Program-made: the position numbers and the translations under genes
Source of the DNA: a virus
Length of the DNA stretch: 34,041 bases
IMG/VR virus record: IMGVR_UViG_3300045391_001644
Location: 1-34,041 of that record
Reading direction: 5' to 3' (one strand)
Notes under the pieces: generated by a model
Seen by the model: the letters and a program-made list of their open reading frames with translations, nothing else
What the model was told of the DNA's origin: nothing
Database searches by the model: none
In this document: one piece after another, positions 1 to 34,041 of the stretch
Position numbering within the stretch: position 1 is the first letter of the stretch
How the letters are laid out: each line of letters starts with the position of its first letter

Positions 1-40
1 ATTTACAGTCTGCTGCCATTAACCACTCGGCCACCCTTCC
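1..40 (-). tRNA. 5' half of tRNA-Tyr(GUA), from acceptor arm through anticodon loop; the 3' half would lie left of the window
   Basis: The reverse complement reads GGAAGGG TG GCC GAGTGGTTAAT GGC A GCAGA CTGTAAA T. That is a 7-nt acceptor arm, a 3-bp D stem with a long D loop (class II layout), an anticodon stem, and a loop CTGTAAA with anticodon GTA. It parallels E. coli tRNA-Tyr position by position. Confidence 0.7.
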
Positions 41-69
41 ATTCCACGGCAAGCCTTTATAATGATTGA
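1..69. repeat. att direct repeat, left copy
   Basis: Identical to 33973-34041 over all 69 nt. The repeat may extend beyond the window edges, which cannot be seen. Confidence 0.9.
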
Positions 70-106
70 GAGAAAATAGGTTTTTCTATTCCCTGTCAAC
101 CCTGCC

Positions 107-139
107 CGTTAGAGTTAATAATACTGTAACGTTAGAGTT
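107..139 (+). repeat. Two direct copies of CGTTAGAGTT (107-116, 130-139) next to the left att copy; candidate arm-type protein-binding sites
   Basis: Exact 10-mer present twice, 23 bp apart and about 40 bp from the core repeat. An inverted 9/10 copy lies at 33922-33931. Confidence 0.5.
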
Positions 140-193
140 TTTCGCCTTTTGAGCAAGGGGCAAATACCATGTTCCGGCACATAAAGCCAGCAT

Positions 194-841
194 CTATTCG
201 GTTTTTCCCTCTTTGAGGGCGCGGATTTTTGTCTTTCTAACGTGCTTCAATTTCGCCAGGGTCAGCACGGCCGGCCGGACTTCCGGTTCTGCATCGTCAT
301 AGCCCGGCTCCCATCGTCCATTTATCAGCGGCAGCGCGCCGCGCGGAATAAGCTCCCAGTTCGACGGGTCGCAATTCGTGCGATCGCCATCGAGGCATTT
401 CAGGCACATTCCCTCTGGAACTGGACCATTCTTTTTTTGCCATAAGTATTTATGCTTGAGTACGTAGCGTCGCTCGAAGCCGGTATGCGGATTGGTTTCG
501 TTGATGCTGATGTAAATATAACCGTCCTCATGCTGATACTCATGGCCGGCATATTTCGTGTTGTGCGGCCGCTGGCCCTTTTTGAATTGCGTCCTCGCGC
601 TGTTCGCGTTGTAGGGCATCTTCTTGCCCTTGTTCTGCGGGACGCTGCCTTTCGCGTAATGCCCGGTGCGGCCGGTCAACCAGCCGTTACGCTTGCACAG
701 GGCGTTGAAATTGTCGATCGACACATTGGCCCTGGCAAATTCCCTGCAGAATTTTTCATGTGCCTCCCGCCTGTCGTCCGTGCAGTGAGCCTTAATCCAG
801 GCCAGTTCTGCGGCCGTGTATGTGATAGGCCGGCGTTTCAT
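194..841 (-). CDS. HNH homing-endonuclease-like protein
   Basis: 215-aa ORF. The C-terminal half (GYIYISI..RYVLKHKYLWQKKNGPVPEGMCLKCLDGDRTNCDPSNWELIP) has the His/Asn/Cys pattern of phage HNH_3-type nucleases. Its start overlaps the upstream stop (ATGA). Confidence 0.75.
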   Translation of the reverse strand: MKRRPITYTAAELAWIKAHCTDDRREAHEKFCREFARANVSIDNFNALCKRNGWLTGRTGHYAKGSVPQNKGKKMPYNANSARTQFKKGQRPHNTKYAGHEYQHEDGYIYISINETNPHTGFERRYVLKHKYLWQKKNGPVPEGMCLKCLDGDRTNCDPSNWELIPRGALPLINGRWEPGYDDAEPEVRPAVLTLAKLKHVRKTKIRALKEGKTE

Positions 842-1170
842 TTTTTCTTCGCCTCGCCGGTGGGGCGGTTAAGTTTCCGAAGATCGCGCGCCTCAACGAT
901 TTCCTTGACGACGTCCGGCATCGGTTCTGCGGCCGTGGCTTTGCCCTCGATCATCGGCAGCATTTTTTCGTAGTTGCCGCCATATTCCGCTACAAGTGCC
1001 GCGCCCTTGAGGGCGAGATTGGCATTCTCGATGATCTGTTCGCCCACGGCGACGATCGCATTTGTGCGCCTGATCTCCTTCTCGATATCCTCGACTTTTA
1101 AATCTTCATCACCGAGCCTTTCCAGCTGCGCGAACAGGTGATTATTCAGATCGATCAGTTTATTTTTCAT
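838..1170 (-). CDS. Hypothetical phage protein (coiled-coil-like, acidic)
   Basis: 110-aa ORF with a GAGGA-type RBS upstream, translationally coupled to the HNH gene. Confidence 0.6.
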   Translation of the reverse strand: MKNKLIDLNNHLFAQLERLGDEDLKVEDIEKEIRRTNAIVAVGEQIIENANLALKGAALVAEYGGNYEKMLPMIEGKATAAEPMPDVVKEIVEARDLRKLNRPTGEAKKK

Positions 1171-1191
1171 GTGCTGTCCTCTGCAGGTTCA

Positions 1192-1231
1192 CTCGATCGC
1201 CGGCGTCGGCCGGCGATCTGGCGAAACCGCT
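1192..1231 (-). repeat. Conserved 40-nt intergenic element with a 10-bp GC hairpin (copy 1)
   Basis: Stem GATCGCCGGC (1195-1204) pairs with GCCGGCGATC (1209-1218). 35/40 identical to 1696-1735. It begins right after the stop codon of the upstream minus-strand gene. Confidence 0.6.
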
Positions 1232-1547
1232 AAGCGGCTTGCTGTTTCTGCTGCTCAAGGTGCAACGCTTCGCGCAGCAGATATCCTTCGAGGGGCCAGA
1301 TTTGTTTGAACGCATCGTCATAAGCGATCTTCTCGCCAAGCTCTTGATTGAAATTATCAGGATGTGCGCATGCGGATTTTCCGACAACGGTGAAACCGTT
1401 TTCCAAGGTCAGAACGCAGATCGTCAATGTGCTGCCGGCATGGATAGAAAATTCCTTGTTTTTAATTCGGCTTTCAATTTGCGCGACGGTTACGCTACGC
1501 TCAGGCCTTGCATTTAAAAGGCTGTCTCTTTGTTCATTGGTAAGCAT
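1230..1547 (-). CDS. Gp49 / Sf6 gp66-like phage protein
   Basis: The internal Met at 1547 has an AGGAAA RBS. The sequence GSTLTICVLTLENGFTVVGKSACAHPDNFNQELGEKIAYDDAFKQIWPLEGYLL fits the N4 gp49/Sf6 gp66 family pattern as I recall it. Confidence 0.6.
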   Translation of the reverse strand: MLTNEQRDSLLNARPERSVTVAQIESRIKNKEFSIHAGSTLTICVLTLENGFTVVGKSACAHPDNFNQELGEKIAYDDAFKQIWPLEGYLLREALHLEQQKQQAA

Positions 1548-1695
1548 TTTAATTTCCTTTCGGGTTGTTGAATGTGAAGTTACGCAGTTCGAGGCGGCCG
1601 GCCGTGTCGTCTGGACGACGGGCTTGCCACTGAGCCGTGAAGTCTTAAAACTCACCGCCCTATCTTCGATGCCCTAAGTCTGCCGGGCCGCCTCG

Positions 1696-1735
1696 CTCGA
1701 TCGCCGGCTGCTGCCGGCGATCTGGTGAAACGGCT
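1696..1735 (-). repeat. Conserved 40-nt intergenic element with a 10-bp GC hairpin (copy 2)
   Basis: Stem 1699-1708 pairs with 1713-1722. Same flanks (CTC..TGG[T/C]GAAAC[G/C]GCT) as copy 1, again directly downstream of a minus-strand stop codon. Confidence 0.6.
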
Positions 1736-1739
1736 GGAA

Positions 1740-1958
1740 TTATTTTTTCTTTTTTGCTGCCTTCTCTTTTGCCGGCCGCGGCGAATGGCCGGCGTCATAG
1801 CCAACATCGGTAATGACAAGCGGCTCAGATTTTTCATTGATGCCGAACGGCTTTTCCGTCCCCGGTTCGACGATCAGATCAGGCTGGCCTTTTTGCTTGA
1901 CCATGAGCGAGTCGCCGCCCTTGGGATTTTTGTTTTTAATTACAACTTCAACAGTCAT
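1740..1958 (-). CDS. Hypothetical small protein with a Lys-rich tail
   Basis: 72-aa ORF with an AGGAG RBS 7 nt upstream of the ATG. Confidence 0.55.
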   Translation of the reverse strand: MTVEVVIKNKNPKGGDSLMVKQKGQPDLIVEPGTEKPFGINEKSEPLVITDVGYDAGHSPRPAKEKAAKKKK

Positions 1959-1995
1959 TGGCAGTCTCCTTTTTGGGTTGGTTACGCAGTAAAAA

Positions 1996-2400
1996 TTATG
2001 CTTTCAGTTTTGCACTGTCGGGGCCGACAAGAATTGATGGCGGCAGAGGAATTTCGCTAAGGACAGGGCGCCATAAATGAAGGCAATGAGGATGGCAATT
2101 CACGTAGTCTTTCTTTGGAGGATGAAGCTGCATAACTGCTTCGTCGTCGCCCCAAAATATTTCTTTTACAAATTGCATTTCCTGCCAGTTGGGAGTTCTG
2201 TTTCTTAGGCTGATGCTGACATGCTCCCATTGCATGTTCTCCCCATCTTCAGGATGAGGCGCTGATACAATCACGCGGAGCATCCCGCCGCATGGGCCGG
2301 GAATTTGAAAATAACCGAAGTCATCGCCGTAGCATGTCAGTCCACAATAGGGATGTTGAATTCTATAAGGTTCGGCTCTAAGCCACGGCGTTGGTCTCAT
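1996..2400 (-). CDS. Conserved hypothetical phage protein
   Basis: 134-aa ORF. The motif WEHVSISLRNRTPNWQEMQFVKEIFWGDDEAVMQLHPPKKDYVNCHPHCLHLW looks like a recurrent prophage family of unknown function. Confidence 0.6.
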   Translation of the reverse strand: MRPTPWLRAEPYRIQHPYCGLTCYGDDFGYFQIPGPCGGMLRVIVSAPHPEDGENMQWEHVSISLRNRTPNWQEMQFVKEIFWGDDEAVMQLHPPKKDYVNCHPHCLHLWRPVLSEIPLPPSILVGPDSAKLKA

Positions 2401-2677
2401 GGCTTTTTCTCACTTTAGCGATTGCTTTTAAAACATCGGTCTCCACCAGGGGCGCGAAACGCTTGAAGGTGCGGCCTTCGCCCAGGATCACCTGGTCGAA
2501 CACGCCTTCACTGTCCCGGTAAATCACGGCGTCGATGCGTTCAAGGGGATCGATCTCGTCCCAAATTCTTTGCAGGACGTTCTCGATGTCGTTGGTTACG
2601 CTCTTATTGCCGAGGTTCAGGTCGTAAATGACCAGCACCCGCGCGGCAATCTCGAAATCAAAATCTGCTTTGAACAT
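2378..2677 (-). CDS. Hypothetical protein downstream of int
   Basis: Start chosen at the Met (MFKADFDFEI..) 1 nt after the integrase stop. The 30-codon N-terminal extension in the ORF track overlaps int and is Arg-rich. Confidence 0.55.
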   Translation of the reverse strand: MFKADFDFEIAARVLVIYDLNLGNKSVTNDIENVLQRIWDEIDPLERIDAVIYRDSEGVFDQVILGEGRTFKRFAPLVETDVLKAIAKVRKSHETNAVA

Positions 2678-2678
2678 C

Positions 2679-3821
2679 TTACACCTTCTCCGCTTCCGCG
2701 CGTTTCGTGAATGCGTTACGCGCCATCTTCGCGGTGCGGATGAGGTAACGATCGATAATGCTTTCAACGGTCTTGAGCGAATGTCCGGTGATCGAAGCGA
2801 TCTCCGGCGTCGTGCAGCCGGCCTCGGCCAGCCTGGTCACGGCCGTGTGGCGCAGGTCTTTGAAAATCAGCCCTTTCAATTCGGGATGCTTTTTCTCGGC
2901 GGCCTTACGGAGCGCCGCCAGTGTGCGCGTGAAATAACTGTCGCTGTATGGTTTGCCCTCAACGACATGACCCGCAGCTGCATGCGCTTCCTGCTGGATG
3001 AGAACAACACCCAGTTTTTTGCGCGCGTTGTTCTGCCTGATCTGCTCCTCGATGCGCGCCTGAATATGCGCAGGGAGGATTTTCAGATCAAGCTCGACCT
3101 CGGCGCCGGTTTTGGATTGTTTGATCTTTAAAACGCCGCCGACAATATCGGCCATCTTGATCGAGCAGATATCGCCCTTACGCTGGCCGAGCCATTCATT
3201 GAGCATGATGGCGGTGCCGATCGAGAAATACCCCTCCTCGTCTGCGGCCGCGACCATGATGCGCACAGCCTCCGGCGTCCACAGTATTCCCTTCGGCGCC
3301 GTGTATTCCAGGTTGATGGCGCTGGCAGGGTTCGAGCCTTTAGCAATGACACCTTCCCGTTCAGCATGGTTGAAGACAATGCGCAAGACCTGTATGACGT
3401 AAACAGAAGTCCGCTTGCTTTTCACCCGCAATTCTTCATAAAGATTTTCGACCATCTTGGTCGTGATGATCGCGGCCGGCATGTCTCCCGCCCAGGCGCT
3501 GATGGTCTTGAGGGCGCGGTCGTAATCACGCACCGTGCGCGGCGATAACTTTTCGTAGAAGCGGGATTTTTTATAGCTCTCGATCACGGCATCGATGCTG
3601 CCGGCGAGATTGGTCGAAGGGTCCTTGCGAATGCCGGCGCGCCATTCATCGACCTGGCTGTTGATGATCTCCGCCTGGCTCAGCGCCTCGTTGCGTTCAG
3701 GTGGCAGTCTGGTCAGCTTCCAGCCTTTGCCTTTTAGATTTTTATCGGGCTGCCAGAAATAACGTTCGCTGCCATCTTTGCGCTTGCGCACGGTGAAGTA
3801 TCGTACAGAGATTTTTGCCAT
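2679..3821 (-). CDS. int: Tyrosine recombinase / phage integrase
   Basis: 380 aa. The N-terminal part resembles an arm-binding/SAM-like domain. The C-terminal catalytic signature is present: GQRKGD.., FKDLRHTAVTRLAEAGCTTPEIASITGHS, ..IIDRYL (R..HxxR..Y). Confidence 0.9.
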   Translation of the reverse strand: MAKISVRYFTVRKRKDGSERYFWQPDKNLKGKGWKLTRLPPERNEALSQAEIINSQVDEWRAGIRKDPSTNLAGSIDAVIESYKKSRFYEKLSPRTVRDYDRALKTISAWAGDMPAAIITTKMVENLYEELRVKSKRTSVYVIQVLRIVFNHAEREGVIAKGSNPASAINLEYTAPKGILWTPEAVRIMVAAADEEGYFSIGTAIMLNEWLGQRKGDICSIKMADIVGGVLKIKQSKTGAEVELDLKILPAHIQARIEEQIRQNNARKKLGVVLIQQEAHAAAGHVVEGKPYSDSYFTRTLAALRKAAEKKHPELKGLIFKDLRHTAVTRLAEAGCTTPEIASITGHSLKTVESIIDRYLIRTAKMARNAFTKRAEAEKV

Positions 3822-3849
3822 GATGAGGGTTCCGCGTTTTTGTTGAAAG

Positions 3850-4137
3850 CTAATCGATGCCGAGAATTTTCTGCTGGCGCAAGGCCGAGCTGCAATGATA
3901 GGCGATCACATCCATGTAGGCCCAAAGCATCGGGTCCGAATTTTTATGTTCAGCGGCCGCGCGGCTCAGCTCGTCCTGCAGCTCGTGCGAAACGCCATTC
4001 GAGCGCAGCTTCTCCGCCAGCTGCAGGGATTTTTCAGCAGCTGCAGCTGAGCGCGGATCGGTATTTCTTTTTGCGCGTTCCGCCATCAGATCATTCAGCT
4101 GGTTAATGCGATCGTGGATGTTTGTTGTCAATCTCAT
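3850..4137 (-). CDS. Hypothetical protein
   Basis: 95-aa ORF with an ATGA overlap with the upstream gene. Confidence 0.55.
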   Translation of the reverse strand: MRLTTNIHDRINQLNDLMAERAKRNTDPRSAAAAEKSLQLAEKLRSNGVSHELQDELSRAAAEHKNSDPMLWAYMDVIAYHCSSALRQQKILGID

Positions 4138-4430
4138 GGGCGTAAAGCCTCCGCCCGGCGCTGCAGCTTCTCTGCAACGTTGTCAGCGTTCAGCGTGAGA
4201 GTGAACTTTCCCTGCTCCATATCTCGCGCGCGCAGTCCTGGGGGTATGCGGCTGTCGAGCCAGAGATCGATCGCGCGGTTGTCCCACCGTTCACTGCCGA
4301 ACTGATCTGCGCCAAGCGTGGGTTTCGGCATACCTGCAGCTTCTAGGTCGGCGCGTTTGCGATCGAACGTTGAGCGCGAGAAACCGAGTTTTTCAGAAAC
4401 TTCGAGAATATTAAGCAGCCGGCGGCGCAT
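4134..4430 (-). CDS. AlpA/MerR-type HTH protein, excisionase-like
   Basis: The N-terminus LLNILEVSEKLGFSRSTFDRKR is a typical short phage HTH. It lies upstream of int in the same operon and has a GGGAGA RBS. Confidence 0.6.
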   Translation of the reverse strand: MRRRLLNILEVSEKLGFSRSTFDRKRADLEAAGMPKPTLGADQFGSERWDNRAIDLWLDSRIPPGLRARDMEQGKFTLTLNADNVAEKLQRRAEALRP

Positions 4431-4517
4431 CGTTGTCTCCCTGGTTTGAATTTGCGGCGAGATAATAAAAGGGGATTGTTGAAATCATCGTGCATGCGCA
4501 CGGTGAACAATGTTCGG

Positions 4518-4548
4518 GCAGCGCCGCGACATATCGCCGCGGCGCTGC
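4518..4548. other. 11-bp perfect GC-rich hairpin
   Basis: GCAGCGCCGCG (4518-4528) pairs with CGCGGCGCTGC (4538-4548) around a 9-nt loop. It lies between the XRE gene and the excisionase-like gene. No U-tract on either strand. Confidence 0.5.
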
Positions 4549-4583
4549 GGCCTTCATAACGTCATATGCAGAATGAACGTGGC

Positions 4584-4994
4584 TCATGCTGCCGCCTTTA
4601 ATTCGTCGGCATCATCAACGATCACGAAACTGCGCAGCAATTTTTTAAACGCTTTGCGCTTTTGTTCCGGCAGCGCGTTATACAGCGCGACCATCTGGAG
4701 ACTGTCGGGGCTGAACGTGGCATCATCGACCTGCGCCAGCACTTTCCCTTGCATGTACTCCTGATAAAACCATGTCACCGGCACATCCAGAATTTGCGCA
4801 AACTGATAGAGCCGCCCGGCGCTGATGCGGTTCATGCCGCGTTCGTATTTCTGGATTTGCTGGAAGGTCAGGCCGATGCTCTCCGCCAGTTTTTCCTGGC
4901 TGAGACCGAGCAGCGACCGGCGGATGCGAAGGCGAAGCCCGACATGGATATCGACGGGGTCCGGCTTTCCTTTTGTCTTGCGAAGCCCGGTCAT
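4584..4994 (-). CDS. XRE-family HTH transcriptional regulator
   Basis: HTH_3 signature: LRIRRSLLGLSQEKLAESIGLTFQQIQKYERGMNRISAGRLYQFAQIL. The ATG at 4994 has a GGAG 6 nt upstream; the TTG at 5030 in the ORF track is an alternative start. Confidence 0.8.
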   Translation of the reverse strand: MTGLRKTKGKPDPVDIHVGLRLRIRRSLLGLSQEKLAESIGLTFQQIQKYERGMNRISAGRLYQFAQILDVPVTWFYQEYMQGKVLAQVDDATFSPDSLQMVALYNALPEQKRKAFKKLLRSFVIVDDADELKAAA

Positions 4995-5092
4995 GCGCGG
5001 CTCCAGTAAGCAGCGCAGGACTTGCGGCAACGGGCCAAATGGCGGCGGTGCGCGCGGTGTCTGCAGTAGAATTCAAAGATGTATTTGAACAT
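4991..5092 (-). CDS. Candidate 33-codon leader ORF coupled to the XRE regulator
   Basis: GGAGG, then a 6-nt spacer, then the ATG at 5092. It encodes MFKYIFEFYCRHRAHRRHLARCRKSCAAYWSRA, and its TGA overlaps the regulator ATG (ATGA). Too short for the ORF track. Confidence 0.3.
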   Translation of the reverse strand: MFKYIFEFYCRHRAHRRHLARCRKSCAAYWSRA

Positions 5093-5122
5093 GAAGTACC
5101 TCCAATGGTTAGGAGGACATTA

Positions 5123-5160
5123 CAATAAATTATTGCCAGTCTGTCAACAAATTATTGTCA
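5123..5160. promoter_or_regulatory. Two operator-like 16-mers (5123-5138 CAATAAATTATTGCCA; 5145-5160 CAACAAATTATTGTCA)
   Basis: 14/16 identical to each other and spaced 22 bp apart. The second is 15/16 identical to the site at 6393-6408. They lie in the divergent region between the XRE/leader operon and the gene at 5221. Confidence 0.6.
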
Positions 5161-5220
5161 GTGAAAATTAATTGATGTATTCAGGAGGAGGCAAATCGCC
5201 AAATTTTCAACAAAAAGGAT

Positions 5221-5496
5221 ATGACCATGCCTAAGAAAAAGACCACAAAACCCGCTAAGGCTAAGACAGCCGCACGCTCACCGAGAAAAGCAAAAACGAA
5301 TGCCGATGAAGTCAAGGCGACAGCGCCGGCGGCATCCGCCACGGCTCCCGCTGTGAATGAAACGCCGCCGACGAAACCGCAAGGCCGCAGCAAAAAACGC
5401 GACCCTCGCACTGCGCCGAATTATGAAACGTCCGAAGCTGCGCGCCTTCGCCAGATCGAGGAAGGCAGAAATAAAAAACCCCAGGCATCGGCCTAG
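5221..5496 (+). CDS. Lys/Ala/Pro-rich basic low-complexity protein (histone H1-like composition)
   Basis: 91-aa ORF: MTMPKKKTTKPAKAKTAARSPRKAKT.. An AAGGA lies upstream and a hairpin terminator overlaps its stop codon. Confidence 0.5.
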   Translation: MTMPKKKTTKPAKAKTAARSPRKAKTNADEVKATAPAASATAPAVNETPPTKPQGRSKKRDPRTAPNYETSEAARLRQIEEGRNKKPQASA

Positions 5497-5504
5497 GGTT
5501 TTCA
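5477..5504. terminator. Bidirectional intrinsic terminator between convergent genes
   Basis: AACCCCAGGC-ATCG-GCCTAGGGTT forms 9 of 10 pairs. It is preceded by AAAAAA and followed by TTTTC. Confidence 0.6.
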
Positions 5505-5526
5505 ACTCAGTATCAAGCGGCCGGGA

Positions 5527-5769
5527 TTATTTTCCGGCCGTTTTCTTTTGTGCCGGCGAATCGTCCACCCTGACAAAGCCAGCCTTTTCATAGCCGGCCA
5601 CGCAGTTGTCGAGCTGGCCCTGGTAAGCCCACGGCTCATATCCGCGGTAATATTCTCCAGGCTCACATTTTACCGTTTCGCCTGTTTTGGGATTTTGCAT
5701 GATGGCGATCGGGAATGTCCCGCATGCGGTCAGCGTTAAAACTGCAGAGAAAAAAATCAGCTTTTTCAT
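5527..5769 (-). CDS. Small secreted lipoprotein (moron; possible superinfection-exclusion factor)
   Basis: MKKLIFFSAVLTLTAC has a signal peptide plus the lipobox LTAC. GGAG RBS upstream. Start taken at the second in-frame Met of the 89-aa ORF. Confidence 0.7.
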   Translation of the reverse strand: MKKLIFFSAVLTLTACGTFPIAIMQNPKTGETVKCEPGEYYRGYEPWAYQGQLDNCVAGYEKAGFVRVDDSPAQKKTAGK

Positions 5770-5792
5770 TGTAGCTCCGTTTTTATGAAGCA

Positions 5793-5897
5793 TCATTTAT
5801 GCGCCCGGTCGCGGACAAGATCAAGAACCTTGTCCTGCTCCAGAGCATGCAATAGCCGGAACAGCGCCAGCAGGCGCTTTTCCTTTTCCGTCAACAT
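5793..5897 (-). CDS. Candidate 34-codon ORF resembling the C-terminal tail of the adjacent CI-like repressor
   Basis: Encodes MLTEKEKRLLALFRLLHALEQDKVLDLVRDRAHK. A GGGGA lies upstream. It aligns with QEKELLELFRNLQDKDQDRLIGYIEG of the 5990-6331 product (10 identities in 25, plus conservative changes). Confidence 0.35.
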   Translation of the reverse strand: MLTEKEKRLLALFRLLHALEQDKVLDLVRDRAHK

Positions 5898-5989
5898 AAA
5901 ATCCCCACGTAGTCTTTTTTTTCTAAGGGGGGTTGTATTACATAATGGTATAAATTATTCAATAAAAATAATTAAGCCATTGATATTGC

Positions 5990-6331
5990 TTATTGTTTTT
6001 TTTCTAATTTGCCTTCGATATAACCGATCAGGCGATCTTGGTCTTTGTCTTGAAGGTTGCGGAAAAGCTCCAGGAGTTCTTTTTCCTGTGGGGTTTTCGG
6101 TGCCGCGACGTGTCCCGGCCCTTCTGTAATTTCAAGAGGGTGGACTTCAAAAACTTCAGCCAGGCGAAGCAATTTTGACCAGGACAGCTCCTGTTTTTGC
6201 AGTTCCAGTTTGCTGACAGTCTGCCCGTGCCAGCCCGGCCCGGCCTTTTCTGCGACATCACGGGTGGTCCAGCCGCGCGCTTCACGCAGTTCCTTGATGT
6301 AGTTTTTCGGATATTTTCCGGCGTTCCCCAT
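5990..6331 (-). CDS. CI-like XRE-family repressor
   Basis: Start at the Met of MGNAGKYPKNYIKELREARGWTTRDVAEKAG..QTVSKLELQKQELSWSKLLRLAEVFEV (HTH). It is divergent from the Cro-like gene across the operator cluster. No obvious SD, so the mRNA may be leaderless. Confidence 0.75.
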   Translation of the reverse strand: MGNAGKYPKNYIKELREARGWTTRDVAEKAGPGWHGQTVSKLELQKQELSWSKLLRLAEVFEVHPLEITEGPGHVAAPKTPQEKELLELFRNLQDKDQDRLIGYIEGKLEKKQ

Positions 6332-6346
6332 GACGAGACTAGCTGA

Positions 6347-6408
6347 CAACAAATTTTTGTCTTGTTCAGTCAATAATTTTTTGTCATGATGACAACAAAT
6401 CATTGTCA
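6347..6408. promoter_or_regulatory. Tripartite operator cluster (6347-6362, 6371-6386, 6393-6408) in the divergent CI/Cro promoter region
   Basis: The three sites are CAACAAATTTTTGTCT, CAATAATTTTTTGTCA and CAACAAATCATTGTCA, spaced 24 and 22 bp apart. The last sits within TGACAA-N7-TTGTCA dyad symmetry. Confidence 0.65.
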
Positions 6409-6413
6409 AACTC

Positions 6414-6788
6414 ATGAAAATATCCGAATACATACAGCTGAAATTCCAAGGAAACGTGTCTGCCGCTGCCCGTGATATGGGCAAGAAAAAGCAGACCGTC
6501 CAGCTTTGGGTTGATGGAACGATCCCGCGTAAAGGCGAGGTTGAGGCCATTTTCGTGTGGTCGGGCGGTGCAGTTCGACCCGATGATTTTTATTCCCTAC
6601 CCGAGTTATCGGCAGCCGCCGGTGAAGGCGACCAGGAGTTCCTTGGTCGCTTCGTTTCCCAAAAAACGATTGAGGAAGGTCGGGCCGCTGATGCCCCTGC
6701 GTTTTTCTCCAATGGCGCAGACCGGCAGACGCAGCCCGATCTTTTTCGATCGTCGCAAAAATCCACCCACGCGGAGGCTCAGTCATGA
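6414..6788 (+). CDS. Cro/YdaS-like HTH protein
   Basis: The N-terminus, GNVSAAARDMGKKKQTVQLWVDGTIPRKGEVEAIFVWSGGAVRPDDFY, matches the Cro/YdaS-type pattern. First gene of the rightward early operon. Confidence 0.65.
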   Translation: MKISEYIQLKFQGNVSAAARDMGKKKQTVQLWVDGTIPRKGEVEAIFVWSGGAVRPDDFYSLPELSAAAGEGDQEFLGRFVSQKTIEEGRAADAPAFFSNGADRQTQPDLFRSSQKSTHAEAQS

Positions 6789-6885
6789 GGCTCCCGAAAT
6801 CACTCAGTAAAATGTCCATTGGCTCTACATCCAGAGCATATTTCCCTAATCAACTCAAGACCTATTCCCTCAACAGGATTACCGC

Positions 6886-7107
6886 ATGGACCAAAAAGGC
6901 GTTGCCGATTTAAGGGAGAGTGCATTACGCGCCTGGCGCAGAACTCTCGCAAAAGACCCAAACCAAGCTGCGCAAGCTATCAGCGCAGTTGTGCGTGAAC
7001 TGCACGACTGCAAACAATTCAGTCCCTGGGATATCACGCGCTTTGTTTCGCAGATGAAAAACGGCGTCAACTGCCCCGGTGAATTCGGCGCAGGAAAGAG
7101 AGCGTAG
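6886..7107 (+). CDS. Hypothetical protein
   Basis: 73-aa ORF in the early operon, ending 2 nt before the next start codon. Confidence 0.5.
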   Translation: MDQKGVADLRESALRAWRRTLAKDPNQAAQAISAVVRELHDCKQFSPWDITRFVSQMKNGVNCPGEFGAGKRA

Positions 7108-7109
7108 AT

Positions 7110-7334
7110 ATGGCCGCGCAACAGCTGAGATCGCAAAGAACGGAACGGCTGTCACCCTATCGGTCACGCGCGTCAAAAGAAGTTTTCATTCCCTGCATGT
7201 GCTGCGGAAATGATTTCTGGTCATGGTGCAAAAAGAAAAACCGCCTCTGCACACCCTGCATCGAGCGCGGTTATCAGCCGAGTATAGACATCGTGCGCGA
7301 CGGCGCCGGCCGCCGTAAATCGGAGGAGCAATGA
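7110..7334 (+). CDS. Small zinc-ribbon protein
   Basis: 74 aa with a Cys cluster, CMCCGNDFWSWCKKKNRLCTPC. Its stop overlaps the primase gene start. Confidence 0.55.
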   Translation: MAAQQLRSQRTERLSPYRSRASKEVFIPCMCCGNDFWSWCKKKNRLCTPCIERGYQPSIDIVRDGAGRRKSEEQ

Positions 7335-8422
7335 GCCTCATGGAAATTTCAGAGATCGCAAAAATGCTCGCCGCCGATATCGACACGCTGGTGAGAATTC
7401 TTTTGCCAGCCGCGCGGATGGAAGGCCCGGAATGGCGCATCGGTTCCTGCGCCGGCGAACCCGGCCGCAGCATGGCGATCCACCGCCACGGCTCCAAGCG
7501 CGGATTGTGGTCAGATTTTTCCGATCGCGGCAAAGGCGGCGATGCTGTTGAGCTGGTCGCCCAGGTATTATTTGCCGGTGACAAAAAACTGGCGATCCAG
7601 TGGTCGCGCCGGCATCTCGGTCTTGACAAGCTCGACCCGAATGCGCTGAAGCAAACGCGCGCAAAAATAAAATCCCAAATCAAAACCGACGAAGAAAATG
7701 CAAGGGCGGCAGCTGCAAAACGTTCGCGCCTGGCGCAAGCCATCTGGCTCAGCGGCCGCGCGGATTTAGAAAACACACCTGTCGCGCTTTATCTTCTCGG
7801 TCGCGGCATCGGTCTCGGTGACCTGGCACGGCCGCCGGGCGCCCTGCGCTATGTCGCCTCCCTGGATTATCCCCCGTCTTTGAATGACGGATTGGTGACG
7901 AGCTGGCCGGCAATGGTTGCGGCGATCACCAACGGCCGCGGTGAACACATCGCCACGCACAGAACATTTCTGCATTCGCCGATGGGTGGCGTCGTTAAAA
8001 AGGCGCCGGTCAAAGATGCGAAGCTGACGCTCGGCTCATATCGCGGCGGATATATTCCGTTGAGCCGCGGTGCATCTGGCAAGTCGCTGAAAGATGCGCC
8101 GGCCGGCGACAAGGTCATCATCTGCGAAGGCATCGAGGACGGTCTTTCCCTGGCGTTAAGCCTGCCAGAATATCGTGTCCTGGCCGCGATCTCTGTCAGC
8201 AATTTCATGAACATCGATCTGCCGAAAAATATCAGCGAGGTCGTGATCGCAGCCGATAATGACGGCGAAGACACTCCCGCCGGCCGCGCCCTGCAGAGCG
8301 CGATTGACCGCTTCATCGACCAGGGCCGCGACGTGTTCGAGGCCCGCAGCCCGATCGGAAAAGATTTCAACGATGCGCTGACGGCCGAGGAGCTGCAGGA
8401 ACAACTTCAGGGGGCGATATGA
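7331..8422 (+). CDS. Toprim-domain primase-like protein
   Basis: VIICEGIEDGLSLA (Toprim Glu) and VVIAADNDGEDTPAGRAL (DxD). The N-terminal region GEPGRSMAIHRHGSKRGLWSDFSDRGKGGDAVELV is typical of P4-alpha-related primase N-domains. Confidence 0.75.
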   Translation: MSLMEISEIAKMLAADIDTLVRILLPAARMEGPEWRIGSCAGEPGRSMAIHRHGSKRGLWSDFSDRGKGGDAVELVAQVLFAGDKKLAIQWSRRHLGLDKLDPNALKQTRAKIKSQIKTDEENARAAAAKRSRLAQAIWLSGRADLENTPVALYLLGRGIGLGDLARPPGALRYVASLDYPPSLNDGLVTSWPAMVAAITNGRGEHIATHRTFLHSPMGGVVKKAPVKDAKLTLGSYRGGYIPLSRGASGKSLKDAPAGDKVIICEGIEDGLSLALSLPEYRVLAAISVSNFMNIDLPKNISEVVIAADNDGEDTPAGRALQSAIDRFIDQGRDVFEARSPIGKDFNDALTAEELQEQLQGAI

Positions 8423-8727
8423 AATTCCAAAAATTAAATGACAGGAAACCCGTCGAAGCGCCGCCGGTGCAAGAAAATACATCGGCGAAAAGCATCAAGA
8501 ATTTGGATCTGAAAGATTTCTGGGAAATTGTCCGCAAGCACGTCCGCGATCAATCGATCGATATTCTGCTGCAGCCGGCAGCGAACACCGTGAAATGGCA
8601 GATCGTCACCTGGCGCAACGGCGAATGGAATGTGTACATCCTCGATCGCATGACTGAGGAATACGCGAAAACAATCGCGTACAAAATCACTGAATTTTAT
8701 CAACTGACGAAGGGCGTGAATGTCTGA
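8419..8727 (+). CDS. Hypothetical protein
   Basis: 102-aa ORF whose start and stop overlap the flanking replication genes. Confidence 0.6.
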   Translation: MKFQKLNDRKPVEAPPVQENTSAKSIKNLDLKDFWEIVRKHVRDQSIDILLQPAANTVKWQIVTWRNGEWNVYILDRMTEEYAKTIAYKITEFYQLTKGVNV

Positions 8728-10513
8728 CGCTAAAGAAACGATCGCTACAGCGGTGAAGTCCGCGCCGAAAGCCCGCCGCAGCAAAAAAGACAAGCCGGCG
8801 GTTTCGCATGAGGATGCTTCTGCGCCCTATGACATCACGTTCCCGCCCGATTGCCCGATCGAGCCGCTGGGCATCAACGGCGATGATGTTTATTTCCTCG
8901 ATCAAAAACGCCAGCTGGCAGTTTTGAAATCCGACAAGCTCAACATGGGGACCATCCGCGCCCTGTTCGGTAATCTGCAGGAGCTGAAATATGCCTACTG
9001 GCCTCGCTTCTCAAAGCCGGACGAAAACGGGAGGTGTAAAGTGAACGGATGGCGGCCTGAACAGGCTGCCGATTGTTTGTATGCCGAGGCCTCGCGCAAA
9101 GGATTGTGGGATGTGCTTGAGCGTGTGCGCGGTCCCGGCTGCTGGCGCGATGCCGACGGCAAGCTGGTGATGCATTGCGGCGATCTGCTTTTCCATGATG
9201 GCCAAGCGATGACGCCGCGGCAGATCGGCCGTCATGTTTATCCGTCCGCGCCCGCCGGCCCGCACCCGATGATGAAGACGGCAACCACGAAAGAGATCGA
9301 GCAGCTGCTGACGCTGCTCAAGACCTGGTCGTGGCGCCGGCCGGATGTCGATCCGTATCTCCTCCTGGGATGGATCGGCGCATCGATCATGGGCGGCGCG
9401 CTGAAATGGCGGCCGCTGGTGTGGGTGACTGGCGACAAGGCGATGGGGAAATCCACGCTGCATGATGTCATCAAGGGCGTTCTCGGCCCCGGAGGTATTG
9501 TAAATTCGACGGATGCCACGGCCGCAGGCCTGTGGCAGACCGTCGGCCATGCTTCTATTCCTGTCGCGCTCGATGAAATTGAAGCTGAGCAGGATAATCG
9601 CAAAGCGCAAAACATCATCAAGCTCGCGCGCCAGGCGGCATCCGGCGGCCAGACATTGCGCGGTGGTTCCGATCATAAAAACGCATCGTTTACAGTGCGT
9701 TCATGCTTCCTGTTTTCCAGCATCCTGATCCCGCCGATGCTCGGCCAGGACATCAGCCGTATGGCCGTTCTGGAACTCGACAAGCTCCCCGAAAAAGCGA
9801 AGCCTCCAAGTTTAGATGAAAAAATGCTGGAGCAAATCGGCGCCGCCATCCGCGCGCGGATCATGCAGCAATGGGATCGCTTCCCTGATTTACTCCTCAC
9901 TTGGCAAACGCAGCTCGTCCAGGCCGGTCACTCCGGCCGTTCGGCCGATCAATTCGGCACGCTCCTCGCGTGCTACGACCTCCTGACCTCCGATTATGAG
10001 CCAGACACCGAAGCGAAAGAAAAATGGTCATTGCGCCTGGCGAAGCAAGGGCTGGCTGAATGCGAACAGGATATCGCCGACCATGAGCGTTGCATCTCGT
10101 ACCTCATGACCACGCAGCTCGATCTCTATCGATCGGGCGAACGCCGCACGGTAGGCAGCTGGATCATCCAGGCGGCCGGCAAGGATAAGGTTAATTACCA
10201 TACAAAAGATATCGAAGACGCCAACAAGGCGCTCGGCAATGTCGGGCTTATGGTCAAAGAATTATCAACCCGAGGCGCTAGCGGCGGGTTTAAATACCAT
10301 GTCCTCTACGTCGCAAATGACCATCAGGGCCTCGCCGGCCTATTCGCCAATTCACACTGGTCCGGCAACTCAGGGACCAATGGCGTCTGGGTCCAGGCGA
10401 TGCGGCGCGTCAAGGGCGCCCAGGCCGATCAGCAACGCTTCAACGGTCTCAAGAAACGCTGCACGGCCATCCCATTAACCGAAGTGATCGGAGCTGACGA
10501 TGAGAAAGAATAA
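8720..10513 (+). CDS. P4/D5-type (SF3) helicase-like replication ATPase
   Basis: 597 aa. Walker A in VWVTGDKAMGKSTL and Walker B in IPVALDEIE. It follows the primase gene, as in split P4-alpha-type replicases. Confidence 0.75.
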   Translation: MSDAKETIATAVKSAPKARRSKKDKPAVSHEDASAPYDITFPPDCPIEPLGINGDDVYFLDQKRQLAVLKSDKLNMGTIRALFGNLQELKYAYWPRFSKPDENGRCKVNGWRPEQAADCLYAEASRKGLWDVLERVRGPGCWRDADGKLVMHCGDLLFHDGQAMTPRQIGRHVYPSAPAGPHPMMKTATTKEIEQLLTLLKTWSWRRPDVDPYLLLGWIGASIMGGALKWRPLVWVTGDKAMGKSTLHDVIKGVLGPGGIVNSTDATAAGLWQTVGHASIPVALDEIEAEQDNRKAQNIIKLARQAASGGQTLRGGSDHKNASFTVRSCFLFSSILIPPMLGQDISRMAVLELDKLPEKAKPPSLDEKMLEQIGAAIRARIMQQWDRFPDLLLTWQTQLVQAGHSGRSADQFGTLLACYDLLTSDYEPDTEAKEKWSLRLAKQGLAECEQDIADHERCISYLMTTQLDLYRSGERRTVGSWIIQAAGKDKVNYHTKDIEDANKALGNVGLMVKELSTRGASGGFKYHVLYVANDHQGLAGLFANSHWSGNSGTNGVWVQAMRRVKGAQADQQRFNGLKKRCTAIPLTEVIGADDEKE

Positions 10514-10657
10514 CGCTCTCCGCGCAGTTAATTTCGTTGCAAATTCTGCCCTGGCCCCGACCCGTCGCGCCCTGCGCACGACCCGTTTTCCCCGCGCCCA
10601 TTCCCTTAAACCCTATGGATTTCATTCATTCCGAAAAAGTCAATCCGCTTTCTCAAC

Positions 10658-10924
10658 TGTCCCGCTGTCCCGGTCATTGTCCCGGTCATTGTCCCGGTGG
10701 TTTGTTTGCACCTTCAGCGGGTTAGGGAGATTGTCCCGCTGTCCCGGTCAACCTCTCACACATGCACACATGCACCTGCGCACACGGGGATGCAGCGGGA
10801 CATGCGGGACAGCGGGACAATTACGCCCTCTTTCTTCTTTTTCTGTTTTAAATCAGATGGTTAGAAAGATGAATGACTGTCCCGGCGTCTGTCCCGGTCT
10901 GTCCCGCCGATCATCGATGATCGG
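10658..10924. repeat. Heptamer iteron array: 12 x TGTCCCG (6 forward, 3 inverted, 3 forward) plus an 18-bp perfect palindrome
   Basis: Forward copies start at 10658, 10666, 10678, 10690, 10732 and 10740. Inverted CGGGACA copies start at 10796, 10805 and 10813. Further forward copies start at 10878, 10890 and 10900. Other elements: a CACACATG tandem at 10757-10772, an AT-rich stretch at 10828-10860, and the palindrome CCGATCATCGATGATCGG at 10907-10924. Confidence 0.9.
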
Positions 10925-10956
10925 AAAAACCAATAAAATATGGGGGTTTTATTATC

Positions 10957-11586
10957 ATGACTGACCTGGGCGGCGAGAAAATCGGGATTAACACGGCTGT
11001 AGCTGAGGCTATTGCGCAGAATGGCGGCGTCCAGGTGCCTAATTTCGTGGATGCCGAGCAGCTTTCGTTGATACCTTTACGGAAAGTCGAGGATGGGGCC
11101 GAAGCGGTTTCTAGGGGTTCTCTCGCGCGGGGTGTGGGGAGGCCTCCCGGCTCGAAAAACAGACGGACGCAGGAGATGGCGGATTACATCCTGTCGCGCT
11201 ACACATCGCCGCTGATCGCGCTGGCTGAAACCTACGCGCGTCCGGTTCAAGATTTGGCGAAGGAACTCGGCTGCGACAAACTGGAAGCGTTCAAGCTCCA
11301 GCTCGTCGCCGCGAAAGAGCTTGCGCCGTACCTGCATCAGAAACTCCCGATCGCCATCGACACGGGCGAGAAGGGATTGATCCACCTGACGATCAACGCC
11401 GGGACCGCCGCAGCAGCGCAGCAGGTCATCGACGACAACAGATTGCAGGTCAAATTCCTTGACGTAATCGATCAAAACGACATTGAACAAAATCAAGGGC
11501 TTAGCGAATTATCCGCGCCAAACTCTAACGGCTCAAACTCTAACGGCTCAACAGAAACGCCGGAAAATAAAGGGAAAGATGAATAG
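10957..11586 (+). CDS. Probable terminase small subunit
   Basis: Sits immediately upstream of the large terminase. Basic DNA-binding-like segment: GRPPGSKNRRTQEMADYILSRYTSPLIALAE. The C-terminal NSNGSNSNGS comes from a 15-bp tandem duplication. Confidence 0.55.
   Translation: MTDLGGEKIGINTAVAEAIAQNGGVQVPNFVDAEQLSLIPLRKVEDGAEAVSRGSLARGVGRPPGSKNRRTQEMADYILSRYTSPLIALAETYARPVQDLAKELGCDKLEAFKLQLVAAKELAPYLHQKLPIAIDTGEKGLIHLTINAGTAAAAQQVIDDNRLQVKFLDVIDQNDIEQNQGLSELSAPNSNGSNSNGSTETPENKGKDE
11521..11550 (-). repeat. 15-bp tandem (AACTCTAACGGCTCA x2) containing two inverted copies of the att-arm motif CGTTAGAGTT
   Basis: AACTCTAACG at 11521-11530 and 11536-11545 is the exact reverse complement of the 10-mer at 107-116 and 130-139. 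It lies inside the 3' end of the terS-like gene. Confidence 0.7.
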
Positions 11587-11788
11587 ACAACAGCAGATTG
11601 ACGATCAGCAAAATCGAGCATGGAATTTCGATCTCGATGCCATGCCAATCGGTCACTACGCCGAGGGCAAGCTGCGCAACGGCGGCGGCATCGTGCCTGT
11701 GTTCAAGTCATGGAACGGCGCGTTTCAAAACGTTTCGACGGCGGCGCGCATCGACAACCTCAGCGCCTGGAGGAAGCGATGCATCTGA
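11579..11788 (+). CDS. Small hypothetical protein bridging terS and terL
   Basis: 69 codons (MNRQQQIDDQQNRAWNFDLDAMPIGHYAEGKL..). The ATG overlaps the terS stop, and its own stop overlaps the TerL ATG at 11779. Confidence 0.45.
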   Translation: MNRQQQIDDQQNRAWNFDLDAMPIGHYAEGKLRNGGGIVPVFKSWNGAFQNVSTAARIDNLSAWRKRCI

Positions 11789-13248
11789 ATTTCGAGCCGC
11801 CCGGCCCGGTCGGCAAAGCGTTCATGGATTGCAGGTTCCCGGTGAAGTCGATCATGGGGCCGGTCGGCTCTGGCAAGACCAGCTGCCTGATGATGGACAC
11901 GATCAACGATGCCGCGCGGCAGCCACGCAGCAAGCTGGACGGTGTGCGGTATTCCAAGGCGCTATTCGTGCGGGAGACATTCCGCCAGCTGTACGGCACT
12001 ACAATCCCGTCCTGGTGGCAGTGGATGCCGAAAGAGGCCGGCGCATGGAAGGGCGGCGGCAACGAGGCCGGTCAGCATCACCTGCGGTTCCAGTTGCCCG
12101 ACGAGTCCATCGTTGACCTGGTGGTAATGTTCGAGGCTCTCGGCGAACAGAATGTCGAAGCCTTGTTCCGCGGTAAGGAATTCAATCTCCTGCGGCTCAA
12201 CGAGGCCGACACGCTGGTGCCGGACGTACTTTCGCAGGGCCTGATCCGCGTCATGCAGGGCCGATATCCGGGCGAGAAGCATGTCGATCCGAACCTGTGC
12301 GTGAAGAATGTCGCGCTCGATTACAACGCGCCTGACATCGACAATTACCTCTACATTCTCAACGAGGAAAACAAGCCAGAGAACTACGGCTTTTTCCGTC
12401 AGCCCGGCGGCCTTGATCCCAATGCCGAGAACCGCAAACGGGCAACGCTGGAGGCTTATCAGGCGATGGAGGCTGACCTGATCGCCCAGGGCCGCGAGGA
12501 CTTGGCGCGCCGGATGATCCATAACCAGTACGGCTATACGCGCGATGGTAAGCCGGTCTATCCCGAATACCGCGATGACTTCCACTGCGCCGGCGAGGAG
12601 CTGATGCCGATCGTTGACCTGGTCGTGCGGGTGGACTTCGACCAGGGGCTGCATCCTGCATGCACGTTTCGCCAGAACATGCCGAACGGTCAGCTCCGCA
12701 TCCTGGATGAGTTGTATTCCGAGGGCGGGGCTGTGGGCCTGACGGATGCTTTAAAGCGGCTGATCGGCACGGAAAAATATAGGGGCTGCCGGGTGTTGGG
12801 CGGGTTGTGCGATCCCTCTGCGGCCGCACGCGATGCCAACGATGCCGAGAGCTGGGTCGATTGCGTCAACCGGCTAATGAATTGGAGAGGCACGCAGCGT
12901 GTCAGGCTTGCGCCGACAAACGATCCTGAAAAACGTCAGAGCGCCGTGCGGTTTTATCTCCGGGCGACGGTCGGCGATGCCCGCCCTGGGCTTTTGATCT
13001 CGACCACCTGCCGCATTCTGCGCAAGGGTTTCAATTCGGATTTCCGCTTCAAGAAGAAAAGAATTTCAGGATCGGCACAGTACGACGAAAGTCCTGAAAA
13101 AAAATTCCCAGTTTCCGATGTGCATGACAGCGTCCAATACGGCGCCCTGGATAATGGCGGCTTCGAGGAGGTGGTGGGACGGGAGCAACGCCGGCAAGGG
13201 GGAATGGGTAGCAGGATGCGCACGGCAAAAGTGGAGGTGCGGTTATGA
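11779..13248 (+). CDS. terL: Terminase large subunit
   Basis: Walker A in IMGPVGSGKTSCLM and a Walker B-like FNLLRLNEAD. Start placed at MHLNFEPPG; the upstream 53 codons in the ORF track are Arg-rich and overlap the small ORF in another frame. Confidence 0.85.
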   Translation: MHLNFEPPGPVGKAFMDCRFPVKSIMGPVGSGKTSCLMMDTINDAARQPRSKLDGVRYSKALFVRETFRQLYGTTIPSWWQWMPKEAGAWKGGGNEAGQHHLRFQLPDESIVDLVVMFEALGEQNVEALFRGKEFNLLRLNEADTLVPDVLSQGLIRVMQGRYPGEKHVDPNLCVKNVALDYNAPDIDNYLYILNEENKPENYGFFRQPGGLDPNAENRKRATLEAYQAMEADLIAQGREDLARRMIHNQYGYTRDGKPVYPEYRDDFHCAGEELMPIVDLVVRVDFDQGLHPACTFRQNMPNGQLRILDELYSEGGAVGLTDALKRLIGTEKYRGCRVLGGLCDPSAAARDANDAESWVDCVNRLMNWRGTQRVRLAPTNDPEKRQSAVRFYLRATVGDARPGLLISTTCRILRKGFNSDFRFKKKRISGSAQYDESPEKKFPVSDVHDSVQYGALDNGGFEEVVGREQRRQGGMGSRMRTAKVEVRL

Positions 13249-13682
13249 TGAACGATCGCTCTCTGGAAATTTTCCGCAACTTCAAGCCACGCCCTTGCGA
13301 CGCCTGGTTCTTTGAAATCGACAGTGTGCGTCTGCAGCTGGAGCAACAGATTTTATTTTTCCCGGTAATGGCGCTGCCAAGTCTCGATAAACCCGTTGCG
13401 CTGTGCGGTGTCGTGCATGCTCACGGTGTCGGCGAAATGTGGATGGTGACGGGCGAAGGTTTCGAGAGAAAAGCGCCGGTGATCCGCGATCAGCAAAGAG
13501 GACTTTGCGCGGCCGCAGTTGTCGCTCTGAAATTGCATCGGCTGCACATGATGATTGAAAGCTCGCGCGATGACGCGAAAAAATGGGCTGAAGAATTAGG
13601 TTTCAGGTTCGAGCATGGACCTGTGAAAAGTTTGAGTGCGCGGAACAGTGACTTGGATATTTATCTTTGGGAAGGAAATTAA
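13245..13682 (+). CDS. Hypothetical protein (possibly acetyltransferase-like fold)
   Basis: 145-aa ORF with an ATGA overlap with terL. The ending LHRLHMMIESSRDDAKKWAEELGFRFE recalls the GNAT C-terminal motif, but the evidence is weak. Confidence 0.6.
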   Translation: MMNDRSLEIFRNFKPRPCDAWFFEIDSVRLQLEQQILFFPVMALPSLDKPVALCGVVHAHGVGEMWMVTGEGFERKAPVIRDQQRGLCAAAVVALKLHRLHMMIESSRDDAKKWAEELGFRFEHGPVKSLSARNSDLDIYLWEGN

Positions 13683-13683
13683 A

Positions 13684-13986
13684 ATGGCACAGACAGTAGC
13701 ATTAGTGGCGTCCGTTGCGAGCGCGGCAAGCTCGGCAAAATCATTATTGTCGAAACCGAGTAAGCCGAAAGAAGACCCTGCCACGGCTGCAGCGCAAAAG
13801 CGCCAGGCTGAACTGATAGAACAACAAAAATCTGCACAGCAACGCCTGCAGCTGCAGACCGATGAGCAGGAGGAAAAGTTGTCCGGCAATCTCGCCGCAC
13901 AACGTCGTGCGATCGCCGCGCGCCGGCGAGGCAGCACTTCGCTTTCTTTTTCCGGTCCCGGTTTAAAATCAACATTAGGAGCATAA
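13684..13986 (+). CDS. Small Ala/Gln-rich hypothetical virion-module protein
   Basis: Start at MAQTVALVAS.. via a TAAAATG junction with the previous gene. 100 aa. Confidence 0.55.
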   Translation: MAQTVALVASVASAASSAKSLLSKPSKPKEDPATAAAQKRQAELIEQQKSAQQRLQLQTDEQEEKLSGNLAAQRRAIAARRRGSTSLSFSGPGLKSTLGA

Positions 13987-13989
13987 GCC

Positions 13990-15567
13990 ATGCCGCAGCT
14001 GCAACCCAGAGAATTAAAAAAACGTTCCGATGCAGCTTGGTTGCTGCGCGATCAATGGCGTACGATCCTCATCGATGCCTATGAAATGGCGATGGCCGGC
14101 CGCAATCCATATTCGGGAAACGACAAGGCCCCACGGCCGATGGATCGCCAATTCGACAGCACTGCTCCGATTTCGACGATCAAATTGGCGAACCGCATCC
14201 TGATGGATTTAACGCCGCCGGATCAGAACTGGATCGACGTCAAGCCCGGTCCCTTGCTGGAGCTTCAGTACAGCAAAGAAGATTTAGAGCAGCTGCGGCC
14301 AAAGCTCGATGGCGTTGCAAAAATCGGCAACATGGTCATCAACAGCGGCAATGCCGTGAATGTACGCTACGAAGCATTTATCGATATGCTGGTCGGCGGT
14401 ATGGGTGTCGCGCTTGCACTCGAAGATGCAACGGATGATCTGGAGCCGATCATCGAACAAGCTGTCAGCCAGGCCGAGGTCGCAATCGATGAAAACGCCA
14501 AAGGCCGCATCTCGGGTATTTTCCGCAGAAGAAAAATAAAGCTGAACAAGATCACGGAGATTTGGGATGATGCAAAAATCCCGGAGAATTTAACTAACCA
14601 AAAAGGAAAAGATAAAGACCCTGAAATCGAGGTGCTGGAGACAACCTACGAAGGCGGCGCAAAAAGCAATGTCGCTTGGTATTACGATGTCCTGATCTGT
14701 CAAAACGATGCCGAGCCTGTGCGTATCGTCGAGCGAACCTATGAGATTTGTCCCTGGACAATCTGGCGCTGGATGAAACTGCCGGGCATTCCGTACGGTC
14801 CCGGCCCTGTCATCCTCGCGCTCGCCGATATCCGCACCGCCAATAAAATCATGGAAATGATTTTGAAGAATGCGTCGCTGGCTCTCGCTGGTATGTATCT
14901 CGCCCGCGACGACGGTGTTTTAAATCCCGACAATGTCTTGATAACGCCGGGCGGGATCATCCCCGTTCAGGCAACGGGCGGATCGCTCGGGGCGTCGCTG
15001 GCGCCATTGGGCACCAACCGTGAATTCGATGTCGGGCAAATCATGCTCGATAAAATGCAGACAACGATTAAAAAGCATTTATTCGATAATTCTTTGCCGC
15101 CGGATCGCGCGACGCCGGCAAGCGCAACGGAAATAATTCAGCGCGTGAAAGAGTTGACCTCCGATATCGGTGGCGGCACCGGCCGTCTGCAGGCCGACAC
15201 GACGCAGTATGTTCGCCGGCGACTGGAAATCCTGGCTAAGCGCGGTCTTATACCGAATTTAAAAATCGACCAGTTTACGCTGAAGGTGCAAATCAACGCT
15301 CCTCTCGCGCGTGCTGCGCAGCATGCTGAAATCGAAACCGTTATCCAATGGTATCAACTCTGCATTTCCCTGGGCGGACCCCAGGCGGCAATGCTCGTCG
15401 GTAAAATTGAAGCAATTCTGATGTGGGCGGCCGAGAAGATGGGCGTTCCTAACGAACTGTTGCGGACGAAATCCGAACAGGCCGAGCTGCAGAAGAATGT
15501 CGCCACAATCGTGGCGGCGCAACAAAGCCAGCAAGCCACGGCGTCAATGCCGGCGCAGGCGGCTTAA
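13990..15567 (+). CDS. Portal (head-tail connector) protein, T7 gp8-like size and position
   Basis: 525 aa, lying between terminase and scaffold. The N-terminus RSDAAWLLRDQWRTILIDAYEMAMAGRNPY resembles podoviral connector proteins. Confidence 0.8.
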   Translation: MPQLQPRELKKRSDAAWLLRDQWRTILIDAYEMAMAGRNPYSGNDKAPRPMDRQFDSTAPISTIKLANRILMDLTPPDQNWIDVKPGPLLELQYSKEDLEQLRPKLDGVAKIGNMVINSGNAVNVRYEAFIDMLVGGMGVALALEDATDDLEPIIEQAVSQAEVAIDENAKGRISGIFRRRKIKLNKITEIWDDAKIPENLTNQKGKDKDPEIEVLETTYEGGAKSNVAWYYDVLICQNDAEPVRIVERTYEICPWTIWRWMKLPGIPYGPGPVILALADIRTANKIMEMILKNASLALAGMYLARDDGVLNPDNVLITPGGIIPVQATGGSLGASLAPLGTNREFDVGQIMLDKMQTTIKKHLFDNSLPPDRATPASATEIIQRVKELTSDIGGGTGRLQADTTQYVRRRLEILAKRGLIPNLKIDQFTLKVQINAPLARAAQHAEIETVIQWYQLCISLGGPQAAMLVGKIEAILMWAAEKMGVPNELLRTKSEQAELQKNVATIVAAQQSQQATASMPAQAA

Positions 15568-15591
15568 TACAACCAAACGAGGAGAAAAACT

Positions 15592-15990
15592 ATGAATACA
15601 GGTCAAAATACTGATGCCGGATTTTTGCCGGCACATCCTGCTATGGATGACATCATGAAGCGCATCGGTGGTCCTGGATGGGAGGCTTTAAACAAAACGC
15701 CCGCCGGCGCCGACATGGAAACGGCACGTGCAAAGGCGAAGCAAGATTTGCTGCGGAGTTATGCGCAGCTGGCCGCGCATCCGGGTGGCGCCAAGGTGCT
15801 GGAGGATATTCTCGATCAGACCCTGCGCCGTTCGCCATATAAACCCGGCAGCACTCTCACGCTCGAACAGCAAACGGCCTACGGCCTGGAGCGCATGGGG
15901 CAGAACGGCCTGGCAACCTACATCCTGAAAATGATCCATGACGGCCAAAACTTGCCGCCCGCGGGATCTAAAAAGCGCGGAAAAAAGTAA
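15592..15990 (+). CDS. Hypothetical head-module protein
   Basis: 132-aa ORF with a GAGGAG RBS. Confidence 0.6.
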   Translation: MNTGQNTDAGFLPAHPAMDDIMKRIGGPGWEALNKTPAGADMETARAKAKQDLLRSYAQLAAHPGGAKVLEDILDQTLRRSPYKPGSTLTLEQQTAYGLERMGQNGLATYILKMIHDGQNLPPAGSKKRGKK

Positions 15991-16018
15991 TCAATCTCAA
16001 CCCTAACTGGAGGCTAAA

Positions 16019-16894
16019 ATGAGTGACCAACCTAAAAAAACTGCTGGCGAAAAACCCGGCGATAAACCAGCTGGAGGCGATGGACTTGATCCGAACGCTC
16101 AAGGCAAAAAACCAGATGCCGCCGCCGACGGCGGAAATCCTGGCGGTGACGATCAGAAGCCAAGCATCTACAGGCCAAAAGATATGCCGGATCATTTCCT
16201 GGGTGCCAACGATCAGGAAACCATCGACCGTTTGAACAAAGCCTATATGGGCGCGCGTTCTGAATTGGCCGGCAAAAACGGCGTCCCTGAAAAGTTGGAT
16301 GATTATAAAATCGAACTGCCTGAAGAAATCGCTTCGGTTGCGTTAAAGCCGGGCGAAGACGGAAAGGATGCGATTTTCGAGGGCATGCGCGGCACATTTC
16401 ACCAGCTCGGGATTGCGCCTGAAAAAGCTCAAACGCTGGCGGTTGAGTTTTACAAGCACGTCGCGGCAGCAGTGGCGGCCGGGAAGCCTCCAGGTGACGG
16501 CGACGGCGGCGAAGAACCGTCGGCGGACTTTGAATACAAAGCCCTTGGCGGTGCCGATAAGGCCAAGCCTGTCGTCGATGCCACCAATACATTCCTCAAA
16601 GGTCTGCAGGGCAGCGGAAAAATCAGCGAAGCAACCATGAAAGAGTTGCAGCTGCTGACGTTCCATAGCGACGGCCTGCAAGCTTTGAATGAATTGCGGC
16701 CGCTGATGGGCGAAAAACCCATCCCGTTCAACCTGGAAGGCGGCAGCGGTGAAGGTAAAATCACTGAAGCCATGCTTAATGACCGTGTTGCCGACCCTCG
16801 TTATCGCCGCGGAGGAAAGCAATTCAGCCAGGAATTCTACGATAAAACCACGGAAATGTTTGCTGAGCTTTATGGAACTAACGGGGCTGGTTGA
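16019..16894 (+). CDS. Scaffolding protein (by position and composition)
   Basis: 291 aa, acidic and Gly/Pro/Asp/Lys-rich, lying directly between the portal and the major capsid gene. Confidence 0.65.
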   Translation: MSDQPKKTAGEKPGDKPAGGDGLDPNAQGKKPDAAADGGNPGGDDQKPSIYRPKDMPDHFLGANDQETIDRLNKAYMGARSELAGKNGVPEKLDDYKIELPEEIASVALKPGEDGKDAIFEGMRGTFHQLGIAPEKAQTLAVEFYKHVAAAVAAGKPPGDGDGGEEPSADFEYKALGGADKAKPVVDATNTFLKGLQGSGKISEATMKELQLLTFHSDGLQALNELRPLMGEKPIPFNLEGGSGEGKITEAMLNDRVADPRYRRGGKQFSQEFYDKTTEMFAELYGTNGAG

Positions 16895-17181
16895 CACAAA
16901 GAATTTGCCGTGTTCGCATTGATGGTGGGGGAACATTTGCTTAAAGGCAATCGCCGTTCCCCCACCATTCCGCCCTCCAGCCATTAAAGCTGGACCGGAC
17001 AGTTTGAAAGGGTCTGAAAACCTTTCCGCTACCAGGGCGGCGTCACGTCCAGGGACAGACCCGCGCTATGCCGCACTCGGGTCTTCCGCCTTAAACGGTG
17101 GGAAGATGCAGACCGGCTCCAAGCAAGGCACTCGGCCCGACATAAGCAGTCAAAACCGAAACCCTAACATGGAGCTTCATC
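16895..17181 (+). promoter_or_regulatory. 287-nt structured non-coding leader upstream of the major capsid gene (candidate cis-regulatory RNA or processing site)
   Basis: 13-bp perfect stem 16922-16934/16956-16968 with an inner 4-bp stem. Further hairpins at 17006-17011/17021-17026 and 17058-17063/17078-17083. GGGTCTG (17010-17016) is complementary to both CAGACCC (17056-17062) and CAGACC (17109-17114). No credible ORF. Confidence 0.45.
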
Positions 17182-18015
17182 ATGAGCACTTCCATCGATA
17201 ATGCGTTTATCAAGCAGTATGAACGCGAAGTACACGTCGCCTATCAACGTCAAGGTTCCAAGCTACGGAACACCGTCCGCACGAAAAACAATATCGTCGG
17301 CGAGTCCACAACCTTCCAGAAAGTTGGCAAGGGAACCGCAGCTCAGAAAACACGAAACGGCCAAGTGCCGCAAATGAACGTCAACCACACTCCGGTTGAA
17401 TGCCTCCTCGCCGATTACTACGCCGGCGAGATGGTCGATAAGCTCGACGAGCTGAAAACAAACATCGATGAAAAAGAAGTTCTGTCCAACGCCGGCGCCT
17501 ACGCGCTCGGCCGCAAGACCGATGAACTCATCATCAATGCCTTGGCTACCACGACAAAATTCGTCGGAAACTATTCGACCGGCCTCACGCTTCCTTTGCT
17601 GTCGCAAGCAATCGAAATGCTGAACGATGCCGATGTGCCTGACGACGGTCAACGTTTCGGGGTTCTTTCCAGTCATGCATGGGAAGAATTCAAAAACATT
17701 GTCGAAGTCGGCAGCGGAGATTACACGGGCGATCTATACCCGTGGCTGCAGGGCCAGCAGGCTTTCAAATGGAACGGCGTCATGTTCATGCCGCATTCCG
17801 GCCTTCCCCTCGCCAGCACCGATGACCGCGACTGCTACATCTACCACAAAACTGCAGTCGGTCACGCATCCGGTTCGGACGTGAAAACGGACATCACCTG
17901 GCAAGGTATGTATGCGGCGCATTTCATCAACAACATGATGAGCCAAGGTGCTTGCCTGATCGACACGATCGGGGCGGTCGAAATCCGCGTAGATGACGAC
18001 ACTGCTCTGACCTAA
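17182..18015 (+). CDS. Major capsid protein
   Basis: 277 aa with a GGAG RBS. It follows the scaffold gene and is followed by a strong intrinsic terminator, as for T7 gene 10. Confidence 0.75.
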   Translation: MSTSIDNAFIKQYEREVHVAYQRQGSKLRNTVRTKNNIVGESTTFQKVGKGTAAQKTRNGQVPQMNVNHTPVECLLADYYAGEMVDKLDELKTNIDEKEVLSNAGAYALGRKTDELIINALATTTKFVGNYSTGLTLPLLSQAIEMLNDADVPDDGQRFGVLSSHAWEEFKNIVEVGSGDYTGDLYPWLQGQQAFKWNGVMFMPHSGLPLASTDDRDCYIYHKTAVGHASGSDVKTDITWQGMYAAHFINNMMSQGACLIDTIGAVEIRVDDDTALT

Positions 18016-18024
18016 CCGATTTCG

Positions 18025-18056
18025 GAGCGCCCCTGACCGGGCGCTTCATTCTTTTT
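18025..18056 (+). terminator. Intrinsic terminator after the capsid gene
   Basis: AGCGCCC (18026-18032) pairs with GGGCGCT (18039-18045) around a 6-nt loop, followed by TCATTCTTTTT. Confidence 0.7.
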
Positions 18057-18104
18057 GAATTCTGATCAAATTTTTTTATTCAACTCCAACAAGGAAGGTT
18101 ACAA

Positions 18105-18572
18105 ATGTCTTACGATAAAAACGCCCTTCGCCTGTTCCACAACGCCGCAGCTGCGGCCGATGGACTGACGGTGAAGCGCTTCTACACCTACGTCACCAAC
18201 GACCTGCAATCCGCTGTCGAAGCCAACGCCTATTTCGACGGCGCTCTCGACAACGGCCTGAATGCCGGCGACGTGATTTTTGCGATCATGGATGATGACG
18301 GAACGCCGCTGTTCAAAGCGTACTTCATTACGGCCGGCGGCGCCGACGTTGCTATCCGTGGCACGGGTCCCGCCATTTCCGCGCTGACCTTTAACCTGGT
18401 CTCCGGCACGGCAAACAACGCGCTCGAAGCCCTGGCTAACCCCACAGACAGCCCGGCGACGGCCGATGCGTTGCGCGATGACCTTGTCGCCAACCTGCTG
18501 CCGGCGCTGCGCAATAACTTCGCCGATCTTGCCTCCAAGGTCGAGGAGCTTCGCGCAGCTGTTGCTGTTTAA
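18105..18572 (+). CDS. Hypothetical virion protein (possible head decoration or fibre)
   Basis: 155-aa ORF with an AAGGAAGG RBS, lying between the capsid and adaptor genes. Confidence 0.6.
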   Translation: MSYDKNALRLFHNAAAAADGLTVKRFYTYVTNDLQSAVEANAYFDGALDNGLNAGDVIFAIMDDDGTPLFKAYFITAGGADVAIRGTGPAISALTFNLVSGTANNALEALANPTDSPATADALRDDLVANLLPALRNNFADLASKVEELRAAVAV

Positions 18573-18579
18573 TCCGGTT

Positions 18580-18636
18580 CCTACGGCGGGTTCTGTTGGC
18601 GTTCCGCGCGCTCAGCCCGCCGTAGGTCTTTCAATT
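18580..18636 (+). terminator. Long hairpin, possible terminator or attenuator
   Basis: 11-bp perfect stem: CCTACGGCGGG (18580-18590) with CCCGCCGTAGG (18616-18626), 25-nt loop, followed by TCTTTCAATTTC. Confidence 0.4.
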
Positions 18637-18659
18637 TCTGCGTCACCTGGGGAGGCTCG

Positions 18660-19286
18660 ATGTCGGTTAATGATTACGATGAAGTAAAAATCTGCACCGC
18701 CGCCTTGACCCTGATCGGCGAGGACCCGATCGATACGATTACCGATCCCGAAACCGATGTCGAGGCCACCTGCGCCACCCTACTCCCGCTTGTCATCGCC
18801 ACGCTGCTTTCCAAGCATGAATGGAATTTCGCCAACCCAATCCGGGAGCTTGCGGTCAATGCCGACGAGCCTGGGAAATTCGGCTACACATACGCCCATC
18901 GTCTGCCGTCCGACCTCATCGCGGGGCCTTTCGCTGTTTACGGGAATAACAACACACGTCGTCCGACGCAGAATTACGAGAACGCCAACGATCACATTTA
19001 CAGCGATTTTGAAATCATCCATGCCCGCTATCGGATAAAGCCGGCCATCACGATCATGCCGATTTATTTCATTGATCTGATCGTGACCGTTCTCGGAATG
19101 CGATTGGCAAAGCCGGTCGCTGACAATACCGACCTAGCGACAGAACTGCGCATCCTTGCATTCGGTCCAGCCGAGCTGGATGGGAAGGGCGGTATGTTCG
19201 CCGATGCTAAAAACATCGATGCGAAATCACAGCCTATCCGCAGCATGTTTGCAAACGGCGACCCACTTTCGGCAACGAGGTATTGA
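18660..19286 (+). CDS. Tail adaptor / tail tubular protein A (T7 gp11-like)
   Basis: 208 aa. The N-terminus ICTAALTLIGEDPIDTITDPETDVEATCATLLPLVIATLLSKHEWNFA follows the gp11-family pattern (..aL..lGe.pI.s......a..c...y......lL..h.WnFA). Confidence 0.7.
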   Translation: MSVNDYDEVKICTAALTLIGEDPIDTITDPETDVEATCATLLPLVIATLLSKHEWNFANPIRELAVNADEPGKFGYTYAHRLPSDLIAGPFAVYGNNNTRRPTQNYENANDHIYSDFEIIHARYRIKPAITIMPIYFIDLIVTVLGMRLAKPVADNTDLATELRILAFGPAELDGKGGMFADAKNIDAKSQPIRSMFANGDPLSATRY

Positions 19287-21997
19287 TGGGAACGCTGAAA
19301 GTCCTGCAGACAAATTTCACAAGCGGCGTCCTCGATCCGAAACTCGCCGCGCGCGAGGATATTACGTTTTACTATAACGGCCTGAAGGACGGTCTGAATT
19401 TAACCGTCATGCCGCAGGGCGGCGTCAAAGGCCGGCCGGGCCTTCAATTCGTCCGCAAGCTCAGCAAGCCACTATCAGCGATCGATCTCTCGGCCGTCAC
19501 GATCACGGCGCCAGAAGGGGGAACGCCGGCCAATGTGAAGGATGGGAATGCTGCCAGTTACCTGACCACTGCGAACAATCTTTCGACTACAAATCCTTTC
19601 GTGATTGCCCGCGTCGATTTCGGCAGCGCCCGCGCTATTTCGGCGATCGACATCATAAACATCAAGCTCTCGGCCGGAGCGCTCTCCGACGAGCTGCGCA
19701 TCCAGTACAGCAGCAATGACAGTTCTTGGAGCAATTACGGTTTCGCTTTCAATGTTGACGCCACCGATCGCAGCCGTCGCCGGCGCGATGCCGGCGGCGT
19801 TGTAACAGCCCGTTACTGGCGCCTGGTGCGCATCGGCGCCACCAGCCTGGCTTCGACGGTCTCCGTGGCCGAGTTGAAATTCTGGTCGGAAACGGCGGAC
19901 CTTTCAAACGTCCGTCTTGTGCCCTTCGCCTATTCCACCCAGGAGGCCTACATGATGGCTGTCACGGCCGGGAATATCGATATCTTCACCGGCGATACCT
20001 GGCAGGGCAGCATCGCCATCGATCATACAAGCGCGCAGCTCCCGACTATGAACTGGACGCAATCCCTCGACACGCTTTTGCTCTTTCACAAAGACGTTCG
20101 GCCGCCGCGGATATTCAGGCAGGGCGGCGACGATGAATTCGATTTCCGCGCGGCTCCGTTTGAAAACATCCCGCAATATGATTACGGCGCCGGCACCGGC
20201 GGCGTGAACGAAGTCCAGACATTGAATGATGGCGGCACGCTTGCGAGTGGCGATAAATTCACGGTTCTCCTGGAAGGTAAACGAACCGCGACGATCACCG
20301 CCGGCGCCAGCCGGGCGGCCTCTGCCACGGCTATCGAAAGCGCGCTTAATGCCCTGGTAAATGTCGGCAGCGGGATAACTGTCGCTGATGCATCAGGCAA
20401 CGGCTTTGCCGTGACGTTCGCCGGCAATGTCGGCCTGCAGCCCTGGGATGATATGACGGTTTCGGTTCTCACGGGCAATTCCGTCTGGTCAACAAGCAAA
20501 ACCACTGAGGGAAAATTTCCCGGTGAAGATATCATGAGCAACGCCCGCGGCTGGCCGCGCGCCGGTCTTTTCCATCAAAGCCGCCTCGACCTGGGCGGCA
20601 TTGCCTCATTACCTGATGCCATCCTTTTCAGCGTGGTCAGTGAGTATTTTAATTTCGATACAGAGCGCGATGATGCGACTAAAGCGCTCCTGTTCCGCGC
20701 GGAAACCGACCAAGTCGGCGCGATCTATAATATCGTTGCGGGCCGTCACCTATCATTGTTCACGAATGACGGCGAATTTTATTTCCCGAATGAAACGATC
20801 AGCGATGAAAGCGTCATTAAGCTGACCACGCGCTCGGGCAGTAAAGAAGGCCTGCGGGTGTTTGAGGTCGATGGGGCGCTGATCTTTTTCCAAGGCGTTA
20901 AAGACGATGTAAGCGATCGGGAGATTGCCACATCGGTGCGGGAATTTTTATTCGTCGATACAGAGCAATCCTACCAGGCGAACCTTGTCTCCAAGCTCTC
21001 CAGCCATTTGATTATAAACCCGGCCGATGCAGCATTGCGCAAAGCGCTTTCGACTGATGACGCTGACATCCTTCTGCAGATCAATGAAAACGGAACCGCC
21101 ACCGCTTACACATTATTGCGCGGCGACGCCGTGAATGCCTTCATGCCCCTGGCCACGCGGCCGGGCGACAAGCTCCTTGCCGTCGGCGTCGATAAAAAGC
21201 GCCACGTTTATTTCGCAACAGAGCGCACAATCGACGGCGAAACCGTCCGATATATCGAGCGCTTCAACGAAGATTTGCTTCTCGACTGCGGCGGCATCGT
21301 CACGATCGAATACGAAAATGTTTCGGCCGCAGATGCGGGGCAGGATGAATTCGAGTGGACGTTCAGCAATCCCGGCAGCGCCGATGCGATCGGCGTCCGG
21401 CTCAACGGCGGGCGTCTGGAGCCTGAAGATTACGACGTCGATCTCGGCACAAAAACCGTAACCTTGATTTCCGAGGTCGCCGATATGGTCCAAGAGGGCG
21501 ATATCATCCGCATCTCCAGCATGATCGACCAAATCGCAGGCCTCGATCATCTCGAAGGAGAAATGGTCAAAACTGTCATTGATGGAACCGAAGGCGAAGA
21601 ATTTGAAGTCATCGGCGGTGTTCTCGATCTCGGTGACTTTGCCGACACAGAAGTGCAATACGGATTTGATTATGAAGTCTCCGGTAAAATGATGCCGTTA
21701 CGCATCCCGGAAAGCGAAACATTATCCGGCGACAAAGTCCGCGTCGTAAAAGCCATTCTCCAGCTTTTTGAAACCGGCGGCATCGAAATCCGCGCTAACG
21801 GAAAAAGTTGGCAAGAAGTCTCTCTAATCCAGACCGATGATGAAATTCTCGATCGTAGCACTGCAGAGTTGCTTTTCACAGGTGAAAAGAAAATCGGCGG
21901 GCTGCGCGGCTTTTCGATCGGCGCGCCTTTTGAATTCCGCCGGCCGGGACCGACACAGTTCACGCTGCTCGGCATTACACGGGAGGTTTCTCTATGA
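19283..21997 (+). CDS. Tail nozzle / tail tubular protein B (T7 gp12-like) with inserted domains
   Basis: 904 aa, immediately after the gp11-like gene. Start FTSGVLDPKLAAREDITFYYNGL..RPGLQF, later RGWPRAGLFHQSRLDLGG. The insert at aa 66-202 ends with ARYWRLVRIG..VSVAELKFW, a discoidin/F5-8 type C-like signature. Confidence 0.75.
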   Translation: MMGTLKVLQTNFTSGVLDPKLAAREDITFYYNGLKDGLNLTVMPQGGVKGRPGLQFVRKLSKPLSAIDLSAVTITAPEGGTPANVKDGNAASYLTTANNLSTTNPFVIARVDFGSARAISAIDIINIKLSAGALSDELRIQYSSNDSSWSNYGFAFNVDATDRSRRRRDAGGVVTARYWRLVRIGATSLASTVSVAELKFWSETADLSNVRLVPFAYSTQEAYMMAVTAGNIDIFTGDTWQGSIAIDHTSAQLPTMNWTQSLDTLLLFHKDVRPPRIFRQGGDDEFDFRAAPFENIPQYDYGAGTGGVNEVQTLNDGGTLASGDKFTVLLEGKRTATITAGASRAASATAIESALNALVNVGSGITVADASGNGFAVTFAGNVGLQPWDDMTVSVLTGNSVWSTSKTTEGKFPGEDIMSNARGWPRAGLFHQSRLDLGGIASLPDAILFSVVSEYFNFDTERDDATKALLFRAETDQVGAIYNIVAGRHLSLFTNDGEFYFPNETISDESVIKLTTRSGSKEGLRVFEVDGALIFFQGVKDDVSDREIATSVREFLFVDTEQSYQANLVSKLSSHLIINPADAALRKALSTDDADILLQINENGTATAYTLLRGDAVNAFMPLATRPGDKLLAVGVDKKRHVYFATERTIDGETVRYIERFNEDLLLDCGGIVTIEYENVSAADAGQDEFEWTFSNPGSADAIGVRLNGGRLEPEDYDVDLGTKTVTLISEVADMVQEGDIIRISSMIDQIAGLDHLEGEMVKTVIDGTEGEEFEVIGGVLDLGDFADTEVQYGFDYEVSGKMMPLRIPESETLSGDKVRVVKAILQLFETGGIEIRANGKSWQEVSLIQTDDEILDRSTAELLFTGEKKIGGLRGFSIGAPFEFRRPGPTQFTLLGITREVSL

Positions 21998-22650
21998 CAG
22001 GTCTCACGAGCCAGCTCTCTGGCGTTTTGGTTGGCAATCCCGGCAAGGCCGGTCCTTTGCCGTCCGGCAAAACGCTCGACACCACAGAAGCCGGCGCCCC
22101 GACTAAAGGCGTTTTCGGTGCAGGCGGAAAAATCAGCCTCGACAGTTTCCTCGAAGGCGGCGGCGCTTTCAATCTCGGCAGCGCGGCCGCGACGTTGTTC
22201 GCATCCAACGAGGAAGCCGCAGCGGCGATGTCGCAGGCACAGCAACAATCGAAAGCCCTGGCTCTGCAATCCGAGCAGGATTTGCTCGACGCGAAGCAAG
22301 AGGAGCTGAGAGGCAAAGAAGATACCAACAGCGTGATGGACAATCTCATCCAGACAATCGCGGCGCAGCGCCTGGCCTTCTCCACAAATGGCGTCGATCC
22401 ATCTTTCGGGACGCCGATCAGCGTCGAAGCCTCAAGCCGGAAGCTGGCCAACCTGCAGCTCAGCAGTACGCGCGAGGATGCATTGATCCGTTCCCTCGCC
22501 CGCCGGCGCCAGTCTGCCGCGCGCATGGAGGAGTCGATCAACGTGCTGTCGATCGGAAAACAGAAAGCGCAGGGCGCGCGGGCAAAAGGTCTCGCCCAGG
22601 TCGGCGACACATTGGCGGAAGCGGCAATGAGGAGAAAAGAACGTGGCTAA
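21994..22650 (+). CDS. Internal virion protein (gp14-like by position)
   Basis: 218 aa, Ala/Gly/Ser-rich then coiled-coil-like. First of three genes between the nozzle and the fibre. Confidence 0.55.
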   Translation: MTGLTSQLSGVLVGNPGKAGPLPSGKTLDTTEAGAPTKGVFGAGGKISLDSFLEGGGAFNLGSAAATLFASNEEAAAAMSQAQQQSKALALQSEQDLLDAKQEELRGKEDTNSVMDNLIQTIAAQRLAFSTNGVDPSFGTPISVEASSRKLANLQLSSTREDALIRSLARRRQSAARMEESINVLSIGKQKAQGARAKGLAQVGDTLAEAAMRRKERG

Positions 22651-24493
22651 CAGAACGGGCGACGGCGCAAGCATTGCAAGAATTTCCCGACAACAGCCGG
22701 GCGTTTCTGCCATTCCGGCCATACAGTTTTCGACCACCGGCGGGAAATCCGATGCGATGGCTGAGGCTGCTTATTCAGTTGCGAATACGCTCAAGAGAAT
22801 GTCCTCCCGCGTCGAGGATCGCCTTGATCTGCAGGCAGCCGCCGATGCCGCGAAAGCCGGCGCGATCGCCGGGCAGGAAGACAAGATGCCTGCGCTCGAA
22901 GATGAAACCACAATCCGCGGCCGCGCGTTCAACCAGTCAGCCAAAGAAGCCGTAGGCATCCGCATCGATCTGCAGGCCCGCACTCAGCTGAATGATTACG
23001 AACAAAAGAACCTGAACAATCCTTTGAAATTCCGCGCTGCCGCTGACAGTTACCTAACTGGCGTATTGCCAAAGCTGAAGGAATTCGACCCGGCACTGGC
23101 GCAAAGTTTCGAGGCGCAGTACAAGCTCCGCGCGGAGGATGCGGACAACCGCATACAGGCCCGTCAGCGCGCCATCATCGCCGACCAGCAAACTGAACAA
23201 GCCCTGAAGCTGCAGCTAGCCGCCCAGGACGAGATGGCTCAACAGGCCGCCGAGCTTTTTACGGGCAACCCTGCAGACGTACAAAAAAAACTGGCCGGGA
23301 TGATTTCCAATGCCAGCCGCATCGTCGATACAGCGCATCAAATCGGTCCCGACGGGCAGCCTCTATTTTCCGCGCGCGAACGCGTGAATGCCGAGCGCCA
23401 GGCGCAGGAAGCTGTCGGTGAGCAGGTTGGCCGCGCATGGATGAAAGCTCAGCCCGACATGCTCACTGCGTTCGATACATGGCGAAAAGGTGAAGCTGAA
23501 ATCGAAGTGGCGGACGACCAGGGCAAAAAAGCTAAGGTGCCGTTGCGGGATTTGCTCGGCGAAACGTCCTATCAAAAAGCCGAGGCTTCTTTCTATGAAA
23601 ATCTCCGCAGCGAGCTGGCGCTTCGCAACCAAGTCGAAGATATCAAGGATCATGCGTTTAAGAAAAACAGCGACGATCTATATTCCGATCTGCTGGTGGT
23701 TGCACAAAGCGGACCCGATGCGCCTCTGGCGCCTGGCGCATCCGGGCCAACCCGGCCGGCCGGCCTCACCCTCGATGTCGTCGATGCCGCGCGCTCTCAG
23801 CTGGAGCCTGATCGATATCTAGCCCTTCGCACGATCGCCAAAGGCGGCGGCGCGGCCGTCAGCGACGGCCCTACCGTGGCGCGCCTGGCGGCAGCGGATG
23901 CCGATGGTCATGACATACGTGGACAGCTGAGAACTGCTTATAACGCCGGGCAGCTGACGACTGATGATTTTGTCAAATATTACAACCAGAATTCCGGCCG
24001 CATGGATCAAGGTCCCCGCGATCCGGTGTCTGCCGGCCGGGACGCCCTGACGCAAAAACTCGGCGTCCTGTCAAAAGATATTGGCCTCGCGCAATCCTCC
24101 TCGATCGGGCAGGCCTCAATCGAATATGAAATCGCCGTGAATGATTTCGTCGCCAAGGAAGCCCGCGCGCCGAACATACGCGAAGCACGCGACATATCAG
24201 ACGCTATCTATGAACGCTTCAGCGCCGTAAGCGTGGATGACAGCATCATCTCTCTGCCGCTGCCTCGCTCGATGACACAGGCCGAAAAGCTCAACGCAAA
24301 ATTAACATCGGCACAGATCGAACAAAAAGTTGAAAAGGTCAACGCGGAATATCTCGCGCGCCATAACGGCGATGCCGCTGCGCGCGCTGCCGACGAGGAA
24401 TATCAGGGGGAGATTAAAACCCTCAAAAGATATTTCGACCTTTTAAAACTCAAGGAAATGGGTAATGAGCGACAGCCAACCAAAGCAAGGTAA
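22643..24493 (+). CDS. Internal virion protein (gp15-like by position)
   Basis: 616 aa with a GTG start behind an AGGAG. Predominantly helical, Ala/Gln/Asp-rich composition. Confidence 0.55.
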   Translation: MANRTGDGASIARISRQQPGVSAIPAIQFSTTGGKSDAMAEAAYSVANTLKRMSSRVEDRLDLQAAADAAKAGAIAGQEDKMPALEDETTIRGRAFNQSAKEAVGIRIDLQARTQLNDYEQKNLNNPLKFRAAADSYLTGVLPKLKEFDPALAQSFEAQYKLRAEDADNRIQARQRAIIADQQTEQALKLQLAAQDEMAQQAAELFTGNPADVQKKLAGMISNASRIVDTAHQIGPDGQPLFSARERVNAERQAQEAVGEQVGRAWMKAQPDMLTAFDTWRKGEAEIEVADDQGKKAKVPLRDLLGETSYQKAEASFYENLRSELALRNQVEDIKDHAFKKNSDDLYSDLLVVAQSGPDAPLAPGASGPTRPAGLTLDVVDAARSQLEPDRYLALRTIAKGGGAAVSDGPTVARLAAADADGHDIRGQLRTAYNAGQLTTDDFVKYYNQNSGRMDQGPRDPVSAGRDALTQKLGVLSKDIGLAQSSSIGQASIEYEIAVNDFVAKEARAPNIREARDISDAIYERFSAVSVDDSIISLPLPRSMTQAEKLNAKLTSAQIEQKVEKVNAEYLARHNGDAAARAADEEYQGEIKTLKRYFDLLKLKEMGNERQPTKAR

Positions 24494-27400
24494 GCAGGTT
24501 TCCGGTCTTCTTGAAGCCGGGAATATAAATCTCTTAAAGCGCCCGCAGGTAAAAAACCCTGATGGCAGCATTAGCACTGTGCGTTCCATCTCGATCGAGC
24601 AAGATGGAAAAACTTTTCTTATCCCAACCGTCAGCGACGACGGTCGTGTTGTTACAGATCAGGAAGCCGTCGATATATTTCATTCTACTGGTAAGCATCT
24701 CGGGGTGTTTGATAATGAAGACAATGCGACAAAGTACGCACAGGAGCTGCATAAGCAGCAAGAAAATTATTATCTCGGCCCTGAAGGTCTGAATAATAAA
24801 AACCAGAAAGAGGCTCTGCAATTCGACAGCCATTTCAGCGGCGCATTCGATGCCGCCGAAACGCATGAGGCGATCGAATTCGCCAAGCAATTCGATCAGC
24901 AGCCAACGGGCGGCGCATCTTCTGAAAAGCCGACCGATGCCGCGACAGAAGACAGTTTCGCTCAGGAAGGCGCAGCTGCTCTTTCCGCCGGCCGCGATAT
25001 CGGCCTCGGAACGATCCAGGCGCCCCGCGAGATTGCCCGCGGCGTGACAAAGGGCATTAATTCCATGCTTGGTTTCATGGAGGCGGTAAAGGATTTTGTC
25101 CCGACGGTTTCCATCCTGGATGATGAAGGCAATTTATCAGGACCCTCCATCACCACAATCGGCAAGGATGAGGAGCGACTGCAGGTTGGCGTCGATAAAA
25201 AATTCAAAGAAAGAGGCGAAGCACCGCCAAATGTCAAAGACGGAGTGCAGCTGCCCGTGCCTGATGCGCCGGCTGTGCCTACTGTCACAGGCAGTTTAAT
25301 CGAGGGCATCTCGCAATTCGCAACGGGTTTGAAAGGCGTCGATAAAATCGGCGGTCTTTTCAAGGGAGTGAAAGCGCTCGAAGGCGTTGCTGAAGGCGCA
25401 GACGTGGGATCTGAAATCGGTCAGATTTTGAACAATATCGGCAAGGGCGCTGGCGCAGACCTGTTAGCATTTGACCAACATGAACAGCGGCTCTCGAATG
25501 TCATCGAACAGGTTCCTGAACTGAAAAACCCTGTCACGGAATTCCTGCAGGCGAAACCCGACGATAGTTTTGTAGAAGGGAAACTTAAGCAGGCTATCGA
25601 AGGCCTCGGCCTCTCGGCCGTGGGTGAAACTCTTTTTCAAGGCATCAAGGTCTTGAAAAAAGGTTTAACCGCCAAAGGCGAGCTGGAAGCGGCTGGCGGG
25701 AAAATTGATGACCTTCTCGATTTGCCAGCTGAAGAAAAGGCCGGTCTCGATCTCCCTGTGAATGAATTTCATTTCCTGGGCGACCCCGCCGGCGAACGCC
25801 TGCAGCCAAAAACGAAAATCGAGATCGCTGAGGAGGAAGTCCAGGGAGCTTTTGGAAAAACAAAACAGGTCAGCGATAAGCCGAATGTGCCGATCGACGA
25901 TTTCGAGATCAATTTTTCGCGCATCGATGCGCCGGATGACATCAAGCAGCTAATGGACGAAATGCTGAATAAGCCCGAGCTGAAGGCCAGCATCGATGCA
26001 GAGCGCCGTGGGGCGCGCACCAATGCGCAGACCCTTTCAGCTGCGCAGGATATTGACGGTTATGAAAGTTTGCTGGCACGCCGCACGGGCGATGCCTTTA
26101 ATGCCGAGCAGATTGTCGCCGGCCGTAAAGTTTATTACGACACGACAACGAAGTTGATGGATGCTGCGCGCAAGGCCGCCGCGCCAACAGCAACGGATAT
26201 CGATCATTTTAATTTCCGCAAAATGATCGCCGTTCACCAGGCTGTTCAAAAGGAATTCATGGGCATCCGAGCCGAAGCCGGGCGCGCCCTGCAGGCCTGG
26301 CGCATCCCTGTCGGCGGGACCGGCGGCGAAAACGTCCGCGCTCTCGAACAGGTTCTCAACGAATTCGGCGGTGCTGATGCCAGCAAGGAACTCGCGCGCC
26401 GGTTGGCAACAATCAACGATCACATGAACACCAGTCAGATCAACGCGATCGTAAATAAAACTGCACTCGCCCGTACCACAGATGCCGTGACTGAGGCCTG
26501 GACGCTTGGCCTTCTGACCAACCCGACCACGCATGTCGTCAATCTTAGCTCGAACGTACTGACTGCCTTGCAGCTCGGCATGGAGCGCTTCGCAATGGCT
26601 GGCGTGAAAGACAGCCCCGTGACGTTCCGCGAAGGCCTCGAATTCTTTTCGGGCATGATGGAAAGCCAGAAACTTGCTATCAAAAACATGGCCCAGGCCT
26701 TCCGCACCGGCGAGACCGGCATCGGCCTCGGTAAAATCGATCTGCCGAGAACGCGATCGACGGCACGCGATATTCTCGATCCCGACGGCAAGGCCGGAAT
26801 TTTCAGCAAGGCGCTCGATGGTTACGGCGCCATACTCAATAAATTCGTCGGCGGCGGTCTTGCGGCCGGCGATGAATATTCCAAAACAATTTTATACCAG
26901 GCGCAACTGCGCTCTCTGGCGATCCGTGACGGCATCGCCCAGGGACTTGAAGGCGAAGCCCTGACAAAACACATCGCCGACGTGCTTGCCGATCCCCCGC
27001 CCGGCGTCAAAGCCGACGCGGCAACTTTTGCAACATACGGCACTTTCACCCGCGAACTCGGCAAAGCCGGGCAGGCCGCGCAAAAAATCATTTCACAATA
27101 CCCGGCCTTGCGCTTTGTCGCGCCTTTCGTCCGCACACCCGGCAACATTTTCAAATTCGCATTCGAGAGAACGCCACTCGCGCCGTTATCGAAAAAAGTC
27201 CGGGACGATATCACCGCCGGCGGCGTCCGCAAGGCCTCCGCACTGGCGAAGATCGGGATGGGGACATCGATGATGGCCCTCGCTGCGGATATGAGCCTCA
27301 ACGGCAAAATGACAGGATCAGGCCCGAACGACCCGAAAATCCGCGCGGGGCTGAAGCGTACCGGCTGGCAGCCTTATTCCATCAAATTCGGTGACACCTG

Positions 27401-28331
27401 GTACAGCTACGCGCGGTTCGAGCCGGTGGCCACGTTGTTCGGCATGTCGGCCGACATCTCGGAAATCCTGTCAAACTATGAAGCTTATGACGTCCAGGCG
27501 CAGGAGGAAGCCGACGAGCTGGTGACGGCGGCCGTGCTGGCGATCGGCAACCAGGTTGTCGGCAAAACATTCCTGCAGGGCTTCGCTGACATAGCCGAGG
27601 TTCTGAGCGATCCGAAACGCAACGGCGAGGCTTTCCTTGAGCGCTTTGCCGGTTCCTTTGTGCCTGCCGGCAGCGCGGCGATCGAGCGCGCGATCGATCC
27701 GGCCGCCGAGCTGGTGTTCAACAAGATCGACGCCATTCGTTCACGCATTCCCGGTCTCAGCTCCGCCGTTCCGCCGCGCCGGAATATCTGGGGTGAGGAA
27801 ATAAAATATTTTTACCCGAACGATGAAGACCTGCTGGCCTCGACCGCCGAGCGTATCGGTAGCCTGTTCAATCCGGTTTACACCAGCACAGAGAAAAAAG
27901 ATGCGGTTGTCGATCGCTGGATGCTGCAGAACGGTTTCAACATCGACATGCCTGACAAGACGCAGAGCTTCGAGGGCGTGCGCATCGATCTCAGAAAATA
28001 TCCTCAAATATACGACCGGCTGGTTGTGCTGCGCGGTAACGAAGCCAAGCTGACCCGTTACAGCAACCAGGGCATGCAAGAATTCTTCCGCAATCTCGTC
28101 ACAGAGGAAGACCCCTTCGGGCGGCACATAGGATTTTTTACATCGATCGGAAAAGATTTCGACGATCAGCAGAATTTCATCAGCCAGGTCGTACGGGATT
28201 ACCAGGATGCGGCCAAAGATCAGCTGCTCGATGAATTCCCTGAACTGAGTGACGTCATCAAACGCGAACAAAGAAATGCGGCTGCACTGAACGCGGTACG
28301 GCCGGCCGCATCTAAAGAGGAGAAACCATGA
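24465..28331 (+). CDS. Large internal virion / DNA-ejection protein (gp16-like by position)
   Basis: 1288 aa, the largest ORF. The N-terminal module is LLEAGNINLLKRPQVKNPDGSISTVRSISIEQDGKTFLIPTVSDDGRVV..GKHLGVFDNEDNATKYAQELH. Confidence 0.6.
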   Translation: MSDSQPKQGKQVSGLLEAGNINLLKRPQVKNPDGSISTVRSISIEQDGKTFLIPTVSDDGRVVTDQEAVDIFHSTGKHLGVFDNEDNATKYAQELHKQQENYYLGPEGLNNKNQKEALQFDSHFSGAFDAAETHEAIEFAKQFDQQPTGGASSEKPTDAATEDSFAQEGAAALSAGRDIGLGTIQAPREIARGVTKGINSMLGFMEAVKDFVPTVSILDDEGNLSGPSITTIGKDEERLQVGVDKKFKERGEAPPNVKDGVQLPVPDAPAVPTVTGSLIEGISQFATGLKGVDKIGGLFKGVKALEGVAEGADVGSEIGQILNNIGKGAGADLLAFDQHEQRLSNVIEQVPELKNPVTEFLQAKPDDSFVEGKLKQAIEGLGLSAVGETLFQGIKVLKKGLTAKGELEAAGGKIDDLLDLPAEEKAGLDLPVNEFHFLGDPAGERLQPKTKIEIAEEEVQGAFGKTKQVSDKPNVPIDDFEINFSRIDAPDDIKQLMDEMLNKPELKASIDAERRGARTNAQTLSAAQDIDGYESLLARRTGDAFNAEQIVAGRKVYYDTTTKLMDAARKAAAPTATDIDHFNFRKMIAVHQAVQKEFMGIRAEAGRALQAWRIPVGGTGGENVRALEQVLNEFGGADASKELARRLATINDHMNTSQINAIVNKTALARTTDAVTEAWTLGLLTNPTTHVVNLSSNVLTALQLGMERFAMAGVKDSPVTFREGLEFFSGMMESQKLAIKNMAQAFRTGETGIGLGKIDLPRTRSTARDILDPDGKAGIFSKALDGYGAILNKFVGGGLAAGDEYSKTILYQAQLRSLAIRDGIAQGLEGEALTKHIADVLADPPPGVKADAATFATYGTFTRELGKAGQAAQKIISQYPALRFVAPFVRTPGNIFKFAFERTPLAPLSKKVRDDITAGGVRKASALAKIGMGTSMMALAADMSLNGKMTGSGPNDPKIRAGLKRTGWQPYSIKFGDTWYSYARFEPVATLFGMSADISEILSNYEAYDVQAQEEADELVTAAVLAIGNQVVGKTFLQGFADIAEVLSDPKRNGEAFLERFAGSFVPAGSAAIERAIDPAAELVFNKIDAIRSRIPGLSSAVPPRRNIWGEEIKYFYPNDEDLLASTAERIGSLFNPVYTSTEKKDAVVDRWMLQNGFNIDMPDKTQSFEGVRIDLRKYPQIYDRLVVLRGNEAKLTRYSNQGMQEFFRNLVTEEDPFGRHIGFFTSIGKDFDDQQNFISQVVRDYQDAAKDQLLDEFPELSDVIKREQRNAAALNAVRPAASKEEKP

Positions 28332-30754
28332 CACAAACAACCAATGATCGCCGCGCCCGGTACGAAGTCACAAATCCCGCCGGCCAATCCATCTTCGATA
28401 TCGATTTTGAACTCGACAACGTGGATTACATCCGCGTGTACGCCGATAACGACCTGATCGATGCTGCCGATTATACCGTTGACCTGGAGACCTTAAAGGC
28501 AACGCTGGACACGCCTGCGGTACAGGGAACGATCATCACGCTCGAAGGCTACAGCCTGATCGAGCGCACAACCGATTACCCGCTTCGCGGCGCCCTTCGC
28601 GCGCGGCTTCTCAATGCCGATTTCGACAAATTCACGCGTACGCTGCAGGAGCTGCGCCGCGATGTTGATCTGTGCCTGAGAATTAACCGGGCAGAAGATG
28701 TCAATGTCAGCACCGTCATGCCGCTGCTCGATCCTGGTCATGTCATCGTATGCGGCGAGGAAGGTTTTGAAATCGGTCCAGATACGACCGACGTGGCTAC
28801 GGTTGCGGCCAGCATCGCCAATGTCGATGCCGTCGCTGCCGCGTTAACAAACATCAATATCGTTGCAACCGATTTGAACAGCTTCGACACGATCGGAGAT
28901 GTCGCCGCTAATATCGACGCCGTTGCGGCCGTCGGCAATAACATCGTGCATGTCCTGTCGGTTGATGACAACGAGGCAAACATAACGGCCGTAGCCGGCA
29001 ACGCGACCAACATCAACCTGGTCGCCGGCAACGCGACCAACATCAATACCGTGGCCAGCATCAACGGGGTTATCAACACTGTCGCGGGTATCTCAGCCAA
29101 CGTCACGACGGTCGCAGGCATTTCCTCTGCGGTCTCGAATGTCTCGGGCATCGCCGCGGCCGTATCGGCAGTTTCCGGGATTTCCTCGGCTGTTTCAAAT
29201 GTCTCTTCGATCTCCGCGAATGTCAGCACCGTGGCGGGTATTTCCGGCAACGTCACGACAGTGGCGGGCATGTCGGCGAACATCACCACCGTCGCGGGGA
29301 TGTCGGGTAATATATCTACAGTTGTCGCCAATATAACGGCCATTCAAAACGCATCGACAAATGCCACAAATGCGGCGACTTCCGCATCGAACGCTTTGAC
29401 GAGCGAAAACAATGCCGCGGCAAGCGCGATTGCGGCCGCAGCTTCAGCTGCGCAATTCTCCGGCACATCGACAACATCGGTGGCGATCGCAACCGGCACG
29501 AAGGCCTTCACCACTCAAAGCGGAAAACTTTTCAACGGTGAAAACGTCCGCGTTTATTCTGCGGCCGATCCGACAAATTTCATGGACGGGTTGGCGACGT
29601 ATTCCGGCACAAGCCTCAGCGTCGATGTTTCGACGATCGGCGGATCGGGAACAAAAACGGATTGGGTCATCAAGGTTAATGGCGCGAAAGGCGTACAGGG
29701 GCCAAGCGGGTCCCTTGACTTCACCGCGCTCAGTGCTGAAACCGCACTCGCAAGCGGCGATCTCTTTGTCATCAACGACATCAGCGAGGGCGCAAACAAC
29801 AAGATGACGACACTGGATGTCTTTAAGGGCTTTACGGTGTTGCCAACCACAGCGCTTGCGGTCGGCGATGAAATGCCCTTCTATGATATTTCTGGTACTG
29901 TCGCCGGCAAAGTCACGGTTCAAAACTTCTGGAACATGGTGACTGGCCTGACATCAGAAACGGCCCTAGCCGTCGGCGATGAGTTCCCGGTCTATGATGT
30001 ATCTGCATCCAATACCGACAAAGTCACACTGCAGAGCTTCTATAACGCCATCAATATCCTGACCGCTGAAACCGCGGCGCCGGCGACGAACGATGTGCTT
30101 CTGATGTACGACACATCGGCAACTAATGCGGATAAAATCACCGTCGCTGATTTCTTCAAAGCCTTTACCAGCTTCTCAACAGTAACGATGGCAAGCGGCG
30201 ATGAAATCCCGTTCTACGATATTTCCGGCGCGGTGGCCGGCAAGGCAACTGTCGCCGCACTCTGGACGGCGATGACATCATTAAGCCTCTCGGGTGTATT
30301 GCCTTCAGCGCAAGGCGGCGCGGGAACAGTCAACGGCATCATGAAGGCGAACGGCTCGGGTACAACTTCCGCCGCCGCCGCTGGCACAGATTATGTTTCT
30401 CCAACTGGCACGGAAACGCTGACCAACAAGCGTATCAATCCGCGCATCCAGGCTGTAACATCGAGCGCTACCGTCACAGCCAACGCCGACACCGATGATG
30501 CTGTTGTCATCACCGCCCAGGCGGCGGGCCTGACGCTGGCGAACCCCACCGGAACCCCCGTTCAGGGCCAAGGCCTCATCATCAGGATTAAAGATAACGG
30601 CACAGCCCGGTCGATTTCTTTCGGCACGAATTTCCGTGCGATGGGGACCGTGTTGCCAACCACGACCGTCATTTCAAAAACGCTTTATCTCTCCTGCGTC
30701 TATAACTCCACCGACACAAAATGGGACGTCACCGGCGTCGCCAAGGAAGCTTAA
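28328..30754 (+). CDS. Tail fibre protein with a T7 gp17-like N-terminal tail-attachment domain
   Basis: 808 aa. The N-terminus (FDIDFELDNVDYIRVY..LRARLLNADFDKFTRTLQELRRD) matches the podoviral fibre N-domain pattern. It is followed by decapeptide repeats, five repeats of about 36 aa, and a C-terminal globular part. Confidence 0.8.
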   Translation: MTQTTNDRRARYEVTNPAGQSIFDIDFELDNVDYIRVYADNDLIDAADYTVDLETLKATLDTPAVQGTIITLEGYSLIERTTDYPLRGALRARLLNADFDKFTRTLQELRRDVDLCLRINRAEDVNVSTVMPLLDPGHVIVCGEEGFEIGPDTTDVATVAASIANVDAVAAALTNINIVATDLNSFDTIGDVAANIDAVAAVGNNIVHVLSVDDNEANITAVAGNATNINLVAGNATNINTVASINGVINTVAGISANVTTVAGISSAVSNVSGIAAAVSAVSGISSAVSNVSSISANVSTVAGISGNVTTVAGMSANITTVAGMSGNISTVVANITAIQNASTNATNAATSASNALTSENNAAASAIAAAASAAQFSGTSTTSVAIATGTKAFTTQSGKLFNGENVRVYSAADPTNFMDGLATYSGTSLSVDVSTIGGSGTKTDWVIKVNGAKGVQGPSGSLDFTALSAETALASGDLFVINDISEGANNKMTTLDVFKGFTVLPTTALAVGDEMPFYDISGTVAGKVTVQNFWNMVTGLTSETALAVGDEFPVYDVSASNTDKVTLQSFYNAINILTAETAAPATNDVLLMYDTSATNADKITVADFFKAFTSFSTVTMASGDEIPFYDISGAVAGKATVAALWTAMTSLSLSGVLPSAQGGAGTVNGIMKANGSGTTSAAAAGTDYVSPTGTETLTNKRINPRIQAVTSSATVTANADTDDAVVITAQAAGLTLANPTGTPVQGQGLIIRIKDNGTARSISFGTNFRAMGTVLPTTTVISKTLYLSCVYNSTDTKWDVTGVAKEA
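28988..29347 (+). repeat. In-frame 30-bp tandem repeats (12 decapeptide units, xVAGISxNVT-like) within the tail fibre gene
   Basis: aa 221-340 read in strict 10-aa register: AVAGNATNIN/LVAGNATNIN/TVASINGVIN/TVAGISANVT/TVAGISSAVS/NVSGIAAAVS/AVSGISSAVS/NVSSISANVS/TVAGISGNVT/TVAGMSANIT/TVAGMSGNIS/TVVANITAIQ. A looser periodicity starts at aa 161 (28808). Confidence 0.85.
29732..30283 (+). repeat. Five repeats of about 36 aa (..ALAVGDExPFYDxSxxxxxKVTxxxFxxxxxxL) in the tail fibre gene
   Basis: aa 469-652. The units begin SAETALASGDLF, PTTALAVGDEMPFYD, TSETALAVGDEFPVYD, TAETAAPATNDVLLMYD and STVTMASGDEIPFYD. Confidence 0.75.
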
Positions 30755-31872
30755 TGTCCTTTCACCGTTTTCCATCGATCCTTATTCCGAACAACGCCCC
30801 GATGATGGTCAGCGGCCTAGCGCTGACCACGCCCGGCGCAATCACACAGCAGGTTCCTGCCGGCTGGACATCGCTCGATGTCGAAGCCTGGGGAGCTGGC
30901 GGCGCCGGCGGCGGCAATAGCAGCACAGGATCATTCGGCGCCGGCGGCGGCGGCGGCGGTTATTCCAAAAAAACTTATGCCGTAACACCTGGCCAAATAT
31001 TCTCAGGCAATATTGGAGCTGGCAGCGCCGGCACCTCCGGCACCGGCACGGCCGGCGGCAATACCACCGTGGATGTTCTGACAGCCAACGGCGGCGGCGG
31101 TGGCGTTACGAATGGTGGCAGCGGCGGCGCTGGCGGCACTGCAAGCGGCGGTGACGTCAACACAACTGGCACGGCCGGCACAAACGGCGGCGCTGGCGGA
31201 TCGTTGAATGGAGCAGCAGGCGGGGCATCGCCGAATGGCGGAGCTGGCGGCGCTGGCGGAACTGGCAATGTCGGTGGAGCTGGCGGCCTTGGCGGCACCG
31301 GCGGTACGCCTGGGGGCGGCGGCGGCGGCGGCGGCGGCCGCGGTCTCGGCAGTAACACGTCCGGCGGCACCGGCGCGCCAGGTCAAATCAAATTCACAAA
31401 GACACCGACACTCATCAATCTCACCGGCTATACGACGATTTCAGATTTCGATGTCAGTACCGCGCCGGCGTTCGATGGCACGACAAACCAGGCGCAAGTC
31501 TCATGCGCATTGAAGAACAACGTCGCTGCAGGAACAAGTAATGGCTATATCGGCAAAACGCTCGGTACGCCCTCAGCAATTCACAGCGCTGTCTCGCACG
31601 GCACCAACGATAAAGGTTATGCATTCACGGGTTCGCCAAGCGGATCGACAATGACCTTGAGCCTGTACGGCAAACAAGGCACCGCGCCGGCCTCGCCGAC
31701 AAACGGCACGCTGCTCGGCCAGATCAGCTTCACCAACCAGGCAAACGAAAGCGTCGGCCGCACGATCGCCAGCTCCGACACGACAACGGTTTGGGATCAC
31801 GTTTGGGTTTACCTGACACAACCTGACAATGCCAATAACGGCTTTGCAGAGATTTTATTTTACGCACCGTAA
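30754..31872 (+). CDS. Glycine-rich domain protein (tail-fibre-associated)
   Basis: Start at MSFHRFPSIL via a TAATG overlap with the fibre stop. VPAGWTSLDVEAWGAGGAGGG..GGGGGGYS and long GGxGG tracts are followed by a non-repetitive beta-rich C-terminal domain. Confidence 0.7.
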   Translation: MSFHRFPSILIPNNAPMMVSGLALTTPGAITQQVPAGWTSLDVEAWGAGGAGGGNSSTGSFGAGGGGGGYSKKTYAVTPGQIFSGNIGAGSAGTSGTGTAGGNTTVDVLTANGGGGGVTNGGSGGAGGTASGGDVNTTGTAGTNGGAGGSLNGAAGGASPNGGAGGAGGTGNVGGAGGLGGTGGTPGGGGGGGGGRGLGSNTSGGTGAPGQIKFTKTPTLINLTGYTTISDFDVSTAPAFDGTTNQAQVSCALKNNVAAGTSNGYIGKTLGTPSAIHSAVSHGTNDKGYAFTGSPSGSTMTLSLYGKQGTAPASPTNGTLLGQISFTNQANESVGRTIASSDTTTVWDHVWVYLTQPDNANNGFAEILFYAP

Positions 31873-31881
31873 GGGGGAAAA

Positions 31882-32475
31882 ATGGATCTGAATTTATTCC
31901 GAGTTTTTTGCGTTTTGTTTTTTATGTTCGCCGTCGCTGTTAAGGGCGGATGGCTCGGCCGCATCCCCGGCTGGAACGAATTCAAAAAACGAAAGACGAC
32001 AAATAACACTCCCGGCAACATCCTCGCCGCCTTGAAACGCTGGCTCCTCGATGGCACCCAGCTGAGCGCGTTTCTTGTGACTGGCTTCATGGCGGCCGCT
32101 ACAAGCGATGTCATCCTGGCAGTTTCATTCGGGCTGATGTGGTGGCTTTATTTCATGCGCTCGATGGGCGAGGTCGCCGGCGCGGTCGGCGACTACAAGG
32201 GCGGATGGGGCGAATATACCGTGACCGATAAATTCAGCCGCACCGAAGGGATAAAGAACGCGCTGACGCACGGCTTGGCCGGCGGCGGCATGCTGACTTT
32301 CGCCACGGGCTTTATCTGGTTCATCCCGGCGGCCGGCCTTTTTCCGGTTTGTTATTTCGTCGGAAACTCGCTGCATCAATTCATTCACAAATCGACCGGC
32401 TGGACCTACAGCGAACCGATTTACGGCCTCCCGATCGGGATCGCCGCGGCCTTTTATCTGACAGGAGGTTTTTAA
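31882..32475 (+). CDS. Multi-pass integral membrane protein (possible holin-like lysis component)
   Basis: 197 aa with several hydrophobic segments (FCVLFFMFAVAV, FLVTGFMAAATSDVILAVSFGLMWWLYF, MLTFATGFIWFIPAAGLFPVCYFV, LPIGIAAAFYL). First gene of the lysis cluster. Confidence 0.55.
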   Translation: MDLNLFRVFCVLFFMFAVAVKGGWLGRIPGWNEFKKRKTTNNTPGNILAALKRWLLDGTQLSAFLVTGFMAAATSDVILAVSFGLMWWLYFMRSMGEVAGAVGDYKGGWGEYTVTDKFSRTEGIKNALTHGLAGGGMLTFATGFIWFIPAAGLFPVCYFVGNSLHQFIHKSTGWTYSEPIYGLPIGIAAAFYLTGGF

Positions 32476-32828
32476 TGGCAAAAGAAAATGAAACGATCGC
32501 CGATGAAATGATGTTCCTGCTCGGCGAGATTAAAAAAACCGGCGAGGACAACAGCAAGCAAATATCCGTCGTTGTCGAGGAGCTGAAGGCAAACACCAAA
32601 GAGACGATCATCAACACGCAGAACACAAAAGCTGCTTTTCGGCGCATCGATGAAATCAATGTCAACTTATCAAACCTCGCAAAAAAAGTTTCCCGCCACG
32701 AAAACATCATTAACGTTACCGCCGGCAAAGCCAAAGGCGTGGCGGGGGCAATCAGGATTATATGGATCGTCGGCGGCGGCTTTGTTGGCGTCGCACTCAC
32801 TGTCATCGGAATGGTGTTCTTTCGATGA
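32475..32828 (+). CDS. Coiled-coil protein with a C-terminal transmembrane anchor (holin/antiholin candidate)
   Basis: Start at MAKENETIADEM via a TAATG overlap. C-terminal TM segment AIRIIWIVGGGFVGVALTVIGMVFF. ATGA overlap with the endolysin gene. Confidence 0.5.
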   Translation: MAKENETIADEMMFLLGEIKKTGEDNSKQISVVVEELKANTKETIINTQNTKAAFRRIDEINVNLSNLAKKVSRHENIINVTAGKAKGVAGAIRIIWIVGGGFVGVALTVIGMVFFR

Positions 32829-33349
32829 AGCACGCAAAGAAAACCGCAACAGGCCTGGGCGTCGCCGGAATGATGGCGATCGCCCTTCTCATCAAGCCCT
32901 GGGAGGGTCGCGTTCATAAACCCTATCGGGATATCGGCGGCGTCTGGACAGTGTGCGACGGCCACACCGGGCCGGATATCGTGATCGATAAAATCTATTC
33001 CGATCCTGAATGCGACAACGTCACGGCGCGGGATGTGCGAACGGTCGAGCTTGCCGTCGAAGGCAAGCTGAAGCGCAGCATGCCGGTCCCGACAAAGGCC
33101 GCCTTTATCTCGTTCGCCTACAATGTCGGTGTGACGGCCTTCCAGAATTCGACGCTGCTTAAAATGGCCAACGCCGGCGACCTGCGTGGCGCCTGTGAGC
33201 AGCTCCCGCGATGGGTCTTTGTCAAAGGTACATTTGTCGCCGGCCTAAAGAACCGCCGGATGTCCGAGCGCAGCCTGTGCCTCCAGGGCCTTGATCCGAA
33301 TTTCCGGCCGCCGGCTATCGAAAACTTTGTGGGATGGGTGATTTCATGA
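32825..33349 (+). CDS. SAR endolysin, glycoside hydrolase family 24 (T4/P21-type lysozyme)
   Basis: N-terminal weakly hydrophobic Gly/Ala-rich segment TATGLGVAGMMAIALLI, then the catalytic E-x8-D-x5-T triad in WEGRVHKPYRDIGGVWTVCDGHT, plus FISFAYNVG. Confidence 0.85.
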   Translation: MKHAKKTATGLGVAGMMAIALLIKPWEGRVHKPYRDIGGVWTVCDGHTGPDIVIDKIYSDPECDNVTARDVRTVELAVEGKLKRSMPVPTKAAFISFAYNVGVTAFQNSTLLKMANAGDLRGACEQLPRWVFVKGTFVAGLKNRRMSERSLCLQGLDPNFRPPAIENFVGWVIS

Positions 33350-33726
33350 TTGGAAAACTTTGGGCCTTTGTGCCTGGCGATATCAAGCTTCTCATCATAC
33401 TAGGGGCGGTGTCTGTCATCGGCCTTGGGGGATTAGGCGTCAAATTGAAAATAACGACTCTTGAACGTGATCTGGAAAAATGCCGTGGGGGTATAGCGGT
33501 GGACGCTCTGGAGACGTCTGAGGCCGTAAGGGCGGCTGAGGTAAAGGCATTAGAAACTGCGAGGAAGGATGACCATGAAAGACAAACATTCATTACAGAA
33601 AATAAAATCGCGCTCGAACGTAACCGACAAGCTGGCGACGGGCCTCTTGCTCCTGTGCAGCGCGATATGCTTGAGCGCGTGCGGCAGCGATATTCTGAGA
33701 AGTTTCCAGACAAACGAAATCCCTGA
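33346..33726 (+). CDS. i-spanin (Rz-like)
   Basis: N-terminal TM segment LLIILGAVSVIGLGGLGV, then a charged coiled-coil periplasmic domain. ATGA overlap with the endolysin stop. Confidence 0.7.
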   Translation: MIGKLWAFVPGDIKLLIILGAVSVIGLGGLGVKLKITTLERDLEKCRGGIAVDALETSEAVRAAEVKALETARKDDHERQTFITENKIALERNRQAGDGPLAPVQRDMLERVRQRYSEKFPDKRNP

Positions 33727-33898
33727 GAGCCTCCTCGATCCAGGGCGGCCTGGTGTGGTGGTGGATGTTTCCACTGCTACCCAGGCCGATGCGGCCGACG
33801 CCTACCTGGAGACCTACGGTGCATGGGAAGGCTGCGCGGTCAACATGGAGAACCTGAAAACTTTTCTGAATGAAAAAAGGATGATCGAAAATCGTTAG
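33569..33898 (+). CDS. o-spanin (Rz1-like lipoprotein), overlapping the i-spanin gene out of frame
   Basis: Signal peptide with the lipobox LSAC (GLLLLCSAICLSAC|GSD) and an AGGAAGG RBS. It starts inside the i-spanin gene and extends 172 nt beyond it. Confidence 0.7.
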   Translation: MTMKDKHSLQKIKSRSNVTDKLATGLLLLCSAICLSACGSDILRSFQTNEIPESLLDPGRPGVVVDVSTATQADAADAYLETYGAWEGCAVNMENLKTFLNEKRMIENR

Positions 33899-33921
33899 AG
33901 ATTTATTGGGTGTCCGGCGTT

Positions 33922-33931
33922 TACTCTAACG
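33922..33931 (-). repeat. Inverted copy (CGTTAGAGTA) of the att-arm motif
   Basis: The plus strand reads TACTCTAACG, 41 bp from the right att copy. It matches CGTTAGAGTT at 9 of 10 positions. Confidence 0.45.
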
Positions 33932-33972
33932 TATTATTTTTTTAAGTCTTTGATTTTATTATAGCGAGAATG

Positions 33973-34012
33973 ATTTACAGTCTGCTGCCATTAACCACTC
34001 GGCCACCCTTCC
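33973..34012 (-). pseudogene. Truncated tRNA-Tyr 5' fragment inside the right att copy
   Basis: Same 40 nt as 1-40. After the anticodon loop the minus strand continues CATTCTCGCTAT, which cannot pair with the GCAGA anticodon stem, so no 3' half is present. Confidence 0.7.
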
Positions 34013-34041
34013 ATTCCACGGCAAGCCTTTATAATGATTGA
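33973..34041. repeat. att direct repeat, right copy
   Basis: Identical to 1-69. The preceding bases (..gcgagaatg) are phage-specific and unrelated to tRNA sequence. Confidence 0.9.

Follow-up and report, generated by a model that had tools for sequence, protein, structure and literature searches.

Origins of the SaPI type are known in which a primase gene lies upstream and 6–12 short iterons lie immediately 3′ of rep, at least two on each side of the centre and in opposed orientation (PMC9371898). Cch of SCCmec is related through DUF927 to SaPIbov1 Rep (PMC7581432). Both kinds of protein, Cch and SaPI Rep, are self-loading initiator-helicases, and their short iterons are found directly downstream of the gene (PMC9371898, PMC7581432).

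We analyzed a stretch of viral DNA of 34,041 nucleotides (the window) in which an array of short repeats follows a primase gene and a helicase gene and precedes a gene for a terS-like protein (10957–11586). In our interpretation, replication most likely starts at this array, as the origin part of a pri-rep-ori (primase - initiator-helicase - origin) module. It would be a variant with a GC-rich centre of alternating purines and pyrimidines (RY), and we assign this interpretation a probability of about 0.65.

The window contains 16 copies of the heptamer 5′-TGTCCCG, against 4.0±1.9 in shuffled sequences (largest value 8, with none of 100 shuffles reaching 16). Twelve of the 16 copies, all exact, are packed into 249 bp (10658–10906). 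The remaining copies (2512, 5716, 6111 and 25097) are single and scattered, and their number is at the chance level. An earlier note on this DNA had described the 12 exact copies together with a tandem of GTCATTGTCCCG (two copies, 10673–10696), a core of two CACACATG (10757–10772), an AT/pyrimidine-rich block and a perfect 18-bp palindrome, and every feature it listed was found in place (Table 1). The 443-bp gap that it had called non-coding is the longest ORF-free stretch of the window, the next being 328, 286 and 278 bp. A mechanically called ORF (10500–10964) spans the gap, and comparison with relatives indicated that the region is non-coding. The first heptamer starts 145 bp after the helicase stop codon (10513), and the array ends about 50 bp 5′ of the terS-like gene.

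Two aspects of the array were absent from the earlier note. The CACACATG core is a portion of a 29-bp RY tract; the strict RY run in it (10757–10775, 19 nt) is the longest of the window. There are also two IHF-like sites, one in the spacer between clusters A and B and one in the spacer between clusters C and D.

Table 1. Replication genes, repeat clusters and flanking elements at the array locus (positions in the window).
Feature	Position	Strand	Remarks
Primase gene, Toprim_3 + DUF7146, first of the replication module	7331–8422	+	PF13362, E 1.5e-16; PF23639, E 1.7e-22
Initiator-helicase candidate, Cch/SaPI-Rep-like P-loop ATPase	8720–10513	+	Walker A at about residues 238–245
Left-flank sequence AAACCCTATGGATTTCATTCATTCCGAAAAAGTCAA	10608–10643	+	Kept in closer relatives
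Cluster A	10658–10696	+	Four forward TGTCCCG, starting at 10658, 10666, 10678 and 10690
IHF-like site TTCAGCGGGTTAGG, A-B spacer	10713–10726	+	Pattern match; matched as TTCAGCGGGTTAG at 10713
Cluster B	10732–10746	+	Two forward TGTCCCG (10732, 10740), 1 bp apart, facing the core
Central GC-rich RY core CACACATGCACACATGCACCTGCGCACAC	10757–10785	none	29 bp, 59% GC
Cluster C	10796–10819	-	Three reverse copies (10796–10802, 10805–10811, 10813–10819), facing the core from the opposite side
AT-rich block, C-D spacer	10820–10877	+	33% GC; holds IHF-like site ATCAGATGGTTAG at 10852–10864
Cluster D	10878–10906	+	Three forward TGTCCCG, starting at 10878, 10890 and 10900; 3–5 bp between copies
Palindrome CCGATCATCGATGATCGG	10907–10924	none	18 bp, perfect; sequence not conserved
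Leader AATAAAATATGGGGGTTTTATT	10932–10953	+	Just 5′ of the first late gene; single occurrence in the window

The same layout was found in more than 100 distinct loci, in related prophages and viral contigs of Alphaproteobacteria, so the array is not a chance feature. The common order is cluster A, IHF-like site, cluster B, RY core, cluster C, AT-rich block with a second IHF-like site, and cluster D, with two forward copies in B, two or three reverse copies in C, three forward copies in D and a GC-rich core of 25–35 bp. The heptamer word itself is lineage-specific, with more than 60 kinds among the relatives; the heptamer of one locus (L059) is that of the window. Alignment of relatives, proposed in the earlier note as a check, revealed fixed heptamers within drifting flanks: where the neighbouring protein was 59–70% identical, 12 of 12 heptamers were kept exactly while the spacers changed. 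A DNA search of phage records gave no match, this family not being among the cultured phages, and an exact search of species-representative genomes for the iteron pair of the window likewise gave none. Several cultured strains carry the array element; candidate lysogens are Nitrospirillum iridis DSM 22198 (with the lambda-type variant), Albimonas pacifica CGMCC 1.11030, Albimonas donghaensis DSM 17890, Chelatococcus asaccharovorans DSM 6462, Sphingomonas zeicaulis DSM 100587 and Paracoccus haematequi.

A position-wise profile was taken over 76 arrays aligned on the core. Cluster B is invariant across the family, with forward-only copies 60–30 bp left of the core, and cluster C consists of reverse copies 20–45 bp right of it. 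Cluster D has forward copies 80–120 bp right of the core, and cluster A is in most relatives a mixture of forward and reverse copies. The left IHF-like signal (TCAR-N4-TTR) peaks 80–60 bp left of the core, with 17 forward and 18 reverse matches, and the right IHF-like matches peak 40–60 bp right of it. The AT content is 61–67% at 50–80 bp right of the core and goes down to 23% on average at the centre. Whatever the heptamer, the RY core lies between B and C, with a median of 27 of 29 steps alternating.

The sequences outside the clusters have histories of their own. A AAACCCTATGGATTTCATTCATTCCGAAAAAGTCAA-like sequence is present at the same position in four relatives (L001, L164, L165 and L007) and partially in L003–L005. 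At the position of the palindrome, relatives have another short hairpin (L004, L005 and L007) or none (L164 and L165); from such alignments, the palindrome probably lies outside the core element. The leader is near-identical between relatives whose proteins are at mere 40–50% identity. It moves with the first late gene where an extra ORF is inserted and is missing from a phage with a lambda-type packaging module (L111). Judged by its sequence distribution, the leader is to be counted as part of the late operon, not of the array. An Rfam scan of the array region gave no match.

The primase and the helicase are encoded by separate genes, with a 102-aa ORF between them. In addition to its domain matches (Table 1), the primase matched the PHROG family phrog_510, 'DNA primase' (E 2.3e-30). 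For the AF2 model of the helicase (pLDDT 88.8, pTM 0.82), Foldseek placed SCCmec Cch first (5dgk; E 1.4e-9, with 591 columns aligned), ahead of SaPI5 PriRep (7ola), SaPI1 PriRep1 (7pds) and poxvirus D5/E5. At the level of the fold only, the helicase is predicted to be a self-loading ring helicase of the Rep/Cch type. The sequence support for this was weak, with a DUF927 match in 6 of 48 helicase relatives and none in the window protein itself. Its score against TIGR01613, the C-terminal domain of P4-family primases, was 15.8 bits, far under the cut-off of 108.7.

An RY-core array was found downstream of the helicase gene in 44 of the 62 genome loci identified through the helicase. The distance between the two is typically 60–350 bp in most relatives and 1.5–3.3 kb where genes are inserted. 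In three loci, L111, L140 and L219 (Nitrospirillum iridis DSM 22198), this helicase family and the full array are followed by a lambda-type packaging module. All three have a gpA-family TerL, and none has a homologue of the terS-like protein or TerL of the window. A PHROG-57 small terminase, lambda portal, S49 protease and gpD were also found in L111/L187. As read from these gene contents, the array is co-inherited with the helicase, into phages with an unrelated lambda-type terminase and, in L111/L187, with lambda-type head genes.

The origin interpretation is favoured because the fold of the helicase is that of the self-loading initiator-helicases Cch and SaPI Rep, because such helicases have short iterons directly downstream of their own gene (PMC9371898, PMC7581432), and because the array is still found with the helicase in a phage whose lambda-type terminase is unrelated to that of the window. 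The same evidence favours the proposal of an origin in the earlier note, made there with an analogy to P4 alpha. Its description of a classic origin architecture holds for the convergent iterons and fails for the middle of the array, which is GC-rich RY and not AT-rich, the AT-rich block being off-centre.

We compared the sharing of heptamers with the relatedness of the neighbouring proteins. Among 59 loci, the heptamer agreed with that of the nearest neighbour in 28 when the neighbour was chosen by helicase, in 18 when it was chosen by TerL and in 13 when it was chosen by the terS-like protein. When identity in the ATPase core was controlled for, pairs sharing a heptamer showed an excess identity of 9.5 percentage points in the C-terminal domain of the helicase, the largest value among the segments for which every sharing pair was covered; for TerL and for the terS-like protein, the excess was 6.2 points. 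Locus L199, with the word of the window (TGTCCCGC), ranks 4th of 179 by identity to the C-terminal domain of the window helicase and 34th by identity to its ATPase. For strict heptamer-sharing pairs, the three proteins had about equal rank (percentiles 92, 87 and 92), and none of ten 60-residue helicase segments stood out when compared with heptamer sharing. Heptamers turn over faster than any of the three proteins and have in part converged (for example, L131 versus L142–L162, and L036 versus L073), and whole-protein identity was not decisive. These signals are modest, and the pairs compared are not independent. We propose the C-terminal domain (about residues 491–597) as the putative reader of the heptamer. 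In replicons of the SaPI/SCCmec type, it is the winged-helix C-terminal domain of the helicase that recognizes the iterons, with a specificity particular to each element.

If the array is an origin, the helicase would recognize the TGTCCCG heptamers through this C-terminal domain. Clusters B and C, facing each other across the RY core, would place one helicase ring on each side. Host IHF bound in both spacers might bring A and D, the outer clusters, into contact with B and C by folding the DNA back, giving a compact and roughly two-fold symmetric nucleoprotein complex. The DNA would open at the core or next to it, the AT-rich spacers on its flanks being the probable place; the rings would then load themselves, and the Toprim primase would prime synthesis by the host polymerase. 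Heptamer and helicase may have changed together in each lineage, and this would keep co-resident relatives from cross-reacting.

Several observations count against an origin. The centre is 59% GC in the window, and its average AT content over the family (see above) is likewise unlike the AT-rich centre of SaPI origins. In many loci, genes (ArdC-like, methyltransferase and others) are inserted between helicase and array, and there the array stays by the late operon and not by the helicase: it is 30–250 bp from the late operon in L019/L154, L110, L119, L147, L197, L218, L221 and L223. Furthermore, four loci (L046, L058, L050 and L010) have kept the terS-like gene with a different P-loop ATPase, and a reduced element of two repeats, RY core and two inverted repeats persists 5′ of the terS-like gene. 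A compact version in L010/L012 consists of GAGAC x3, RY core and GTCTC x2. A reduced element of this kind would be expected from a core that is part of the packaging or late module, or from unrelated helicases that use similar origins. The modest size of the covariation signals is a further point against.

The main alternative is a recognition site for packaging. Phage lambda cos consists of cosN and cosB, the latter with R sites and the IHF site I1, and P1 pac consists of hexamer clusters flanking the cut site, plus an IHF site. By analogy, the terS-like protein would bind the heptamers of a cos or pac site, IHF would bend both spacers, C-D and A-B, in the manner of lambda cosB or P1 pac, and TerL would cut the RY core, with packaging proceeding rightwards into the terminase genes. 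We regard this as unlikely, although it accounts for the place of the array about 50 bp from the terS-like gene and usually beside the late operon despite insertions after the helicase, and for the order of repeats, RY core and inverted repeats 5′ of the terS-like gene even with a different ATPase. The IHF-like sites between oppositely oriented repeat clusters also recall R3-I1-R2 of lambda cosB, the GC-rich symmetric centre resembles a cohesive-end site, and the linear ends of the BcepC6B record lie between its primase-helicase and terminase genes, adjoining 2+2 inverted repeats. However, the full array is found with an unrelated gpA TerL and PHROG-57 small subunit in L111/L187, and with a gpA-type TerL in L219 as well. 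In the lambda-type case, the array is 1.4 kb 5′ of the small-subunit gene, which has a long non-coding stretch of its own directly 5′ of it (600 bp, GC-rich, in L111). Of the three proteins compared by nearest neighbour, the terS-like protein predicts the heptamer least well, and its HTH segment is near-identical despite different heptamers (the window and P0005 versus P0004/L167). Contig ends of relatives, used as a proxy for virion ends, are spread evenly from 13 to 1263 bp 5′ of the terS-like gene with no fixed end or pile-up; they were uninformative and gave no evidence of physical ends at the array. Searches detected no similarity between the terS-like protein and known small terminases. 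Its structure model has low confidence (pLDDT 65), with only a generic four-helix HTH, and a fold search gave no significant match, so that it is called a small terminase by position alone.

Still less probable, in our view, is a control region for the late (packaging and structural) operon, in which a lineage-specific transcription factor encoded elsewhere would bind the heptamers and form with IHF a looped complex that switches the rightward operon on or off. A long rightward operon indeed always begins directly 3′ of the array, and its leading gene varies: it may be the terS-like gene, an additional ORF of 200 aa (L011, L060, L070 and L079) or, in lambda-type phages, an ORF of 277 aa. The strongly conserved leader (AATAAAATA..GGGG..TTTTATT) lies 3′ of the array, and in L022, L049 and L062 a divergent ArdC-like gene abuts the array, which may thus hold divergent promoters. 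On the other hand, scans of 10300–11100 found neither a sigma-70-like promoter nor a terminator, and 12 sites in four clusters over 250 bp around a GC-rich RY centre go far beyond the needs of known activators and repressors. No candidate regulator was found to vary with the heptamer, and the co-inheritance of array and helicase would be left unexplained.

We give about equally little weight to a composite element, with an inner part (B, RY core and C) common to replication and to packaging or late control, and with outer clusters and IHF sites specific to the Cch-like helicases. Such an element would fit the persistence of the inner part alone in phages with other ATPases and the way all four clusters together go with the helicase family, lambda-type phage included; yet it is not parsimonious, nothing points directly to two functions, and the phages with other ATPases may simply use the reduced elements as origins for their own helicases. 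The T7-type terminal-repeat region suggested in the earlier note is not supported: there is no long repeat between arrays, no T7-type polymerase gene and no pile-up of contig ends at one position, the only long repeat in the window being a 69-bp tRNA-derived overlap at the contig ends.

If the array is a replication origin, the pri-rep-ori logic would extend from staphylococcal satellites and SCCmec to many uncharacterized complete temperate phages of Alphaproteobacteria (Rhodospirillales, Sphingomonadales, Rhodobacterales and Micavibrio), and the layout of the array would be a simple sequence signature by which the origins of these phages could be located. The lineage heptamers, each with its own helicase, would form a natural data set on how the C-terminal domain reads DNA and on how related prophages avoid replication cross-talk. 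The GC-rich RY centre and the two IHF-like sites would make this an unusual origin, and it may be asked how DNA of this kind would be opened by a self-loading helicase. We tentatively suggest that these arrays might form a distinct class of self-loading-helicase origin, with a GC-rich, Z-DNA-prone RY centre and two IHF-folded iteron 'hairpins', used by a large family of alphaproteobacterial temperate phages. The RY tract, and not AT-rich DNA, would then be the site of ring assembly or the trigger of opening, and the more than 60 pairs of heptamer and C-terminal domain would represent a recognition code that also sets the replicon incompatibility of co-resident prophages.

Among known systems, T7 has heptamer arrays, SRL and SRR, beside its terminal repeat. 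The window resembles T7 in its approximately one dozen heptamers and in a T7-type portal (PF12236), but only the 29-bp core lies between its clusters, with no terminal repeat, and the orientation is mixed with dyad symmetry. The phage is temperate, no T7-type RNA or DNA polymerase gene was found, and a phage with lambda-type head genes has the same array. With lambda cos and P1 pac, the array shares its place just 5′ of the (here putative) small terminase gene, opposed short repeats around an IHF-like site and a GC-rich, roughly symmetric centre. In contrast to them, it follows the helicase and not the terminase family, and it has many more repeats, on both sides of the centre.

In P4, the alpha protein, a single fused primase-helicase, binds octamer type I iterons in ori and crr, two cis elements that lie apart. 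P4 and the window share clustered iterons of 7–8 bp, many beginning with TGT, in both orientations and adjoining primase-helicase genes. The window differs in having two genes with an ORF between them instead of one fused protein, and one cluster where P4 needs ori and crr apart.

Compared with the SaPI and SCCmec origins, the window has heptamers instead of penta- or hexamers, four clusters instead of two, and a centre of GC-rich RY sequence where theirs is AT-rich, its own AT-rich DNA being in the lateral spacers with the IHF-like sites. The carriers are complete temperate phages of Alphaproteobacteria and not satellites. Other traits are shared with SaPI/PICI pri-rep-ori and SCCmec Cch/Cch2. 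The order is primase, helicase and, immediately downstream, the putative origin; the 12 iterons are opposed, with two forward and three reverse copies around the centre, an arrangement likewise seen in the 76 arrays; the iteron word is element-specific; and the helicase has the fold of Cch and PriRep, with marginal DUF927 matches in its relatives.

The heptamer array 5′ of the first late gene is probably the origin of a pri-rep-ori replication module (primase, initiator-helicase, origin), at a probability of roughly two in three. It lies in a gap of 443 bp, longer than any other part of the window without an ORF (the runners-up are 328, 286 and 278 bp). Shuffled sequences contain 4.0 +/- 1.9 copies of TGTCCCG; the window has 16, of which 12 fall within 10658-10906 in four clusters, A to D. 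Between B and C lies an alternating purine/pyrimidine (RY) tract, whose strict alternating run of 19 nt is the longest in the window. At 33% GC, the spacer from C to D contains ATCAGATGGTTAG, which we take to be an IHF-like site from its agreement with the IHF consensus; by the same pattern match, TTCAGCGGGTTAG in the A-B spacer is presumably a second one. An exact 18-bp palindrome is at 10907-10924; its sequence was not kept in relatives, some of which have a different small hairpin there and others none. Heptamers, core, AT-rich block and palindrome had all been listed in the earlier note and were found again. The left part of the gap, 5′ of the heptamers, holds an 18-bp direct repeat (GCCCTGGCCCCGACCCGT / GCCCTGCGCACGACCCGT, 83% identical, 10548-10586). 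Two more short alternating runs are at 4489-4502 and 1362-1374; one of them is the palindrome CGTGCATGCGCACG, just 3′ of the repressor-like gene 4584-5030(-).

The window is one whole element of about 34 kb, and no DNA-level similarity to cultured phages was found for it. Its ends, 1-69 and 33973-34041, are an exact 69-bp direct repeat carrying, on the minus strand, a 5′ half-gene for tRNA-Tyr (GTA) together with sequence upstream of it; ARAGORN found no complete tRNA in the window. The repeat is probably the attachment-site core or a circle junction, which would make the element about 33,972 bp long and a tRNA-Tyr gene its target. The attachment end is adjoined by a gene for an HNH endonuclease and by a small gene with a match to the PHROG 'RNA polymerase beta subunit' (194-841(-) and 838-1170(-)).

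Features of the window and of related loci (L-numbers), with positions in the average of 76 arrays in bp from the RY-core centre
Feature	Position	Strand or copies	Average position	Remarks
Integrase	2679-3821	-		
Repressor-like genes	4584-5030 and 5990-6550	-		
Toprim primase	7331-8422	+		
102-aa ORF	8419-8727	+		
P-loop 'helicase'	8720-10513	+		597 aa
Array	10514-10956			
Cluster A	10658-10696	forward x4	-140 to -90	average: mixed orientation
IHF-like match peak			about -80	
Cluster B	10732-10746	forward x2	-60 to -30	spacing 1 bp; average: forward only
RY tract (core) CACACATGCACACATGCACCTGCGCACAC	10757-10785		0	29 bp, between B and C, 59% GC; average: AT down to 23%
Cluster C	10796-10819	reverse x3	+20 to +45	average: reverse
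IHF-like match peak			+40 to +60	
AT-rich region			+50 to +80	average: 61-67% AT
Cluster D	10878-10906	forward x3	+80 to +120	average: forward; some reverse copies further out
'terS-like' protein	10957-11586	+		209 aa, without known family
TerL	11620-13248	+		34% identity to annotated TerL, Burkholderia phage BcepC6B
T7-type portal	13990-15567	+		
Capsid, tail-tube, internal-virion, lysis genes	3′ of portal	+		
Extra ~200-aa ORF	L011 3379-3987; L060 3289-3885			also in L079, L070, L103, L137, L150, L161, L162
Reduced element	L058 3690-3810; L050 3855-3955; L010 3735-3870; L046 3660-3790			

Related loci were fetched via terS-like homologues (80) and via the helicase (80, plus 63 in bacterial genomes). 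The layout of the window recurs in most of them, with 7-13 heptamer copies, nearly all within some 300 bp that lie after the helicase gene and ahead of the late operon. Over 100 distinct arrays with over 60 different heptamers, such as TGTTGAC, TGCAACG, GGTAACG, TGTGACG, CCTAACG, AGACACC and GGTTCTG, were found; the heptamer is thus lineage-specific, unlike the RY core and the layout. When 76 arrays were aligned on the RY-core centre, the average layout was that of a roughly two-fold symmetric element. In L164 and L165, with terS-like proteins at 70% and 59% identity to that of the window, all 12 TGTCCCG copies are exact and the spacers altered, as the earlier note had asked of a functional array; selection therefore acts on the heptamers themselves. 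In L167 (61%) the heptamer is altered at one base. The elements belong to temperate phages of Alphaproteobacteria that form a large, hitherto undescribed group, and a small, limited literature search found no published description of this variant.

Among the 59 loci carrying all three genes, the nearest neighbour shared the heptamer in 28 cases when chosen by the helicase, 18 by TerL and 13 by the terS-like protein; under strict heptamer sharing the three ranked similarly. After regression on ATPase-core identity, heptamer-sharing pairs had an excess identity of 9.5 points in the helicase C-terminal domain, more than in any other segment that covers all such pairs, and of 6.2 each in the terS-like protein and TerL; because such pairs depend on one another, the p-values are a guide only. 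L199, from a distant phage with the same TGTCCCGC word, was 4th of 179 in identity to the window helicase over the C-terminal domain and 34th over the ATPase. The HTH part of the terS-like protein is near-identical across proteins whose arrays carry different heptamers.

The array keeps its place between helicase and late operon, with insertions on either side, so that synteny by itself is insufficient to assign it to one or the other. ArdC-like, methyltransferase and other genes push it up to 3.3 kb from the helicase in some loci, and the helicase-array junction is an insertion hot spot. Accessory genes inserted there encode ArdC-like anti-restriction proteins, on the opposite strand, or a DNA methyltransferase; they are at L022 2326-3516(-), L049 2079-3203(-), L062 2503-3420(-) and L064 1066-2751(+). 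In one subfamily an extra ORF without family match stands between the array and the terS-like gene.

Exchanges of whole modules speak for the array-helicase link and bear also on the next reading, in which the array would be a cos or pac site recognised by the terS-like protein; we consider this reading unlikely. It would account for the array usually remaining beside the late operon, for the IHF-like sites and for a symmetric centre rich in GC. L111 and L140 (the latter the same DNA as L219, Nitrospirillum iridis DSM 22198) contradict it: in both, the helicase family and a full four-cluster array are followed by a 277-aa ORF. In L111 there follow 600 bp of GC-rich non-coding DNA and a lambda-type module (PHROG-57 small terminase, gpA-family TerL, lambda portal, S49 protease, gpD); gpA-family TerL is also in L140 and L219, and relatives of the terS-like protein and of the TerL of the window are absent from all three. 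The array can thus move with the helicase into a phage of unrelated packaging machinery. The weak link between array and terS-like protein, and contig ends of relatives that do not cluster, also weaken the cos/pac reading. It does account for L046, L058, L050 and L010, which keep the terS-like gene and have another P-loop ATPase, and in which the element before the terS-like gene is reduced to two repeats, an RY core and two inverted repeats. For example, that of L058 is a palindrome with 45-bp arms, CGAAGGCAA x2 either side of tgtgcacgtgcgtatatatgcg, and that of L050 is GGTGCCAG x2, (CG)n and CTGGCACC x2. These cases somewhat weaken the array-helicase argument: the inner part may be a piece of the late module, or the origins of these other helicases may be alike but simpler. 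A composite element, its inner part dual-use and its outer clusters helicase-specific, seems to us improbable.

Control of the late operon would fit the position of the array 5′ of the first late gene. This reading leaves the array-helicase link unexplained, no cognate regulator is known, and a promoter-like site was sought and not found; we retain it as a minor and quite doubtful rival. A separate part of the late operon is the 22-bp leader AATAAAATATGGGGGTTTTATT (10932-10953), unique in the window and directly 5′ of the first late gene. Its pattern, AATWAAATA-N3-GGGG-TTTTATT, is about 22 bp long, abuts the start codon of that gene and is nearly invariant though the phage proteins are only 40-50% identical. 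It stands at the same place in L001, L004, L005, L007, L009, L018, L027, L164 and L165, and as AATAAAATAnnnGGGnnGATATTC in L011, L019, L022, L060, L070 and L079; in the extra-ORF subfamily it precedes the extra ORF instead of the terS-like gene. Its Shine-Dalgarno G-run would fall in the loop of an A/U hairpin, and it could act in translation or as a late promoter specific to the phage. The terS-like protein, a putative small terminase by its position before TerL alone, had no Pfam, NCBIfam or PDB match and a weak PHROG match to a family of unknown function; its AT-hook-like motif GRPxG..N is invariant, a four-helix HTH at residues 69-126 is confident, and the tail is disordered. TerL has the Walker A GPVGSGKTS and matched no Pfam or PHROG model; its homology begins near residue 54, so its true start codon is probably 11779. 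The T7-type terminal-repeat region, the third reading in the earlier note beside late control and the origin, fails because there is no terminal repeat between arrays.

Little came from the sequence of the helicase, which matched PHROGs of 'DNA primase' type and, below threshold, the P4-family primase C-terminal model; DUF927 was matched in 6 of 48 relatives. Its AlphaFold model (48 homologues; pLDDT 88.8, pTM 0.82) best matched SCCmec Cch (5dgk, E 1.4e-9, 591 aligned columns), followed by NrS-1 helicase, poxvirus D5/E5, SaPI5 PriRep (7ola) and SaPI1 PriRep1 (7pds). Beyond the observed array anatomy and its conservation, the helicase fold and the array-helicase co-inheritance, we infer a course of initiation in which the C-terminal domain would bind the heptamers, and B and C would place two helicase rings face to face across the RY core. 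IHF would bend both spacers, bringing A onto B and D onto C; the DNA would open, most plausibly in the AT-rich spacers beside the core, the rings would load and the Toprim primase would prime.

Cch is a DUF927 relative of SaPIbov1 Rep (PMC7581432). In SaPIs the primase gene, rep and, directly downstream, the origin follow one another; a C-terminal winged-helix domain of Rep reads penta- or hexanucleotide iterons, of which there are 6-12, shared about equally between the two flanks of an AT-rich centre and with two or more per flank pointing in opposite directions, and two Rep hexamers probably load, one per side (PMC9371898). In phage BcepC6B (NC_005887; L081 1-110 and L082 3300-3416), the linear record opens directly after gp46, the primase-helicase gene, with ACGATAGGGACGATAG, then an AT-rich palindrome and inverted CTATCGTCCCTATCGTCCC; judged from sequence, these 2+2 opposed iterons around an AT-rich centre at the record end look like a SaPI-type origin. 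The window element resembles the P4 ori/crr to a lesser degree than it does the SaPI/SCCmec class, most of whose defining features it has. It fits the description of that class point by point but for the centre, which is GC-rich alternating purine/pyrimidine where theirs is AT-rich, and it has in addition four clusters and two IHF-like sites.

Follow-up and report, generated by a model that had tools for sequence, protein, structure and literature searches.

The window, by which we mean the whole 34,041-nucleotide stretch of viral DNA analysed here (IMG/VR record IMGVR_UViG_3300045391_001644), carries a perfect 69-nt direct repeat at its two ends (1-69 and 33973-34041). The repeat includes the 5' half of a tRNA-Tyr-like gene (positions 40 to 1, minus strand), a match that reaches the anticodon loop CUGUAAA (GUA, Tyr) before the end of the window cuts it off; ARAGORN returned no whole tRNA and no tmRNA from the window. 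Because the end repeats look like the attL and attR sites of a prophage integrated in a tRNA gene, the window is taken to be a complete element of ~34 kb. Near its left end, a segment of ~470 nt is bracketed by two copies of a ~43-nt palindromic sequence (1183-1231 and 1693-1735; TCGATCGCCGGC...GCCGGCGATC), which are 86% identical, are also inverted relative to each other, and resemble the operators of an immunity or regulatory region. Three copies of the short direct repeat CTGTCCCGGTC, two of them adjacent (10665-10699 and 10877-10899), are iteron-like and lie inside or beside ORF 10500-10964, and dense GGC/GGN repeats (30879-31354) occur within ORF 30721-31872, which probably encodes a glycine-rich, fibre-like tail protein.

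The late genes follow the order portal, Bbp19-like, scaffold, major capsid, 155-aa protein, tail tube A and tail tube B, as in podoviruses of the T7/BPP-1 type. The features around the capsid gene are:

13990-15567: portal gene (PF12236)
16019-16894, plus strand: scaffold gene, T7 capsid-assembly-like (ORF; weak PF05396 match)
16895-17181, plus strand: whole non-coding spacer, read as a structured leader (z -4.76; no Rfam match; no conserved ORF; homologous spacers)
17182-18015, plus strand: major capsid gene, served by the leader (PF19821, E 2.9e-74; phrog_3437)
18024-18047, plus strand: intrinsic-terminator-like hairpin and T-run, 9 nt past the capsid stop (terminator scan)

PF05396 also matches the homologous gene in the related contigs L086, L089 and L091-L095. 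The scaffold ORF ends at 16894, its stop forming the 5' edge of the spacer, and the capsid ATG lies at 17182, leaving a gap of 287 nt among genes whose other gaps on the same strand nearby measure 24, 28, 89 and 87 nt or which overlap. These coordinates bear out the first-pass annotation, which had drawn attention to a long gap amid tightly packed genes. A check of the window for mobile elements and repeats showed the spacer to be present once only and revealed no terminal inverted repeats.

The 287-base spacer is a real, non-coding and strongly folded piece of mRNA. Its sole ORF (17004-17201, TTG start, 65 aa) has no Pfam or PHROG match, and indels between the spacer and its homologues (described below) are not multiples of three. 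Six-frame comparison of the window with those homologues gave only short matches that switch frame and strand, with no reading frame conserved, and for this reason we conclude that no conserved protein is encoded; a conserved small protein gene, which would have spoken against an RNA element, was thus found in the spacer by none of Pfam, PHROG or six-frame comparison. The plus strand has a minimum free energy of -112.6 kcal/mol, compared with -88.5 +/- 5.1 in a set of 200 dinucleotide shuffles (z -4.76), none of which (0/200) folded as well; the minus strand gave z -3.5. Both the non-coding status and the high degree of structure proposed in the first-pass annotation are upheld by these results, and all of the complementary segments that it listed are present in the sequence where it placed them, although not all of them pair as envisaged. 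The folded features of the spacer, all on the plus strand, are:

16922-16968, plus strand: H1 hairpin, 13-bp perfect lower stem, 2x5 internal loop and 5-bp apical stem (p 0.98/0.88)
16977-16993, plus strand: H2 hairpin CCAGC/GCTGG (16977-81/16989-93; p 1.00), absent from the first-pass annotation
16994-17004, plus strand: conserved linker ACCGGACAGTT (ACCAGACAGTT in L090, CCGGAACGTTT in L088; alignment A4)
17006-17026, plus strand: H3 hairpin GAAAGG/CCTTTC, 6-bp stem and 9-nt loop (RNAalifold)
17047-17063, plus strand: conserved box GTCCAGGGACAGACCCG (alignment A4; GACCCG invariant in all five copies)
17058-17083, plus strand: H5 hairpin GACCCG/CGGGTC (17058-63/17078-83; p 0.77-0.87)
17083-17105, plus strand: H6 hairpin CTTCCGCC/GGTGGGAAG with one bulge (17083-90/17097-105; p 0.20-0.53)
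17106-17121, plus strand: conserved ATGCAGACCGGCTCCA, in which GGCTCCA (17115-17121) is the anti-Shine-Dalgarno strand, pairing with 17170-76
17132-17159, plus strand: 3' hairpin TCGG-CCC-GAC / GTC-AAAA-CCGA (p 0.97-0.99; RNAalifold)
17170-17176, plus strand: TGGAGCT, Shine-Dalgarno (SD) strand of the occluding helix (GGAG at 17171-74), 7 nt before the capsid ATG

Nothing in this series corresponds to a catalogued RNA. Rfam 15 covariance models at gathering thresholds gave 0 matches in the whole window and 0 in 20 relatives, in agreement with the earlier remark that no named family was recognised; at E up to 10 the region 16700-17400 gave only two chance snoRNA matches, and the spacers of L090 and of the more distant L037 only sub-threshold noise. 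Judged against Rfam 15, the leader is a putative new RNA family, of a familiar kind.

A protein search yielded relatives with capsids 65-71% identical to that of the window, twelve of which were looked up. A long spacer is present in three distinct contigs (L086/L087, 337 nt; L088, 268 nt; L090, 274 nt), whose capsids are 68-71% identical to the window's. Logan/SRA assemblies were the origin of three of the four homologue contigs. The L090 and L088 spacers were recovered by nhmmer (E 8e-42 and 2e-32, respectively) and are homologous to the 3' two-thirds of the window spacer (alignment A4), while L086 has core boxes in common with the window and contains the unit twice. Folding z-scores of these spacers are -1.8 (L090), -2.4 (L088) and -3.7 (L086). 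The two tandem units of L086 (2164-2500, the same in L087) each consist of a closing helix, ATGGACCCGATCC ... GGTGACGCCCTCGG and the return strand of the closing helix, the helices being GGAGGCGGAAG/CTTCCGCCTTC and CCAGAG/CTCTGG.

Roughly ten relatives at 65-69% capsid identity (L089, L091-L097, L122 and L123) have only 10-20 nt at the same junction. The leader is therefore best described as an optional, accessory cassette that is dispensable for basic function, and the distribution (window, L086/L087, L088 and L090 versus ten short-junction relatives) suggests that it is gained or lost as a block. No further leaders of the window type were found by DNA match to the spacer in IMG/VR, GTDB genomes and JGI metagenomes, where the capsids are mostly at most 63% identical (one locus, L082, reaches 68% in its best-matching segment). 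IMG/VR was also scanned three times by DNA pattern, which returned nothing or chance matches within coding regions, and a distant search of phage GenBank with 16000-18100 returned a single weak match, internal to the capsid gene.

Comparison of the four leaders indicates that hairpins are retained while their sequences are replaced. This is clearest for H3 (17006-11/17021-26; p 0.44-0.80), which is GAAAGG/CCTTTC in the window, CCGGTG/CATCGG in L090 and GATAGC/GCTATC in L088, with L086 aligned as a gap; the loop is 9 nt in the window, L090 and L088, five of the six pairs have changed on both sides, one pair is a G-U, and RNAalifold predicts the hairpin without guidance. The GAAAGG/CCTTTC hairpin of the first-pass annotation is accordingly kept by wholesale compensatory change. 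At the H6 position CTTCCGCC/GGTGGGAAG of the window is matched by TTTTGC/GCAAAA in L090, CGAAGT/ACTTCG in L088 and GGGAGC/GCTCCC in L086, so that the hairpin earlier described as TTCC..GGAA is present and shows compensatory change in homologues, but in a somewhat different exact form (17083-90/17097-105) and with p of only 0.20-0.53 in the window. Likewise CCAGC/GCTGG at H2 is replaced by CTATTG/CAATAG in L090; for both H2 and H6, unrelated hairpins substitute at the same positions in the homologues compared. H5, proposed earlier as GACCCG/CGGGTC and well predicted in the window (p 0.77-0.87), is kept in L090 (with a G-U) and offers no covariation because GGA/TCC replaces it in L088 and L086. 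The G-U pairs of H3, H5 and H6 are compatible with the plus strand only.

Beside these changing stems stand invariant strings, namely GACCCG (all five copies), ATGCAGACCGG (window and L090) and AGTCAAAACCGAAA (17148-17161; identical in the window, L090 and L088). The 3' hairpin includes most of the last of these and, being invariant, shows no covariation of its own. With only four distinct homologues, covariation statistics are thin.

The helix that links this conserved 3' domain to the capsid start was absent from the first-pass annotation. GGCTCCA (17115-21) and TGGAGCT (17170-76) pair with p 0.62-0.87, and in all four leaders the first two G of the SD are paired with nucleotides -62 to -69 (p 0.58-1.0), enclosing the 3' hairpin. 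The position of the SD partner is constant and the helix sequences differ (GGCTCCA:TGGAGCT in the window, and GCTCAAGG:CCTTGGAGC, CCACGG:CCGTGG and GGTGAC..CCCT:AGGG..GTCGCC in the others), with registers partly shifted among homologues, so that the differences are not clean column-by-column covariation. By contrast, 19 leaders from elsewhere in the wider family show preferred SD partners at scattered positions between -244 and +29. As a caution, overall SD accessibility, examined in 19 leaders, did not differ from, and was not lower than, that in shuffled-upstream controls. General SD sequestration as a thermodynamic signal is rejected on these controls; what remains is the constant partner position in the four leaders. 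We infer that the SD helix may limit capsid translation. In a Ferrovibrio-like subgroup of the distant relatives (L010-L017, L041, L044-L047 and L057) the last 25 nt before the capsid start contain a conserved GACG/CGTC hairpin (GACGAAAAGGAGCGTC) with the SD in its loop, so that the SD is displayed, the opposite of the window-type leaders.

Three long-range pairings had been proposed previously for the spacer, and these fared less well. The closing helix TGGAC/GTCCA is complementary, but has p 0.00 and is not conserved, and GGGTCTG/CAGACCC likewise has p 0.00, is reduced to 4 bp in L090 and is missing in L088. GGTCTG/CAGACC (17011-16/17109-14) reaches p 0.11-0.51, varying with the flanks folded, and is represented by 4-5 bp in L090 and absent in L088. 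Of the suggested mutually exclusive folds, the competition of GGTCTG/CAGACC with H3 (17006-26) exists in the thermodynamic ensemble only and lacks comparative support, which is found instead for the SD-occluding helix. Another candidate closing helix, GGG 17052-54 with CCC 17136-38, was rejected (p 0.00 in the window, where the invariant 3' hairpin has this CCC in its internal loop). Its equivalents in L086, GAG:CTC and AAG:CTT, lie inside 6- and 12-bp closing helices, and a tertiary or pseudoknot contact between GGG and CCC is possible in the window.

The first-pass annotation was reminded by its alternative folds of a riboswitch, an attenuator or an RNase III-type processing element. One candidate is a ligand- or protein-sensing switch, either riboswitch-like or an autoregulatory operator recognised by a phage protein such as scaffold or capsid, in which the conserved domain 17047-17121 would decide whether the anti-SD and SD strands pair. 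The invariant unpaired or junction sequences GACCCG, ATGCAGACCGG and AGTCAAAACCGAAA beside covarying stems fit such a device, as do the conserved SD-occluding helix, a candidate expression platform, and the location of the H3-competing GGTCTG/CAGACC pairing (p 0.11-0.51) directly 5' of the anti-SD. Nevertheless, no Rfam aptamer matches even at E 10, the competing pairing shrinks to 4-5 bp in L090 and is lost in L088, a binding pocket cannot be defined from four sequences, and it is hard to see which ligand would make sense for a capsid gene. A sensing switch, as a rival or a complement of the leader, is considered improbable.

The first hairpin, H1, differs in character from the rest. Its 13-bp stem (16922-34/16956-68; p 0.98-0.99), reported in the first-pass annotation as a perfect stem and fully corroborated here, is the only perfect hairpin of at least 12 bp (loop of at most 40 nt) in the 34-kb window, where 0.1 would be expected from shuffles, and the 58-nt segment containing H1 folds at about -30 kcal/mol. 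The apical stem is also present (p 0.88), but has 5 bp (16937-41/16946-50) rather than the 4 bp described before. With 13 + 5 bp H1 has the G+C-rich hairpin of an intrinsic terminator, but its 3' tail, TCCGCCCTCC, is not a U-run and the terminator scan does not list it; the 18024-18047 site shows that canonical terminators of this element do carry U-tracts. Hairpins occur at the H1 position in every homologue, with sequences unrelated to each other: in L090 it is a canonical terminator (13 pairs and a T-run), in the window, L088 and L086 the U-tract is missing, and in several distant relatives a first hairpin is followed by a T-rich tail. The best reading is that H1 is terminator-derived. Since the U-tract is missing in the window, H1, just past the scaffold stop, more likely marks or protects an RNA end, as a 3' stabiliser or processing site, than terminates efficiently, and we infer that it may act on RNA ends.

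It could be argued that the spacer carries transcription signals at the DNA level, with H1 terminating the portal-scaffold unit, a late promoter reserved for the capsid gene lying behind it in the manner of phi10, and the remaining structure a by-product of a long 5' UTR. The canonical L090 terminator at the H1 position, the T-rich tails in several distant relatives and TTGACA-N17-TAnnnT-like sites seen by eye in the spacers of L033, L035 and L052 point in this direction, and a terminator follows the capsid gene as T-phi follows T7 gene 10. For the leader reading, an efficient terminator in L090 would be a difficulty, as it would require a promoter or antitermination downstream, and none was found. 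Sigma-70-like promoter scans of the plus strand of the window, L090, L088 and L086 spacers and of both strands of 15500-18800 returned no promoter-like site, a consensus that is weak evidence for Alphaproteobacteria, and promoter candidates picked by eye were rejected as not conserved in register. Window H1 lacks a U-tract, and the compensatory changes in H3 and H6 together with the fixed SD partner indicate selection on RNA pairing and not on DNA signals alone. Although unlikely as a full account, a terminator plus promoter carries some weight and is compatible with a regulatory leader, not exclusive of one.

Alternatively, H1 and/or the long-range helices might be cleaved by RNase III (or RNase E). 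The scaffold and capsid messages would thereby be split, and protective hairpins left behind would make the half-lives of the two differ. With its irregular ~18-bp duplex and asymmetric internal loop, H1 has the general shape of T7 RNase III sites; it is also the most stable and the only perfect long hairpin of the element, and all homologues have hairpins at its position. The L090 equivalent is plainly a terminator, however, and because H1 sequences are unrelated among homologues no conserved cleavage motif is visible. A processing element, whether rival or complement, is given little credence.

A stand-alone phage sRNA was also suggested in the first-pass annotation; it would be a non-coding 'moron' expressed on its own, perhaps from the prophage. 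The gain and loss of the cassette among close relatives would suit such an RNA, and the minus strand too folds well (z -3.5). Set against this, there is no promoter-like site on either strand and no plus-strand terminator in the spacer, conservation is strongest at the 3' end, where it merges with the SD, and the G-U pairs favour the plus strand. No plus-strand terminator lies at the 3' end of the window, L086, L088 or L090 spacers; the only terminator-like site in the window spacer is weak and on the minus strand (17179-17157, 3 G-C pairs). Having neither promoter nor 3' terminator within the four spacers, the RNA is judged to be continuous with the capsid message, and an independent sRNA is very unlikely.

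The reading towards which we lean, on balance of the above, is that the capsid mRNA has a structured leader acting in cis, in which a terminator-derived hairpin comes first and a 3' domain occludes the ribosome-binding site. The spacer would form a non-coding part of the plus-strand late mRNA in two parts, the very stable H1 (16922-68) directly after the scaffold stop and a capsid 5' leader of ~190 nt with multiple hairpins, from 16977 to 17181. Within the 3' domain the anti-SD (17115-21) is predicted to pair with the SD (17170-76) around the invariant hairpin 17132-59, so that capsid translation would depend on the opening or bypass of this helix; processing, a protein or co-transcriptional folding could open it. 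Acting together, the two parts would uncouple expression of the capsid gene from that of the scaffold gene and determine the ratio between the two, and the spacer most likely tunes the amount of capsid protein made.

Long spacers at the same junction are also common further afield. We collected 85 loci from IMG/VR, GTDB genomes and JGI metagenomes, mostly prophages of Rhodospirillales and other Alphaproteobacteria with capsids mostly 43-63% identical. The gap between scaffold and capsid genes is 220-440 nt in ~30 of the ~50 loci with a recognisable upstream gene and ~45 nt in eight, and these spacers have no DNA-level resemblance to that of the window. Many of them contain instead a compact motif, M1, with the form P1 - G RNAA C - variable P2 hairpin - G C C - P1', located 100-160 nt before the capsid ATG; examples among L001-L081 are L037:2843-2887, L034:2854-2894 and L035:2871-2901. 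In a 20-sequence seed 87% of cells pair and 33 change on both sides, the innermost three P1 pairs being partly so by construction as the seed was picked by a pairing descriptor. The covariation score was reached by 0/500 shuffles, and slid controls collapse. A covariance model (R1) built for the motif was run over 502 kb of related loci and located 36 sites, every one of them on the plus strand and at the expected distance, with only 3 matches elsewhere; 16 of the 36 lie outside the seed, and counts from a 34-row model alignment agree. R1 scores 20-43 bits at the expected place in relatives, and the Ferrovibrio-like subgroup has additional covarying stems. Strongly covarying and absent from Rfam, M1 is itself a candidate for a new RNA family; it is much better sampled than the window leader and could be submitted as such.

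The window leader occupies the same genomic slot as M1, on the same strand and at the same distance from the ATG, and GGGAYAGACCCG...CGGCCCGAC of the window loosely resembles CCGGAYAACCG...CGGCCCGGC of M1. The two differ in that R1 with filters off returned nothing in 16895-17181 among 56 matches at E up to 10 and no match in the L086, L088 and L090 spacers; reciprocally, nhmmer profiles of the window-type leader found no M1-type leader. Because R1 does not detect the window spacer, M1 is treated here as context and not as a description of the window leader. An M1-like fold of the window, with GGGTCTG 17010-16 and CAGACCC 17056-62 around AAAA-CC...GG, was rejected: R1 does not find it, it has p 0.00 and is not conserved, and L090 and L088 keep the competing H3 by compensatory change.

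On a more speculative note, the window leader and M1 might be two branches of one unrecognised superfamily of regulatory RNAs. Its members would respond to a factor from phage or host, such as the state of scaffold or procapsid or a processing enzyme, by opening the SD-occluding helix, and would in this way gate the making of major capsid protein in temperate T7/BPP-1-like podoviruses of Alphaproteobacteria. We regard this as rather doubtful; if true, it would represent a new class of assembly-coupled translational switch. The findings entail no change of paradigm, structured leaders and SD occlusion being already familiar mechanisms. A phage particle requires several hundred capsid subunits and fewer copies of scaffold, and to our knowledge little has been established on how temperate podoviruses that rely on the RNA polymerase of the host arrive at this ratio. 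The optional leader, present in four elements and missing from about ten, offers a natural comparison for the effect of a long structured leader on capsid expression.

A close parallel is T7, which shares the gene order portal, scaffold, major capsid and tail tube A/B. T7 gene 10 has the phi10 promoter, a structured 5' UTR with a translational enhancer and the T-phi terminator after the gene, and the window similarly places a dedicated, putatively regulatory spacer directly before the gene for the most abundant structural protein and a terminator directly after it, the 18024-18047 site mirroring T-phi. The T7 leader is ~60 nt long, needs a phage RNA polymerase promoter and enhances translation, whereas the window spacer is 287 nt long, without promoter consensus or sequence similarity to it, and the prediction for its SD is occlusion, not exposure. 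In this last respect it resembles the phage operators and leaders that sequester the SD, such as the MS2/Q-beta replicase operator, the T4 gene 32 leader and the alternative structures of lambda cIII, which have in common a helix over the ribosome-binding site and conserved structure upstream (here predicted); unlike those cases the window element is much larger and multi-domain. Candidate structured RNAs (csRNAs) have also been predicted at scale from IMG/VR, five of them, uncharacterised, upstream of PHA00201-type major capsid genes (PMC10690425). While the Rfam GP20-a and GP20-b models do not match the window leader, and the csRNAs are likened to it by category alone, all of these are, like the leader described here, computational, covarying structures directly upstream of phage morphogenesis genes.
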